Source: Sminthopsis crassicaudata
Lineage: Eukaryota
DNA length: 64,000 bases
Direction of reading: 5' to 3'
Assembly (NCBI RefSeq): GCF_048593235.1
Contig: NC_133618.1
Coordinates: 450,658,947-450,722,946 of the forward strand
In this document: positions 1-64,000 of the stretch, piece after piece
Layout of the letters: every line of letters starts with the position of its first letter
How positions within the stretch are numbered: the stretch's first letter is position 1
Notes under the pieces: generated by a model
The model's input: the letters and a program-made list of their open reading frames with translations, nothing else
The model's database searches: none
Told to the model about the DNA's origin: nothing
Position numbers and translations under genes: made by a program

Positions 1-84
1 CCTGGCCACAGTGTGTGGTGAGAAGCCTTCGCAGAATGGGACCAACATCCCAAGGAGGAATCCCAAGGTACAGACCAGAAACAT
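1..84 (-). CDS. BPIFB2: BPI fold-containing family B member 2, first coding exon (runs off the window start)
   Basis: The minus strand from ATG at 84 (context tcagccATG) reads MFLVCTLGFLLGMLVPFCEGFSPHTVAR. This is a signal peptide aligning with human BPIFB2 MAWASRLGLLLALLLPVVGASTPGTVVR. An acceptor (ttttcacaag|g) opens the exon at 118. The head-to-head position with SUN5 matches human 20q11 synteny. Confidence 0.75.
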   Translation of the reverse strand, partial: MFLVCTLGFLLGMLVPFCEGFSPHTVAR

Positions 85-1009
85 GGCTGATCCTGATAAT
101 GAGTTGTTGATCATGGACCTTGTGAAAACAGGATAGCTGATACCTCATCAAAAGAATTTGGGGATTAAAAGGGAACTAGTTCTATCAAAACTGATCCACA
201 CAACAAGCTACACAATCTTTTCTAAATGAAAAGTTAACTGGTTAAATACCAGTTCCCCCTTCTCCTTTCAGGAAATATGATAAAAGGGAAAAAATAATCA
301 AATCGAAAGCTGGGAACCTGGGTTCTAATTATATATCTACCCCTGATATCAATTATGACTTTGGATATTTCTCTTCCCAAGCCTCCATTTTACAATCTAT
401 TAAACAGATGTGATTACTGCTACTTCACCCACTTTAAAGTATGGTTACAAGGAGCCAATGAATGGAAAAGTGGGAAAATGCTTATTATTCAAGACCCTGT
501 TAGAGCCACTCCATTTTGTGTGGAGATTTTACCTGTATTTTCATAATTAAGAGAATTATAGAAGAAAAGAGAAGAAATGGTTTGGGGATGCTCCCAAAGA
601 AACACACACTATCCTAGTTTGGTCCCCATCCTGGATCCAACCTGTTCTAGTAGAAAAGCTTGGGAGCTGGGAAACCTGGTCTTATGCCCATATCTTAGAC
701 CTATTAGTGCTCAGGGATCATGCAGAGACCTCAGGGATTTTGGAGAATGTAATTAATGTCACACAAAGACTAGTTTTATCAGATGGGTATTTCCCAGACT
801 CAATTCCAGCTCCAGATTTCCTATATCAGAACTTAAATCCAACAAAAGACTTGCTGAAGGTCTCTTTAATCCTCTACACACAAGAATTAGTTGAAAGAAC
901 TGAGGATATTTTGTCTGGAGTAGAAAAGACTTCCATGAAGGGTTGTGGTATAGACAAAAGGTTAAAAATTCAAAATTTAGAGAGATAGATGTTTCTGCTC
1001 ACTCATGAC

Positions 1010-1330
1010 TCACCTCATTTTTCCAGACTGTTTACATCATTAGGCACCTTTTCACCATTGGTCCACTTTCCTGATTAGTGATCCCTGGTGCTGACCACCA
1101 TTTCTTAATGGATTTGAGTGATATTTCACTCCTAATTCAACTCACTTTCCTGAATTTTCCATTTCCCTAGCAGCTGCCTTGTTCTACTTAGATAAGCTTC
1201 TCACTCTTCTACTTTCTAATTCTCCTTTACCTAATATCTTCCTCCACTGGGCAAAAAATTATTTTATTAGATTGTATTTATATCACTGGAGTTATGCCTG
1301 ACATAGCAAGTGCTTAATAAATGCTTTATG
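1010..1330. mobile_element. L2 LINE 3' fragment (old)
   Basis: Pyrimidine-rich L2-like sequence ending in the typical tail atgcctgacatagcaagtgcttaataaatgct. Confidence 0.5.
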
Positions 1331-1354
1331 TCTAACCACCTCTAAATGTTGACA

Positions 1355-1610
1355 GCTAGGTGGCACAGTGGATAGTGCACTGGGCATAGAATTAATCAGG
1401 AATCAGGAAGACTCAGTTTCATGAATTCAAATCTAGGTTTAGACACTTGTTAGCTGTGTGATTTGGGGCAAGTCACTTAGCCCTGTTTGCCTCAGTTTCT
1501 AATCTGAAAAATGAGCTGGAGAAGAAAATGGCAAACTACTCTAGAGATCTTTACCAAGAAAACTCCTATGGTATCATCAAGAATCAGACAAGACTGAAAT
1601 GACTGAACAA
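1355..1610 (+). mobile_element. MAR1/MIR-type CORE-SINE
   Basis: tRNA-derived head gacagctaggtggcacagtggatag, core caagtcacttagccctgtttgcctcagtttc, and tail gaaatgactgaacaac. Confidence 0.75.
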
Positions 1611-2818
1611 CCCTTAATATAAGGAAAAGTTTTCTAATACTTGCTTGTCCCAAAATGGAACAGACTGCCCCAGTGTTAGAAGGTTCCCTGGAGTTCTTCA
1701 GTCAAAAGTTGGTTGACCACTTGTCAATGATTTTGCATAGGAGATTCTTATACAGGACTGATTTGCACTAGAGATATCTTACAACTCAAAAAGTCTGTAG
1801 AGTCATTACTTCCAGATTTTTCTAGGTTCTTTCCTTTCCCCAGGTTTATTATCTCATCAGTTTTTCAGAAAACAGCCCCTTAGTTGGAGTAGGGCAAGGA
1901 TTATCAGTCTTCTTGGTAAAGAAAGAAACTGAAGCCCAGAAAACCTAAGGTCACCTAGAGAATTAGTGAAACGACCAGCATTTACATCTCATAACCATTA
2001 AGCTGGTATTACTTTCCACTATACTAAGGTTCAAATCACCAGGGTACTTGGACAAATTTAAGTACTTGCTAAGAGTTAGAATCCTATAGGGCTCTTTAAG
2101 AATAATGCTCCAAGATCATCACTAATCCTATGAACAAAAATTCAATGTCAAAACCATTAAATATTAAAATTTAATATTTAGAGTGTTAAAGATGAAAAAG
2201 CATGAAAATGTAGAACACAAAACAGCAGAGCTGGAAGGGACTTTCCAAAACAGGAGCTTAGAACATAGAACATCAGAATATTGGATATAGAATGTGAGAA
2301 CTCAAAAAGACCATAGAAAATCAAATATAAGTGTTGGAATGGACTCTCAGAAGCTAGAACAAGGAATGGCAGACCTGCGATAAATCTTAGGACTTAGAGG
2401 GGAAGAGCTGAAGAGAGATGATTTAGTCCTGATGTTCTTAACATATTTGTACCACTGACTCACCCCCAAATCTGACAGTCTGGGGAATTCAGTATACCTT
2501 CTTCTCAAAGTAATGGGTTTTCTTTTAATAAGATACATCAGAATGCAAAGAAAATCAATTATCCTGAAATACTGTTATCCAAAAAAAACATTTTTAATCA
2601 GTTCACAGATTCCCTTTATAAAGTCTAATACCCTTGTTTTATAGTTGAAGGGAACAGATCCAATTGAATATGGGAAATGATTTGTCCACTGTCACATAGC
2701 TAGTAAATGGTTGATTCAAAAACTCAGGTTCCTGATGAGATTTTTGCATTGAACTCCATTGCTTTATGATCGCTTCATTCCCCTCCCCCCCAAAAGATCC
2801 CAACTTTCCCATTCATAC

Positions 2819-2872
2819 CTTAATCTGTTCCTTGTAAAAGATGGATCAACAGTGGTTAAGCCTTGGGTCCTC
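2819..2872 (-). other. BPIFB2: Candidate non-coding first exon of BPIFB2
   Basis: A minus-strand donor taag|GTATGA lies at 2819/2818, about 75 nt downstream of a minus-strand TATAAA. The TSS is estimated from TATA spacing only. Confidence 0.45.
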
Positions 2873-2894
2873 CTTCTTTTGGGTCAGGGAATGC

Positions 2895-3000
2895 TTTATA
2901 AACCGCCCAAGAAGGATGAGGGAACAGCACTTTGTGCACAGGGAGGGGCCTATTTACTTTTGATAGACTGTTTTCTCTGCAAATAAAGCTTTTTGCCAAT
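2895..3000 (-). promoter_or_regulatory. Candidate BPIFB2 core promoter with TATA box and forkhead-like motifs
   Basis: Minus-strand TATAAA at 2895-2900. Forkhead-type motifs TATTTAC (2941-2947) and GCAAATA (about 2979-2985), and an NFI-like TTGCCAA near 2994-3000. Confidence 0.45.
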
Positions 3001-3984
3001 TGTATTCATCCCTAACAAAGTGATGGGAATGCCACGTTGCTGGGCATAGCTGCCAAAGGACCCATCAATGGGTTGACATCTTCATCTTTTACCAATGGTA
3101 ACCAGAGGATTCCCAGAAATAGGAGATGCTTCAAAGTCACAATAATCAAGGACAAAGAAAAGGTGGGACAAAAATTGCTAGGAAAGAGGAGGGACTAAAT
3201 CATCCTCATATACAAATCAGAAACTTCTAGAAGCTGGGGTATCAATGAGATAATCTTCATCCCAGGACTGTTGTAAAGAAAGCAATTTGTAATCTTTGAA
3301 GAGGTTAAGCTAGATCTATAATTAATATGAGTTCTCAAGGCTATACAACAGCATTCAGAAAGGCACCATCTACTGAAAGCAAAAATCAAGAATGGTGTAA
3401 TGGAAATCAATTAACAAGCATTTATTAGTACTTATTATATATCAGAAAAAGAGAACTGGATTTTGAGTCAATTCACAATTTTGGCTCTGCTACTAATTAT
3501 TTAGGTGATCTTGGATAAATGACTTCCCTTTCCTAGTCTTCAGCTTTGCTCAGTACAAAAATAGGTAAGTTGGAATAGATTTTTCCCTAAATGCCCATAG
3601 CTTGAAATGCTATGATCCCATGGTCAACATTCAGCAAAACATAAATGGTAGTTTGAGACTAATTTATCTCATCCTAAAAATGGTTCTACAGCAATGGACT
3701 GAGCTGAGTTTCTTTAACCTGAAACTTGATGCCAGGCCTAGGCTGAACCTAATGGTGGTCCAAGATTGAACCCTTCTTTGGACCCCATGCAGAAGTCTAA
3801 CCTCAGCCTTACACTAAGCTCTAACTCTAGCTAATTGGATCTCTTTGGAAGAATTCTCTGGCTACAACTTGCAGAAGATGAATATGTCAATTCTCAATGG
3901 CTGACACATGCACTATAGCTCCTGAAGGGTCCAAAGAAAAGTGGGGTTGGGTAGGTACAAAATATCCCCAACAAAAATTAAATC

Positions 3985-4364
3985 ACTAATGCACTCTTAG
4001 TGAAGTGCTATACTGATTTAACCACTCTGTAGAACAATTTGGAACTATGCCCAAAGGGATACAAAACCATGCATATCCTTTGACCAAACAATATTACTAT
4101 TAGGTCTATATCCCAAAAAGATAGATGAAAAACAAAGGAAAAGAACCTATATATATGAAAATATTTATAGCAGCTATTTTAGTAGCTATTTTATCAAAAA
4201 ATTGGAAATTAATTTGACATCTATTGATTGTAATGGAATACCATTGTGTTTTAAGAAATGATGATCACTGTGCTCTTAGAAAAACCTGGAAAGACTTGCA
4301 TGAACTGATGCAAAGTGAAATGAGTAAGACCAAGACACATTGTATATAGTTATAGCAATAGTAT
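3985..4364 (+). mobile_element. Old L1 fragment (ORF2 end), left flank of the ERV
   Basis: L1 ORF2 C-terminal motifs (ggaactatgcccaaagg, taggtctatatcccaaa, aaaacctggaaagacttgcatgaactgatgcaaagtgaa). Confidence 0.8.
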
Positions 4365-4680
4365 CCTTAGCCAGATGTCTGGTCATTATTCCTATAGCTG
4401 CATTTTCTCCAATAGTTCTTTTGACAGCAGTTTGCAAACGTCCCACAAAAATCTGCAAAAGGTTCATTGGGACCTTGCTCTATTTTAGTGAAAGCCTCTC
4501 CATGATCTTTCTGTCCAGGGAGGACACCCCAAGCTTTTATTGCACCCTTAGCAATTTGCTCATACACTATCATGGGATAATTAATCTGTTCTGAATTCTC
4601 TCCATATTGACCTTCACCATCTAAGTGCTCAAAAGTGAATTTTGTGTTAACTCCTATTTCCAAATTCCATCTGACTTGGC
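4365..4680 (-). mobile_element. gag: Inverted ERV gag capsid fragment
   Basis: The minus strand reads ...FTFEHLDGEGQYGENSEQINYP...AIKAWGVLPG...FTKIEQGPNEPFADF(fs)VGRLQTAVKRTIGENAAIGIMTRHLAK, which includes the retroviral major homology region. Confidence 0.92.
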
Positions 4681-5086
4681 TAAGGAAAATGCCAATGAGA
4701 TTTGCAAAAGAATTATATGGGGATTAGACAAAGATGCTCCTTTAGAGGAGATCATAAGACGCTGTGCTACAGTGGGAACAAATGCTTTTTACACCCGGAC
4801 AATGATGAACGTGGAAAGACAGGGTGCCTCCTGGCAAGGGACTTCTAGACAAACTCAGCGATGTTTTCAATTGGAAAAATTGGACATCTAAGAGCTCAGT
4901 GTAGATATAGAGATAGAGTGAGAAGACAGGGTGAGAGAAGACCTAAAACTTCATGTCCAAAATGTCACAAGGGTCTCCACTGGGCCTCCAAATGTAGATT
5001 GACCCAGGAAAATGAGAGGTGGGGCCCAGCTTCAGCCCCCCAAGTGGGGCATGATGGCAGCCAAGGTTACATCCAGAGAATTTTAA
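4677..5086 (+). pseudogene. gag: ERV gag C-terminal part (CA C-terminal domain plus NC zinc knuckles), frameshifted
   Basis: LAKENANEICKRIIWGLDKDAPLEEIIRRC. The first CCHC knuckle is broken by a 1-nt deletion near 4870. The second knuckle, CPKCHKGLHWASKC, is intact. Confidence 0.9.
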
Positions 5087-5806
5087 GACATGATCAATCA
5101 GCCAAAAGGCAATCAGATGGAAGAAAGGGATTGAAATTAGGAAAAATAGAGTTGTGTGCAGTAGAGACTACTGAGATTCTCCCTGGAGAAGTGAAATCTG
5201 TTCCTTTTGAGCCTATGGATCCTTTGCTTCCAGGCACAGTAGGCTTGACCATTTCACCTTCTGAGAGTGCCTACAAAACAGTGTCCATCCATACACTGAC
5301 GTGGGAAACTGGAGAATGTGTAGCTAATATCCCAGTCACTAACACAGGCAGACAACGTGTGATTTATCAACCAAGAGAAGTAGTAGCATCAGGCTTATTG
5401 TTACGTACCCCTAATAAGCAACCTGGTGATAGTCGCCTAGATTCTAGCTCCAGTGAACAAAATCCAGGAATATATTGGACAGCAGCTGTGACAGCTGACC
5501 GACCTATGCTTACTATTTATATAAATGGAATACCATTTGAAGGATTGGTAGACACGGGTGCAGATTGTACAGTTATTAGAGGTGCCAATTGGCCCAGTCA
5601 CTTGCCAAAGATTAAGGCAGACACCTACATGTTTGGGGTAGGAGGATCAATAGCAGCAGAAGTTAGTGCTAGGCCTTTGAGATGGATATTTGAAGGTGAA
5701 ACAGGAGTTTTTTACTCCTTTTGTGGTTGAAAAAATCCCCATCAATCTGTGGGGAAGAGACATTTTACAGCAGATAGGATTACAAATAAGCACTTCGGCT
5801 TTTTAG
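5000..5806 (+). pseudogene. pro: ERV pro: degenerate dUTPase-like domain plus aspartic protease
   Basis: Protease active site LVDTGAD (DTG at 5551-5559). A +1 frameshift in the T run near 5710 is followed by ...INLWGRDILQQIGLQISTSAF* (TAG 5804-5806). No G-patch is seen. Confidence 0.9.
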
Positions 5807-8199
5807 GTAGGACTGCTGTTGAAGGCCTACCTGCACTTTCACCAGTTCCTATTCAGTGGAAGACTGATTCACCAGTGTGGGTAGAACAGTGGCCCTTAAG
5901 AAGTGATAGAATTCAGGCCTTATTAGACATATTGAACGAACAACTTGACCAAGGACACTTGCGGCTTTCTCTAAATCCTTGGAATTCCCCAGTATTTGTG
6001 GTGAAAAAGAAATTTGGGAAATGGAGGATATTAACTGATCTAAGAAGAGTAAATGAACAGATGGAAACTATGGGAACTCTTCAGCCTGGACTTCCACCTC
6101 CTACTCAGTTGCCAAGAGAATGGCCTCTATGGGTTATAGACATTAAGGATTGTTTCTATTCTATCCCTCTAAATAAGGAGGATATGAAAAGATTTGCTTT
6201 TTCAGTGCCTAGTGTTAATTTGGCTGAGCCTTATAAAAGATATGAATGGACAGTTTTGCCACAGGGAATGAAAAACAGCCCTACTATGTGCCAAATGTAT
6301 GTTGCTGCTGCTCTTGCTCCAATAAGAAAAGCATTTCCAAAAGTAATATTGTTACATTATATGGATGATATTTTGGGATGTGCACCTGAGGAACAAATGT
6401 TAGAAGCATGTCTACAAAAGACCATGGAAACACTAAAGTACTACAAATTGCATATAGCTACAGAAAAAATTCAAAGACATGCTCCTTTTCAATATTTAGG
6501 ATATGAAGTATATCCTAAGACACTCACAGTACAAAAGCTTTCTTTAAGAACAGAGAAGTTGAACACCTTAAATGATTTCCAAAAATTAATAGGAGATATC
6601 CAATGGATGCATCCATTGGTAGGCTTAACTACCAATCAACTGCAACCTCTATATGACATTTTAAGGGGAGACAGTGCTTTAAATTCACCATGCCAGCTTA
6701 CAAAAGAAGCACAAGAGGCTTTGAGAGAAGTTGAACTGGCTTTATCCAATGTGGTTGAAAGAGTCACTCAAAAACTCTTGGAAATATCAGTTTTTGCTAC
6801 AAAAGAGGCACCCACAGCAGTCCTTCATCAAGGACACAGTGTGATTGAGTGGGTGAACCTCCCAGCACAACCAGAACAAAGCCTTACTCCTTACCCAGTG
6901 CTTGTGGCTAGGATTTTATTAAAGGCTATTAAGAGAGTAACACAATTATCTGGAATAAGTCCTGAAAAAATATACACATTCTATACTAACGCACAAATTA
7001 ATGTATGCTGTGAGACCATCCCAGAATGGCAAATTTTATTGGCCACCGCTCCAAATTTTGCACATGGATCTCCATTAAAGATTACCCGGCTACTACATAA
7101 TTGGCGATGGATTTTTGAAGAAAAGGTTTCTAAGGTTCTTCTTAAAGGACCAACAATCTTTACAGATGCCTCCAAAAAAAATATTTGTGCTGTATACTCT
7201 CTGGATTTAACCATAAAGAGAGTAGTCAGGACTCCTTTTCAGTCCACTCAACAGAATGAATTATTTGCTATCATGCTAGCTTTTACTTATTACCCAGAAG
7301 ATGTAAATATAATTACTGATTCAGCCTATTCAGTAGGTGTAGTACAAAGAATTGCCACAACCCGAACAAAATTTGCAGCCTCTAATATTTATCAGCTCTT
7401 TAAGGAACTTCAAGAGCAAGTGAGAAAACATCCAGGCAAGATTTATATCTTGCATGTCCACTCACATAGTGGACTTCCAGGTCCTATTTTTGATGGAAAT
7501 TCAAAGGCAGATAGCCTTCTAACCATGTTAGCCAGTAGTCCTTTATTTCAGGAAGCACAAGAATCTCATTCTAAATATCATCAGGCTGCTAGAGCTTTAC
7601 TTTTACAATTTGGAATCACAAGAGAGGAAGCGAGGAGCATAGTAAAAAGCTGTACAGCTTGTCTTCCTTTCCACGCTCCTACACTCCCTCCAGAGAAGAA
7701 TCCTCGTGGTTTGAGACCCAATGAAATCTGGCAAATGGATATGACCCATTATAAATCTTTTGGTCATCTGTCTTTCATCCACGTGGTAGTAGATACCTTT
7801 TCAGGATTCACTTTTGCAGTGCCAACAGCAAAAGAGACAGCCAGAGTGATCACTAAATTCCTTATCCAAGCATTTGCAATTATGGGTGTGCCACAAGAAA
7901 TAAAAACAGATAATGTACCTGCATATAGTTCTAAACATTTTGCGCACTTCTGTGGGCAGTATAAGATATTACACATTACAGGAATACTTTTTAATCCGCA
8001 AGGTCAGGCAATAGTAGAGAGAAGAAACAGAGACCTTAAGACATTCCTCCAAAAACAAAAGAAAGGGGGAGCCACAGGTAGCCCTAGGGTACTTCTAAAT
8101 TTAGTTCTCTATACCATTAATTTTCTAATTTTTGACAAAGATGCACTGGCTCCAGCAGACAGGTTTTATAACCCACCAGAAGGGCAGTGTCCAGTGTGA
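5800..8199 (+). CDS. pol: ERV pol (RT, RNase H, integrase), uninterrupted ORF, class II betaretrovirus-like
   Basis: RT motifs DIKDCFYSIPL, LPQGMKNSP and YMDD. RNase H motifs TDAS, ELFAI, TDSAY and HVHSH. Integrase HHCC, WQMD, TDN and ERRN. It overlaps pro in the -1 frame at GCTTTTTAG. Confidence 0.95.
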   Translation, partial: FLGRTAVEGLPALSPVPIQWKTDSPVWVEQWPLRSDRIQALLDILNEQLDQGHLRLSLNPWNSPVFVVKKKFGKWRILTDLRRVNEQMETMGTLQPGLPPPTQLPREWPLWVIDIKDCFYSIPLNKEDMKRFAFSVPSVNLAEPYKRYEWTVLPQGMKNSPTMCQMYVAAALAPIRKAFPKVILLHYMDDILGCAPEEQMLEACLQKTMETLKYYKLHIATEKIQRHAPFQYLGYEVYPKTLTVQKLSLRTEKLNTLNDFQKLIGDIQWMHPLVGLTTNQLQPLYDILRGDSALNSPCQLTKEAQEALREVELALSNVVERVTQKLLEISVFATKEAPTAVLHQGHSVIEWVNLPAQPEQSLTPYPVLVARILLKAIKRVTQLSGISPEKIYTFYTNAQINVCCETIPEWQILLATAPNFAHGSPLKITRLLHNWRWIFEEKVSKVLLKGPTIFTDASKKNICAVYSLDLTIKRVVRTPFQSTQQNELFAIMLAFTYYPEDVNIITDSAYSVGVVQRIATTRTKFAASNIYQLFKELQEQVRKHPGKIYILHVHSHSGLPGPIFDGNSKADSLLTMLASSPLFQEAQESHSKYHQAARALLLQFGITREEARSIVKSCTACLPFHAPTLPPEKNPRGLRPNEIWQMDMTHYKSFGHLSFIHVVVDTFSGFTFAVPTAKETARVITKFLIQAFAIMGVPQEIKTDNVPAYSSKHFAHFCGQYKILHITGILFNPQGQAIVERRNRDLKTFLQKQKKGGATGSPRVLLNLVLYTINFLIFDKDALAPADRFYNPPEGQCPV

Positions 8200-8502
8200 G
8201 CAGCTCCACGGTCCTTAGATAATCGCCAGGTGATGTGGAGAGACCCAGAAAGTGGTGAATGGAAGGGACCAGATAGGTTAACTGCCTGGGGGAGAGGGTT
8301 TGCTTGTATTTCTTCAGATGGAGAAGGAATCAGATGGGTGCCAACGAGTCGTATTCGCCTTGTCCATTGGAGAGAGACAGAAAAAGAGAAAGACCTCAAA
8401 ACAAAGGAGAAAATATAAGAAACATCTGACACTGAAAGAGCATGGCTAATAAGAAGACTGTTAAAGAACTTAAAAACCAGCAGGAATCATTGGATTTCCT
8501 AA
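8200..8502 (+). pseudogene. pol: Integrase C-terminal domain and tail, separated from pol by a nonsense codon
   Basis: Continues in the same frame after TGA 8197-8199: VMWRDPESGEWKGPDRLTAWGRGFACIS...WVP. Further in-frame stops at 8416-8418 and 8500-8502. Confidence 0.85.
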
Positions 8503-8700
8503 CACAAGATGAGATTAATGGACAATGGACTTATGGACATTTATAAATTCTCAATTTATGATTATTTGATCATGTTATTTGTTACATACTTCTAGCATGT
8601 ATTATGTTACTACGTTACTATGTTACTATGTGTTTATGTAATGCCTCCCATATTGATGGATTTATGTTTCAAGGTTATGACCACCCTATGTTCTAAATCA

Positions 8701-8716
8701 AAAGAAAGGGGGAGAT
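8701..8716 (+). other. Retroviral polypurine tract
   Basis: aaaagaaagggggaga immediately before the TG of the LTR. Confidence 0.9.
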
Positions 8717-9064
8717 GTTAGGTTCTTACTAAGTGCTAATGAGATAATGAGATATTAGGTTCTAAGTGCTAAGTCGGTACTTGACAATTCTCTAGTTCCA
8801 GCCTTTCCTGGGGAAGAGCTTGCATGCTTAGGAGGAGCAAGTTCATTGGTTGAAGTAATTCTTCCCAGAAGCCCTTGCATTATCCCACGCCCATTCTCTG
8901 GGAGGATAAAGAGGGCAGCTCTGGAGGAAAAAGGGAGTTGTTTCTGGACCAGACTTGAGGCTGCTCTCTACAGGAAGAAGAATCTGTCCAAGAGATTTGA
9001 GTTGACACAGCAGATCTCCTCCCAGAGAGCAATCGGCAGCTTCTGGAGACAACAGCGCATTACA
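8717..9064 (+). mobile_element. ERV 3' LTR, about 348 bp
   Basis: Starts TGTTAGG after the PPT and ends ...GCATTACA, where L1 sequence resumes. It has an internal repeat (taggttc...taagtgctaa, twice) and a TATA-like GATAAA near 8906. Confidence 0.85.
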
Positions 9065-9290
9065 TTGAAACACACTTTTTCTTTACTTTCTTTATTTGGG
9101 ATGTTTTCTTTTACATCATGACTAACACAGAAATGTGTTTTGCACAACTGCACATATACAACCTACATCAAATTGCTTGCCTTCTCAATGAAAGGAGGAA
9201 GGGAGAAAGGAAGGAAAAGAATTTAGAACTCAAAAAAAATTAGTTTAAAATTGTTTTTAATTATCAAAAAATTAAATAGTATGTTTTTAA
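9065..9290 (+). mobile_element. Old L1 3' UTR, right flank of the ERV
   Basis: gtgttttgcacaactgcacatatacaacctacatcaaattgcttgccttctc...gaatttagaactcaaaa followed by an A-rich tail. Confidence 0.75.
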
Positions 9291-9544
9291 AAGAAAAAAT
9301 CCCCACCACTGAAGAGAACTACAGAACTATACAAAATGCAAGTTGAATTGAGATTTAAAGCTTTGAAGTTTTGAAAGCTCTATCTTCCTGTATAAATTTT
9401 TTATTAATTGCTCTGAATCCAACTATCTCTTCCACAGGAAATGTACTTACAAGATGTACCACACACAATTTCTTCCTCCCTAAAATGAAAAGAATGCACT
9501 AAATGGTCACCAAGATCTTTTTCTGCTATTTTTTTTCATTAAAC

Positions 9545-11170
9545 TTTTTCTTTCAAAACTTATGCACAGATAATTTTGCAATATTAGCCCTTGCAAAACC
9601 TTGTGTTCCAATTTCCCCTCTCTTCTACCATCCCTTTCCCTAGAAGGCAAATAGTCCAATATATGTTAAACATGGTAGAAATAAATGTTAAATACAATAT
9701 ACACATACATATTTTTACTATTATCTTGCTGTACAAAAAAAAAATCAAATCAAACCAGAAAAAAGTGATAAAGAAAATAAAATGCAAGCAAACGACAAAG
9801 AGAATGAAAATGCTATGTTGTGAACCACACTCAGTTCCCACAGTTTTCTCTCTGGATGTAGATGGCTCTCTTTATCACAAGACTATTGGAACTGGTCTGA
9901 ATCATCTCATTGTTGGAAAGAGACACGTCCATCAGAATTGATCATCTTGTTGTTGCCGAGTACAAAGAAATACTATTTTTGCTCATTTCACTTAGCCTCA
10001 ATTTACTTAGGCCTCTCCGAAATCATCCTGCTTATCGTTTCTTATAGAACAATAATATTCCATTGAATTTATATACCATAACTTATTCAAACATTCTCCA
10101 ACTGATGGGCTTCCATTCAGTTTCCAGTTTCTTGCCACTACAAAAAGGGCTGCCACAAACATTTTTGCATATGTGGGTTCCTTTCCCTCCTTTAAGATCT
10201 CTTTGGGATATAAGCCCAGTAGAAACACTGCTGGATCAGAGAGTATGTACAGTTTGATAACTCTTTGGACATAGTTTCAAATTGTTCTCCAGAATGATTG
10301 GATCCATTCACAATTCCACCAATCATGTATTAGTGTCCCAATTTTACCACATCCCCCTCTAACATTCATCATTATCTTTTCCTTACTTCATCATTATCTT
10401 AGCTAAACTGAGAAGTGTGTAGTGGTATCTTTTTTACTTAATTTGCATTTCTCTGATCAATAATGATTTAGAATACCTTTTCACATGACTAGAGATGGTT
10501 TCAATTTCTGCATTGGAAAATTGTCTGTTTATATCTTGTGACCATTTATTATTTGGAGAATGGCTTGAATTCTTATAAATTTGGATCAATTCTCTATATA
10601 TTTTAGAAATGAAGCTTTATCAAAACCCTTGAATGTGAAAATGTTTTTTCCAGTTGATTGCTTCCCTTCTAATCTTGTCTGCATTAATTCTGTTTGTACA
10701 AAAACTTTTTAAACTTAATATAACCAAAATTATCTATTGTGTGATCAATAATGATCTCCAATTCTTCTTTGGTCACAAATTCCTTCCTAACCTATTCCAT
10801 TCACCAACCATTCTTTCTTAGCCAGTACCAACTGGTTTTTCATAACTGTTTCTTTATAATATAGTTTTTGATATGGTATAGCTAGGCCCCCTTCTTTTGC
10901 TTTTTTTTCCATTAATTCCTTGAAATTCTTGACCTTTCTTTCTTTCAGATGAATTTTGTTATTATTTTTTCTAGGTCTGTAAAATAATTTCTTGGGAGTT
11001 TGATTGGTATAGCACTAAATAAATAGATTAATTTAGGTAGTTTTGTCATCTTTATTCTATTTGCTCAACCTATCCAAGAGCACTTGATATTTTTCCAATT
11101 GTTTAGATCTGACTTTATTTGTGTGAAAAGTGTTTTGTGGTATGTGTTCATATTGTTTCTGACTTTCCCT
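9545..11170 (-). mobile_element. 5'-truncated, internally deleted L1 (ORF2 C-terminus plus 3' UTR)
   Basis: The minus ORF at 10007-10228 reads LLGLYPKEILKEGKEPTYAKMFVAALFVVARNWKLNG, the L1 ORF2 C-terminus. A T-rich tail lies near 9545. Confidence 0.9.
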
Positions 11171-12544
11171 TGGCAGTCTCTTTCTGTTTAAATCTATGAT
11201 TCTATGACTTGCATCCCTGGCTCTTTCCAGCGGACCATATAGCTAAAGAAGGAAATGAACTCTTCAGAGTCTGGATATAGTCCTTTTGTACTGATAAATT
11301 ATTCTTTAGAACAACACATAGAGGATTTCCATTTCCCAACATGCTATTACTTTAATATTTTTTGTCTCACTTTACCAGTCCATGAAATAGGTATGACATG
11401 AAATTGCAGAGTTAGTTTCTCATGACTGAGATAAAAATTAAGCTCATTGGAAGGAGATAGAAATATTTATTTGAAATGAAAACATATTCACGGTTAACTC
11501 TCTGGAGCTTTTCCCTTTCTTAGCATAAGAAGATATCTCATGGCTACACAGAAGATATCTCCAGAACAGAAGATATCTCATGGCTCACTGGAAATCCTGG
11601 GCAATTTAATGGCAATTGGAAACTTGGGAATTTGAATGCCATTGGTAGTAGTAGAAAGAGCATTGCCTCTGGAGCAAGACGACCTGAATTCAAATTCGAC
11701 TTCTGATGCTTACTACTTGTGTAACCTTAGGCAAGTCACTACCTACTTTTACCTCTGTTGTTTTATCTATAAAAATGAGACGGTTAAACAAACTGACTTC
11801 TGAGGTCCTTTACAGTTCTAGGACCCTATGAAGGGGCAGCATTCTGACTCTCCTGCTGAAACACTCCACTGTTACTACAATTCAAAGCTAGCAATAGCCA
11901 ACACCTTTCCATTTATTTAGTCAATCAAAACATCTGCCACTATACATCAGAAATTCAAGGACACAAATATTTTAATCCAAAGGGATTGCTGAAGGTTTAA
12001 AGAATCAAGGGATCAAAAGGTTTAGAGCTATAGGGAATTTTACAATTTATCTAATCCAATCCTTTCATTTTATAGATGAGAAACTGGAGCCAAGAAAAGT
12101 AAAGTGACCTCAAAGGGTTAAATAAATGTGACATGGTAGTAGTCATAGGGAAGGGAGGAGAGACTAAACATTTGTATGGTACCATGTGCCAAGTACTGAT
12201 AAGCACTTAGTAACTTATCTCATTTAACCCTCATAACAACCTGTAAGGTAGGAACTGTTATTATTCCCATTTTACAATGGGAAAAAGGGATAGACAAAGG
12301 TTAAATGACTTGCTCAGGATCACACAGCTAACAAGTGTCTAAGGCTGTATTTACTGCCTCTATCTGCTTTTGCCACCTGATGTTTCCCTATAGTGGTGGT
12401 AAAATTTCCCAAGTCAAGACAAATAGGAAATCCTGTAGCTGAGATTCAAACCCAAATCCTTGAAATTCCAATCCAGTTTTCTTTCCATTGACTGAAGGAG
12501 AGAGCACCCAAGCTGGACTTTGAAAGAAAGAAGGCATTTCATAA

Positions 12545-12800
12545 GTTGGTTGGTTGTTATCCTTCACTCTTGAAGGGAACCAAAATGACATTGCTATATT
12601 AGATTCACATTACAATGTGATTGTGGTTGATCAGACCAATATGAGCTCAGAATTCTCTGTTGTATATCTCTGTTTTTTCTGAACTAATTCAATTCTGCTT
12701 TGCTCATAGAACACAGCACCTTCTCTGATGAGAGCATGTCATGCTGGACAGTCCTATGATAGGGTCTTCCATGTCATACAATCCATTCTAAAGTTCTTAA
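12545..12800 (-). mobile_element. RTE-derived SINE/LINE fragment
   Basis: gttgttatccttcactcttgaagggaaccaaaatgac...gatcagaccaatatgagctc...agcacagcaccttctctgatg resembles marsupial RTE-related repeats. Confidence 0.55.
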
Positions 12801-14635
12801 GAAAGATATGGACAAAGGGATCTTCACTATGAGCAATGGATCTTTATTTTCAGCGATGATCAAACAGGATTCAATACATGTAGGACCAGTGGTAGAGAGT
12901 GATGAGTTCAGGGAAAGGTGAAATCTTTGGGCATTTTTATTTTGTTACCCAGAAAAGCACTTTCTGTCCTATATAGACAGTGATAGAATTTAGCAAATGT
13001 CTGTATTATAAATTTAGCAAATATATGTATTATAAATTCACTGAGACAGAACTCATGAAACTGGAAGGAACTCCAAGAAAACTTCAACTCTACAACTTCA
13101 GGGGACATGTTTACACCTATTTTATAGAGGACAACAACAATGAAGTCCAGTAATGTTATTACTTTCCCAAAAAAACAAAGTAGAGCTGGGACTAGAACCC
13201 ATAAAACCCTTTGTTCCTGAAAGAGCAGTAACTAGCAGTCAGAAGACATTGGTTTCAATTATATATGTATTATTCATCCCACTTTGGGTTACTTTTCTAA
13301 GCCTCAATTCTTTCATTCATAAAAATGGAAACAATAGTCACTGCCCAAACCTATTTCAGAGAGATTTTGTGAAGATCAGATTTACAAGCATTTTGCAATT
13401 ATAACAGTGAGAGGCAGGGTTTTGAGGGTAGAACGCTCCTGAGTCAAGAGAATATCCATTGAAATCTTGTCTTTATATGAAATCATTCTAGCTCTGTCAC
13501 CCCTAGGCATGTTGTTTGACCACTCAGTGGTCCTAAGCAACTTTTTGAGGCTATAAATTGAATATTTATAGATCTAAATTAATAGAGGAAATTATCTTCA
13601 TAGGAAGCCCCCTGAATCAATGAAATCTAGGTCTGACTTTTTTTTTTTATCCACATGTTATTATTATCCTGATCCCCATCACAATAGATTGTCCAATTTA
13701 CAGCTTGGATCCCATAGGAAAAACCAATGGTCCAGTGTCAGTGTTAATGTCAAAAATGGTAGTGTGCAATTGTTAAAAGTGGTTTGTGTGCAATCTGCTT
13801 AAGGGTTAACAAATCTCAGAGAAGGATTTTATTTCAATCAGAAGGAACCTTAGGCCATATAGAACATAAAAATTCCCTCTAAAACTCCTTACAGATAATC
13901 ATCCAAACTTTGATTAGAGATCTCTCCTAAAAAGGATCCTGCTATAAACCAAGGCAACTCATTCCAAATTTGAATAACACTAATACTTAGGATTTTTCTC
14001 CATAAATTGTCAAAAATCTGCCTTCCTTCCACTTCTACCCATTTCTCTTAGTTCTCCTGTCAGGAGCCAAGAAAAACCAGTCTAATCTCACACAGCAGCC
14101 TTCCAAATATTTGACAACAATGACAACAATTTGACAATGTATTCTCTTCCAAGTCTCCTCTTGGCTAAACACCATCAATTCCTTTAACCAGCCTTCACAT
14201 GACATAATTTCATTGCATTATATTATCCTAGTATCCTTCCTTTGACTACTTCCTGAATGTCTTTCCTAAAAATCAGATATACCCGAAAAATCAGTCCATT
14301 AATCAGTTAGGGATGCTGGAAAGCGGACCACCAGATCAGGATCACCAGAAAACCAAATGACGAGACAGGGTAACAGGAAACCCTACAAGAAATATTGAAA
14401 TCAAGAAGTTTTGCAAGTCTTGTCACCACTGCAGCCTGTGATCCCAATTGACTACTGAAGATTTAGTTTTACAGAGGGGAAAATGGGACTCAGAAAGGGA
14501 ACTTATTCTTCCAAGATTATAAAGCAGTAACAAGTGGTAGATTGAGGGCTTATAATCAAGTCATCTGACTTTTCCCCCTGAATTGTCGTGTCAATTTATG
14601 CCAGTCATTGGGCGTTAGGCATAGAAATGCCTAGA

Positions 14636-14950
14636 NNNNNNNNNNNNNNNNNNNNNNNNNNNNNNNNNNNNNNNNNNNNNNNNNNNNNNNNNNNNNNNNN
14701 NNNNNNNNNNNNNNNNNNNNNNNNNNNNNNNNNNNNNNNNNNNNNNNNNNNNNNNNNNNNNNNNNNNNNNNNNNNNNNNNNNNNNNNNNNNNNNNNNNNN
14801 NNNNNNNNNNNNNNNNNNNNNNNNNNNNNNNNNNNNNNNNNNNNNNNNNNNNNNNNNNNNNNNNNNNNNNNNNNNNNNNNNNNNNNNNNNNNNNNNNNNN
14901 NNNNNNNNNNNNNNNNNNNNNNNNNNNNNNNNNNNNNNNNNNNNNNNNNN
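14636..14950. other. Assembly gap
   Basis: Run of N. Confidence 1.
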
Positions 14951-15373
14951 GAGGCAAATCAATTCTCTGTGTTTCACCATCTGCCCCTATAAAAAAGAGT
15001 AAGACAGATCAAATGGGACCTAAAGTTACCATCTGACATTCAATAATTCCATATGAAGTGATTACACTGTACACTCCAGCAAAGGAAAGCTAATTATATG
15101 TCAGGTCCAGGGTTCCGTACTGTGAATGGGACAACAGTGTGTCTGTGCTGTATTCTGAGCCTGCCTCCCTCTGTGAAGTCACTTGCCCATCTGTGAGGTC
15201 ATACTGAGTTAAGGCGGCTTCCATAAACCTCCCTGTCTACCCTTGACAGGACATCTTTATGGTGTCCCAAAGCAGGAGTTTGCCCTATATCTAGTACATT
15301 TCTTCCCGATACAGTGTAGCGATTACCCTATTCTTTGAACAAAGCCCACCAGTGGAATCTGAGGAAGAAAAAT

Positions 15374-15474
15374 ATGCGTCGGAATCAAAGGGGACATTCA
15401 ATTGATTGTTCCAACAGAACAGAGAATGAGAGTGACAGGGAGCCAACCCCAACTCCACTGACCAGATCCAGAAG
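15374..15474 (+). CDS. SUN5: SUN5 coding exon 1 (inferred)
   Basis: ATG with A at -3. Reads MRRNQRGHSIDCSNRTENESDREPTPTPLTRSR and ends in a phase-2 donor AG|GTAGAG on an Arg codon, as in eutherian SUN5 exon 1. Sequence homology is weak. Confidence 0.55.
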
Positions 15475-17659
15475 GTAGAGAAAATCCTGAGGCTTAGCAA
15501 GATACCTGGAATGGAGGGAGGGAGAAAAGACTCCCAGAGAGGACAGGGGCTTGGTATTGGGACTGCCTGGAAGGGACCCAATCCTATGTGCCCTAGAGGC
15601 GTCCCTCAAGCTCTGCCTCTGGCCCAGCCTCCTGGGAACAGGGACAGCTGGGTTCTGATCCCCATATTCTGTCCCTGGCATGATCTCCTGAGGAAGGGCT
15701 TGTTGGTTCAAAGGAAGGTGCCCTGCCCAGGCAGCACTTTTAGAAGAAGGTGCTTTCAAAGTTTTGTAGTAACCTACATTCATTTATTCATTCATTCATG
15801 TACACATGCATGAATACAATAGCTATTTATGAAGTTCCAGGCATCATGGTAGGTGTTAGGGATACAAGGCCAAAGACAAAATATGTCTTTGAAGGTCTTA
15901 TATTCTACTGATGACAAATAGTGTGAGCACAGATAAGTAAAGAAAATATAGACAGATGCTATTCACACCCAGAGAAAGAAGTGAAAAATAAATGTAGGTT
16001 ATGGTTTTACATTTATGTATATATACATATACATATGACTATATATGTATACACATATACATATACACACATATTTATGTCTAATGGCAACCTCCTCTAG
16101 AGCAGGGTTGGGAGGGAGAAACAAAAAATGTTTAAAAATACACAGAAAAAAAAACTTAGAAGGAAGCACAGAAAAGCAGGGTAGTTTTGAAAATAATATA
16201 TGGTATTTATTACATTTTTCAAAAAAAAGTAAATGGTGTGAAATAGAAATTCTTGGTTTTATATTGAATCTTTTTATGGTATACTGTTTTAAAGATGTAT
16301 TTTTTTGTCTTTTGTTTTTAAGTTAAAAATGAATTTTAATTTTTTAAAAAGAAAGAAAATACAAAGTAATTTCATGAGAGTGAGGAGGATGACAGCAATT
16401 AAGGACATCAGGGTAGTCCTGGAAAAGAAAGTAGTATTTAAGCTAAATCTTGAAGGCAAGTCAAGAATCCACAAGACTCACTCATTATGTGTCTTTGGAC
16501 AAATCAATTCTACTCTCCAGGCCTCTGTGTTCCCCTGCATTTCAGGTATGGGAGACAGTCTTTGCAAAAAAGACATAATATGGAATCAAATGTGAATGGA
16601 AAGTATTCACTAAGATAGTTTGTCTAGAAGATAGAAGTTATAAAGGTGAATAATTTGAAATAAACCTGTCTCTGGGAACAGAGACACATTTTGAAGGATT
16701 TTAAATGACAAATACAGAAGTTTTCATTTTATCTTGGAGGCAACAGAGAGCCACTGAAATCTGGTCAAACCTGTGTTTTAGGAAGTCACTTTGGCAACTG
16801 TGTCGGGAAAGGTCTGGAGTGGGAGACTTGAGCCACAGAAATCAATTAGGAAGTGATTACAATAGCAAAAAGACTCTGAACAAGGGGAGTAGAATTGTGA
16901 GGGGAGGGAAGAAGTTGAATGGAATAGATATTGGAGAGGAAGAATTGACAGGCCTCCAATAACCAAGGGTAGGATGGGAAGTGATTGAAAGTGGAGAGTC
17001 AAGGGGATTCTGATGTTTTAATGTGGGTGATTGAAAGGATAGTGGTACAGGGAAACTAGGAAGAGTATGTTGAGATTATTTGAAGGAGATTGATTTTCCT
17101 AAACTGCATGTCCAACCAAGTCCCCTCCCATTCACTCCCACCCCCCACCCCTAGTCAATAAATTTCAGTGATTTATCTCTGAGATCAAATGCAAAATTCT
17201 CTGTTCAAAGTCCTTCATAACCTAACCCCACTCTTTCTAATCTTTTTATGCTCTGCTATTCTCCTCAGATACTCTTCCAGCCAGTGAAGCTGTCCTCTTA
17301 GCTATTCCACTAACAAGATACTATCTCCTATCTCAGGCAATTTCTCAGGTTGTCTTCAACACTTAGAGTGCTTCACTTCCCAGATTTCCTGGTTTCTTTC
17401 CAGCCTCCTTCCAGCTAAAACCCCACTATCTATGGGAAGCCTTTCTCATTCCTTCTCAATTCTAATACCTTTAATCTCTTAATATTTTCTATTTATCCTG
17501 TATATATAGCTTGTTTATTCATATCTGTTTGTTGTCTCCCCATCAGATTAAAGGCAGGAACTCTCACTTCTTTTTTAGTTCTCACCCTTAGCTCAGTGCC
17601 TAACATATAGTCATTAATAAATGCTTATTGACTGTCTGAATGTGATTCTCTCTCCCTAG

Positions 17660-17763
17660 GCCATCATCTCGAAATCAAACTCTCACGGTGTCTGATGAAG
17701 GAAGTATGAATGAGAGTCCTGAAGACTCCTGCTTGGTCACCCGAACCAGTGAGCAGAGCACCA
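17660..17763 (+). CDS. SUN5: SUN5 coding exon 2 (inferred)
   Basis: Pyrimidine tract plus TAG acceptor. Open frame PSSRNQTLTVSDEGSMNESPEDSCLVTRTSEQST, then a phase-1 donor A|GTAAGT. Phases fit the neighbouring exons. Confidence 0.6.
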
Positions 17764-19112
17764 GTAAGTAGGGGGATGGAGGAGTAAGGAAGAATTACAA
17801 ACAGCAGTAGGACACCAGTAAAACTGGTGGTAATGGTGGTGCTGGTGTGGTATTGGTGCTGATGGTGCTAGTGGTCCTTTGTTCTCAAAGAGAACCACTA
17901 AATAGAGTTGTCTTTGATACATGTCACTAGGTGCTCTTCTCCCAGTATTCTGATAAGGCCATTAAAGCACTGTTACCATCCTCTCTCTTCCTCTCTTTCC
18001 AAACAAGGAACTGAGATATCCCCTAATATTCAGTGATCAGTGACTGATAATAGTCACATTTACATATGTTTTATAATCATCAGGAGCTTTTATTTTAAAC
18101 CTCACAAAAACTCTATAATGAAAGCAGGGCAAATACTATTTTCCCCATTTACAGAACAGGAATCAGGCTCAGGTAACATGCTAGTAAATGACAGAGTCAG
18201 GATTAGGATCCAGGTCCTATAACTGTGTCTTGAAGGTTCTATTTCACATCTGAAGGTGGGGAAAAATAGGGGACCCATATTTACATTTTAAGCAGTATCT
18301 CAAAGTAAAGGAATAAAGAACTAATGGTGTGATTTCAGTTATGCATCAATGAATAAGAAGGGAGGTTTTTGGATAAAGGACTTTGTCACCCAGAAACCTG
18401 AATCAATTGGTAGCTCCCTCCTCCACCACCTCTGTCTCCCTGAGGCAGCTGGTTATCATCATAGATAGAGAGCTATTTGTGGGGTCAGGAAGATCTTAGA
18501 TCCAAGACTATTTCAAATTATTTATAGCTGTGTTCCTCTGAAAAACTTATTTAGCCTCTCTCACTCTGTTTCTTTATAAAATAGGTTTAATAATAGTACC
18601 TACTTTATGTTCTCTTATTTGGATTATGTATCTGTGTATTTCCACTATCTTAACCTTCCTCTACAACAAACTCAACCAGGACAGCCTGGAACTACCATAG
18701 AATATTTGGACTATTTGGGAAACCCCAAGACCCTAGCACAAAGAGGTAGAAGTCTCTTAAAGTCTAGTTCTTTTCAGAATTATCCTCTGCCTACTCAAGG
18801 CATCATGGTGATTTATGATTCCAGAGGAGGCAGATATTCTTTAGTTGTCTTCAAATCATCCCTATCCAACCCTGGCTCCCAGGGCTGACCAAAGTGAAAC
18901 TTGCACACTTGTATCTAATAAGTCATGACTCTCTTACCAATTCCCCTCCCAGAGGTCAGATAGACAAAACCTTATATATTAATTTATAAGCTGCTCATAG
19001 ACCAAAGATAAGGATATTTGACCAAATGCATGATCCAAAAGAAAGACTAGATTTGGAGGTGAGGTGGGATTTATGTGTGCTTTAATTTAATAGAGAAAAA
19101 TACAAATAGAGA

Positions 19113-19128
19113 CAGACAGATAGATAGG

Positions 19129-19154
<26 letters not shown>
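19113..19154 (+). repeat. (GATA)n microsatellite
   Basis: Direct reading. Confidence 0.95.
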
Positions 19155-19176
<22 letters not shown>

Positions 19177-19211
19177 TTACTAAGTACTCAATTCATACCA
19201 GGGGTTCTGCT

Positions 19212-19995
19212 AAACCTTGAAGAGACAAATACAAAAAAGTAAAATAACCTCCTCTCGGAAAATTCACATCCTTCCTGAAGCCTTTCTGTAGTACCATAGA
19301 AAACAATATATATTTGATGACTGTTGACTGAGTTTCATATCACACACACAGAGGAAGTGGAAGTTGGGAAGAGTTACACAGCAGCATGATTGGCCAGAAA
19401 GTGAGGTAGAGGCCTGGTTCTGGGTGAGAGTAGGCAAAAACTCAGCTAGCTCCGGGACCCTCTGGGTTTCAGGAGAACAAGGTGGGAGTGATATCAGGAC
19501 TGGAGTTGGTATATAATAATGTTGTAATGGGGGCTTTCTCTACTTCCATTTTCATTGATGAGTGAGTTTGATCCTCTATAGGACTAGACTGATTAGCTCC
19601 CTCAAACCTTGAAGAGACAAATACAAAAAAGTAAAATAACCTCCTCTCGGAAAATTCACATCCTTCCTGAAGCCTTTCTGTAGTACCATAGAAAACAATA
19701 TATATTTGATGACTGTTGACTGAGTTTCATATCACACACACAGAGGAAGTGGAAGTTGGGAAGAGTTACACAGCAGCATGATTGGCCAGAAAGTGAGGTA
19801 GAGGCCTGGTTCTGGGTGAGAGTAGGCAAAAACTCAGCTAGCTCCGGGACCCTCTGGGTTTCAGGAGAACAAGGTGGGAGTGATATCAGGACTGGAGTTG
19901 GTATATAATAATGTTGTAATGGGGGCTTTCTCTACTTCCATTTTCATTGATGAGTGAGTTTGATCCTCTATAGGACTAGACTGATTAGCTCCCTC
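19212..19995 (+). repeat. Perfect 2 x 392 bp tandem duplication
   Basis: 19212-19603 and 19604-19995 look identical by eye (aaaccttgaagagac ... gattagctccctc). Confidence 0.95.
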
Positions 19996-20338
19996 TTCCC
20001 CTCTGGATTCCCAGGGGAACTTCTTAGGGACAGTGAAGCTCTTCTCTATAATGACTAATAATGGATTTAAAGTCAGAAGAGCAAACTTCAAAAACCTAGA
20101 TCTTCTGCTTTCTATCTCCATGACTTTAGCTAAGTCATTTTTTCTTACTAAACTTTAGGTTTTTTTTCCTCTGTAAAATAAGAAAAGCATACTAGGTAAA
20201 TGATCTTTAAAGTATCTCAGAATTCTCTTTAAGTATGTCAGAATTCTCTAACTCTATGAGTTTAGTCACAGGACTGGAATAAGACTTCTTTAAATGTTTC
20301 TGTTACTTAATTAAATTCATTTTTGTGTCATCAAACAG

Positions 20339-20410
20339 GTGAAGAAGATTCACCCCAAATAGTCACAGCTATCATCCCTTCCTCTTGCAGAAATCTGCTA
20401 AGCAGGCTGA
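20339..20410 (+). CDS. SUN5: SUN5 coding exon 3 (inferred)
   Basis: CAG acceptor. Only the phase-1 frame is open (EEDSPQIVTAIIPSSCRNLLSRL). Donor A|GTACGT. Length is 72 bp against about 75 bp in human. Confidence 0.6.
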
Positions 20411-21489
20411 GTACGTACGTATGTATGAAAGATGAAGCATTTACCATCTCCTTGGGATGGGCCTGATGCTAAGGGCCCAAAGCATCAGGGGAATTTGATT
20501 TGTACCCACTATCAGCCTATCCCACTGGTAAGGTCCCTTGGGAAGACTTTGTTAGTATTCTTTTCAAATCCACCATGGAACTCAAAGGGACTGATGAAGA
20601 TCTATCTGCTCTGAGAGTACTCATAATTCTGCCCTGAACTTGGCCAATTTCCTTCCCCCAAAACAGGAACACACAGTACCATCCAGCCCCCACTAGAAAC
20701 ATACTTCAAAGCATCTGATCTGAGTGGGCTTAAATATCATCTCCATATATAAATGGCACTCTTTTATAATTATTAATAGAAATTCTCACTCATAATGAGT
20801 CATTACTAGTTATTGTTTAGGTTAATGGTTAATAATTGTCCAGTAACCATTACATGGTTACTTTTAGGAACTCTAAACAGTAACAAATGCTCATAGCTGG
20901 ATTTCAAGTCTAGCACTCTTTCTGAAAAATTGATGTAAAATCATGAAGAGAAACAAGATGGTGCTATAGAAAAACCACTGGAAATATTTAAATTTGAATC
21001 CTGATTCTAATGCCTTTTTGAGCTTTGGAACCCTAGACAAATCTTGTGTCTAAACTCCTTGAGAAAGCTGTTTACAATAGGTGCCTTCACTTCCTCTCCT
21101 CTTCTCCTCTGCTAAACTCTATAGTCTCGTCATTCAACTGAAATTGTTCTCTCCAAATCACTGATTTCTTAATTGACAAATCCAATAGCTTTTTCTCAAT
21201 CCTCATTCTTCTTGATTTCTCTGCAGCCTTTGACATTTCAAATTACCCTCTTCTCCTTGATAATTCTGTGCTCTTCAGGATACTAATCTCTTCTGATTTT
21301 TCTCCTCCCTATTTGATTGCTCTTTCTCAGTGTTCTTGGCTGAAACTTCATTCATTAACTTGTCCGATAGGGCTTTATCCTGGTTCCTCTTCCCATTTTT
21401 CTTCATATTTCTTCACTTGTGATCTCATCAACTCCTATAGATTAATTATAATCTCTATGGTGGTGATTCTTTTTAATTATATTTTATTT

Positions 21490-22165
21490 TTCCCAAATTA
21501 GACGTTAAAACAATTTTAAACTTTTTTTATGGTTTTGAGTTACACATTCTCTCCCCCTCTCTACTTCCACCTTGAAATAGTAAGCAATCCTACATAGTTT
21601 ATACATGTGCAATCATGTAAAACACTGCCATATTAGTCATTTTATACAAGAAGACTTGAATTTTAAAAAATAATGACAGAAAGAAAATGAAAAATTTCAT
21701 GTTTTATCTGTATTATAAAAGCATCAGTTCTTTCTCTTGGGACAGAAAGTATGCTTCATCATTAGTCTTTTGGAATTGACTTGGATCACTGTATTGCTGA
21801 GAATAGCTAAGCCATTGACAATTCATAATATAATCTTGCTGCTTCTGTGTACCATGTTTTCCTGATTCTGTTCACTTCACTTTGCATCAGTTTACATATG
21901 TCTTTCCAGATGTTTGTGGTCAGTTTGCTTATGATTTCTTACAACACAATCATATTCATTCACAATCATTTACCACAATTTGTTTAGCCATTGTCCCATT
22001 GATGAACATTCTCATTATTTCCAACTCTTAGCCACAACAAAAAGACTGCTATAAATATTTTCCCTTACTTTAGGACTTTGAAATATAGACCTAGCAGTGG
22101 TATTGCTGAATTAAAGGGTATGCACAGTTTTATAGTCCTATGAACAGAGTTCCAAATTATTCTCT
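21490..22165 (-). mobile_element. Old L1 3' end (host element, continues at 24609 to about 25170)
   Basis: Minus-strand L1 3' UTR and ORF2-end motifs. The sequence is collinear across the younger L1 insertion. Confidence 0.75.
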
Positions 22166-22181
22166 AGAATGACTGGATCAG

Positions 22182-24592
22182 CATCTCAACAGATGCAGAA
22201 AAAGCATTTGACAAAATCCAACATCCATTCCTACTAAAAACTCTTGACTATTCCTTAGAATAATCAGGAGTATATATTTACGACCGTCAGTAAGCATAAT
22301 ATGCAATAGAAATAAACTGCAACCTTTCCAAGTAAGATCAGGAGTGAAACAAGGTTGCCCACTATCACCATTACTATTCAATATTGTACTAGAAGCGCTA
22401 GCCTCGGCAATAAGAGCCGAGAAAGAGATTCAAGGAATTAGAGTAGGAAATGAGGAAATCAAACTATCACTTTTTGCAGATGACATGATGGTATACTTAG
22501 AGAACCCCAAAGACTCTGCTAAAAAGCTATTAGAAATAATTCAGAATTTTAGCAAAGTGGCAGGATACAAAATAAATCCACATAAATCCTCAGCATTTTT
22601 ATATATCACCAGCAAAATGCAACAGCAAGAGATACAAAGAGAAATTCCATTCCAAACAAATGTTGAGAGTATAAAATATTTGGGAATCCATCTACCAAAG
22701 AATAGTCAGGAATTATATGAGAAAAATTACAAAACACTTGCCACAAAAATAAAGTCAGATTTAAATAATTGGAAAGACATTCAGTGCTTGTGGATAGGCC
22801 TAGTGAATATAATAAAGATGGCAATACTCCCCAAACTAATCTATTTATTTAGTGCTATACCAATCAGACTCCCAAGAAACTATTTTAATGACCTAGAAAA
22901 AATAACAACAAAATTCATATGGAAGAATAAAAGGTCGAGAATTGCAAGGGAACTAATGAAAAAAACTCAGAGGAAGGTGGTCTAAGTGTACCTGATCTAA
23001 AGCTATATTATATAGCAGCAGTCACCAAAACCATTTGGTATTGGCTAAGAAATAGACAGGTAGATCAGTGGAACAGATTAGATACAAAGAACAAAAAAGG
23101 GTACATCTATAGCAATCTAGTCTTTGACAAACCCAAAGATACCAACATTAGGGATAAAAATTCATTATTTGGAAAAACCTGTTGGGAAAACTGGAAATTA
23201 GTATGGCAGAAATTAGATATGGATCCACACTTAACACCATACACCAAGATAAGATCAAAATGGGTCCATGATTTAGGCATAAAGAATGAGACCATAAATA
23301 GATTAGAGGAACAGAGGATAATCTACCTCTCAGACTTGTGGAGGAGGAAGGAATTTATAACCAGAGGAGAACTAGAGATCATTATTGATCACAAAATAGA
23401 AGATTTTGATTACATCAAATTAAAAAGTTTCTGTACAAACAATACTAATGCAAACAAGATTAGAAGGGAAGTAACAAATTGGGAAAATATTTTTACAGTT
23501 AAAGGTTCTGATAAAGGTCTCATTTCCAAAATATATAGAGAACTGACCCTAATTTATAAGAAATCAAACCATTCTCCAATTGATAAGTGGTCAAAGGATA
23601 TGAACAGACAATTCTCAGATGATGAAATTGAAACTATATCCACTCATATGAAAGAGTGTTCCAAATCACTACTCATCAGAGAAATGCAAATTAAGACAAC
23701 TCTGAGATACCACTACACACCTGTCAGATTGGCTAAGATGACAGGAACAAATAATGATGAATGTTGGAGGGGATGTGGGAAAAGTGGGACACTGATACAT
23801 TGTTGGTGGAGTTGTGAAAGAATCCAGCCATTCTGGAGAGCAATTTGGACCTATGCCCAAAAAGTTATCAAACTGTGCATACCCTTTGATCCAGTATTGC
23901 TGCTATTGGGCTTATATTCCAAAGAAATACTAAAGAGCAGAAAGGGACCTGTATGTGCCAAAATGTTTGTGGCAGCTTTTTTTGTAGTGGCTGGAAATGG
24001 AAGATGAATGGATGTCCATCAATTGGAGAATGGTTGGGTAAATTATGGTATATGAAGGCTATGGAATATTATTGCTCTGTAAGAAATGACCAGCAGGAGG
24101 AATACAGAGAGGCCTGGAGAGACTTACATCAACTGATGCTGAGTGAAATGAATAGAACCAGAAGATCGCTGTACACTTCAGTGCTGTATGAAGATGTATT
24201 CTGATGGAAGTGGATATCTTCAACATAAAGAAGATCCAACTCACTTCCAGTTGATCAATGATGGACAGAAATAACTACACCCAGAGAAGGAACACTGGGA
24301 AGTGAATGTAAATTGTTAGCACTACTGTCTATCTACCCAGGTTACTTATACCTTCGGAATCCAATACTTAATGTGCAACAAGAAAATGGTATTTACACAC
24401 ATATATTGTATCCAGGTTATATTGTAACACATGTAAAATGTATGGGATTGCCTGTCATCGGGGGGAGGGAGTGGAGGGAGGAGGGGGATAATTTGGAAAA
24501 ATGAATACAAGGGATAATATTTTTTAAATTACTCATGCATATATACTGTGGGAAAAAAATTCTAAATAAATAAATAAAATTTAAAAAAAAAT
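22182..24592 (+). mobile_element. Younger 5'-truncated L1, about 2.4 kb (RT C-terminal half, C-terminal domain, 3' UTR, A-rich tail) with TSD
   Basis: ORF pieces KQGCPLSPLLFNIVLE...LSLFADDMMVY and HCWW. A 16-bp TSD agaatgactg(g/t)atcag lies at 22166-22181 and 24593-24608. Several stops and frameshifts. Confidence 0.95.
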
Positions 24593-25189
24593 AGAATGAC
24601 TGTATCAGGTCACAGCTCCACCAACCATTAGTGTTCCAATTTTCCCACATCCCCTCCAGCACTTGTCATTTTCCTATTCTGTCACTTTAAACAACTGATA
24701 GTTGTGATATGATTTCTCTAAGTTGTTTTAACTTATATTCCTCCAATCAATAGTGACTTAGAGCATTTTTTTCACATAACTATAGATAGCTTTGATTGCC
24801 TGAAACTTGCTTATTCATGTCCTTTGACCATTCATCAATTGGGGAATGACTTATATTTGCATAAATTTGACTCAATTCTATATAGATGACAAATGAGATA
24901 TTTTTCAGAGATATTTATTGCCAAATTCCCCTCCGTTTTCTGCTTTCTTTTTAATTTTGGTTACATTAGTTTCATTGGTGCAAAAACTTTCTAATTTTAT
25001 ATAATCAAAATTATTTTGCATTTTGTAATGCTCTGACAGATCTAACAGATCTAACAAACTATCCCATGCTCTTCCAATTTGTTTATGGTATCATCTGTTA
25101 TGTGTAAACCCTCTACACATTCTGAATTTTTGTTGTTCTACAGTACAAGATGTTAGTAGTTTCTGCTATGTTGCTTTCCAGATTTTCCA

Positions 25190-26310
25190 ACTATGATGAT
25201 GATTCTCAAATCTATTTATGCTGCCCTAACTTTTCTTGGCTGACCTCCAGACTCTCATCTCCATCTTTCTTTCAGCATCTACATCTAGATATCCAGTTGA
25301 CATCTTAATTTAACATATCCAAAACTGAATGCATTCTTTTCTCTAAACCTTCTCCCTATTCAATTTTTTTCTATTAAGGGTACCACTGTCCTCACAGTCC
25401 CCTAGATTCAAAACCTAGTTATTATCCTTGGTAGTTCACTTTTCTTTGGTTGTTCACATTTCTCATCTTCTCATATATAATCTGTTGTCAATGCCTCTTG
25501 ATTTTGCCTTTGCAACATNNNNNNNNNNNNNNNNNNNNNNNNNNNNNNNNNNNNNNNNNNNNNNNNNNNNNNNNNNNNNNNNNNNNNNNNNNNNNNNNNN
25601 NNNNNNNNNNNNNNNNNNNNNNNNNNNNNNNNNNNNNNNNNNNNNNNNNNNNNNNNNNNNNNNNNNNNNNNNNNNNNCTTTTTCAGGTCTAGAAAATTTA
25701 AATAACCTGCTGGTTAATCTATCTGCCACAAGTCTCTCCTTGCTGAAGTCCATCCTCCACCAAGCCACCAAAGTGATTTTCCTAAATTACAGGTCTAACC
25801 ATGTCACTCCCATGGTCACACTCTATTTACCTCTAGGATCAAATATACAAAATCCTCTGTTTGACTTTTCATAACCTAGAATTCACCACATCTTTCTTAA
25901 CTTCTTAGACCTTGCACCTCTCAATATACTCTTCAATCCACTGACTTCCTTGCTGTTCCTTAAAGAAGACCCTTCCATAACCCAACTCTGGGTATTTCTC
26001 TTATTGTCCTCCATGCACGTAATGCTCTCTCTCTTCATATCTACCTTCTAGCTTCCATGGATTACTTCAAGTATCATCTATAAAGCCACCTTTTGCAGTA
26101 ATCCTTTTCCCAATCCTTCTTAATTTTAATGCTTTCTTTCTGTAAATTTTTCCTATTTATTCTGTGTGTAACGTGTTTGTACATACTTTGCATGCTTTCT
26201 GCCCCATTTCATTGTGAGCTTTTTCAGAGAAGGGGCTGTCTTTTGTCTCTTTTTGTATTTTCCATGTTTAGCACACATTTCCTGGTACACAGTAGATACA
26301 AAATACCTAT
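25190..26310. mobile_element. L2 fragment spanning a gap
   Basis: Motifs ctcaaatctattt..ccaaaactgaa..caccaagccaccaaagtgattttcctaaa are typical of L2. Confidence 0.6.
25519..25677. other. Assembly gap
   Basis: Run of N. Confidence 1.
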
Positions 26311-27339
26311 TAACAACTACTGTTCATCTCTGAAGTAAGGATAAATATATTTGCCCTATGTCTCACAAGCTACTTGTTAGAAAAGTCCTTTGTAGATATT
26401 AAAGTATTCTACAAATGTAAGATGTTGCTATTATTTCTAGCACTTCCTGGCCCCAAAGAACTTTGAAAGGCAGTTATCCCCTTTGATCTTCACAATACCT
26501 CAATGAGGAATAACAATAATAATTAACTTTATCAGGATCACAGAGAATCCAAAGCTTAATTCTGTTTTATTCAAGTCTCTAAGACTAAGAAACAATGAAA
26601 ATAGGCAAGTTACCTCTCTTGGGTCTTCAGTTTCCCTCACTGTAAAATTATGGGTTTTGATAAAATGGTGACTTACCATTCTAATACTTTATTTTTGTAT
26701 TTTAATATACCTCTCAGTTTTGACATTCCATGTTTTAAGTGCCTCTGAGCTCTGACATTTTATGTCCTAAGATCTCATCTAACTTTGTCATCCTATCTTC
26801 TATGATTTGATTCTAAATCCTCAACATTCCATGGACTAATACTTGCTTAATGTCCAGAATATGTCTCCCCTGTTTTCTTGACCCTAGAAATTTCCTTCAA
26901 ACCAGGGATCCCCTTTTACCATTCTCCCCCTCCATTCTTCTCAGAGGCCTTTTCTTCCCCCCTAAAACCTCTGTTTCCTACTACCTACAGGGTGGTGTAG
27001 CTCACAACCCTCTTGTCTCCACAGTTCAGATCATCTGTTTTATCTCCAACCTGAGAAAAACTGTCTATAAACTTCACCTCTTCCCCAAGTACATTGGGTG
27101 GACCCAGACAGGGGAAGCAACACTGTGAGTACAAAACCCAGTCCCAGGGTAGTAGTGAAAGAGAAGAAAGCAATAGATGAAGAGTGGAAATCAAATAACT
27201 GAGAACTGAAGCTCAGTCCAAAGCCCCTGGGGAAAATGATAGAGTCAGCTAGATAACCTAAATAATGACCTCTGGAAAGGTTACAAAAAGTGGGGGTGTT
27301 GTCATGCCTGGATCTCCCAGGCACAAGATAGGACTGCCC

Positions 27340-27845
27340 TACATATAAGAAAGAGACACAGACACAGAGACAAAAATAGAGATNNNNNNNNNNNNNNNNN
27401 NNNNNNNNNNNNNNNNNNNNNNNNNNNNNNNNNNNNNNNNNNNNNNNNNNNNNNNNNNNNNNNNNNNNNNNNNNNNNNNNNNNNNNNNNNNNNNNNNNNN
27501 NNNNNNNNNNNNNNNNNNNNNNNNNNNNNNNNNNNNNNNNNNNNNNNNNNNNNNNNNNNNNNNNNNNNNNNNAAGGAGAGAAAGAAAAGTGAAAGACTGA
27601 AAGAGAGGAGAGACATAGAGGCAGACAAACAACAGAGACAAATATAGAAAAACAGACAGAGAGGACAGTAAGACAGAGACAGAGAGAGGCAAAGAGAGGG
27701 ACAGACAGACAGAGATATGGGGGAGAGAAAGAAAAAGAGAGGAGACAAAAGAGAGGGACAGAGATAGGAAGGGGAGAGACATAGGGGGAGAAGGAGAGAA
27801 AGAGAGAGGGAAAAAGATACAGAAAGAGACAGAAGAGAGAAAATC
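27340..27845 (+). repeat. GA-rich low-complexity tract containing a gap (27384-27572)
   Basis: Degenerate (GA/GACA)n. It explains the Leu/Ser-rich minus-strand ORFs. Confidence 0.9.
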
Positions 27846-28498
27846 CAGTGTGTCCTGAAGTAGTAAAGAAAATCTTCTTAGTTTCCTGGTAAAGGTAAAC
27901 TTTGAGATGAATCCTGAAGGTTAGGCAGGGTTTGGGGAAGAGAGAAAAGCAAGGAGGGATATAAGGGAAGGCAGAGGTTGGGGAGGACAGGGAGAGAATC
28001 ATAAGCAAGGAAAACCAATTAAGCAAATGAGGACAGGGATAGAAGAATCTAGGTCATCCAAATCAAATCAAATTTTTAGTTTCTCAACTCTTCCTTTAAA
28101 ATGTCTCTTGCATCCATATCCAAAATCACCCAAGTTCAGATCTAATCACTTCTCACCTGAGGTTTTGGAATCACAGTTTTAGAGTTAAAAGGAATATTTT
28201 AGTTCATTTTCAGAGTTTAGTTAAGTAACTTAACCAGTCACAGGTAATAAGCAAAAGAGACAGGGTTTAAACCCAGGTCTCTTACTCCAAATCCAATTGT
28301 TTCCATTACATCACTCTGGCTATTATAACAGCCTCCTAGATGAATTACCAAGCTTGAGTCTTCCACTTCAATCTGCCCTCCACATATGGCCTGCCACATT
28401 CCTTCTCCTCAATTCCAGTGACAAGGCAGCAGGAAAAACCAGCTCTTACTCTGCATTAGAAAAGAGATACAATGTCTGGAGGTGATAGTCCTGATGTA

Positions 28499-28855
28499 CA
28501 GTTATTCCTTCCAGATCACAGGCGCTAGGGCTGCGGCACTCCTATGATTTAGAAAATCCACATAAAAAAATTTGACCTCTTTATATAGAGAAGTTGTCTG
28601 ATTTTTTTTTCTTTTATATGGTGTTTACAATACCTTACCCTAAAATTTAGGTTAAGTGTTTGGTCATAAGTTATATTACACAATACTATACACATATTTT
28701 ATAATTTCTAAACTTTTTCTGTGTCAACTACTAGTCTTTGCAAGTCATCTACAGCTTCTGCAAAATTTCTCAAAATTCCCATTTAATTTCTTAGGCCAAC
28801 CTGTAATATATCAAAGTCGATACGGGGGAATATCATGATGTGAAAGGAATATCTG
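28499..28855. mobile_element. Tc1/mariner (Tigger-like) MITE, 357 bp
   Basis: Imperfect TIRs cagttattccttccagatca and (reverse complement) cagatattcctttcacatca, flanked by TA at 28497-28498 and 28856-28857. Confidence 0.8.
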
Positions 28856-28904
28856 TACTCTGCCAGGTCAGACCAACTTTATGGGAAGTAATGTATTGTT
28901 GTTT

Positions 28905-29130
28905 TCAGTCACTTCTCAGTAATGTCTGATTCTTCATGACCCCATTTGGAGTTGTCTTGCCAAATTCTTTCTCCAGCTCATTTTACATATGAGGAACCTG
29001 AGGCAAAAGGGTTAAGAGACTTGTTCAGGGTCACACAGCTAGTAAATACTTGAGGTCAGATTTGAACTCCAAAAGATGAGTCTGCCTGACTTCAGGACCA
29101 ATGCTCTGTCCACTCACTACATCACCTAAC
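28905..29130 (-). mobile_element. MAR1/MIR-type SINE
   Basis: gttgttttcagtcac...gaggaacctgaggcaaaagggttaag...cagggtcacacagctag. Confidence 0.7.
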
Positions 29131-30281
29131 TCAGGATGATGCTGGGTATTAAGATCATGCCCTGTAAGCATCAAGTGGAAGAACTGGAAATATTTAGCCA
29201 AAAGAGAAGACTAAAGAGAAAGGTGAGCATTGTCTTCAAGTTAGAGCTAGCATCAATAAGTAGAAGATGAAGGGAAACTTTTGAACAATTAAAGTCATCC
29301 AAAAATATATTGGTCTCCCCCGAGGAGATAGTTGGTTTCCCTACTGGATGTTATGTCTGTTGCTTCTCTCTAAAATGAATTTTCCCAAAACAGTATTAAA
29401 TCTAGCTGCCCTCATCATCATTCCTCAAATCTAGCTAAGCCACTCACCTTTTAGACCCCAGATATGCTATAAGCATTGCCATTTCCAGATACTTTCAATG
29501 TCCTCCCTACTAATAGTGTCCTTCCTTCTCTTCACCAAATCATACCTTTGCTTCCAGGACTAGCAAAGTGTTCTCAATACAATCCAGCCCATAGGGAACT
29601 CTCCCTCTTCTGAGACCCTGTTCCTTGGACATAAACTTTTTATAGAATGAAGAAAGTGTCTTCCTCTCTGTGATGAGAAAGTTGGTGACCTAATTCTGTC
29701 TCCCTCATAGCAGCATGAAAAGGCCTGGGCCTTTAATAAACTAAGCCAATTAAATATACCAATTGATGACACATTCAAACAGCCACAAATTCTCTAAGCA
29801 ACATTATCCAGCATCCAATACAGAACTGATTTATAAATATTCTGAAAGAAGCAGCCCAAACCACAGATTGTCCAAAACTATGTTGATTCAGAAATTATTC
29901 TATTTAATTTTTGAAGTTTACTCATATCTAGGTTTTTAAAAAAGAAAATTTTATCTTCCTAAGTGTTCTTTTCTTGATTAAATTTTTCACTGAATATATA
30001 TTCTTCAAGAAATGGACCAGGAAATACACCTCAGGATACAACAAGATGGGGTGATTGTGCTGCAAGGGCAGGAATGGAGGTTAATAAACCAAGAAGAAAG
30101 GGAGAAATCTCTTGCCATTTATTAATAGTCTGCAGAAAGATGAAGTCTGCAAAGTGTGGCCCCAATGGAAGGTGGACCCCATCTCCCCATTAACTTCAAG
30201 ATATTTTTCTCAAAGTTTTGATTCCTTCTTATCTCTTTCCTTGATCTCTCCTCCTCACCCAATATCAAAGTCTGCTTAAAG

Positions 30282-30345
30282 GAAGACCTGCTCAGATACT
30301 CATAGATTGTGGCCCCTTCCCAGAGGCACTTTTTTGTAGCAGTAG
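30282..30345 (+). CDS. SUN5: SUN5 coding exon 4 (tentative)
   Basis: Ends ALFCSS with a phase-2 donor AG|GTAAAA (human VLFNTCR). The acceptor choice is uncertain (30282 or 30306). The 64-bp option keeps frame and is close to the human 67 bp. Confidence 0.45.
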
Positions 30346-32902
30346 GTAAAATGACTTAATGCCAGATAAGTGAAAGAGAATGGACCAGAGGTTTCTTTTA
30401 TTACTTTATCTAACTGTAAATATAACTAGTATGCATTGATTTTTGTCTCCCCACCCCCATTCCAACCTCCTCCCATTGAACATAACAAAAAAGAAAAATT
30501 AAATTAAAGCTTTAAAATGTGTAATAATACTATATTAATAATATGTAATAGTGTTTATAATGTAATAATAATAATACACATGCACTAATCAGCAAAGCAA
30601 ATTCTTTCATTGGCCAAATTTCATTTTGAATTTTAAGTCCATTTTCTCCCTCTGGGAGGAAATGAATGGCAGGCTGTATCTTCAGTAAATTGGAATTATG
30701 GTTTGTCAATTCATTGATCAGAGTTTTAAAGTTCTTCAAAGTTATTTTTTCTTTTATACTTTCTTTGTCATTGTTTAAATCACTCTCCTGGCTCTGTTCA
30801 CTTTATTCTGCATCGGTTCCTAGAAGTCTTAACAGTATTCTCTGAAACTTTCCACTTTTTCTTTTCTTATGGCACAATAATATTCTTTGTATTCATAGAC
30901 TACAATTTTTTCCAGCTGTTCCCTAATTGGCAAGCACCTCTTAGTTTCTAGTGTTTAAAAATAGTAAGTTCAAATGGTTCGAATGATCAGGCAAGGCTAT
31001 CATGGCTGAGATTTAAGGGTTCTTCCACAACCCCTGAAAGCATATCCTCCTCCATCACTTGTTTGGAAAATCAGGCCTGCAGTTATATCAAAACCAGATG
31101 AGAATCTGACCTTTCTGGGTCTTGACTTGAGAGAGCTTAAGACCAAAGGAGCAAATTTGAATTCAATGTATTCCACAAGATTGAGGTCAGAGTCAGACAT
31201 TGAGGTGGGAGATGACAGTTGTTAGGAGACATACCCCAAGCAAACTGGAAAAAAGCACCCTTAGTATTTAGTCTTCCCTTCCCTTCCACCATTCTTCTCC
31301 CTTGCTCCACTCCTAATTATGTTTATTCAGCCCCTACTATAGATCCACACACTACACACATACCTCAAAAATTCTACCTCTGAGAACCAATGGTCCTGCT
31401 GTATATTAAGACATGAATGGGCAATTATATTGGCTTAGTAACAAATAATAATAGCACTAAATATAAGGGAGTAGCTACAAATAAACCTTAAAATAAAATT
31501 AACTTGTCATTCATTCCATGAACATTTTTTGTACCTAATATGTATAATAAATGCATTGTACTGAATACTTCAAGGGATACAAGTATGAATATTCCTTCCA
31601 GAGGCAATTGAATAGTATAGTGGCTAGAGTTCTGACTCTAAAATGTAGACCTGAATGCAAACCTGGTCTCAAATACTTTTTAGTTATGTGACCCAGGACA
31701 AGAATTAAACACCATCTGCCTCAGTCTTTCTCATCTGCAAAATGGAGAAAATAATAGAACCCACCTTCCAAGATTGTTGTGAGGCTATAAAGCACTTAGA
31801 CCCATGCCTGATACACAGTAAACATTTAAAACTTGTTTTCTTTTGTACTTCAGAAAACTAACTAGCAGCTAATTTAATACAATTTGGTCAAAAACAAACA
31901 AAATACAAATTCAAATGGGAAAAGCATAGTGCTTGCATTTAGGGTTTACTAAGTTGTTAAATTTATGAATAAACAAAGCATATTGGAGAAGGATGATAAA
32001 GTGTTAAATTTCATTTCTGCCTAGGTCAGGGAAGACTTCAAAGAGATGATATCTGATATAATCTAATCATAGCATAAAAAAGTGGTATCTGTCCTTTACT
32101 GTTGCTTTCAAAACAGACCATCAGAAAGCAGATCAACATGTCAAAAAAAAATTGTTAAGTTACTATTTTAAACCAGAAGACAAAAGATTAAATCAGGCTC
32201 TACCACTAGCTAATTGATTTTGGCCAAATTACTTGAGAGGATCAAAGCAAGCAACTATTATGTTCCAGGTACAGTAATAAACACTTTTACTCATTTAATT
32301 CTCATTTAATCTTATTTAATTCTCACAACCACCTTATGAGGTGGGTGCTGTCATTATTCCCATTTTATAGTTGAGGAAACTGAAGCAGACTGAGGTTAAG
32401 TGACTTTCCCAGTAAGAATTTGAGACTGGATTTGAATTCAAGTATTCCTGACTCCAGGCCCAACATTCTATCCACTGGACCATCTAACTTCTCAACTTCC
32501 CTCAGTCCCACTATGCTTAATTGTAAAGTGAAAATGTTGAGCTAAATGGTCTCTGAGGTCCTTGTCAGCTCTAAATCCTATGACCCAAAGATGGGTCTCT
32601 TTTAATATCTGGACTCTTTTTAGGTGAAAGAAATATTTGGACTCATTCTGCTTGGCCCCAAAGGACAAAATTGGATGCATGTTCCAGCTCAGTCTTAGGA
32701 AAACTTCCTAAAACTTAAGAGTTATCCAACAAAGAAATGAATTGTCTTGGGATGTAGAACATCATTGGAGAAGGGCAAGCCAAAATTCACTGCTGAGAGA
32801 TGCTATATAGAGGATTCAAGGATCAAGCAGGGGATTGTACTAGATGACCTTTAAAGTCCTTGAACAAAGGAACTTGACATACTGTTCTATCCCTTTTTAT
32901 AG

Positions 32903-32961
32903 CAAGAATTTGCTTCACAAATTGATGGAGAAGCTGTCCATTGTGTTCTTCTGTATGTTTG
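32903..32961 (+). CDS. SUN5: SUN5 coding exon 5
   Basis: KNLLHKLMEKLSIVFFCMF against human KLLCQKLMEKTGILLLCAF. AG/GT boundaries. Confidence 0.9.
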
Positions 32962-33445
32962 GTATGTACTAAAAAATAATCTAAATCTTGGGCTGATAAT
33001 CTCTGGATATAGTACCATCAACAAAATGGTGAAAGACACTAGGCTGACTTGGGGTGACCCCTCTCACCTTTATACCTGCCTTCCCTCTCTTTTACTGAAG
33101 CCCTCACATTCTCTATTATTCTTTATTAGCACCTTTTTCTACTCTCTTTCTACCCCTATTTTAGAGACTTTTCACAGCCAATCTCAATTCCAAATCCTAT
33201 AATTCTAAATTACACTTGGCTGCAGAATGCCTTTCCAACTTACAGCTTGGATGGCTGTGGTTAGAATTGCAGTTCCCACAACAAGCAGAAAAGAGAAAGG
33301 CTTGAGTGTGTACAGTGTCTGCATTGTCTCCTGAAGGGTACCACAAAGAACAGACAAACCCCTTGCTTAGTCCTCACAATCTCAAGGCTACTCCAGAGCT
33401 AAGACAGTGGGATAGGTCTCACTCTCCCTCTTGTTCCCTTCACAG

Positions 33446-33495
33446 CCTTCTGGTGCATCATTATTTACTTGCCAACTCAACTGGATACAGGGAGA
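33446..33495 (+). CDS. SUN5: SUN5 coding exon 6 (transmembrane end)
   Basis: 50 bp, AFWCIIIYLPTQLDTGR against human GFWMFSIHLPSKMKVWQ. Confidence 0.88.
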
Positions 33496-35428
33496 GTAAA
33501 CATGAGGACTCCAGGTGAGGTGGGTGGCATTCAAGAATGGATGGATAAACAAAGCCCATAAAAGGAAGATGATAAAGGGCTAAATTTCATTTCTGCCTAC
33601 ATCAGGAAGAATTTTAAAAAGTGATATTTGATATAATCTAGCCATCCCAACCTCAACAAAGACTAGATTGTAGATATAATAGTCACTCAAAAATGTTCCT
33701 TAAAATGAACTATAATTTTTCTCCTGTGCAATAAACACATTTTATTTGTATATATTTCTGACTATGTCTTCCAATACCCACTAGTTTGTGAGTTCTTTGA
33801 CCACATTTCATAATAAAAAATGAACGTCAGAACTGAAAGGAACCTTAGAATAGCATCCTGATTCTGGTCAACTCACAAAACCACCTTATCTTAGAAGTGG
33901 AAGTAACCTGATTCAAAAAAGTGGAGGGATCAGCAAGGGGGACTGTGCTTCTGATCTCAATTGTCACAAGGAAAGACAAAGAACCTACTATGTGCCAGGC
34001 ACTGTGCTAAGTACATTACAAATCTCATTGATTCTTATAAAAACCCCTGGGAAGTGGGTGCAATTATTATCTTGGTTTTACTTCTGAGGGAACTGAGGCA
34101 GGCAGAAGTTAAATAATTTGCCAATGTCACACAGCTATAAAGCATGTAAGGCTGGATTTGAACTCAAGGCTTTCTGATTTTAAATCCAGTGCTCTATCTC
34201 CTGTGCTATGTAACTGTTAACTAAAATAGAAATTATGGTAGTGACTATCAGTCTTGGAGTCTGTAATATATAAGGAGAAGAAAGCTGATATTCCCCCTCT
34301 ATTTCGGGAAAAGTAGATTTCAAAAGAGTTGAGAAGAAAAAAGATAAGAATCCTATGATCTAAAATAACATAGTCAGTTAACCCCAAAGAGATAGGATCC
34401 CCTATCATAGGGAATAGCAACATGGTCCATAAGGCACCATAATCAAAAAGATGTCTCAGACACTTGGCTGCGTGACTCTAGACAAGTCACTTAACCTTGA
34501 CGAGGTGGTTAAAAGGCTAGGGGAGGAGTTGGGTAGGACAGGGGGCAGAGTAATATCCTAGAAGAAATTATTTTTCATATGCAGGTTGGGCTAGAATTTG
34601 ATTCTATGACTAATCATCTAGTTCAAACACTTCATTTTAGATATGAGGGATCCTAGTCCAGGGGTACCCAGCAATTCAATGAAAAAAAAACAGAAGTAGA
34701 ATGCAGACTTCAGGAGGGCCTCTTTCTACTATATCATAATGTCTTTTTCCGTCTCTGTTTTCCTTCTCCCTCCTATTCCTCCTTTCCCAGCATTGGAAGA
34801 ATGATAGAAATTAGAGCATTGACCCACCATTGACCATAGATAGAATTGGACACATGGTAGGTGGTTTTTAGATGATTGATGAATGAGTGAATGGTTTTTT
34901 CCCAATGTAAAACAGTATCTCAATCAGACCTAAAATATGTGTCCAGCCTTCCCTTGAGATGGAGAGAGGAGGTAAAATGGGGAGAGGACATGGCTCAGCT
35001 CACTAAGAGTTTATAGCTCAGCTGGAAAGATAGTACTCAGACATAGGACAATTAAGCCTCCTGGCACAGAAGCAATTACTAGGCTATGTGACACCGAAAA
35101 CGTGGGAGGCCCTCAAAAGAGAGAACAAAGGATCTTATTGTAGGCTGGGGGTGAGGAAATGCAATCCAGAAAACTTCCTGGAGCTTCTCAAGGCCCCTGG
35201 AGAAATGAAACTCCTCTTGACATCCCCAGGCACCACCATTAATGCCTATTAGAAAGAGCACAGAATTTGGAGCTGGAGGATTTGGGTTTCCCACATGGCT
35301 GAAGCAGTTACAAACTGTATAACCATGAACGAGTCACTTGATTTATCTAGAGCCTCATTTTTCTCATCTCTAAAATAAGAAAATTAGACTTGCCTTCTAG
35401 CTTCAAACCTATGATCTTAGGACTTGTA

Positions 35429-35670
35429 GGGGCAGCTAGATCTCTCAGTAGGTATGGTGCCCAGGCTGCAGTTAGGAGCACCTGAATTCAACTCCAGCCT
35501 CTACACTTAGTAGCTGTGTTAACTTGTGCAAGTCACTTAACCTTATTTGCCTGAGTTTCTCATCTGTAAAATGAGCTGGAAAAGGAAATGGCAAACCACT
35601 CTGGTTTCTTTGCCCAAAAAACCCCAGATGAAGTCACAAAGAGTTGGACATGACTAAACAACTCAACAAT
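35429..35670 (+). mobile_element. MAR1-type SINE
   Basis: ggggcagctag...cacctgaattcaactccagcc...gaaatggcaaaccactc...gacatgactaaacaac. Confidence 0.8.
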
Positions 35671-36035
35671 AAAAATGAGGTCTGATACTAAGTCTCTGAG
35701 TTTCTGCATATCTGAATCAAAGAATGGGATTCTGTTGGATAATCTTAGACCCTTCTTTTGGTCTCATTTTCCTAATCTGTAAAATGAGAGGGCTAGATTA
35801 AATGATCTCTTAAGGGCCTGCTTGAATTTCTACATCTTACCACATCTCCCATTATATCTGATAGAATTGCTATAAATATTGTGAAGTCCAAACTATGAAG
35901 ACAGGGTCAATGCCTTTAACTAATATGAAATAGAGCCCAGGTCTGACTGTCCATCCTGTTGCATTCATCAAAAAAGGGGGAGGGATTTGAAGTTAGGGAA
36001 CAAAATAGCCAATCGTGTCTTCTTTGCTTTCCCAG

Positions 36036-36070
36036 ATCAAAACCTCCATTTCATCACTCACAGAACTAAG
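36036..36070 (+). CDS. SUN5: SUN5 coding exon 7
   Basis: 35-bp exon IKTSISSLTELR with CAG acceptor and AG|GTAAGA donor. Size and phase match human. Confidence 0.85.
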
Positions 36071-37490
36071 GTAAGAGAGCTTTCTTAAGGAAGAGACGTT
36101 TTCCAGCTTTAGTCAAGGTAATGTCATATAGAATATATAAAAAAAGACAGGGCTGCTGACCAGTTAACTCAGATATTAAAGAATATTGCAAATGAAGTCA
36201 TAATCTGAGGTGCAAATACCTGAGTCAATCAGGTCTTTGTCCCTTGCCTCTACTCCTGACAATGCAATCTAGATTAGACTAAACTCTGACCTCAAGCTCA
36301 AGAATGAATGCTAACTATGATCCCATTAATAGACTGAAACCTGAACTTCATCCACAGACTTAAGTCCTAACCCTAGCCACAGATTGGACCCCAATCCTGG
36401 CCCACAGATTTTATTTGGAAGATTTTATCTCCCAAATCCATTTCATACATGTGGTATAGGGAGCATGTGAGAAAATATAGCTGTATCATGTATATAAACA
36501 TTATTGCTGACAAATAAAAGATCAAAGTCATTATCTTCCTAAACAATCATATTACACAAAGATGGGCACCAAAGCTTAAGTACAATGGAGCTAGGAGATC
36601 ATCGATAAGAGCAATCCATAAATTAATCCCATGTTCATTGTCATTAATTAGAACTGTGTCTCTTGTTCAAGGGATACCATAGATAAGCATGGAGAGGTTC
36701 ACTATTATGAGGTTAACCAATGAAAATTAAATTTATCAGACAACCTCATGAAGACCGCTTAAAAGTGATGGAATAGTCTGGGATATGTATCAGTGAAGGT
36801 AGCGTTTACATGGAAGAAATCAAGGAACATTTAAAGCATTAATATTTTCCAAAAAGCCTAATGGAATTTTGAGGGGTTTTGAGGCCATTGGGGTTAAGTG
36901 ATTTGTCCAGGGTCACCTCCCCTGAAAAAAGAATTATAACTATGCTGAGGCAATCAGTGCTTTGCCTCCGGGAGCTGAAATCTAAAGAGGAATGACAATA
37001 TTTGTACTCTCAGTAAGCAGAAACAACTAAGCTTAACATCTAGTTAGCACATGTAATTATTTAAAATAAAAAGCTATCAGAAGGCTTTCTCTATTCCTGC
37101 ACTGACTCAGGTTGTTCCCACAGAGGACTTGTATCTCAGAGTCTGAGATTTCTCCACAAGATCTTCCTCCTCCAACATGGCACCAGAAATTCTAGTTTCA
37201 GTTCTCTCTTTATGTGCCCAGCTTGCTGATAAACTTTCTAAAAGTGCAGGTCCTAGATGAGGACTCAAAATTGTCAGATTTGTTGTGACCAGATATGACC
37301 CAACAACACTTCCTCCATTCTAGACATAAGTAAGCAGCTTAAGATCACTCCAGCCTTTTTGACTGCTGCTTCACCAAATTGAATTATATGGAGCTGATGG
37401 CACACTTAGACCTCTAGATTTTTGCATGTAAATTATTGTCTGATCAGGCTTTGATTCGCCTCTTAGCCTTTATATTCACTCCTCAAAAAG

Positions 37491-37599
37491 GCTTTATCAG
37501 GAGAAGGTGAGAAAACATGCAGAAGAAATCCAAGCCCTGCACAATCTCATGAAACAAATTTCAGCCAAAATCCAAGAAGTGAAAATCATGTCTAATGAG
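37491..37599 (+). CDS. SUN5: SUN5 coding exon 8 (coiled coil)
   Basis: 109 bp, LYQEKVRKHAEEIQALHNLMKQISAKIQEVKIMSNE against human LYQEKVRHHSGEIQDLRGSMNQLIAKLQEMEAMSDE. Confidence 0.95.
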
Positions 37600-37734
37600 G
37601 TAAGTCAATGACAGGATTATTCTGCCCCTTCTTGTTTTGCCTCCTCCCATGATCATTATCATGGATTGGGAGCCCTGGGAAGTCCATGTGATTCAAAATT
37701 GACTTAACCTGCACTTATAGCTTTTGCATTAAAT

Positions 37735-37964
37735 TTTATTTTTCAGTCAACAAAAATCTACCTTTTCTCCCTTCCATATTCTCTCATCCCCAACTGAAGA
37801 AGAAAGAAAAATAAACCCTCTTACAAACATATATAATTAAGCAAAACAAATTTTCACATTGGCTATATCAAAATATACAATATTATATACATATGTATCT
37901 ACATATATTTGTATCATTATTTATTCCAAAAAGTATACAGAATTTATGAAATGCATGTGAGGTT

Positions 37965-37998
<34 letters not shown>

Positions 37999-40416
37999 TA
38001 CATATAAATATGCTATGTATATACACACATATTCATATATACACAAACATGCACACATATATACACACAATTTTGCACTCTTGTAGTTTTTCACTTTATT
38101 AGGAAGTGGGTAGCATGTTTATTCATTAGTTCTGTGCAATCATTGTTGATCACTATAATGATTGGAGTTAAGTTTTTCAAAATTGTTTGACTTTATAATA
38201 TTGTTGTCTTTGTATAAATAATTCTAGCCCTGCTCACTTCGCTGCATCAGTTCATATTAGTCCCAGGTTTCTCAGAAATGACATCCTTCATCACTGTTCA
38301 CAGAATAATATTATTCCATCACATTCATTTATCAAATTTCATCACATTCTTATTACCACAATTTGTTCAGTCATTTCTTAATTTAACAGGTACCCTCTCA
38401 CTTTCCAGTTCTTAGCTATGGCAAAAAGAGTTATACTTTTAAACATTCTTAAGTTTGTTTTGCTTAGGACTAACCCTTCCTTAATCTATCCTCACCTTAA
38501 TTCTTTGTATTTTTCTGTAGAAGTAAATCTATTTCTGTATCCAATTATGCATATGTATATTTTTCTTCCTTTCATCATTTATAAATGAACCATAATATCT
38601 TCTGATAAGTGGGGTTCATGTCAACTGTTTCCCCCTCCTCCTCTGTTTGTATAGACTTCTACTTGCTGATCACCTTTCTCTCTTTCTCTTTTACTAGCCT
38701 CCACAGTGAATTCCTCTCCTGAACCTTCACATTTTTCCTTTTAAATCATCAAGACATAATGTTCTCAGAATTTCTCCTTAATTAGACTTTAATTAAACCC
38801 CCTCTATTCTAATGGTCATTGTGTTCAAAAGAGATGCATGTATCATCTCCTTATTAAAATGTAAGCAGCATTTTTACCTTTAAATGTTACTTTTGATTCC
38901 TGTGTCTGCCCCTCAAAAGTTTCTATATGCTTTTGGTCTTTTCATGAGGAATGCTTGGAAGTCTTCTAATTTTTTTTAAGTCTATTTTTCCCCTGCAGCA
39001 TCATATTCCTTCTTGCTGGGTAAATCATTCTTGGCTATCAAGTCTTTACATTTTTCTTTCTGGAATATAGTATTCCAAACTCTATTCCTTTAAAATAGTG
39101 ACTGCTAAATGATGTGTGATTCTGATTGTAGATCTTAAGTACTTGAATTCTTTTTTATGGTTTCTTGCAGTAATTTTTCTTAGACCTCAAAAATCTAGAT
39201 TTTGGTTACAGTGTTCCTGGGAATTTTCATTTGGGTTTTTTTTTTTCCCGAGACATTGACTGGTGAATTATTTCTATTGCCACTTTGCACTTGGTTTTAA
39301 GAGATTCATGTAGTTTTCTTTTTTGATTTCTTAAACTATGGTATCTGGGTGTTTTTTGTCATAAATTTTAAATTGTCTAATAAGCCAATTTTTTCTTCTT
39401 GATCTGTTTTCCAGATGACTTGTTTTTGCTAGAAGATACCTTGTACTTTATTCTATTTTTTCCAGTCTTTTCATTTTGTCTTAATATTTCTTATTGTCTC
39501 TTGAAGTCATTTTTGGTCCTTCTAAGTTTTAGGCAATATTTTGCTTGGACAAAGTTTTGAAACTCTTGTGACAAATTGTTAATTTCCTTCCCAATTCCTC
39601 TTCCCATAGTTCATTTCTTTTCCAATTCTGTTCCTCTAGTATTTGTTTCATTTATTCTTTTTTTTAAATTTATTTTACTTAATAAAACAGAATAGAAAAA
39701 AAAAAGAAAAACAGAAAAGGAAAACAAAACAGAAAAGAACAGAACAGAACATTGTCAAGTGCCCAGAAGAATATCAGGGAATATTTGAAATATATAAGAA
39801 TAAATTACCAGTTCAAGATAGGATATATAGTAGCAGAAGAAATTATATTCATGAATGTCCACCTTTATTTTTGCTTCTTTGTAGGTTATTTTTTGTTCCC
39901 TCCTATGCACTTTTAAAATTTTATTCCCTTTCATTCTCCAAGCAGGTTATAGTTAAGTACAGATATATATTATATACATATATAAATATATATATACATA
40001 CACATATATATTCACATATACATTCACAGCCACCTACAAACCCACACACAAATCTATATATACACACATACATAGAGCAACATGCATATATATCTGCATA
40101 TCCTCAGACATGTATACACATATATACACATACACACAAATATCCACCCACATGCAAACATGCATACACAACTATGGCTGACAAAGAATGTAGATTTCTC
40201 TCTTAACTGAATCTTTAAGTCTGACTTACTTCTCCTTTTCTATTCCTGCTAACTCTTCTGCTCTAAATCTGTTCTTTAACTTGCCTTGCTATTACTTAAC
40301 CTCTCCCCACTTATATATCCCTCCCTTATTTTCTTTCTTCCCCCCATCTTTGCTTCCCCCTCCACCTCTCTCCCTCCTTATTTCATTATATATTTGAAGG
40401 ATGCTATACCCTTGAT

Positions 40417-40470
<54 letters not shown>

Positions 40471-40900
40471 GTTGTCTGTATAACCCATAGCCAATGTAAG
40501 CCCTCCTCTCCCCCCCACCAATGTTTCTGTGTCTATTTTTTCTCTGAACCTCATTTGAGTACCATAATTACTATTTTTATTTTTTCCTAGGTAGTTTTTG
40601 CTTTTTTACTACAATCTTTCTTTTAAGCTCCCCAATTGCTGATGTCAATCTTAAACATATGGTATACATTTCCATGGAAAAAACATAAAACAATTTGTCC
40701 ATGTTAAGTTCCTTGAAATGATCTTTGATATTGGCTCTTATATGTTAGATTTTCTATTGCATTCGGGTTTAGTTGAAAGAAGGTCCTGAAAATCTCCAAG
40801 TTCATTGAATATCCATTTTTTTTCATTCAATATTATGGATAATTTTGCTAGATATGACATTTTTGGTCACAGGCCTAGCTTTTTTGATTGCCAGTCTATA
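37735..40900 (-). mobile_element. Nested old L1/HAL1-like fragments (ORF1-like sequence close to 3' tails)
   Basis: Minus-strand 3'-end motifs near 37740-38450 and ORF1-like sequence near 38940-39650 and 40720-40900, with no ORF2 between them. The family assignment is from memory. Confidence 0.45.
40418..40469 (+). repeat. (TA)n microsatellite
   Basis: Direct reading. Confidence 0.95.
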
Positions 40901-40967
40901 TGAATGAGCACAAATATATAGATATAAGATTATCCAGATATACACCTTGAATTTTCTTTATCTTTAG

Positions 40968-41046
40968 GACCTAGTGGCACAGAATATAATGAAAAAAATA
41001 CAAGGAGACTACATTGAAAAGCCTGATTTTGCCTTGAAATCGATTG
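40968..41046 (+). CDS. SUN5: SUN5 coding exon 9
   Basis: 79 bp, DLVAQNIMKKIQGDYIEKPDFALKSIG. Confidence 0.97.
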
Positions 41047-41614
41047 GTATGTAATCAAAGCCTCTTAGAGCTAGCAGACACTCCCAAAGATCATCCTTAC
41101 CCATTCTTAACTTGTATGCTACCTCTTCCCTGATGCTTTCCTTGATTTCCCTAGCTAAAGGTAGTCACTCCTTTCTAGAATCTCTAAGACTAATTGACAT
41201 TCCCCATGCTTTTAACCATTTTACCAAATCTAGTCAAAAATATGGACAGGACTTCAGGAAATCAGTTACTTTGGGAAATAGTGGATTCCCCGTTATTGAA
41301 GAGATAGATAGGTAGACAAATGACTTGTGATATATATACACACACATATATACATATATGTTCATGCAAACATATACACATATATGTGTGTGTGGAGGGA
41401 GGAGTGAGGGAGGGAAATCACTGCACACATATAAATAAATATAATATGTACATAAATAGATAATTACCTACATAGATATATTATATATGTATACATTACA
41501 CATATATTTATGTGTGTATATTTGTGTGTATGTGTGTATATATATATATAATATGAAATTTTGGGGAAGGAGTCTACTAGCACCTGGGTAGGTCTCTTTC
41601 CCCAAATTTCATAT

Positions 41615-41657
<43 letters not shown>

Positions 41658-42849
41658 GTATATATACATATCTAAAGATATGGGGACATCTGAAAAAAAC
41701 AGCAAATACATAAATTTAACTGGAACAAAGAATGTGTGAAAGGAGTGACATATAAAAAGCTTGGAAAGGGAGGATCATATAATTATAACTTTGAGCTGGA
41801 AGGGATCTTAAAGGTTAGTTAATCCTATTTTCCCCTCACTTTACAGATGAGAAAATTGCTACTTAGAAAGATTAAGTGATCTGCCCACTGTCACACAAGT
41901 AGTACATGACAAAGATGCGAATTAATATATATCCTCTCTTTCTAAATCTAATCCTTTCCCCGCTATTCTGCAGTACCTCTGGGTTGGAATCACATTGTGA
42001 AAAGTTTTATTTAATGCCAAATGGAGGAATTCTTATTTTAGCCTATGGTCAAGGTAATAGGGAACCTCTGGATGTTTTTGAATAGGGAAATAGAATGATG
42101 AAATCTATATTTTGGGAGTGTCAATTGGGCAACTGTATAGAGGATAAATTGGAAAGGGGAAAGACTGGTGGAAGGATCGCCAATTACAAGAGGTTAGTAC
42201 AATAATCTGAAGAAGAGGAAATGAGGGCCTGAATTGTGATTTGAGTAGGAAAAGACAGATAAGTGAGACTTGTAAAAGTAGAAGACTTGGAAATTGATTA
42301 AATGCAATAAAAGGGGAACAGAATTTAATGATCAATCAATTAACAAACATTTATTAAGTGCCTACTATGTACCAGGCAGAGTGCTAAATGTTAAATCAAA
42401 AATATAAATTCCTGACTTCAAGAGGCTTACATTCTAAAAAGGAAGACAGTAATACATACACATACAAACTAAGTTTGTACAAGATGAATAAAAGATAACT
42501 TTTAGATAACTGGGAAAAACCAGCAGATAGGATCATGAAGGCTGTTTACAGGAGGTAGCATATGAGCTAAGTTTTAAAAGAAATTTGGAATTCTAAGAAG
42601 TGACAATGATGCAAGATCAAACCTTGGGAACAAATGGCACAAGAGGTGATACATCATGTGGGAGTGTGGTTTGGCTACACAAAAGTATACACCAGAGATT
42701 AATATGTAAAAAAGCTGGAGAGGGAGGTTGGATCCAAGTTTTGAAGGGATGTGAATGTCAAACAGAGAAGATCATATTTGACTCTGGAGATTATGGGGTG
42801 GCAAAGGAATAGTCTTACAACTCCCTATGGTAACACAATTTTACTCCAA

Positions 42850-44350
42850 TGATACTGAATCCTGATGGCCTAAAGCATCCTCCTTCAGAGCATCTGTCCC
42901 CATATTCTTATGTTCATCTCCTTCAACCATGCTCTTACAATTTCTCATTCCAGTTCTGCCCAAACTTTCTACTGTGTCTTCCGGAATTCTAATTCCATAA
43001 TTAATAAATTTCCCTTCATTTTAACTTCTCTTGTGTTCCTTCTATCTTCCATTACTGAAAAAAATCTAATTGCCTACATTTGGCATTGTATCCTGAGCAT
43101 CTATTCTTGGACTCCTTAAACCCTTACAAATAAGCTAGTTAAAATATAAATATATATACTAAATATATTATTATATTTATACTAAAATATATATACTAAA
43201 TATATTATTATACTAAATAGTATATATATAAATAGTATATATACTAAATAGTATATATATTTGAAATATAAATATATATACTAAAATATAAATAAATATA
43301 CTAGTCTTGGAATAGGAAGCAAAATACTCCGTGTTCCCCATTGCCATTTTCATACTCTCCTCTGCAGCTCTGCTTCAGCAAACTCCTCATACTTTGAAGG
43401 ACTTTTAATCCAAATCAATCACCAAACCCAGTCCCTGATGACTATTATCTATTGATAACCATACATTCTCCCACTTATCTCAAAGAGATCAGTATTTGGA
43501 TCACAGTCATCCTCTCCACCATATTAGGGAACTTAGATGTAAATATTAATGTTTCCTAAAAATGCTCTAATTCTTCCTCCACTCCACCCACATATCCTTA
43601 CTAAGTTGGTAACCACATCTGTTTAACTTAGGTGATCAAAAGGTCTGAAATTCGTTTCTCATTTTCCATGTATAACTTCTCCTATGTCTATTTTTTGTCC
43701 TCTTAATGACTTCCAGTCTCCCTGCTCTTTAGTGCTCTCCAGGTCTTCATTACTACTCTCTCCCCTTTAGTTATCTAGGTTAAAGCTATGTTTTCCTCTG
43801 CTCTGAAATCTCTCATCCCATGTTCTACTGCTTTTCCCACCTTACCAAAACCCAGTCCTGAGTTACTCCCACCATCTGTATCTTCTGCTCCTATATATAG
43901 ACTGCTAAATAGAATTGGCAGAAGTTTTACAAACATGGTGACTAAGCTCTGGATCCACTACAATTCTATATTATCTCATCTGAAATTGGTCTTCAATATA
44001 GTATTTTCTCCCTTCCCCAAGAGATTCTCTATTGTATTCCCTACAAAAATTTTCCAAACCTCTTCTTTCTTCAAGTCTGATATACTATGTAATCCTCCAT
44101 ATCTCATTGCTGAGAAGTTCAACCTCTGTTGAGGAAATAAAGTCCATTTGCAATGTTCCCTCTTCTTCCCTTTCCTATATGTCACACACCTCGACATCAC
44201 TCCCCATTCACTCTTTAGTCTCTGATGAATAGATGGCCTTTCACTCTTCCATATGCACCTTTGAAACTATCTTACTCCCTTCTTCTCCAGCAAATTGCCC
44301 TCCATAAGCATCCCCCTTTTCTCTCTCATATCCTCATTCTCTCAATAGCT
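42850..44350. mobile_element. Degraded L2 with an inserted AT-rich minisatellite (43140-43305)
   Basis: L2-like pyrimidine-rich sequence (aaaccccagtcctg, ctctggatccactacaa). The insert has a unit close to tatatatactaaa. Confidence 0.5.
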
Positions 44351-45532
44351 ATCAGTCTATATTTCCAAAACTGAATTTGTAAAAAAAACAGGTTTTCATT
44401 CTTAAACATTATGGATACTAAGAGCACCCACCTCCCAGCACTGTTGTAAGAATCAAATGAGATATCTGTAAAGAGCTTAGCACTGTATCTAGCACATATG
44501 TGTCTGGCAATATAAATGTTATAGTTACCATTATGATTGATGATGATGATGTATTGTCTCTGTATCCTAAGGATCCCTATGCTTAAAGCACTAAATAAGA
44601 AAGAACTTGTTCAGTTCTGCTCTTTTCTATGGACCAAATTCCCTTCCAGGTCTAAACAAAATTAGGGATTTTTAGTATACGGGATTTTTTTCCAAGGAAA
44701 GTAGTCTGTCTACAAGTTATTGGCTTCTGTACCTTCTCTTCCTAATCTACTTAGTTGACTGACCATTATTTTTTTTTTCTTACTTACCAGAAAGTTTCAT
44801 TAACTTCCCCACAGGGAAGTTGAAATGAAGTACCTGTATAAGATCCCTCATACACTCTGGGGTTATTTTGTGGATAAATAAATTGTTCAATCTCTCAATT
44901 ACTTAGTATCGAGGGACTTTCCCTGAGTCAGCTCTCTTGTGTGTTCCCTGAACACCAGTTTTTCAATGAGTGTCATCTGTTAAAGGTCTTAACGATTCAT
45001 TAACTCAAGAATCATACCACTATTTGTTTCTGTCAGAATTTTCCTGGCTAGTCCATGGCTAGTTGGTTGACTTCTTTCAACTCATCTCTCAGTCAACAAA
45101 CACTGGTCACAAATCTTTATAGCCTCTCTATCTTCTGAGATTCAAAAACACAAGCTAAAAGGCAGGTGTGACTGGCCCAAACACCACCAAGAATAGTATA
45201 AAATCTGTGTCTTTATTCCTGGTAGAATTGTTCATGTGCATTATATAGGACATAAGTTGATTCAAAGTCATTCTTAAAACAATATTAGTGTAACTACACA
45301 TAATTTTCATTTGGTTTATCCGATTTTTTGCTGCAGAATAGAGTTTAAGAGACAGAACTGTTTTCTGCAACAGTTCTGGTCTGGAAGACCTCATGAGTGA
45401 TGGATGCACTCAAAGGAGAATTGCAAAGTGGCTCTGTCAGAAGCCTGAATCTTAATTGTTTAGGGGTCCATCCCACTTGAATTCATACAACTTTAAGCAA
45501 AAGGGATGATAAAGATTGAAATACGAATTGAG

Positions 45533-45677
45533 GGGGCAGCTAGGTGGCGCAGTGGATAGAGCACCAGCCTTGAATTCAGGAGGACCTGAGTTCAAATCTG
45601 GTCTCAGACACTTAACACTTCCTAACTGTGTGACCCTGGGCAAGTCACTTAACCCCAGCCTCAGAAAAAAAAAAAAA
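45533..45677 (+). mobile_element. Young WSINE1-like SINE with poly(A) and TSD
   Basis: ggggcagctaggtggcgcagtggatagagcaccagcc...aaccccagcctcag(A)n, with an approximately 14-bp TSD a(a/g)ta(c/t)gaattgag. Confidence 0.92.
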
Positions 45678-47410
45678 GTATGAATTGAGGATACCATGCT
45701 GGAACAATGGATTTCATGTGATCATTATATTAGAATTATTCTAAGAGAAACTGCTAAGGAAAACACAACCTATGAAAGGATGACTAAATAATGCACTATC
45801 CACTAGCCATACTTGATATACATTAGAGTAAATCTCATGTTTCTAGGGAGGTTGCTGGTGTCAGTAGGAAAATGGGCATCAGGGTATCATGGCTCTAGAG
45901 AATCCACATCCAGAAAACATTTGAAACATCAGTATTGATCAGAATCAATTCACCTATTCAAGATATTAGCAAATAGTTACTCAAGGAAATAATGACTTTG
46001 ATGGGAATCAAAAAGTCTAAAAGTATCTTGCCAAAGACATTTGCAACTTGTTTCTTAAACATTGATTAACATCCTAAAAACACTGAGGTATATGCATAAA
46101 TCTCAGCATAATCAACCTATGCTTTTTATAATGTATATAAACAAGTCTATCAGGAATAATGCCACAGGTGGTATACTCTTTTTGGTAGCATTTGGGCAGG
46201 ATCCACAACTGTCTATCAGCTTGTGCTTTGGAACCTCTGAAGATGGAATGGCTGTAAAGACTTGTGACAAGTACTTTGTTGGCTGAGAGTTGAGGTGAAA
46301 GAAGTCTACCAATTACCCATGATTTCAGCTCAGATTTCTGGCAGAAACAATAATGATTTGATTCTTAAGTTCATTATTGACCTTTAGTAAGATGACACTT
46401 GTTGGGAAAATAGTGTTCAGAGAATACACAAGACAGTTGACCCAAGAAAAGTCCTTCCATACCAAGTAATTAAGAGATTGAGCAACTTGTTTTTCTACAA
46501 AATAACTACAGGGAGTTGTAGGAACCCTATTCTTGCATCTAGTCTCTCTATTTCTCTAATCCTTTGTCTGCTCAAATGAATTGTTGTTCTTAGGTTCATT
46601 TCTCAGCAGGTTTTCTTTAGGTTCTTGTATTTGAAATATGAAACTAGTAAAAGGCCATTTGTTTTGCTTCTAAAACCAATAAAGGAAAAGATGCTCTGAA
46701 CTTAGTTTTAGTTGGATTTTCCCATGGGGGAAAAGGGGCCTAAACAAAGATTACGGTGACAGAGGAAGATGAAACAAGTGAATGAGAAATGAAATATTTT
46801 TAGAGGGACTAGCATTATGGTTTTTCTTGATCTTGCTCAGAGGCTGAGTTTTCATACATTCTCTTGACAAGAATATTATTAATTAAATATAAATAATTAA
46901 TAAATACTAAATATAAGCAATTAATAAATTGATTTATTAATTAATAGTTCTAGTGGCCTTAGGTTTCCAAGTCAAGCTAAAGACCGTTCCTGTCTGAAAT
47001 GAGGTTCAGTCCTTGGCAGGGGCAGATCTTGTCTGTAGGTGCTACTTACTATTGAGAAGCAGTGCAATTCAGAGGTTCTTGGAGTCAGAAGATTTGAGTT
47101 CAAGTTCCAGATTTTATACTTGGTGGATTCTAGGCAAAAATCACAACCTCTCAACTTGTTTCTTCAACTATAAAATAGGAATATGGCACTTTCATTAATA
47201 ATAATCTCATTAGACTATTATTTCCTCAAGGGTGGAGATTATTTTAGACTTAATTTCTATCCCCAATGCTCAGTTCAGTACCTGCATATAGTAGGTGCTT
47301 AATAAATGCTGATTGACTAATTCTCATTACTTCACATAGTTATTAGGAAAAAAGTGTTTTGCAAAATGAAAGACTTTATGTAAATAATGAGTTTTGGTTT
47401 TGGTTTTCAG

Positions 47411-47526
47411 GAGGGACCATTGATTTTGAACATACATCTGCCACCTACAGTTGTGACAAAGCCAGATCTTACTGGAGCTGGTTCCGACTATGGAACTTTG
47501 CACATCCACCTGATGTCATCCTGGAG
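47411..47526 (+). CDS. SUN5: SUN5 coding exon 10 (start of SUN domain, KASH lid)
   Basis: 116 bp, GGTIDFEHTSATYSCDKARSYWSWFRLWNFAHPPDVILE, a sequence diagnostic of SUN5 rather than SPAG4 or SUN3. Confidence 0.98.
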
Positions 47527-48160
47527 GTAAGGCTAGAAATCCCTGGGATCCCATTGTGATTTTGTCCAGTAGTTGATGATATGAACTCTGGTCCTATTGC
47601 CTATTCCTAGGCCCTAGTGAGCCCACTTTGAAGAAAAAGAATAGCCTCAGATGATACTTACAGACATGCAGCCCCCACTGGGACAGAGCTTACAACAGTA
47701 GCTTATGGATGCCTCTTTATGGGAATTCACTGGCCACATTGAAATGACATATGAAGTAGATTTATGAAGTGGATTTGGGAGAGCACAATAGTTCATTTGA
47801 CATGAAACAATCATGTCACAGGCATCCATCATGGAATGAAGGTCTGCCATTTATTACAAAAAAATTGCTCAGGGGCTTAATTCAAATATGACTTGGCAAG
47901 GCAGAAACATAAGTAACTAAACAACTTATTTTTACATTTGGGAACTTTTAAAGTCTCAGGGAATAGGAAGAACAGAACTTGAATCATTTTAGATGAGGGG
48001 TTTTTAACCTAAGGTCTTTTGAACTTTTTTTTTATGTTTTGATACCTGAATTTCAGTATTACTGGTTTCCTTCATAACCCTGTGTGTTTTGTTCTGTGCA
48101 TTTAAAAAACATTCTGAGAAAGGTTCAATAAGCTTGACTAGATTGTCAAAGGAGTTTATC

Positions 48161-48193
48161 ACACACACACACACACACACACAGAGAGAGAGA
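48161..48193 (+). repeat. (CA)n(GA)n microsatellite
   Basis: Direct reading. Confidence 0.9.
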
Positions 48194-49916
48194 GGTTTAA
48201 GCATTCCTAAATAAAATCGACTCTTAAATGATGCTAACTATACCCAGACTTTAGGACAGTCCAGCAATATAGCTACAGACATACCATACAAGAAATTCAG
48301 AGAAAAATACACCTTCCTAATCTTCTCCCTGGACTAGATTTCACACCCCAGCAAACATACCAACCCAAGCAAAAGAGAGAATATCAGGAAACTCCAAACC
48401 ATTCTGTCTTGCTACAACATGAGTTCTACCTGCCTCCTATTGTACAGGGACCTGTCTCAATACACCAAAATTTGCTTCTCCTTGTTTAAGTATGCTAGCT
48501 GTGCTCTCAGCTTATCAAGAGTGGAAACACTAGGGCACACTCCAAAAACAAAATGGTCCCACTTCCTTTCTTCCCTTAATGGATCCAATGCTTTCACGCA
48601 TTTGTCTATTATTCTAAAACTAGGAGAAGAGTTAGTTACATCAGAGTTAATGAAGTAGTCCTGGTTCTCCCCAATATCTGGGCACATGGCACAGACAAAA
48701 ACTAGGTTTTTTTACTTTACTTTTCTCACCAGAGGATTATTCCAAATACTCCCCCTAATTTCTTAGGACAAAGGAATGCTTAAAAGTCACCTCCAAGAAG
48801 CCAGCTTTTATTGAACCACCCCCCACCATTATTTTAATGTATTAAGTCTTCAGGGCATAGCTTGAATTCTATTAATTTGTACTTCTTACCTTCATTAAAT
48901 CTATCTAAATGCCATTCTCACATGTTATCCTCTTGTGTCATCGTTAGCGATACCTGTATATCCTCAAAAATAATAAAATTCTAAAATTGCAAAGAACCTT
49001 AGAAATCATCAAGAACAGAACTGAGAAGAGAACTGAGGTTCAGAGGAAAGTAATTGCACAAGGTTATATTGAGTCATTGACAAAACCAGGGCCAAAATCT
49101 AGATTCCTATCCCCTCCCATCCTTTCCACTACATCACAACTGCCTCTGATATCCTCTCTGATATCCACTGTGTACATGCCCTTAAGCAAATGCACTGTAC
49201 TGGGTCAGCAGAGTAATCTATGCCTGATACTGATGGACTGACATATATGGGTTTTTTTTTCAGTTAAAAAAAAAAAAGATTTGCTTAAACCACAATAGGT
49301 AAAGAATGTAGGTAATTGAAGACCCTTTGAGCTGATTCAACTTAGTGAAGCTTCTTTTCCTGAGTTATTCATTATAATCCATCAGTCAATAAGAGTTTTC
49401 CTAGAGGTCCTTGTGGTTGCCTTATACAGTGAAGAAGTGATTTTAAGTCAATCAATCTCTAGGAAAACCTCAAAGTATAATGCATATTTGTAGGATGAGA
49501 TTGTAGATGTCCTGAGCAGCTAGATGGCTAGTGGAAAGTGCATCATCCTCAGACACTTAACACTTACTTGCTGTGTGACCCTGGGCAATTTATTTAACCC
49601 CAATTGCCAAGGAGAGGCAGAGTGTAGATGTGCTAAGAATGATGTGATTTTTATTTCAAGGATCCTCGCTTATAATCAATGAGTCAATCAATGCACACAT
49701 GCAGAGTATCCACTATATACTCTGAACAAGTCACTGTGAGAGTTAGAGAAGTCTAATATCCCACCTCGCCTCCATTGGGCTATACTGGGAAAGAAGCCAA
49801 ATGGACATGAAGTAATTGGAGATCACAAAGGGCTGTCAGAAATGCTGGCTCAATGGAGAAACAACTTTGCAGATGACCTGTGCCCAAGACTCAACTCTTC
49901 CACAGATTCACTGTGT

Positions 49917-50160
49917 TGCTGTTGAGTCATCTCAGTTCTGTTTGGCTCCTGTCACTCCATTTGAACTTTTCTTGGTAAAGGCACAGGAATGGCTATTCCT
50001 TCTCTAGCTCATTTTACAGATGAGGAAACTGAAGTAAACAGGGTTATGTGACTTGCCCAGAATCACACAGCTAGTAAGTGTCTGAGGCTGGATTTGAACT
50101 CAGGGAGATGGATCTTCCTGATTCTAGACTCATGGCACTACCACTAAGCCATGTAGCTGG
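49917..50160 (-). mobile_element. MAR1-type SINE
   Basis: gttgctgttgagtcat...gaggaaactgaagtaaacagggttatgtgacttgcccag...ggatttgaactcagg. Confidence 0.75.
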
Positions 50161-52728
50161 AACCATGTACTTGTAAGTTTAAATAATTCACTTCCATTCT
50201 CCAATCCCAATCCTAAACTTTATTCTTCCCCAAAAGAAGATGACATAATAGATAAAATGCTAGAAAGGAGTTAAACTGGGGTCCAACTCCTGCCCCTTGA
50301 CTCATCATCACTGAGCTTAATCCATAAAATGGAGAGAATAATACGGTGGCTACTTTTAAGGGTTATTCTGAAGTCCAGATGATGATGTGCTTAAAGCACT
50401 CTGCCAACTGAGAAGCCCTATTTAAAGATCTAATGTTATTATTTTTTATTATTCATTATTATTATATTGTTATTTATTTTTATTATTATAGTAATCTGTC
50501 TCATAGAATTGTCATAAGAAAGGTATTTGATAAATGATAAAACACTACGGAAATGTAAATTGTCATTGCTATCACTATTCCAGGACCTCAATCCTGCGGG
50601 GGTGCTCCAGAGTTTTGAATCGCTCTGGTGTTGGTCCATTTATCCTCTGCAGCCTCAGCTCTGCCTCTCCTTGACTTAGGTGACAGAGAGGAAATGAAAG
50701 AGGCACACTCTAATCAACATAAAAGAGAGAAAGATTTCATTAGAAATAAATACCCTTTTATCTTTGTCCCAGAAGACCAAGGATAAAACCCAATTTCCTT
50801 TTATCTTAGAGTAGTAAAAGACCATGAGGGTAGAATTTTACATAAACTGGCAGAAATAGGTGCAGAGACAGATAATTTGGCCGAAACTTATTTTCTTTGT
50901 TAAAAGAAATATTTTTCATGGAGGTAGTGTGACAGCAGTAAAAAGACAATTTAAATCAATAAAACTTTCTGAAATTGTTTTAATTTACAAAGAAAAACCA
51001 GCCTTTAGCAAACACTTCATCAATTAACCCCATCATTAATTTTGACTTCTGATCCTAAAGCATGTCTTCTCCCTCTCAGCAGAGAGGAGGTATAGAATGA
51101 GGCATACTCTTTCAGGCATGGCTAAGCTGATTTGTTTCACTAAACTGCATCACTGGGAAGGGGATGAAGGAGAAGAGTCATTGGGAAGTGAGGACACTGT
51201 AAAAAAAATAATAATAATAAAAATAAACTTTTTCCAAAAGAAAAAAAATTGGCATTTCTGAGCATCTCTAGCTCCTGACTCTGCCTGGCTTCTGGGTTGA
51301 GATCAGTTGTGATATTCTCTCTCTTTACCCAGATGGGAGTTTACCCTCAAACCCAGTGATCCGGGAGAGGTAAAAAGGGGAGCACATGATTTAATGGTAA
51401 AAACACGAATTCTGGAGTCAGGAGACTTGGATTCCAGTCCCATAAATGATGCTTAATACCTGTGTGCCTGTGAACAAGTCATTTAATCTCATTAATAGTT
51501 AACATTAACCAATTTTCTCATCTGCAAAATGAAGGGACTGCAATAGACAGCCTCTGGTGTCTCTGCCAGTTCTGGAGCTGTGACTGGTATCTGAGAATCA
51601 TTCACTAGCATGGGTGCACATCTTGCAAGGTATCTGACTGGGGAACTGGGTAATTTTGAATAGCTCCAACTTAGACAATGGGGAAGCCCTTCCCCTCAGT
51701 GAAAGGCCAGATGCCTCAAGGCTCTAGTGGTGACTGGTACAGGCTGCTGCAGTCACTCACTGTCCTAAGTAATAAGGGAAATCTCTAGCTGGAGTCAGGA
51801 GACCTGAGTCTAAATCCCACCTGACGCGCTTATGGACTGTTTGAGTCTCAGTCTTATCATTATCAAATGAAGCAGTCAGCTACCTTCTTTATTGATATCA
51901 CTGCAAATCCCTTTAGACTCATCCACTAGTGGAAAAGAAAGGAAACAAGTATTTGTTAAGCATCTGCTATGTATCAAGCACTTTTCAAATATTACTTCAT
52001 TTGATACCCACAACTGCCTAGGAGGTTGATATTATTCTATTGACTTTACATTTGAGGAAACTGAGGCAAAAAGAGATTAAATGACTTGCCCAGGATCACA
52101 CAGCAAGTGTCTGAGGCTGCATTTGAATACAAGTCTTCCTGATGAGAAGCCCAGCTCTGTCCACCATACTTTGCCTCCCAGGGTTCCTGGTCAGTCCCTT
52201 TTTAGGGGTCCCAACATATGGATGATTAGGGCAGTCAGTGGAACCTGAAGTTTCATTAGATTGTCAAAAGGAGTCTCACCTACACACAGAGAGAAATTAA
52301 TAGCTCATAATCTACCCATAGAAGGTCTTTAAGGTCCCTTCAGTCTTAAAAATTGCACACAATAGGGGCAGTAAAGGTTTTCAGCTAGAGGAGCCCACCC
52401 TAAAGCAGAACCCACTTCCAGATTGCTCTGGAAGAGTGGTTTGTCTGAAACTGTCCTGCTTGAAGCTTTCGCCTTTGAGCACAGCATGGAGCACACTCTG
52501 CCCCCACCTTGCTCTAACATTCAGATCCAGAGCTCGGCTAGCTCTGTGTGGGTGACATCATAGAGACAGACAATGAGCCATTCCCAGTTTTTGCTTCATG
52601 CTCCTTCCGTCCCCACCATGTGCAAGGATAGCCAGAATTCCACCATGGGGATTCCCAGCGGCCGTTCCCGAGGGATAAGCAGGATAAGGGAACCTGACCG
52701 GGTGTTCATGTGCCTGTTCTCCCTCCAG

Positions 52729-52896
52729 CCCAACGTGACCCCTGGCAACTGTTGGGCATTCAGAGGAGACCGCGGGCAAGTTGTCATCCGCCTGGCCAGG
52801 AAGATCTTCCTCACCAATATTACGATTCAGCACATCCCAAAAACTATCTCCCTGTCAGGCAACTTGGATACAGCCCCTAAGGACTTTGTCGTCTAT
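52729..52896 (+). CDS. SUN5: SUN5 coding exon 11
   Basis: 168 bp, PNVTPGNCWAFRGDRGQVVIRLARKIFLTNITIQHIPKTISLSGNLDTAPKDFVVY, donor GTGAGT. Confidence 0.98.
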
Positions 52897-55069
52897 GTGA
52901 GTGATCAGTCTGGAGACAGACAAGGGGCATGGGGCAAGGGGAGGAAAAGGCTTGAAAAGTACCAGCTCTGGTTGTCCTGTTAGGACCATTGCCTGCCTGG
53001 TGCCCAGAAGCTCTTTGCTTCGCTAGAACATGTAACAGTGAGAAGTTAGTAAAATGGAATGCCTCGGGGGGTATAGACTAATAAAGAAACAGTGAAGACA
53101 GCCCTTTTCCTTTTTTTCAAGTACTTACTTTCCCAGTGTTCTTGGGTAAATCAGTCTTTCTTGTCATAGAGGAAACATCTATGTTCAAACTAAATTAAAT
53201 GTATGAACTCCAGGAATATTTAATTTTTTTTAATAGGACTTCAAGGAAAGTGAAACATTTAATTCCAAGAAATCCAATTTTTTCCTTTAGAACAAGCAGT
53301 AAATGATTTTTTTTAAGTGGGGGACCTTCTTAGAAGCTGTTAAATCATACCACCTAGACAGCTGCCTATTTATTCTATGCTGACCCAGCTGTAGAAGGCC
53401 AGACCATTAAGCAATGTGTCCATGGGCTCAAGACACTGTCTCTGCCTTCCTTCTGAGGAAGAGAAAAGTCACAAGTGCAAGGGATGGGAGGCAGAAGCAC
53501 AATAGGAATGCTGTTGCATCAGATGGCTCCAACTTAGAAATTCAGAAATTAGCATTTTGGATAAGCTCTCTTTCTGGAAGGTGGCTCCTAACCTGTGATA
53601 GTGATTCACTTTCTAAGAAAGAAAAGAAAAATTAAATTTCTATTTCTCAGGGTTTTTGCAGATGATGGTGATTCTCAGGTATAAAAATAGTATTCTTTTA
53701 CCCATCTGGAACACAGAACATCAGAGAGACCTAAATCCCTCATTTTACAGAAAGGGAAACTAGCCCAGGAGGAATGAAGTAATTTGCCCCAGATGATACA
53801 ACACTCAGTGGCAGGGCTAGGGCTGGAGATGGTTCTAGCCTAGTCTGATTTCCACAGACTGGGTCTCCAAGGGATTTTTGTGTAGTTGAAGACAATCCTC
53901 AGATCACACCTCTGCTTCTTCTCCTGGTTAAACAACCTCAGTCCTCCCATGTCTTTATCAATGCATTCCCCAGGAGAACAGGCAAAGTGTTACTCACAGC
54001 AGTATGGCCTACGAGTCATGGAGCTGAGGGAAAGCCCTCAGGATGTTTCCTAGCTGAGTGACTTGGGTTAAGTCACTTTCCTCTCTGTTCCTTCTTCCTC
54101 CTCTGCAAAATGCAGAAAATGTCCGCACTTTTCTTACAAAGATACTATGAGGATCAAATGAGATGATGGATGGGGAAATATTTGGCAGACTCTAAAGCAT
54201 ATGCAGACATGAGGAAATATTTTTTTAAAAATCAGGGCTACCCTTGACCTTTGATGCAGGAGTGTTAAAAAAGATTTTTAGTGGATTATAAACTCACTAT
54301 GAAGGAGCATGTGCCAGATAAAATTTTTAATGTCCATTAGCATTAATACTAGACTTAATTAATAGAAGCAAGGGGTTCAGAGGGAAAGAGGGAAGGGACA
54401 GTCCTACTGTCCTCCTCTCTAAAATATATATAAAATTAATAATAATATTTAATAAAATATCATTGTAGGAGAGTCATTGACAACTTATGTCCAAAGGAAG
54501 ATGATCAAGTTGCTAAGAAAACTAAAGGCTATACATACAAACATCTCCTGAAAGAACTATGAAAGAACTGTGGGATTGGGGGAAGGACATGATAATTGTC
54601 TTCAGATACATAAAGGGTTGCCCTATAGAAAAAGATTAAATTTGTTCTACATTGCCCCAGAGAAGGGTTAGAGGCAACGGGTAGAAGTTACAGAGCCCCA
54701 TTTCAGTTCAAGATAAGAAAAAACTTCCTAAAAACATATATTATTGAAATATATTATTGAAAAATGGAAAGTGTTGGATTGAGAGGTGGTGAGTTCCCCA
54801 GCACAGCAGTAGAAGCTATGTTACCACTTGTCTGAAAATTCTACAGAGAGGACTCCTCCATCAGTCAGGGGGTTGGAATGGCTGGTTTCTGAGGTCCCTT
54901 CCAGTTCTGAAATTCTATGAAACAGAACAGGATTCAATATGTATAGTGCCAGCACTACCTGGATAGGCCAACGTCTCCTCTTTAGCTCCCCTAAGATTGC
55001 AAACACCCAACCCCCCATGCTCATCTCTCTGCTACCTGGCCCCTCACCCTGTCATCCTTGCCTCCGAAG

Positions 55070-55156
55070 GGCATCAGTGATAAAAGCAGAGAAGAGACAT
55101 TCCTGGGGGCTTTTATGTTTCAGCCTGAAAACGCCATTCAGATGTTTCCACTCCAG
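55070..55156 (+). CDS. SUN5: SUN5 coding exon 12
   Basis: 87 bp, GISDKSREETFLGAFMFQPENAIQMFPLQ. Confidence 0.97.
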
Positions 55157-57934
55157 GTACAAGGAGGGTTATTGGGTGGGGAGAATTGGAGGGTGTTGGG
55201 TGCAGAAATTGGAATTCCAGTGCAAAATTTAGACAGTTCATTTAGATAACAAATCGTATTTCTTGAAATAATGATTTAACTAAAAGCTCAGGAAACCAAC
55301 TCTTGGAGATCTTTACCAAGCCCTTCAGAAGTGATCATATGTGTAGGCTAAAATTCTTATTTGCAGAGCCCATTCCCCATTATCCAGGCCCACAAGTCCC
55401 AAGATCCATGCACACCTTCAAGCACAAACTTTTCTAAGACCACTCCTGCACTCTATTCCCAGAGAAACAGCTAGAAGGCCAGAGGCTCCATCCCATGGTC
55501 TTATCCCAACATTCTCTTGCCTTTTTATGCTGTTATTGGTCCAGCCAGCTAACAGTTCTGTTCCACCAGGGAACAGAAGCAAGATCTAAAGATCCAAAGC
55601 AACCCACTTCCCATCTTGCTCCCAGACTACCAGCTGTCTGCCCTATCTGGTCCATTATATGTTAGAATCATCAGATTTAAAGGCTTCAGAAAGGGAGGGA
55701 CATAAACAGATTATCTATAAAGATAATAAGAAACTGACTCTCAGAGAAGAAAAGTCATTTGTAAAAGGCCACACAGCATTACTGGCAGAGCCAGGATTTG
55801 GGCCCAGGTCTCCTAATGCACAACCAGGGACTCTTTTCCTCCTATTCCCAGTCCAGGCAGAGATAAGACACTGGGAACCATGGCTGTCACTAGTATCAAA
55901 TGATGGGATGGGTTTGAGGGAACAGGGCAGATCCTAGGTAAGTCAGGGCTAGTTTGGGCTAGTCTCCTCTCAGAGCTGCATCTCCTTCTCAGGAGCTGCT
56001 TAGCCATTCCCAGGCTCCCAAGAGCTGTGGTCCTCCAGTCCAACTTCTGATTTTACAGATTGGGAAACTGAAGCTCAGAAAAGTAAAGTTACTTGTCCAT
56101 TCATACAAATAATGAGTGACAATGCAAATTTCAGTTTCATCTGCTTCCAAGGCAGCTCAGAACTCTGACATACTGGGAAATCACACGCTCATATCCAGTA
56201 TATTAACAGCAAATAGAAGGTCCTATGTCTGTGTGATTTGTATAAACAAGGAGGTAGCAGATATGAATAGAAATGTCTCTTCAATTTCCCCCCAAAAAAG
56301 GCCATCAAGAGCAGCAGTGCTCTTACCCTCAGGACAGAATTATCAGGGAGCAGGGAAAGAGAATCACAGAATGTTAGATCTACACTGTGAACTCAGACAT
56401 CCTGCCCCCTAGGACCGGTGTTCTTACCCCTATACTGCACTGGGTGTGTACCATAGGAAAATAAAAATAAATAGGACTCAGGGTAGCTAGATGGAAAAAT
56501 GGAGACAGTAAAGAAACTAGTCAAGAGCTAGCTTTGTAATTATTATGCACCCTTGGCTTCTCTGACTTATAGCCAGCTTGGCTTCAAGAAATTCCCTAGT
56601 GTCTGCAAAAAATAAAATAAAAAGATAAACAATTCACTGTAAGGAGAACCTGGAGGTCAGACAGCAATGAAGGAAAAATGCTAGGAAATTAAGAGAGCGA
56701 CTGGGTGATTTGGTGGATAGAGTATAGGACTTAAGATCAGGAAATTGGATCTTGAAAGATCTATGACCTCTACCCCCAATGCCCTCCAAGCACTTCAGTC
56801 TCTGTTTTCTCATCCATAAAATAAGCACAATAACACCTAAGTCACTGGACTATTCTAAGAATCAAATAAGGTTATGCAAGCCTGAAAGTTCAAATAAAGT
56901 TCTGCAAGCCCTGAAGGACTAGCTAAATCCTAGCTATTTGTGAGATTAGCTACTTAGATGCAGAGCTAGTGAATCATAAATTAAGTCTACAAATTGTCTC
57001 ATAGCTTTGTGACTTGCTGTGTGATGTTGGATAAGACATTTACCTCTATGAGTCTGTTTTCTCCCCTATAAACTGAGAGGGTTGGACCAGAAGACAATAA
57101 GATCTTCCTAGCTCCGGATCTAGAATTCCATAATTGCTTATATATCTCGGAGCCACCATAGAGATCCTCAAGCATTCCAAGGATAGCAACAGAAACAAGA
57201 CCAGATGGACGATCACATGGTCAAAGTTTAACCTGCTTTTTGGTCTCTTCATCAGTCTTTCTGCTAAAACATTTGGGGGGTGGCCAGAAACAATCATCAT
57301 GTGACATGAGATTAAGGATTATCAATAGATTATAAGTATTATACTCTCTGTGCCTAATCCATAGATGGCTGAGACTGAGAGTGGGCTGTGTTGTCATGAA
57401 AGTTCCGCCATCCAAAAGTCCTAAATCCTACCTTCAACTCAGGAAATCCTGAGTTTGAATCCCATTTTAGACATCCCTTAATAGAATAATCATGAAAAAG
57501 TTCTCTCATCTCTAGGTTTCAGCTTTCTCAATTATAAAATGAAGGTGTATAATAGAAAGCCTGTTAGTCACTAGAAGACCTAGATTTGAATCTCATTTCA
57601 GCCGTACTGTAGCTGTGTGACACTATGCAACTTCCTTAATTTCTCTGGGACTCAGTTTCTGCATTTTTTTTTTTTAAATAAAAGGGTAGGATTCAATGAT
57701 CTGCCCTGTGTCTTCAATTCTAAATCCTTGGGGGCCAAAACTAAGTGATTTTCAAGATTCCTTCCAGCTCTGAGGAATTCCGAATTCCTTCTAACTCTGG
57801 GATTTATTGAACATGGGTCAGCACAGAGGAAGCAAGGAAGGAGGAGATAACAAAGCGGACCCTCAGGGGGCCTTCCAGAGGAGGATAGAAGGGCAAGACC
57901 AGGCCTTGTTCACTCTCTGTGTGTTTGCTTCTAG

Positions 57935-58063
57935 AATACACTCTCCAGACCCTTCAACTGCATCAAACTAAAGATACTGACCAACTGGGGAAACCCCCAC
58001 TTCACCTGCATATACCGAGTTCGAGCTCATGGGACAGTGACTCCTTCACCGACCGACTACTAA
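57935..58063 (+). CDS. SUN5: SUN5 terminal coding exon 13
   Basis: NTLSRPFNCIKLKILTNWGNPHFTCIYRVRAHGTVTPSPTDY*, containing the SUN signature NWG..FTCxYRxRxHG. Confidence 0.97.
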   Translation, partial: NTLSRPFNCIKLKILTNWGNPHFTCIYRVRAHGTVTPSPTDY

Positions 58064-58094
58064 GCAAGAGGCTCGTCCTTACCTTCCCAGAGAA

Positions 58095-58100
58095 ATTAAA
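58095..58100 (+). terminator. Candidate SUN5 polyadenylation signal ATTAAA
   Basis: 31 nt after the stop codon, followed by U-rich sequence. Confidence 0.65.
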
Positions 58101-58507
58101 GTTTCTTTTTCCATTGTACCTATCTCTAATTTTCTTCCTATGATGAGGTGGGGATGATTCATGGGTCTATCCCAATGAAAAAGAGTAGATTTTGAGTCTC
58201 TAGACCTCCTTGCCTTATGGCCCAGTTAGTAATAGGAAAGAAGGATATCCTGGTCAACCTTTTGGATCATGTCACCTATCAGCATAAGGTTCAGATGGAA
58301 GGCCTACCTCTGATACACTGGTTGACTGACTGAGGGTAAACCTTCAATCCCTCAGGCATTTTTCCTAACACTAGAAATTAGTCTTCACTGGTAGATGAAA
58401 TTTCCTTATCAGAAGTTCCTTATAGTAGTAAAATCACAAGTCTGATTCCCCATCCCTCAAAATGTAGAAGCTTCTGTGATAGGACCATTTTCTAGCTGTG
58501 TAATGTT

Positions 58508-58887
58508 TTTGTTTGTTTGTTTGTTTGTTTGTTTGTTTTTTATTAATTTTATAATTATAACTTTTTTTGACAGTACATATGCATAGGTAATTTTTTACAA
58601 CACTTGCACTCCCTTCTGTTCTGGATTTTTCCCCTCCTTCCCTCCACCCCCTACCCTAGATGGCAGGCATTCCCATACATATTAAATATGCTATAGTATA
58701 TCCTAGGTACAATAGGCACAGAACCGAATTTTTTTGTTGTTGTTGTTACAAAGGAAGAATTGTATTCGGAAGGTAAAAATAACCTGGGAAGAAAAAGAAA
58801 AAATGCTCACAGTTTACACTCATTTCCCAGTGTTCCTTCTCTGGGTGTAGCTGATTCTGTCCATCATTGACCAATTGGAATTGGATT
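58508..58887 (-). mobile_element. Short young L1 3' end with (AAAC)n tail and 15-bp TSD, inserted in a MIR
   Basis: TSD tagctgtgtaatgtt at 58493-58507 and 58888-58902. Confidence 0.9.
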
Positions 58888-61041
58888 TAGCTGTGTAATG
58901 TTACTCAATGTTACTTAAATTCACTGGCCCAGTTTCCTCACCTTTAAAATGGGGATAAGAATACTTGTACCATTTGCCTCATATGGTTATTATAAGAAAA
59001 GAGCTTTTATAGTCATGGAGGAACCACAGAAATGTAAACCATTGTCATTATTATGGACATGAAAGTTCTTCAGGATTCTCAAAGACTAAAGAAGTACAGA
59101 AGCAAGACCAATAGGCAAGAACATAATTTCAGATGGTCAGCATCTGAAATGGAGAAAAAACACACACACACAATGTTTGGAATGCTCAATAGTAATTTGT
59201 AGGACCTCCTCATTCCCAAGACTCACAAATTATAACTCAGTCCCTCTTAGAAGGTCAGGGTGAGGGTCTCTTCAATCCCAGAGCCAGAGGGTAACCTTTC
59301 TGAGGTAGGGGGATAAGAGAATGTTGAGTTTGGTCAGCACCCAGCTTCTGGGGGCAAGGGCTGTCACCCAGGGTATTAAGGGTGTTAATGTACAGTTAAA
59401 TGCACCTGCCTCCCCTGTAGACACTCAACTAGAAAAGATAATCCCCTTGCTGGTTCCAGACCCTAAACTTATCTCAGTGCCCTCAGAACAAAAGCAATCT
59501 CCCTGTGGAATGTAAAATCCATAGATTCTGGACTCCATTTACTAAGATGCTAAATGCATTATCTTTCTCCACCAAGAGAATATTCCTGAGTCACTATCTA
59601 TTGATGAGTTTTGAAAGGTTCTTTGTTTTTGTATTTTTAATAGTGAAGTTAGATTATCCGCATTCTCTCACTTAGTTTTCCCTTAAGATTTATGGCATGC
59701 ATTTATAAGCTGCTAGGGGTTCCCACAGCCAGAGTCTGCAGTTCAGGTCTATGATCAAGATCAAAATTTAATTCCAGGTCAGGTTCAGTCAATGTTTGGG
59801 CTCAGTTTCTGATTAAAGATGGAATCTCTGCATATGGAGCTGCCTGCTCAACACAGGACTCTGACCTTGGCCTCAGGAGCACTGGGTTATAACTACAAAA
59901 GAAAATTATAAATAGCCTCTATTAACTATTAAGTCAAAGCTAAACAGCTGGTCTACCATAGTGATCCATATGGACTGGAAACTTCAAGACATTGGACCAA
60001 GAAATAGATATTCTTTCTCACCTATCAAGGACGAAGTTTCTTGAACTCTTTAACCTAGGTCTGGCACTGCTTGGAAAAACAAACTAATTCATACTTGATT
60101 TGCAAGGATAGAAAACCATAAGTAAATGCCAAGTAAGTAGGCATGAACTTTGTTTTTAAAATTGAGACAGAGAGGTGACAAATTTCCTGGAACTGTTCCA
60201 AGCAAAGCATCTGGGACCCCCGGTCTAACCCCAGGATGACAAGTTTTCCTATCATCTGTTTATATTTTTTCCACCTCCCCCTCTCCCCCATTCTTCTAAT
60301 ATATACGGAAAAAACTCTGCAAGCTATCCTTGTCTCAGTCAGAACACTATTACAATAATCTCCCATTCATTTATGTGACAAGCATTGTATAAGTGCTTGC
60401 TATATTCCAGGACCCATGCTAAGCTCAAAGGATACAAAGACAAAAATAAATAGCTCCTGCCCTCAACAAACTCGGATTCTGTTGGCAGGAGAGAGGGGAT
60501 ATGGATGTACTGAGATCAGATATTTCTTGAAAGAAGGCACTAGTGGCTGCAGAGATCAGAAACAGGCTCCCTGTGAGACTATGAGCTAAACTTTGAACGT
60601 AGCTAGACATTCTGCAAAAGTAGGGGAGGGGGATGACAGGGAGGACATCCCAGCCTTCGTGAAAGGCAGAGAATTGGAATAACTGTCAGGTGAGTTGGAC
60701 TAGAATGTAAAATGTGTTGAGGGAGAGTAATAAGCAATAAACCTGGAAAGATAGGCTAATGCCAAGTTGTGAAGGGCTCTATAACAAAGAATTTTGTATT
60801 TTATTCTTGGGGCAAAGGGAAAGGTTCTTAAGCATGAGAGTGGCGGGATCAAACCCGAGCTGTAAGAATATCGATTTAGTATCTATGGATACAATGGATA
60901 GGACAGAAAGGAAACAGCTTCTGAAAGGTGTTCCCATCTCCTTTCTCATTCCTTTTCCAATTTTCTGATCTTTCTGCATGTGGTTCTTCCTTTTGCTTAA
61001 ATCTGACAATTTTGTTTCTATACTCCAAAGCCTTCAATGGT

Positions 61042-61792
61042 NNNNNNNNNNNNNNNNNNNNNNNNNNNNNNNNNNNNNNNNNNNNNNNNNNNNNNNNNNN
61101 NNNNNNNNNNNNNNNNNNNNNNNNNNNNNNNNNNNNNNNNNNNNNNNNNNNNNNNNNNNNNNNNNNNNNNNNNNNNNNNNNNNNNNNNNNNNNNNNNNNN
61201 NNNNNNNNNNNNNNNNNNNNNNNNNNNNNNNNNNNNNNNNNNNNNNNNNNNNNNNNNNNNNNNNNNNNNNNNNNNNNNNNNNNNNNNNNNNNNNNNNNNN
61301 NNNNNNNNNNNNNNNNNNNNNNNNNNNNNNNNNNNNNNNNNNNNNNNNNNNNNNNNNNNNNNNNNNNNNNNNNNNNNNNNNNNNNNNNNNNNNNNNNNNN
61401 NNNNNNNNNNNNNNNNNNNNNNNNNNNNNNNNNNNNNNNNNNNNNNNNNNNNNNNNNNNNNNNNNNNNNNNNNNNNNNNNNNNNNNNNNNNNNNNNNNNN
61501 NNNNNNNNNNNNNNNNNNNNNNNNNNNNNNNNNNNNNNNNNNNNNNNNNNNNNNNNNNNNNNNNNNNNNNNNNNNNNNNNNNNNNNNNNNNNNNNNNNNN
61601 NNNNNNNNNNNNNNNNNNNNNNNNNNNNNNNNNNNNNNNNNNNNNNNNNNNNNNNNNNNNNNNNNNNNNNNNNNNNNNNNNNNNNNNNNNNNNNNNNNNN
61701 NNNNNNNNNNNNNNNNNNNNNNNNNNNNNNNNNNNNNNNNNNNNNNNNNNNNNNNNNNNNNNNNNNNNNNNNNNNNNNNNNNNNNNNNNNNN
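61042..61792. other. Assembly gap
   Basis: Run of N. Confidence 1.
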
Positions 61793-61869
61793 NTTTTTAA
61801 ATATTCGAAAGAAAACAGAAGAAAACTTGTTGAATTCTGTACTAAAAAAAAAAAAAAAAAAAAAAAACT

Positions 61870-62465
61870 TTTATAGTGACAAGGAACTGGAAGTTGAGTG
61901 GATGCCCATCAGTTAAGGAATGCCTGAATGTATCTATGGTATATGAATGTAATAGAATATTATTGTTCTATAAAAAATGAAATCAAAAAAGCCTGGAAAG
62001 ACTTACATGAACTGATGCTAAGCAAAGTGAACAGAACCAAAAGAACATTGTACACCACAAGTTTATGTGATGATCATTTCTGATGGACTTGGCTCTTCAA
62101 CAATGAGGTGATTCAAGGTGATTTCAATAGACTTGTAATGGAAAGAATCATGAGCATCCAGAGAGAGAACTATGGAGACTGAATGTGGATCAAGGCAAAG
62201 TATTTTCACAAATTTTTGGTGGTAATGGTGTATTGTTTTCTATTGTGTTTTTTTTCCCTTTTGATCTGATTTTTCTTGCACAGCAGGGTAAATATTGAAA
62301 TACGTTTTGAAGAAGTGCACATGTTTAATCTATAGTGGATTGCTTGCTGTCTAGGGAAGGGAGAGGGAAGGGAGAAAAATTTGGAACATAAGGTTTTGTA
62401 AAAGCAAAGTTTGAAAAAATCTGCATATAGTTGAAAAAATAAAAAGCTATTATCAAAAAGCAAAT
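61870..62465 (+). mobile_element. L1 3' fragment
   Basis: ggaactggaagttgagtggatgcccatc...gcctggaaagacttacatgaactgatgct...A-rich tail. Confidence 0.85.
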
Positions 62466-63842
62466 TTTACATAATAAGGATTTTGGCCTCACATATAATC
62501 CTCTTTTCTTTCCTATTTTGTATTGGCAATTATCTTTTTTACATGCTCATTAAGTTCAGAATAAAAAGAAATATTTTTCTTTAATAAGCCATACCTTAGT
62601 GTAGTGTAAAAATATTAAATTGGAGTCAGGAAACATAGGTTCTAGTCCCATCTTCAACAAATCTTATAACGTGCCTACTATGTGCAGGGCACCACAGTCA
62701 GTGACTCATCAGTGTCACCTTGGGCTGGTCACTAAGTCTCTCTGGGTCTTGGTGCCAGTTAGTCTGGCTCTAACATTCTATCATTTGATAATGACCCAAG
62801 GAATTTTTGAAGATTGACTCCCTGCATTGCCCAGGCTGTCCCATCTAGAAAAGCCTCCACCACAAACCCCAGGTCCCCTCCTTTGGCATGCTTGAAGGTT
62901 GCTGCACTCAGCAGAGTCTTGACAGTGGGTGACCCTCGGCCGCTTGGCCTTTCCTGCTGGATTCTGCCAGTCTGACTCTCACCTATCCATACATCATACT
63001 TTCCTGGCGCTCAAATTAAGCCCCTGAAGAAAGAGAAGCGGGGGAGGCTCCTCTGGTCACTTCCTGTATCACAATGCACAAAGCTGGCATCCTGTCAGCC
63101 ATTCAACCTGGCACATGGGGTGTGGCGCCAGTACCTCAGGGACCTCTGCCAGGGTGGATTCCCTGCCTCTCCCTAGCTCTTAAGGAGTAACCAGAGCCAG
63201 GATATCACTGCCCTTTGCGGAAAGACACTCAGATAGGCGCCTATGATAGCTAGGGGGTGGGAAGCAGGGGAAGGGGTGTGATCCAAACTGGAGGGAGAGA
63301 GAGAGCTCTGAGTTGAGCAGGATCTCCTAGTTAAACCACAGGCCTAATCTGATCAAATCCCTTTTGGTGGCTGGTCAGGCATCTTCCCCAGAGAGAGGAT
63401 GGGGAAAAGAAGGTGGGGAGGGTTTAGTATGGCCCCAAACCTTATGGCCAGAGGGACGAGCTGGGCTAATAAAAGGTCACTGAGGTTGTGTCCCCAGAGG
63501 CCTGACCATGAGATTAAACAATATCTCCCACTTCTATAGCATTTGGGGGGCTTATATAGTGTTTTGCTCACAACAGATCTATGGAGTTACCCCATTTTAA
63601 AGAGGAGGGAACTGAGGCTCCGCATAGCTTCAGAGAACCATCTGTGACATGCAGGTCTGATCCCTCTATGAGAAATAACCCGATTTGTTTCATTTTCCTC
63701 AAAGGAATACTACTGTTTTCCAGACATGGACTGGGAGATGCACTGTTACTCTCTGCAGTTTTGCTTGAACCCAGTTGTCTCTCCTGTCCAAATTTTAGGA
63801 CCATCAGACAGTAGAACTTAAAGGGATATCAAAAATTATCTA

Positions 63843-63992
63843 GGGGCAGCCAGGTGGCGCAGTGGATAGAGCACCAGCCCTGAATTCAGGAGGACCCGAG
63901 TTCAAATGTGGTCTTAACACTTAACACTTCCTAGCTGTGTGACCCTGGGCAAGTCACTTAACCCCAGCCTCATGGGGGAGGGGGGGGGGGGG
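63843..63992 (+). mobile_element. Young WSINE1-like SINE with G-rich tail
   Basis: Near-identical to the 45533 copy. It retains CpGs and is followed by a G run instead of poly(A). Confidence 0.9.
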
Positions 63993-64000
63993 AAAGAATT

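What the first reader, a model, noticed from the sequence alone, without database searches (positions are those of the whole stretch)
4350..4700. 5'-truncated ERV with an inverted gag segment in twin-priming-like geometry
Seen in sequence: about 315 bp of capsid gag lies on the minus strand and ends ...RHLAK (catctggctaagga) at the outer left junction, 4364/4365. The plus-strand provirus resumes at LAKENANE (tggctaaggaaaatgcc, about 4677), so about 10 bp at the breakpoint is present in both pieces. The 5' LTR, PBS and 5' gag are missing. The flanking L1 pieces are collinear but lack about 120-130 bp, judged against the L1 copy at about 62060-62190. Established: this geometry is the hallmark of L1 twin priming and is unusual for integrase-made proviruses. 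However, the 3' end is a full TG...CA LTR with no poly(A). Inference, two models: (a) an inversion-deletion by microhomology-mediated repair during or after integration; (b) L1-mediated retrotransposition of a read-through ERV RNA that carried the downstream L1 tail. For (b), a possible 8-bp TSD aatagtat occurs at 4357-4364 and 9275-9282, but it may be chance in AT-rich DNA.
Basis: partly seen in the sequence, partly recalled or inferred. Interest (0 to 1): 0.7.

Follow-up and report, generated by a model that had tools for sequence, protein, structure and literature searches.

The report
One-ended provirus with flipped gag
A broken retrovirus copy in a marsupial genome has about 315 bases of its own capsid gene flipped at its cut-off front end, likely because the viral DNA folded back on itself and only one end was inserted properly; this is a known kind of insertion accident, and the proposed LINE-1 origin is not supported.

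Summary
The geometry is real. Gag 4364-4679 is inverted, the forward provirus resumes at 4677, 6-10 nt are duplicated, and microhomology is 3 nt (inner) and 1 nt (outer). The inner junction is unique in the genome. A contig from a second sample bridges the outer junction.

L1 retrotransposition (model b) fails. There is no donor and no poly(A). Both flanks belong to one old L1 with its own 13/15 TSD, missing about 119 bp. The 8-bp 'TSD' is L1 sequence.

The family is an env-less class II ERV with 6-bp TSDs and many aberrant copies. Eight of 109 are inverted yet TSD-bounded. Eleven of 39 lost one end. Five of 7 measurable end-lost copies lost almost no host DNA.

Best reading (0.58): fold-back of viral DNA, integrase joining of the U5 end only, host repair on the left, as in HIV/ASLV aberrant integration. 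Post-integration deletion-inversion remains open (0.30). The scan earlier noted a different mirror-image ERV in this genome (e1-9002883). Side finding: three copies carry a whole tRNA-Lys primer at one inversion site.

The parts
3959..3973 (+). Left copy of the host L1's degenerate target-site duplication
   Evidence: 13/15 match to 9294-9308. 30 of 62081 window 15-mers match that region as well. L1 relatives start aligning at 3974.
3974..4364 (+). Old 5'-truncated L1, left part
   Evidence: 70-83% to other genomic copies; collinear with the right part
4364..4679 (-). Inverted capsid-gag segment
   Evidence: 95-96% to 19 normally oriented relatives; Gag_p24; outer junction bridged in run X2
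4364..4373 (-). Inverted copy of the duplicated 10-mer; 4364 is shared with the L1 (1-nt microhomology)
   Evidence: sequence
4677..4686 (+). Forward copy of the 10-mer; 4677-4679 is the 3-nt inner microhomology
   Evidence: junction 22-mer found once in the genome, plus one chance 1-mismatch hit in non-ERV DNA
4677..8715 (+). Forward provirus: 3' gag, pro, pol (RT, integrase), about 300 nt in place of env, polypurine tract at 8700-8715; reading frames broken
   Evidence: ORFs; Pfam Gag_p24_C, zf-CCHC_5, RVP, RVT_1, Integrase_Zn, rve, IN_DBD_C
8716..9064 (+). Complete 3' LTR, TG...CA, no poly(A) after it
   Evidence: LTR matches end at 9064
9065..9293 (+). Old L1, right part (3' tail); about 119 bp of L1 are missing between 4364 and 9065
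9294..9308 (+). Right copy of the host L1's degenerate target-site duplication

Best explanation
This is a defective class II endogenous retrovirus with a normal right end, an inverted 315-bp gag piece at its truncated left end and about 119 bp of host L1 missing, likely made by a one-ended insertion of viral DNA that had folded back on itself. Inferred steps: (1) The minus-strand DNA ended in capsid gag. Its 3' end paired over 3 nt (4677-4679) with the same strand about 305 nt further 3' in the genome and was extended, giving a hairpin-capped DNA with one good U5 end. (2) Integrase joined that U5 end at 9064/9065. (3) The hairpin was opened 6-10 nt into the stem and filled in, which flips the loop and duplicates those bases. 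(4) Host end-joining attached this end to the L1 over 1 nt of homology, losing the 6-bp TSD and about 119 bp. The junctions and the losses are shown; the order and timing are inferred.
For: One fold-back accounts for four features together: adjacency of the flipped piece, 3-nt microhomology, 6-10 nt overlap, and one intact att end. Microhomology of 3 nt or more occurs in 1193 of 20000 random inverted joins. A 6-bp inverted repeat joins the two ends of the loop, as in 188-301 of 5000 random pieces; each is weak. The family does invert DNA before insertion. L091 and L115 have U5 ends on both sides with 6/6 TSDs and arms 99.3% and 98.4% alike. L138 has a 6/6 TSD and a whole tRNA-Lys at its inversion junction. 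The family inserts truncated DNA: host loss was measurable in 7 of 27 end-lost copies and lay within about 20 bp of zero in 5, despite 0.5-4.7 kb of virus missing. Two end-lost copies are very young (L135 0.0% and L153 0.36% from the nearest copy). L153 has the window's layout without the inversion: U5 end kept, about 275 bp of host L1 lost. Precedent: in HIV/ASLV one-ended integration the bad end is often truncated, can be joined to viral DNA in either orientation, and flanking host DNA can be deleted (PMC5041404 sections 10 and 12).
Against: The same fold-back and opening can happen at a chromosomal break after a normal insertion, so the geometry does not date it. The window lost 119 bp of host, unlike the 5 near-zero cases. 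It is old enough for later damage (2.4-3.5% from the nearest copies). In PMC5041404 host duplication is the commonest outcome, yet 0 of 27 end-lost copies here show a flank duplication of 25 nt or more. None of the 109 long loci or the 19 short ones repeats this exact geometry. End loss is symmetric (6 keep U5 only, 5 keep U3 only, of 39), so there is no bias towards minus-strand fold-back. The global fold of the loop is unremarkable (z -0.47) and does not pair its two ends. End-lost and TSD-bounded copies do not differ in nearest-copy distance (p 0.27-0.47), so age does not discriminate.
Confidence: 0.58

Rival explanations
1. A normal two-LTR provirus inserted at 9064/9065. A later break, repaired by fold-back or template switching, removed about 119 bp of L1 and about 1.55 kb of virus and flipped 315 bp.
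For: Same junction chemistry. Fold-back inversions with one end captured by end-joining form at chromosomal breaks in yeast (PMC11724301, abstract only; most there are 5-34 bp). The copy is 2.4-3.5% diverged. L088 lost about 2.5 kb of host.
Against: The host breakpoint lies only about 119 bp from the insertion site while about 1.55 kb of virus is lost; a rough power-law estimate (my assumption, not a call) puts this at 4-7%. Five of 7 measurable end-lost relatives have near-zero host loss.
Confidence: 0.3
2. The element inserted as a head-to-head U5-U5 palindrome like L091 and L115, with 4.4-kb arms and a 305-nt spacer, and later lost its left arm down to a 6-10 nt stub together with 119 bp of host.
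For: Such dimers exist in the family (2 of 109). Long palindromes are unstable (general knowledge).
Against: It needs a deletion that stops within 10 nt of the arm's inner edge. Palindromes usually resolve by central deletion (recalled).
Confidence: 0.07
3. L1 copied a read-through ERV RNA that carried the L1 tail, with twin priming.
For: The overlap size fits twin priming (PMC12016303). Young L1 copies exist in this genome (99% alike between loci). No AATAAA or ATTAAA lies in this LTR.
Against: No donor. The host L1 has its own TSD around both flanks. The 8-mer is L1 sequence and common. No remainder of a target L1 follows 9283. 0 of 109 family copies end in an A-rich tail. End loss is not 3'-anchored.
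Confidence: 0.02
4. Assembly error.
For: The family has thousands of copies (2532-3567 candidates). The inner junction was not seen in contigs.
Against: The outer junction is bridged in run X2. The two pieces abut within 10 nt in gag coordinates. The inner junction is unique.
Confidence: 0.02

Closest known systems
Aberrant one-ended integrations of HIV-1 and ASLV (PMC5041404; background, sections 10 and 12 and passages read)
   Same: One normal integrase junction; a truncated other end joined to further viral DNA in either orientation; short homology at the junction; host deletion.
   Different: Those were induced by drugs or mutations in culture, with 0 of 99 and 0 of 85 aberrant in wild-type controls, and host duplication was commonest. 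This is a germline copy and its timing is inferred.
L1 twin-priming 5' inversions (PMC12016303, passages and section 8; Ostertag and Kazazian 2001 seen only in its reference list)
   Same: Inverted 5' piece whose outer end abuts the start of the forward piece, with a short overlap.
   Different: No poly(A), no TSD, ends in U5 CA, a 119-bp host loss, no donor.
HTLV-1 proviruses that lost the 5' LTR before integration (PMC6950816, one passage)
   Same: 3' LTR kept, 5' LTR missing. Relatives such as L110, L116, L159 and L182 look like this class.
   Different: Those keep the 6-bp repeat at an internal viral sequence; the window keeps none and has an inversion.
MEBrv 3, env-less betaretrovirus-like ERV of Dasyuridae (PMC11334065; passages and section 7; supplement listed but not opened)
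   Same: Class II, gag-pro-pol without env, very high copy number, members with identical LTRs.
   Different: The natural two-LTR copy used here as ruler is 6.3 kb with LTRs of 349-440 nt, against about 7.3 kb and 469 nt. No sequence comparison was made. The passages searched showed 0 occurrences of 'inversion' or 'target site'.
L1-processed ERV pseudogenes such as HERV-W (recalled; the listing gave no dedicated paper)
   Same: 5'-truncated ERV sequence lacking the 5' LTR.
   Different: They end at R with poly(A) and a long TSD; this ends at U5.

Membership tests
L1 twin-priming insertion | Inverted 5' piece abutting the forward piece, with a small overlap or gap | tested here: met
   6-10 nt overlap
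L1 twin-priming insertion | 3' poly(A) tail | tested here: not met
   The LTR's CA is followed by L1 sequence; 0 of 109 relatives have an A-rich tail
L1 twin-priming insertion | TSD around the insert | tested here: not met
   The 8-mer is L1 sequence and common; the only larger repeat bounds the whole host L1
L1 twin-priming insertion | Donor locus for the transduced 3' flank | tested here: not met
   Next best match 70-85% among the 40 best of 1560 candidates; none among the 40 best of 2778
One-ended (aberrant) retroviral integration | One precise integrase-type end | tested here: met
   LTR ends at CA 9064, like the TSD-bounded copies
One-ended (aberrant) retroviral integration | Other end truncated or rearranged, normal TSD absent, host altered | tested here: met
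One-ended (aberrant) retroviral integration | Rearrangement formed at insertion, with no intact provirus ever at the site | tested here: inconclusive
   Orthologous flanks of organisms B and C were laid, but what follows 4364 was not shown; support is from the family only
Class II (betaretrovirus-like) ERV | RT closest to class II enzymes | tested here: met
   Best PDB match 7sr6_A E 2.8e-78 against 8e-43 for the next; that 7sr6 is HERV-K RT is recalled, the call names it only 'Polymerase'
Class II (betaretrovirus-like) ERV | 6-bp TSD and tRNA-Lys primer in family members | tested here: met
   TSD; tRNA-Lys CTT
MEBrv 3 | gag-pro-pol, no env, high copy number | tested here: met
MEBrv 3 | RT sequence clusters with the published MEBrv 3 representatives | not tested
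   Representative sequences were not obtained

The most novel reading that the evidence does not exclude
This locus is one fossil of an error-prone germline retroelement. The family routinely inserts folded-back, head-to-head and single-ended DNAs (11 of 39 copies end-lost; 8 of 109 inverted yet TSD-bounded; 3 of 109 with the whole tRNA primer copied at one pol site). It would be a natural, genome-wide counterpart of drug-induced aberrant HIV integration and a source of host deletions and palindromes in dasyurids.
Probability: 0.35. Interest if true: 0.55.

Novelty: new member of a known kind. Interest (0 to 1): 0.3.

Why it matters
The locus alone is a dead, singly rearranged provirus with no sign of function. 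Its lesson is that twin-priming-like geometry does not prove L1 involvement: a fold-back gives the same picture. The family matters more. If its many one-ended and inverted copies formed at insertion, thousands of dated natural examples exist of a process studied mainly with inhibitors and mutants, and the share of end-lost ERVs that are born broken becomes countable.

Tried and rejected
Simple inversion between existing inverted repeats: rejected, because relatives lack the 10-mer upstream of the segment.

Inversion inherited from a subfamily: the junction occurs once; L077 is a chance hit in non-ERV DNA.

Autointegration or a nested insertion at the 6-nt duplicated core: no LTR end lies at either junction.

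Origin of the flipped piece from a second RNA: identities of the flipped and adjacent pieces across 92 copies are uncorrelated (Spearman 0.15, p 0.17), but the sample was chosen by those probes, so this is uninformative.

Automatic end classification was noisy (4 and 7 end-lost in the RT set, 29 of 109 unresolved). The counts used are hand-curated. L124 and L144 were dropped because the provirus resumes after a nested insertion.

L097 looked like a second example, but its inverted piece is a 67% older ERV 3.9 kb away.

The hits of the 5' gag probe were not fetched.

Orthologous empty site: not visible; lack of cover there proves nothing.

Paper searches: (aberrant integration + provirus + inversion + microhomology + deletion) found 0 papers with all terms. 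One search listed nothing evidently on head-to-head ERV insertions (listing only). Searches found no earlier scan note on this locus or wording.

Full report
Observation. Window 4364-4679 is capsid gag on the minus strand (Gag_p24 E 1.2e-7), and the plus-strand provirus starts at 4677. In 19 of 19 closest relatives (95-96%) the two pieces are neighbours in one normally oriented gag. The donor 10-mer at the boundary is present in both pieces (4364-4373 and 4677-4686). Relatives do not carry it at the other end of the segment, so bases were duplicated: 10 at most, and 6 if the 3-nt inner microhomology (4677-4679) and the 1 nt shared with the L1 (4364) are set aside. The inner junction 22-mer occurs once in the 3.24-Gb genome; a second hit with one mismatch is non-ERV DNA. 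A 113-nt contig of run X2 bridges the outer junction with one difference, and X2 differs from the window at 3330 where X1 does not, so it is likely a second individual. The inner and right junctions were not seen in contigs.

The element. Downstream lie 3' gag, pro, RT and integrase, about 300 nt where env would be, a polypurine tract and a full LTR at 8716-9064. The RT is far closer to PDB 7sr6 (E 2.8e-78) than to lentiviral RTs (the identity of 7sr6 as HERV-K RT is recalled). The family has thousands of copies, 6-bp TSDs and a tRNA-Lys primer. It resembles MEBrv 3 of PMC11334065 (passages and section 7 read; the supplement was listed but not opened and may bear on membership). About 1.55 kb of the 5' end is missing, measured on a natural two-LTR copy.

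The host site. Both flanks are one old L1. It starts at 3974, is collinear across the provirus, and lacks a median 119 bp (17 usable of 33 relatives). It is bounded by a 13/15 repeat at 3959-3973 and 9294-9308; 30 of 62081 control 15-mers match that region as well. No second copy of the right flank exists among the best candidates (70-85%). No LTR joined to this flank was found elsewhere, and no remainder of a target L1 follows 9283. None of 109 family copies ends in an A-rich tail. L1-mediated copying is therefore not supported, although the overlap fits twin priming (median 12 bp, PMC12016303 section 8) and young L1s exist in the genome.

The family. I fetched 109 relatives as 9.9-kb loci: all 39 non-self hits of an integrase probe, 37 new of 39 for an RT probe, and 33 new of 39 for a protease probe. 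They were mapped on natural copies. These are the best matches to the window, not a random sample.

Inversions in the family. Nineteen of 109 contain an inverted family segment, some being nested neighbours. Eight are bounded by a 6/6 TSD: L083, L091, L115, L116, L138 and L164, L152 and L159. L091 and L115 have U5 ends on both sides, with arms 99.3% and 98.4% alike; a later simple inversion cannot make that. L118, L138 and L146 carry a whole tRNA-Lys copy between the same pol position and an inverted 5' end (ARAGORN calls two of the three). So this family does invert DNA during reverse transcription.

End loss in the family. With the central RT probe, 11 of 39 copies lack one end: 6 keep U5 only and 5 keep U3 only. 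These counts are hand-curated, and two nested-insertion cases were dropped. Host loss could be measured in 7 of 27 end-lost copies: about -6, -5, -1, +4, +6, 279 and 2515 bp (two rest on one proxy each, and L163's boundary is uncertain by about 20 nt). Two end-lost copies are 0.0% and 0.36% from their nearest relative.

Against a simple story. None of 27 shows a host duplication. None of 109 repeats the window's exact geometry. Nearest-copy distance does not separate end-lost from TSD-bounded copies.

Mechanism. Read on the top strand the locus is: minus-sense gag running 5'-wards, then plus-sense from the point where that run began, through to U5. That is the strand a fold-back produces. A minus-strand end pairs over 3 nt with itself and is extended, and opening the hairpin 6-10 nt into the stem flips the loop and duplicates those bases (inference). 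Local support is weak: 1193 of 20000 random joins have 3 nt or more, the 6-bp inverted repeat between the loop ends is matched by 4-6% of controls, and the global fold is unremarkable. With only one att end, integrase would join U5 and host repair the rest. That is the pattern described for HIV and ASLV, where the bad end is truncated, joined to viral DNA in either orientation, and host DNA is deleted or duplicated (PMC5041404). The same fold-back could have happened at a chromosomal break later (PMC11724301, abstract). I put insertion-time origin at 0.58, later deletion-inversion at 0.30, loss of one arm of a head-to-head dimer at 0.07, and L1 copying and misassembly at 0.02 each.

Novelty. 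The locus is a new member of a known kind, a defective provirus with one aberrant end, and has no sign of function. My searches (listings, with seven papers opened in part) showed no description of such classes in dasyurid ERVs, but the library lacks most subscription papers. An earlier unchecked scan note (e1-9002883) reports a mirror-image element made of two LTRs in this genome. It agrees with the family picture and was not tested here. Interest is 0.3 for the finding; the family-wide census and the tRNA read-through copies deserve the follow-up.

Noticed in passing
L118:3446-3521 (-), L138:6385-6460 (+), and L146 (about 6385-6460 when turned to ERV sense): A whole tRNA-Lys(CTT) with CCA sits between one pol position and an inverted 5' LTR or leader in 3 of 109 copies, joined by about 8 nt shared between pol and the tRNA 5' end. 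The three differ in tRNA variant or in priming site, so the events are likely independent. HIV proviruses with tRNA inserts of 7-54 nt are known (PMC12657518, passages); here the whole primer was copied and the jump made an inversion.
   Followed up: partly
L091 (G000:C1:270401319-270411219), L115 (G000:C1:72478997-72488897): Head-to-head proviruses with U5 ends on both sides and perfect 6-bp TSDs; L091 has a 48-nt non-viral filler between the arms.
   Followed up: partly
L083, L092, L129, L160, L171, L179: The 3' LTR runs on into PBS and leader and ends at an internal CA with a 6-bp TSD, several at the same leader position.
   Followed up: partly
L094, L107, L110, L126, L156, L182: Only 3 to about 47 nt of the 5' LTR remain before an internal deletion, with 6/6 TSD: likely deleted before integration.
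   Followed up: partly
L148, L151, L170, L174, L179, L180, L186: LTR pairs 99.4-100% identical: a very recent branch of the family.
   Followed up: no
window 19212-19511 and 19604-19903: Exact 300-nt direct repeat at 392-nt spacing: a recent tandem duplication or an assembly artefact.
   Followed up: no
window 22910-24573; L097, L122, L162: L1 3' region 92% alike to a copy in L097, which is 99.1-99.5% alike to copies in L122 and L162: recent L1 activity in this genome.
   Followed up: no
L002, L003, L005-L007, L010-L012, L014, L016, L017, L020: Short members that diverge from the window after gag and have LTR matches within about 3 kb on both sides: likely a non-autonomous gag-only form.
   Followed up: no
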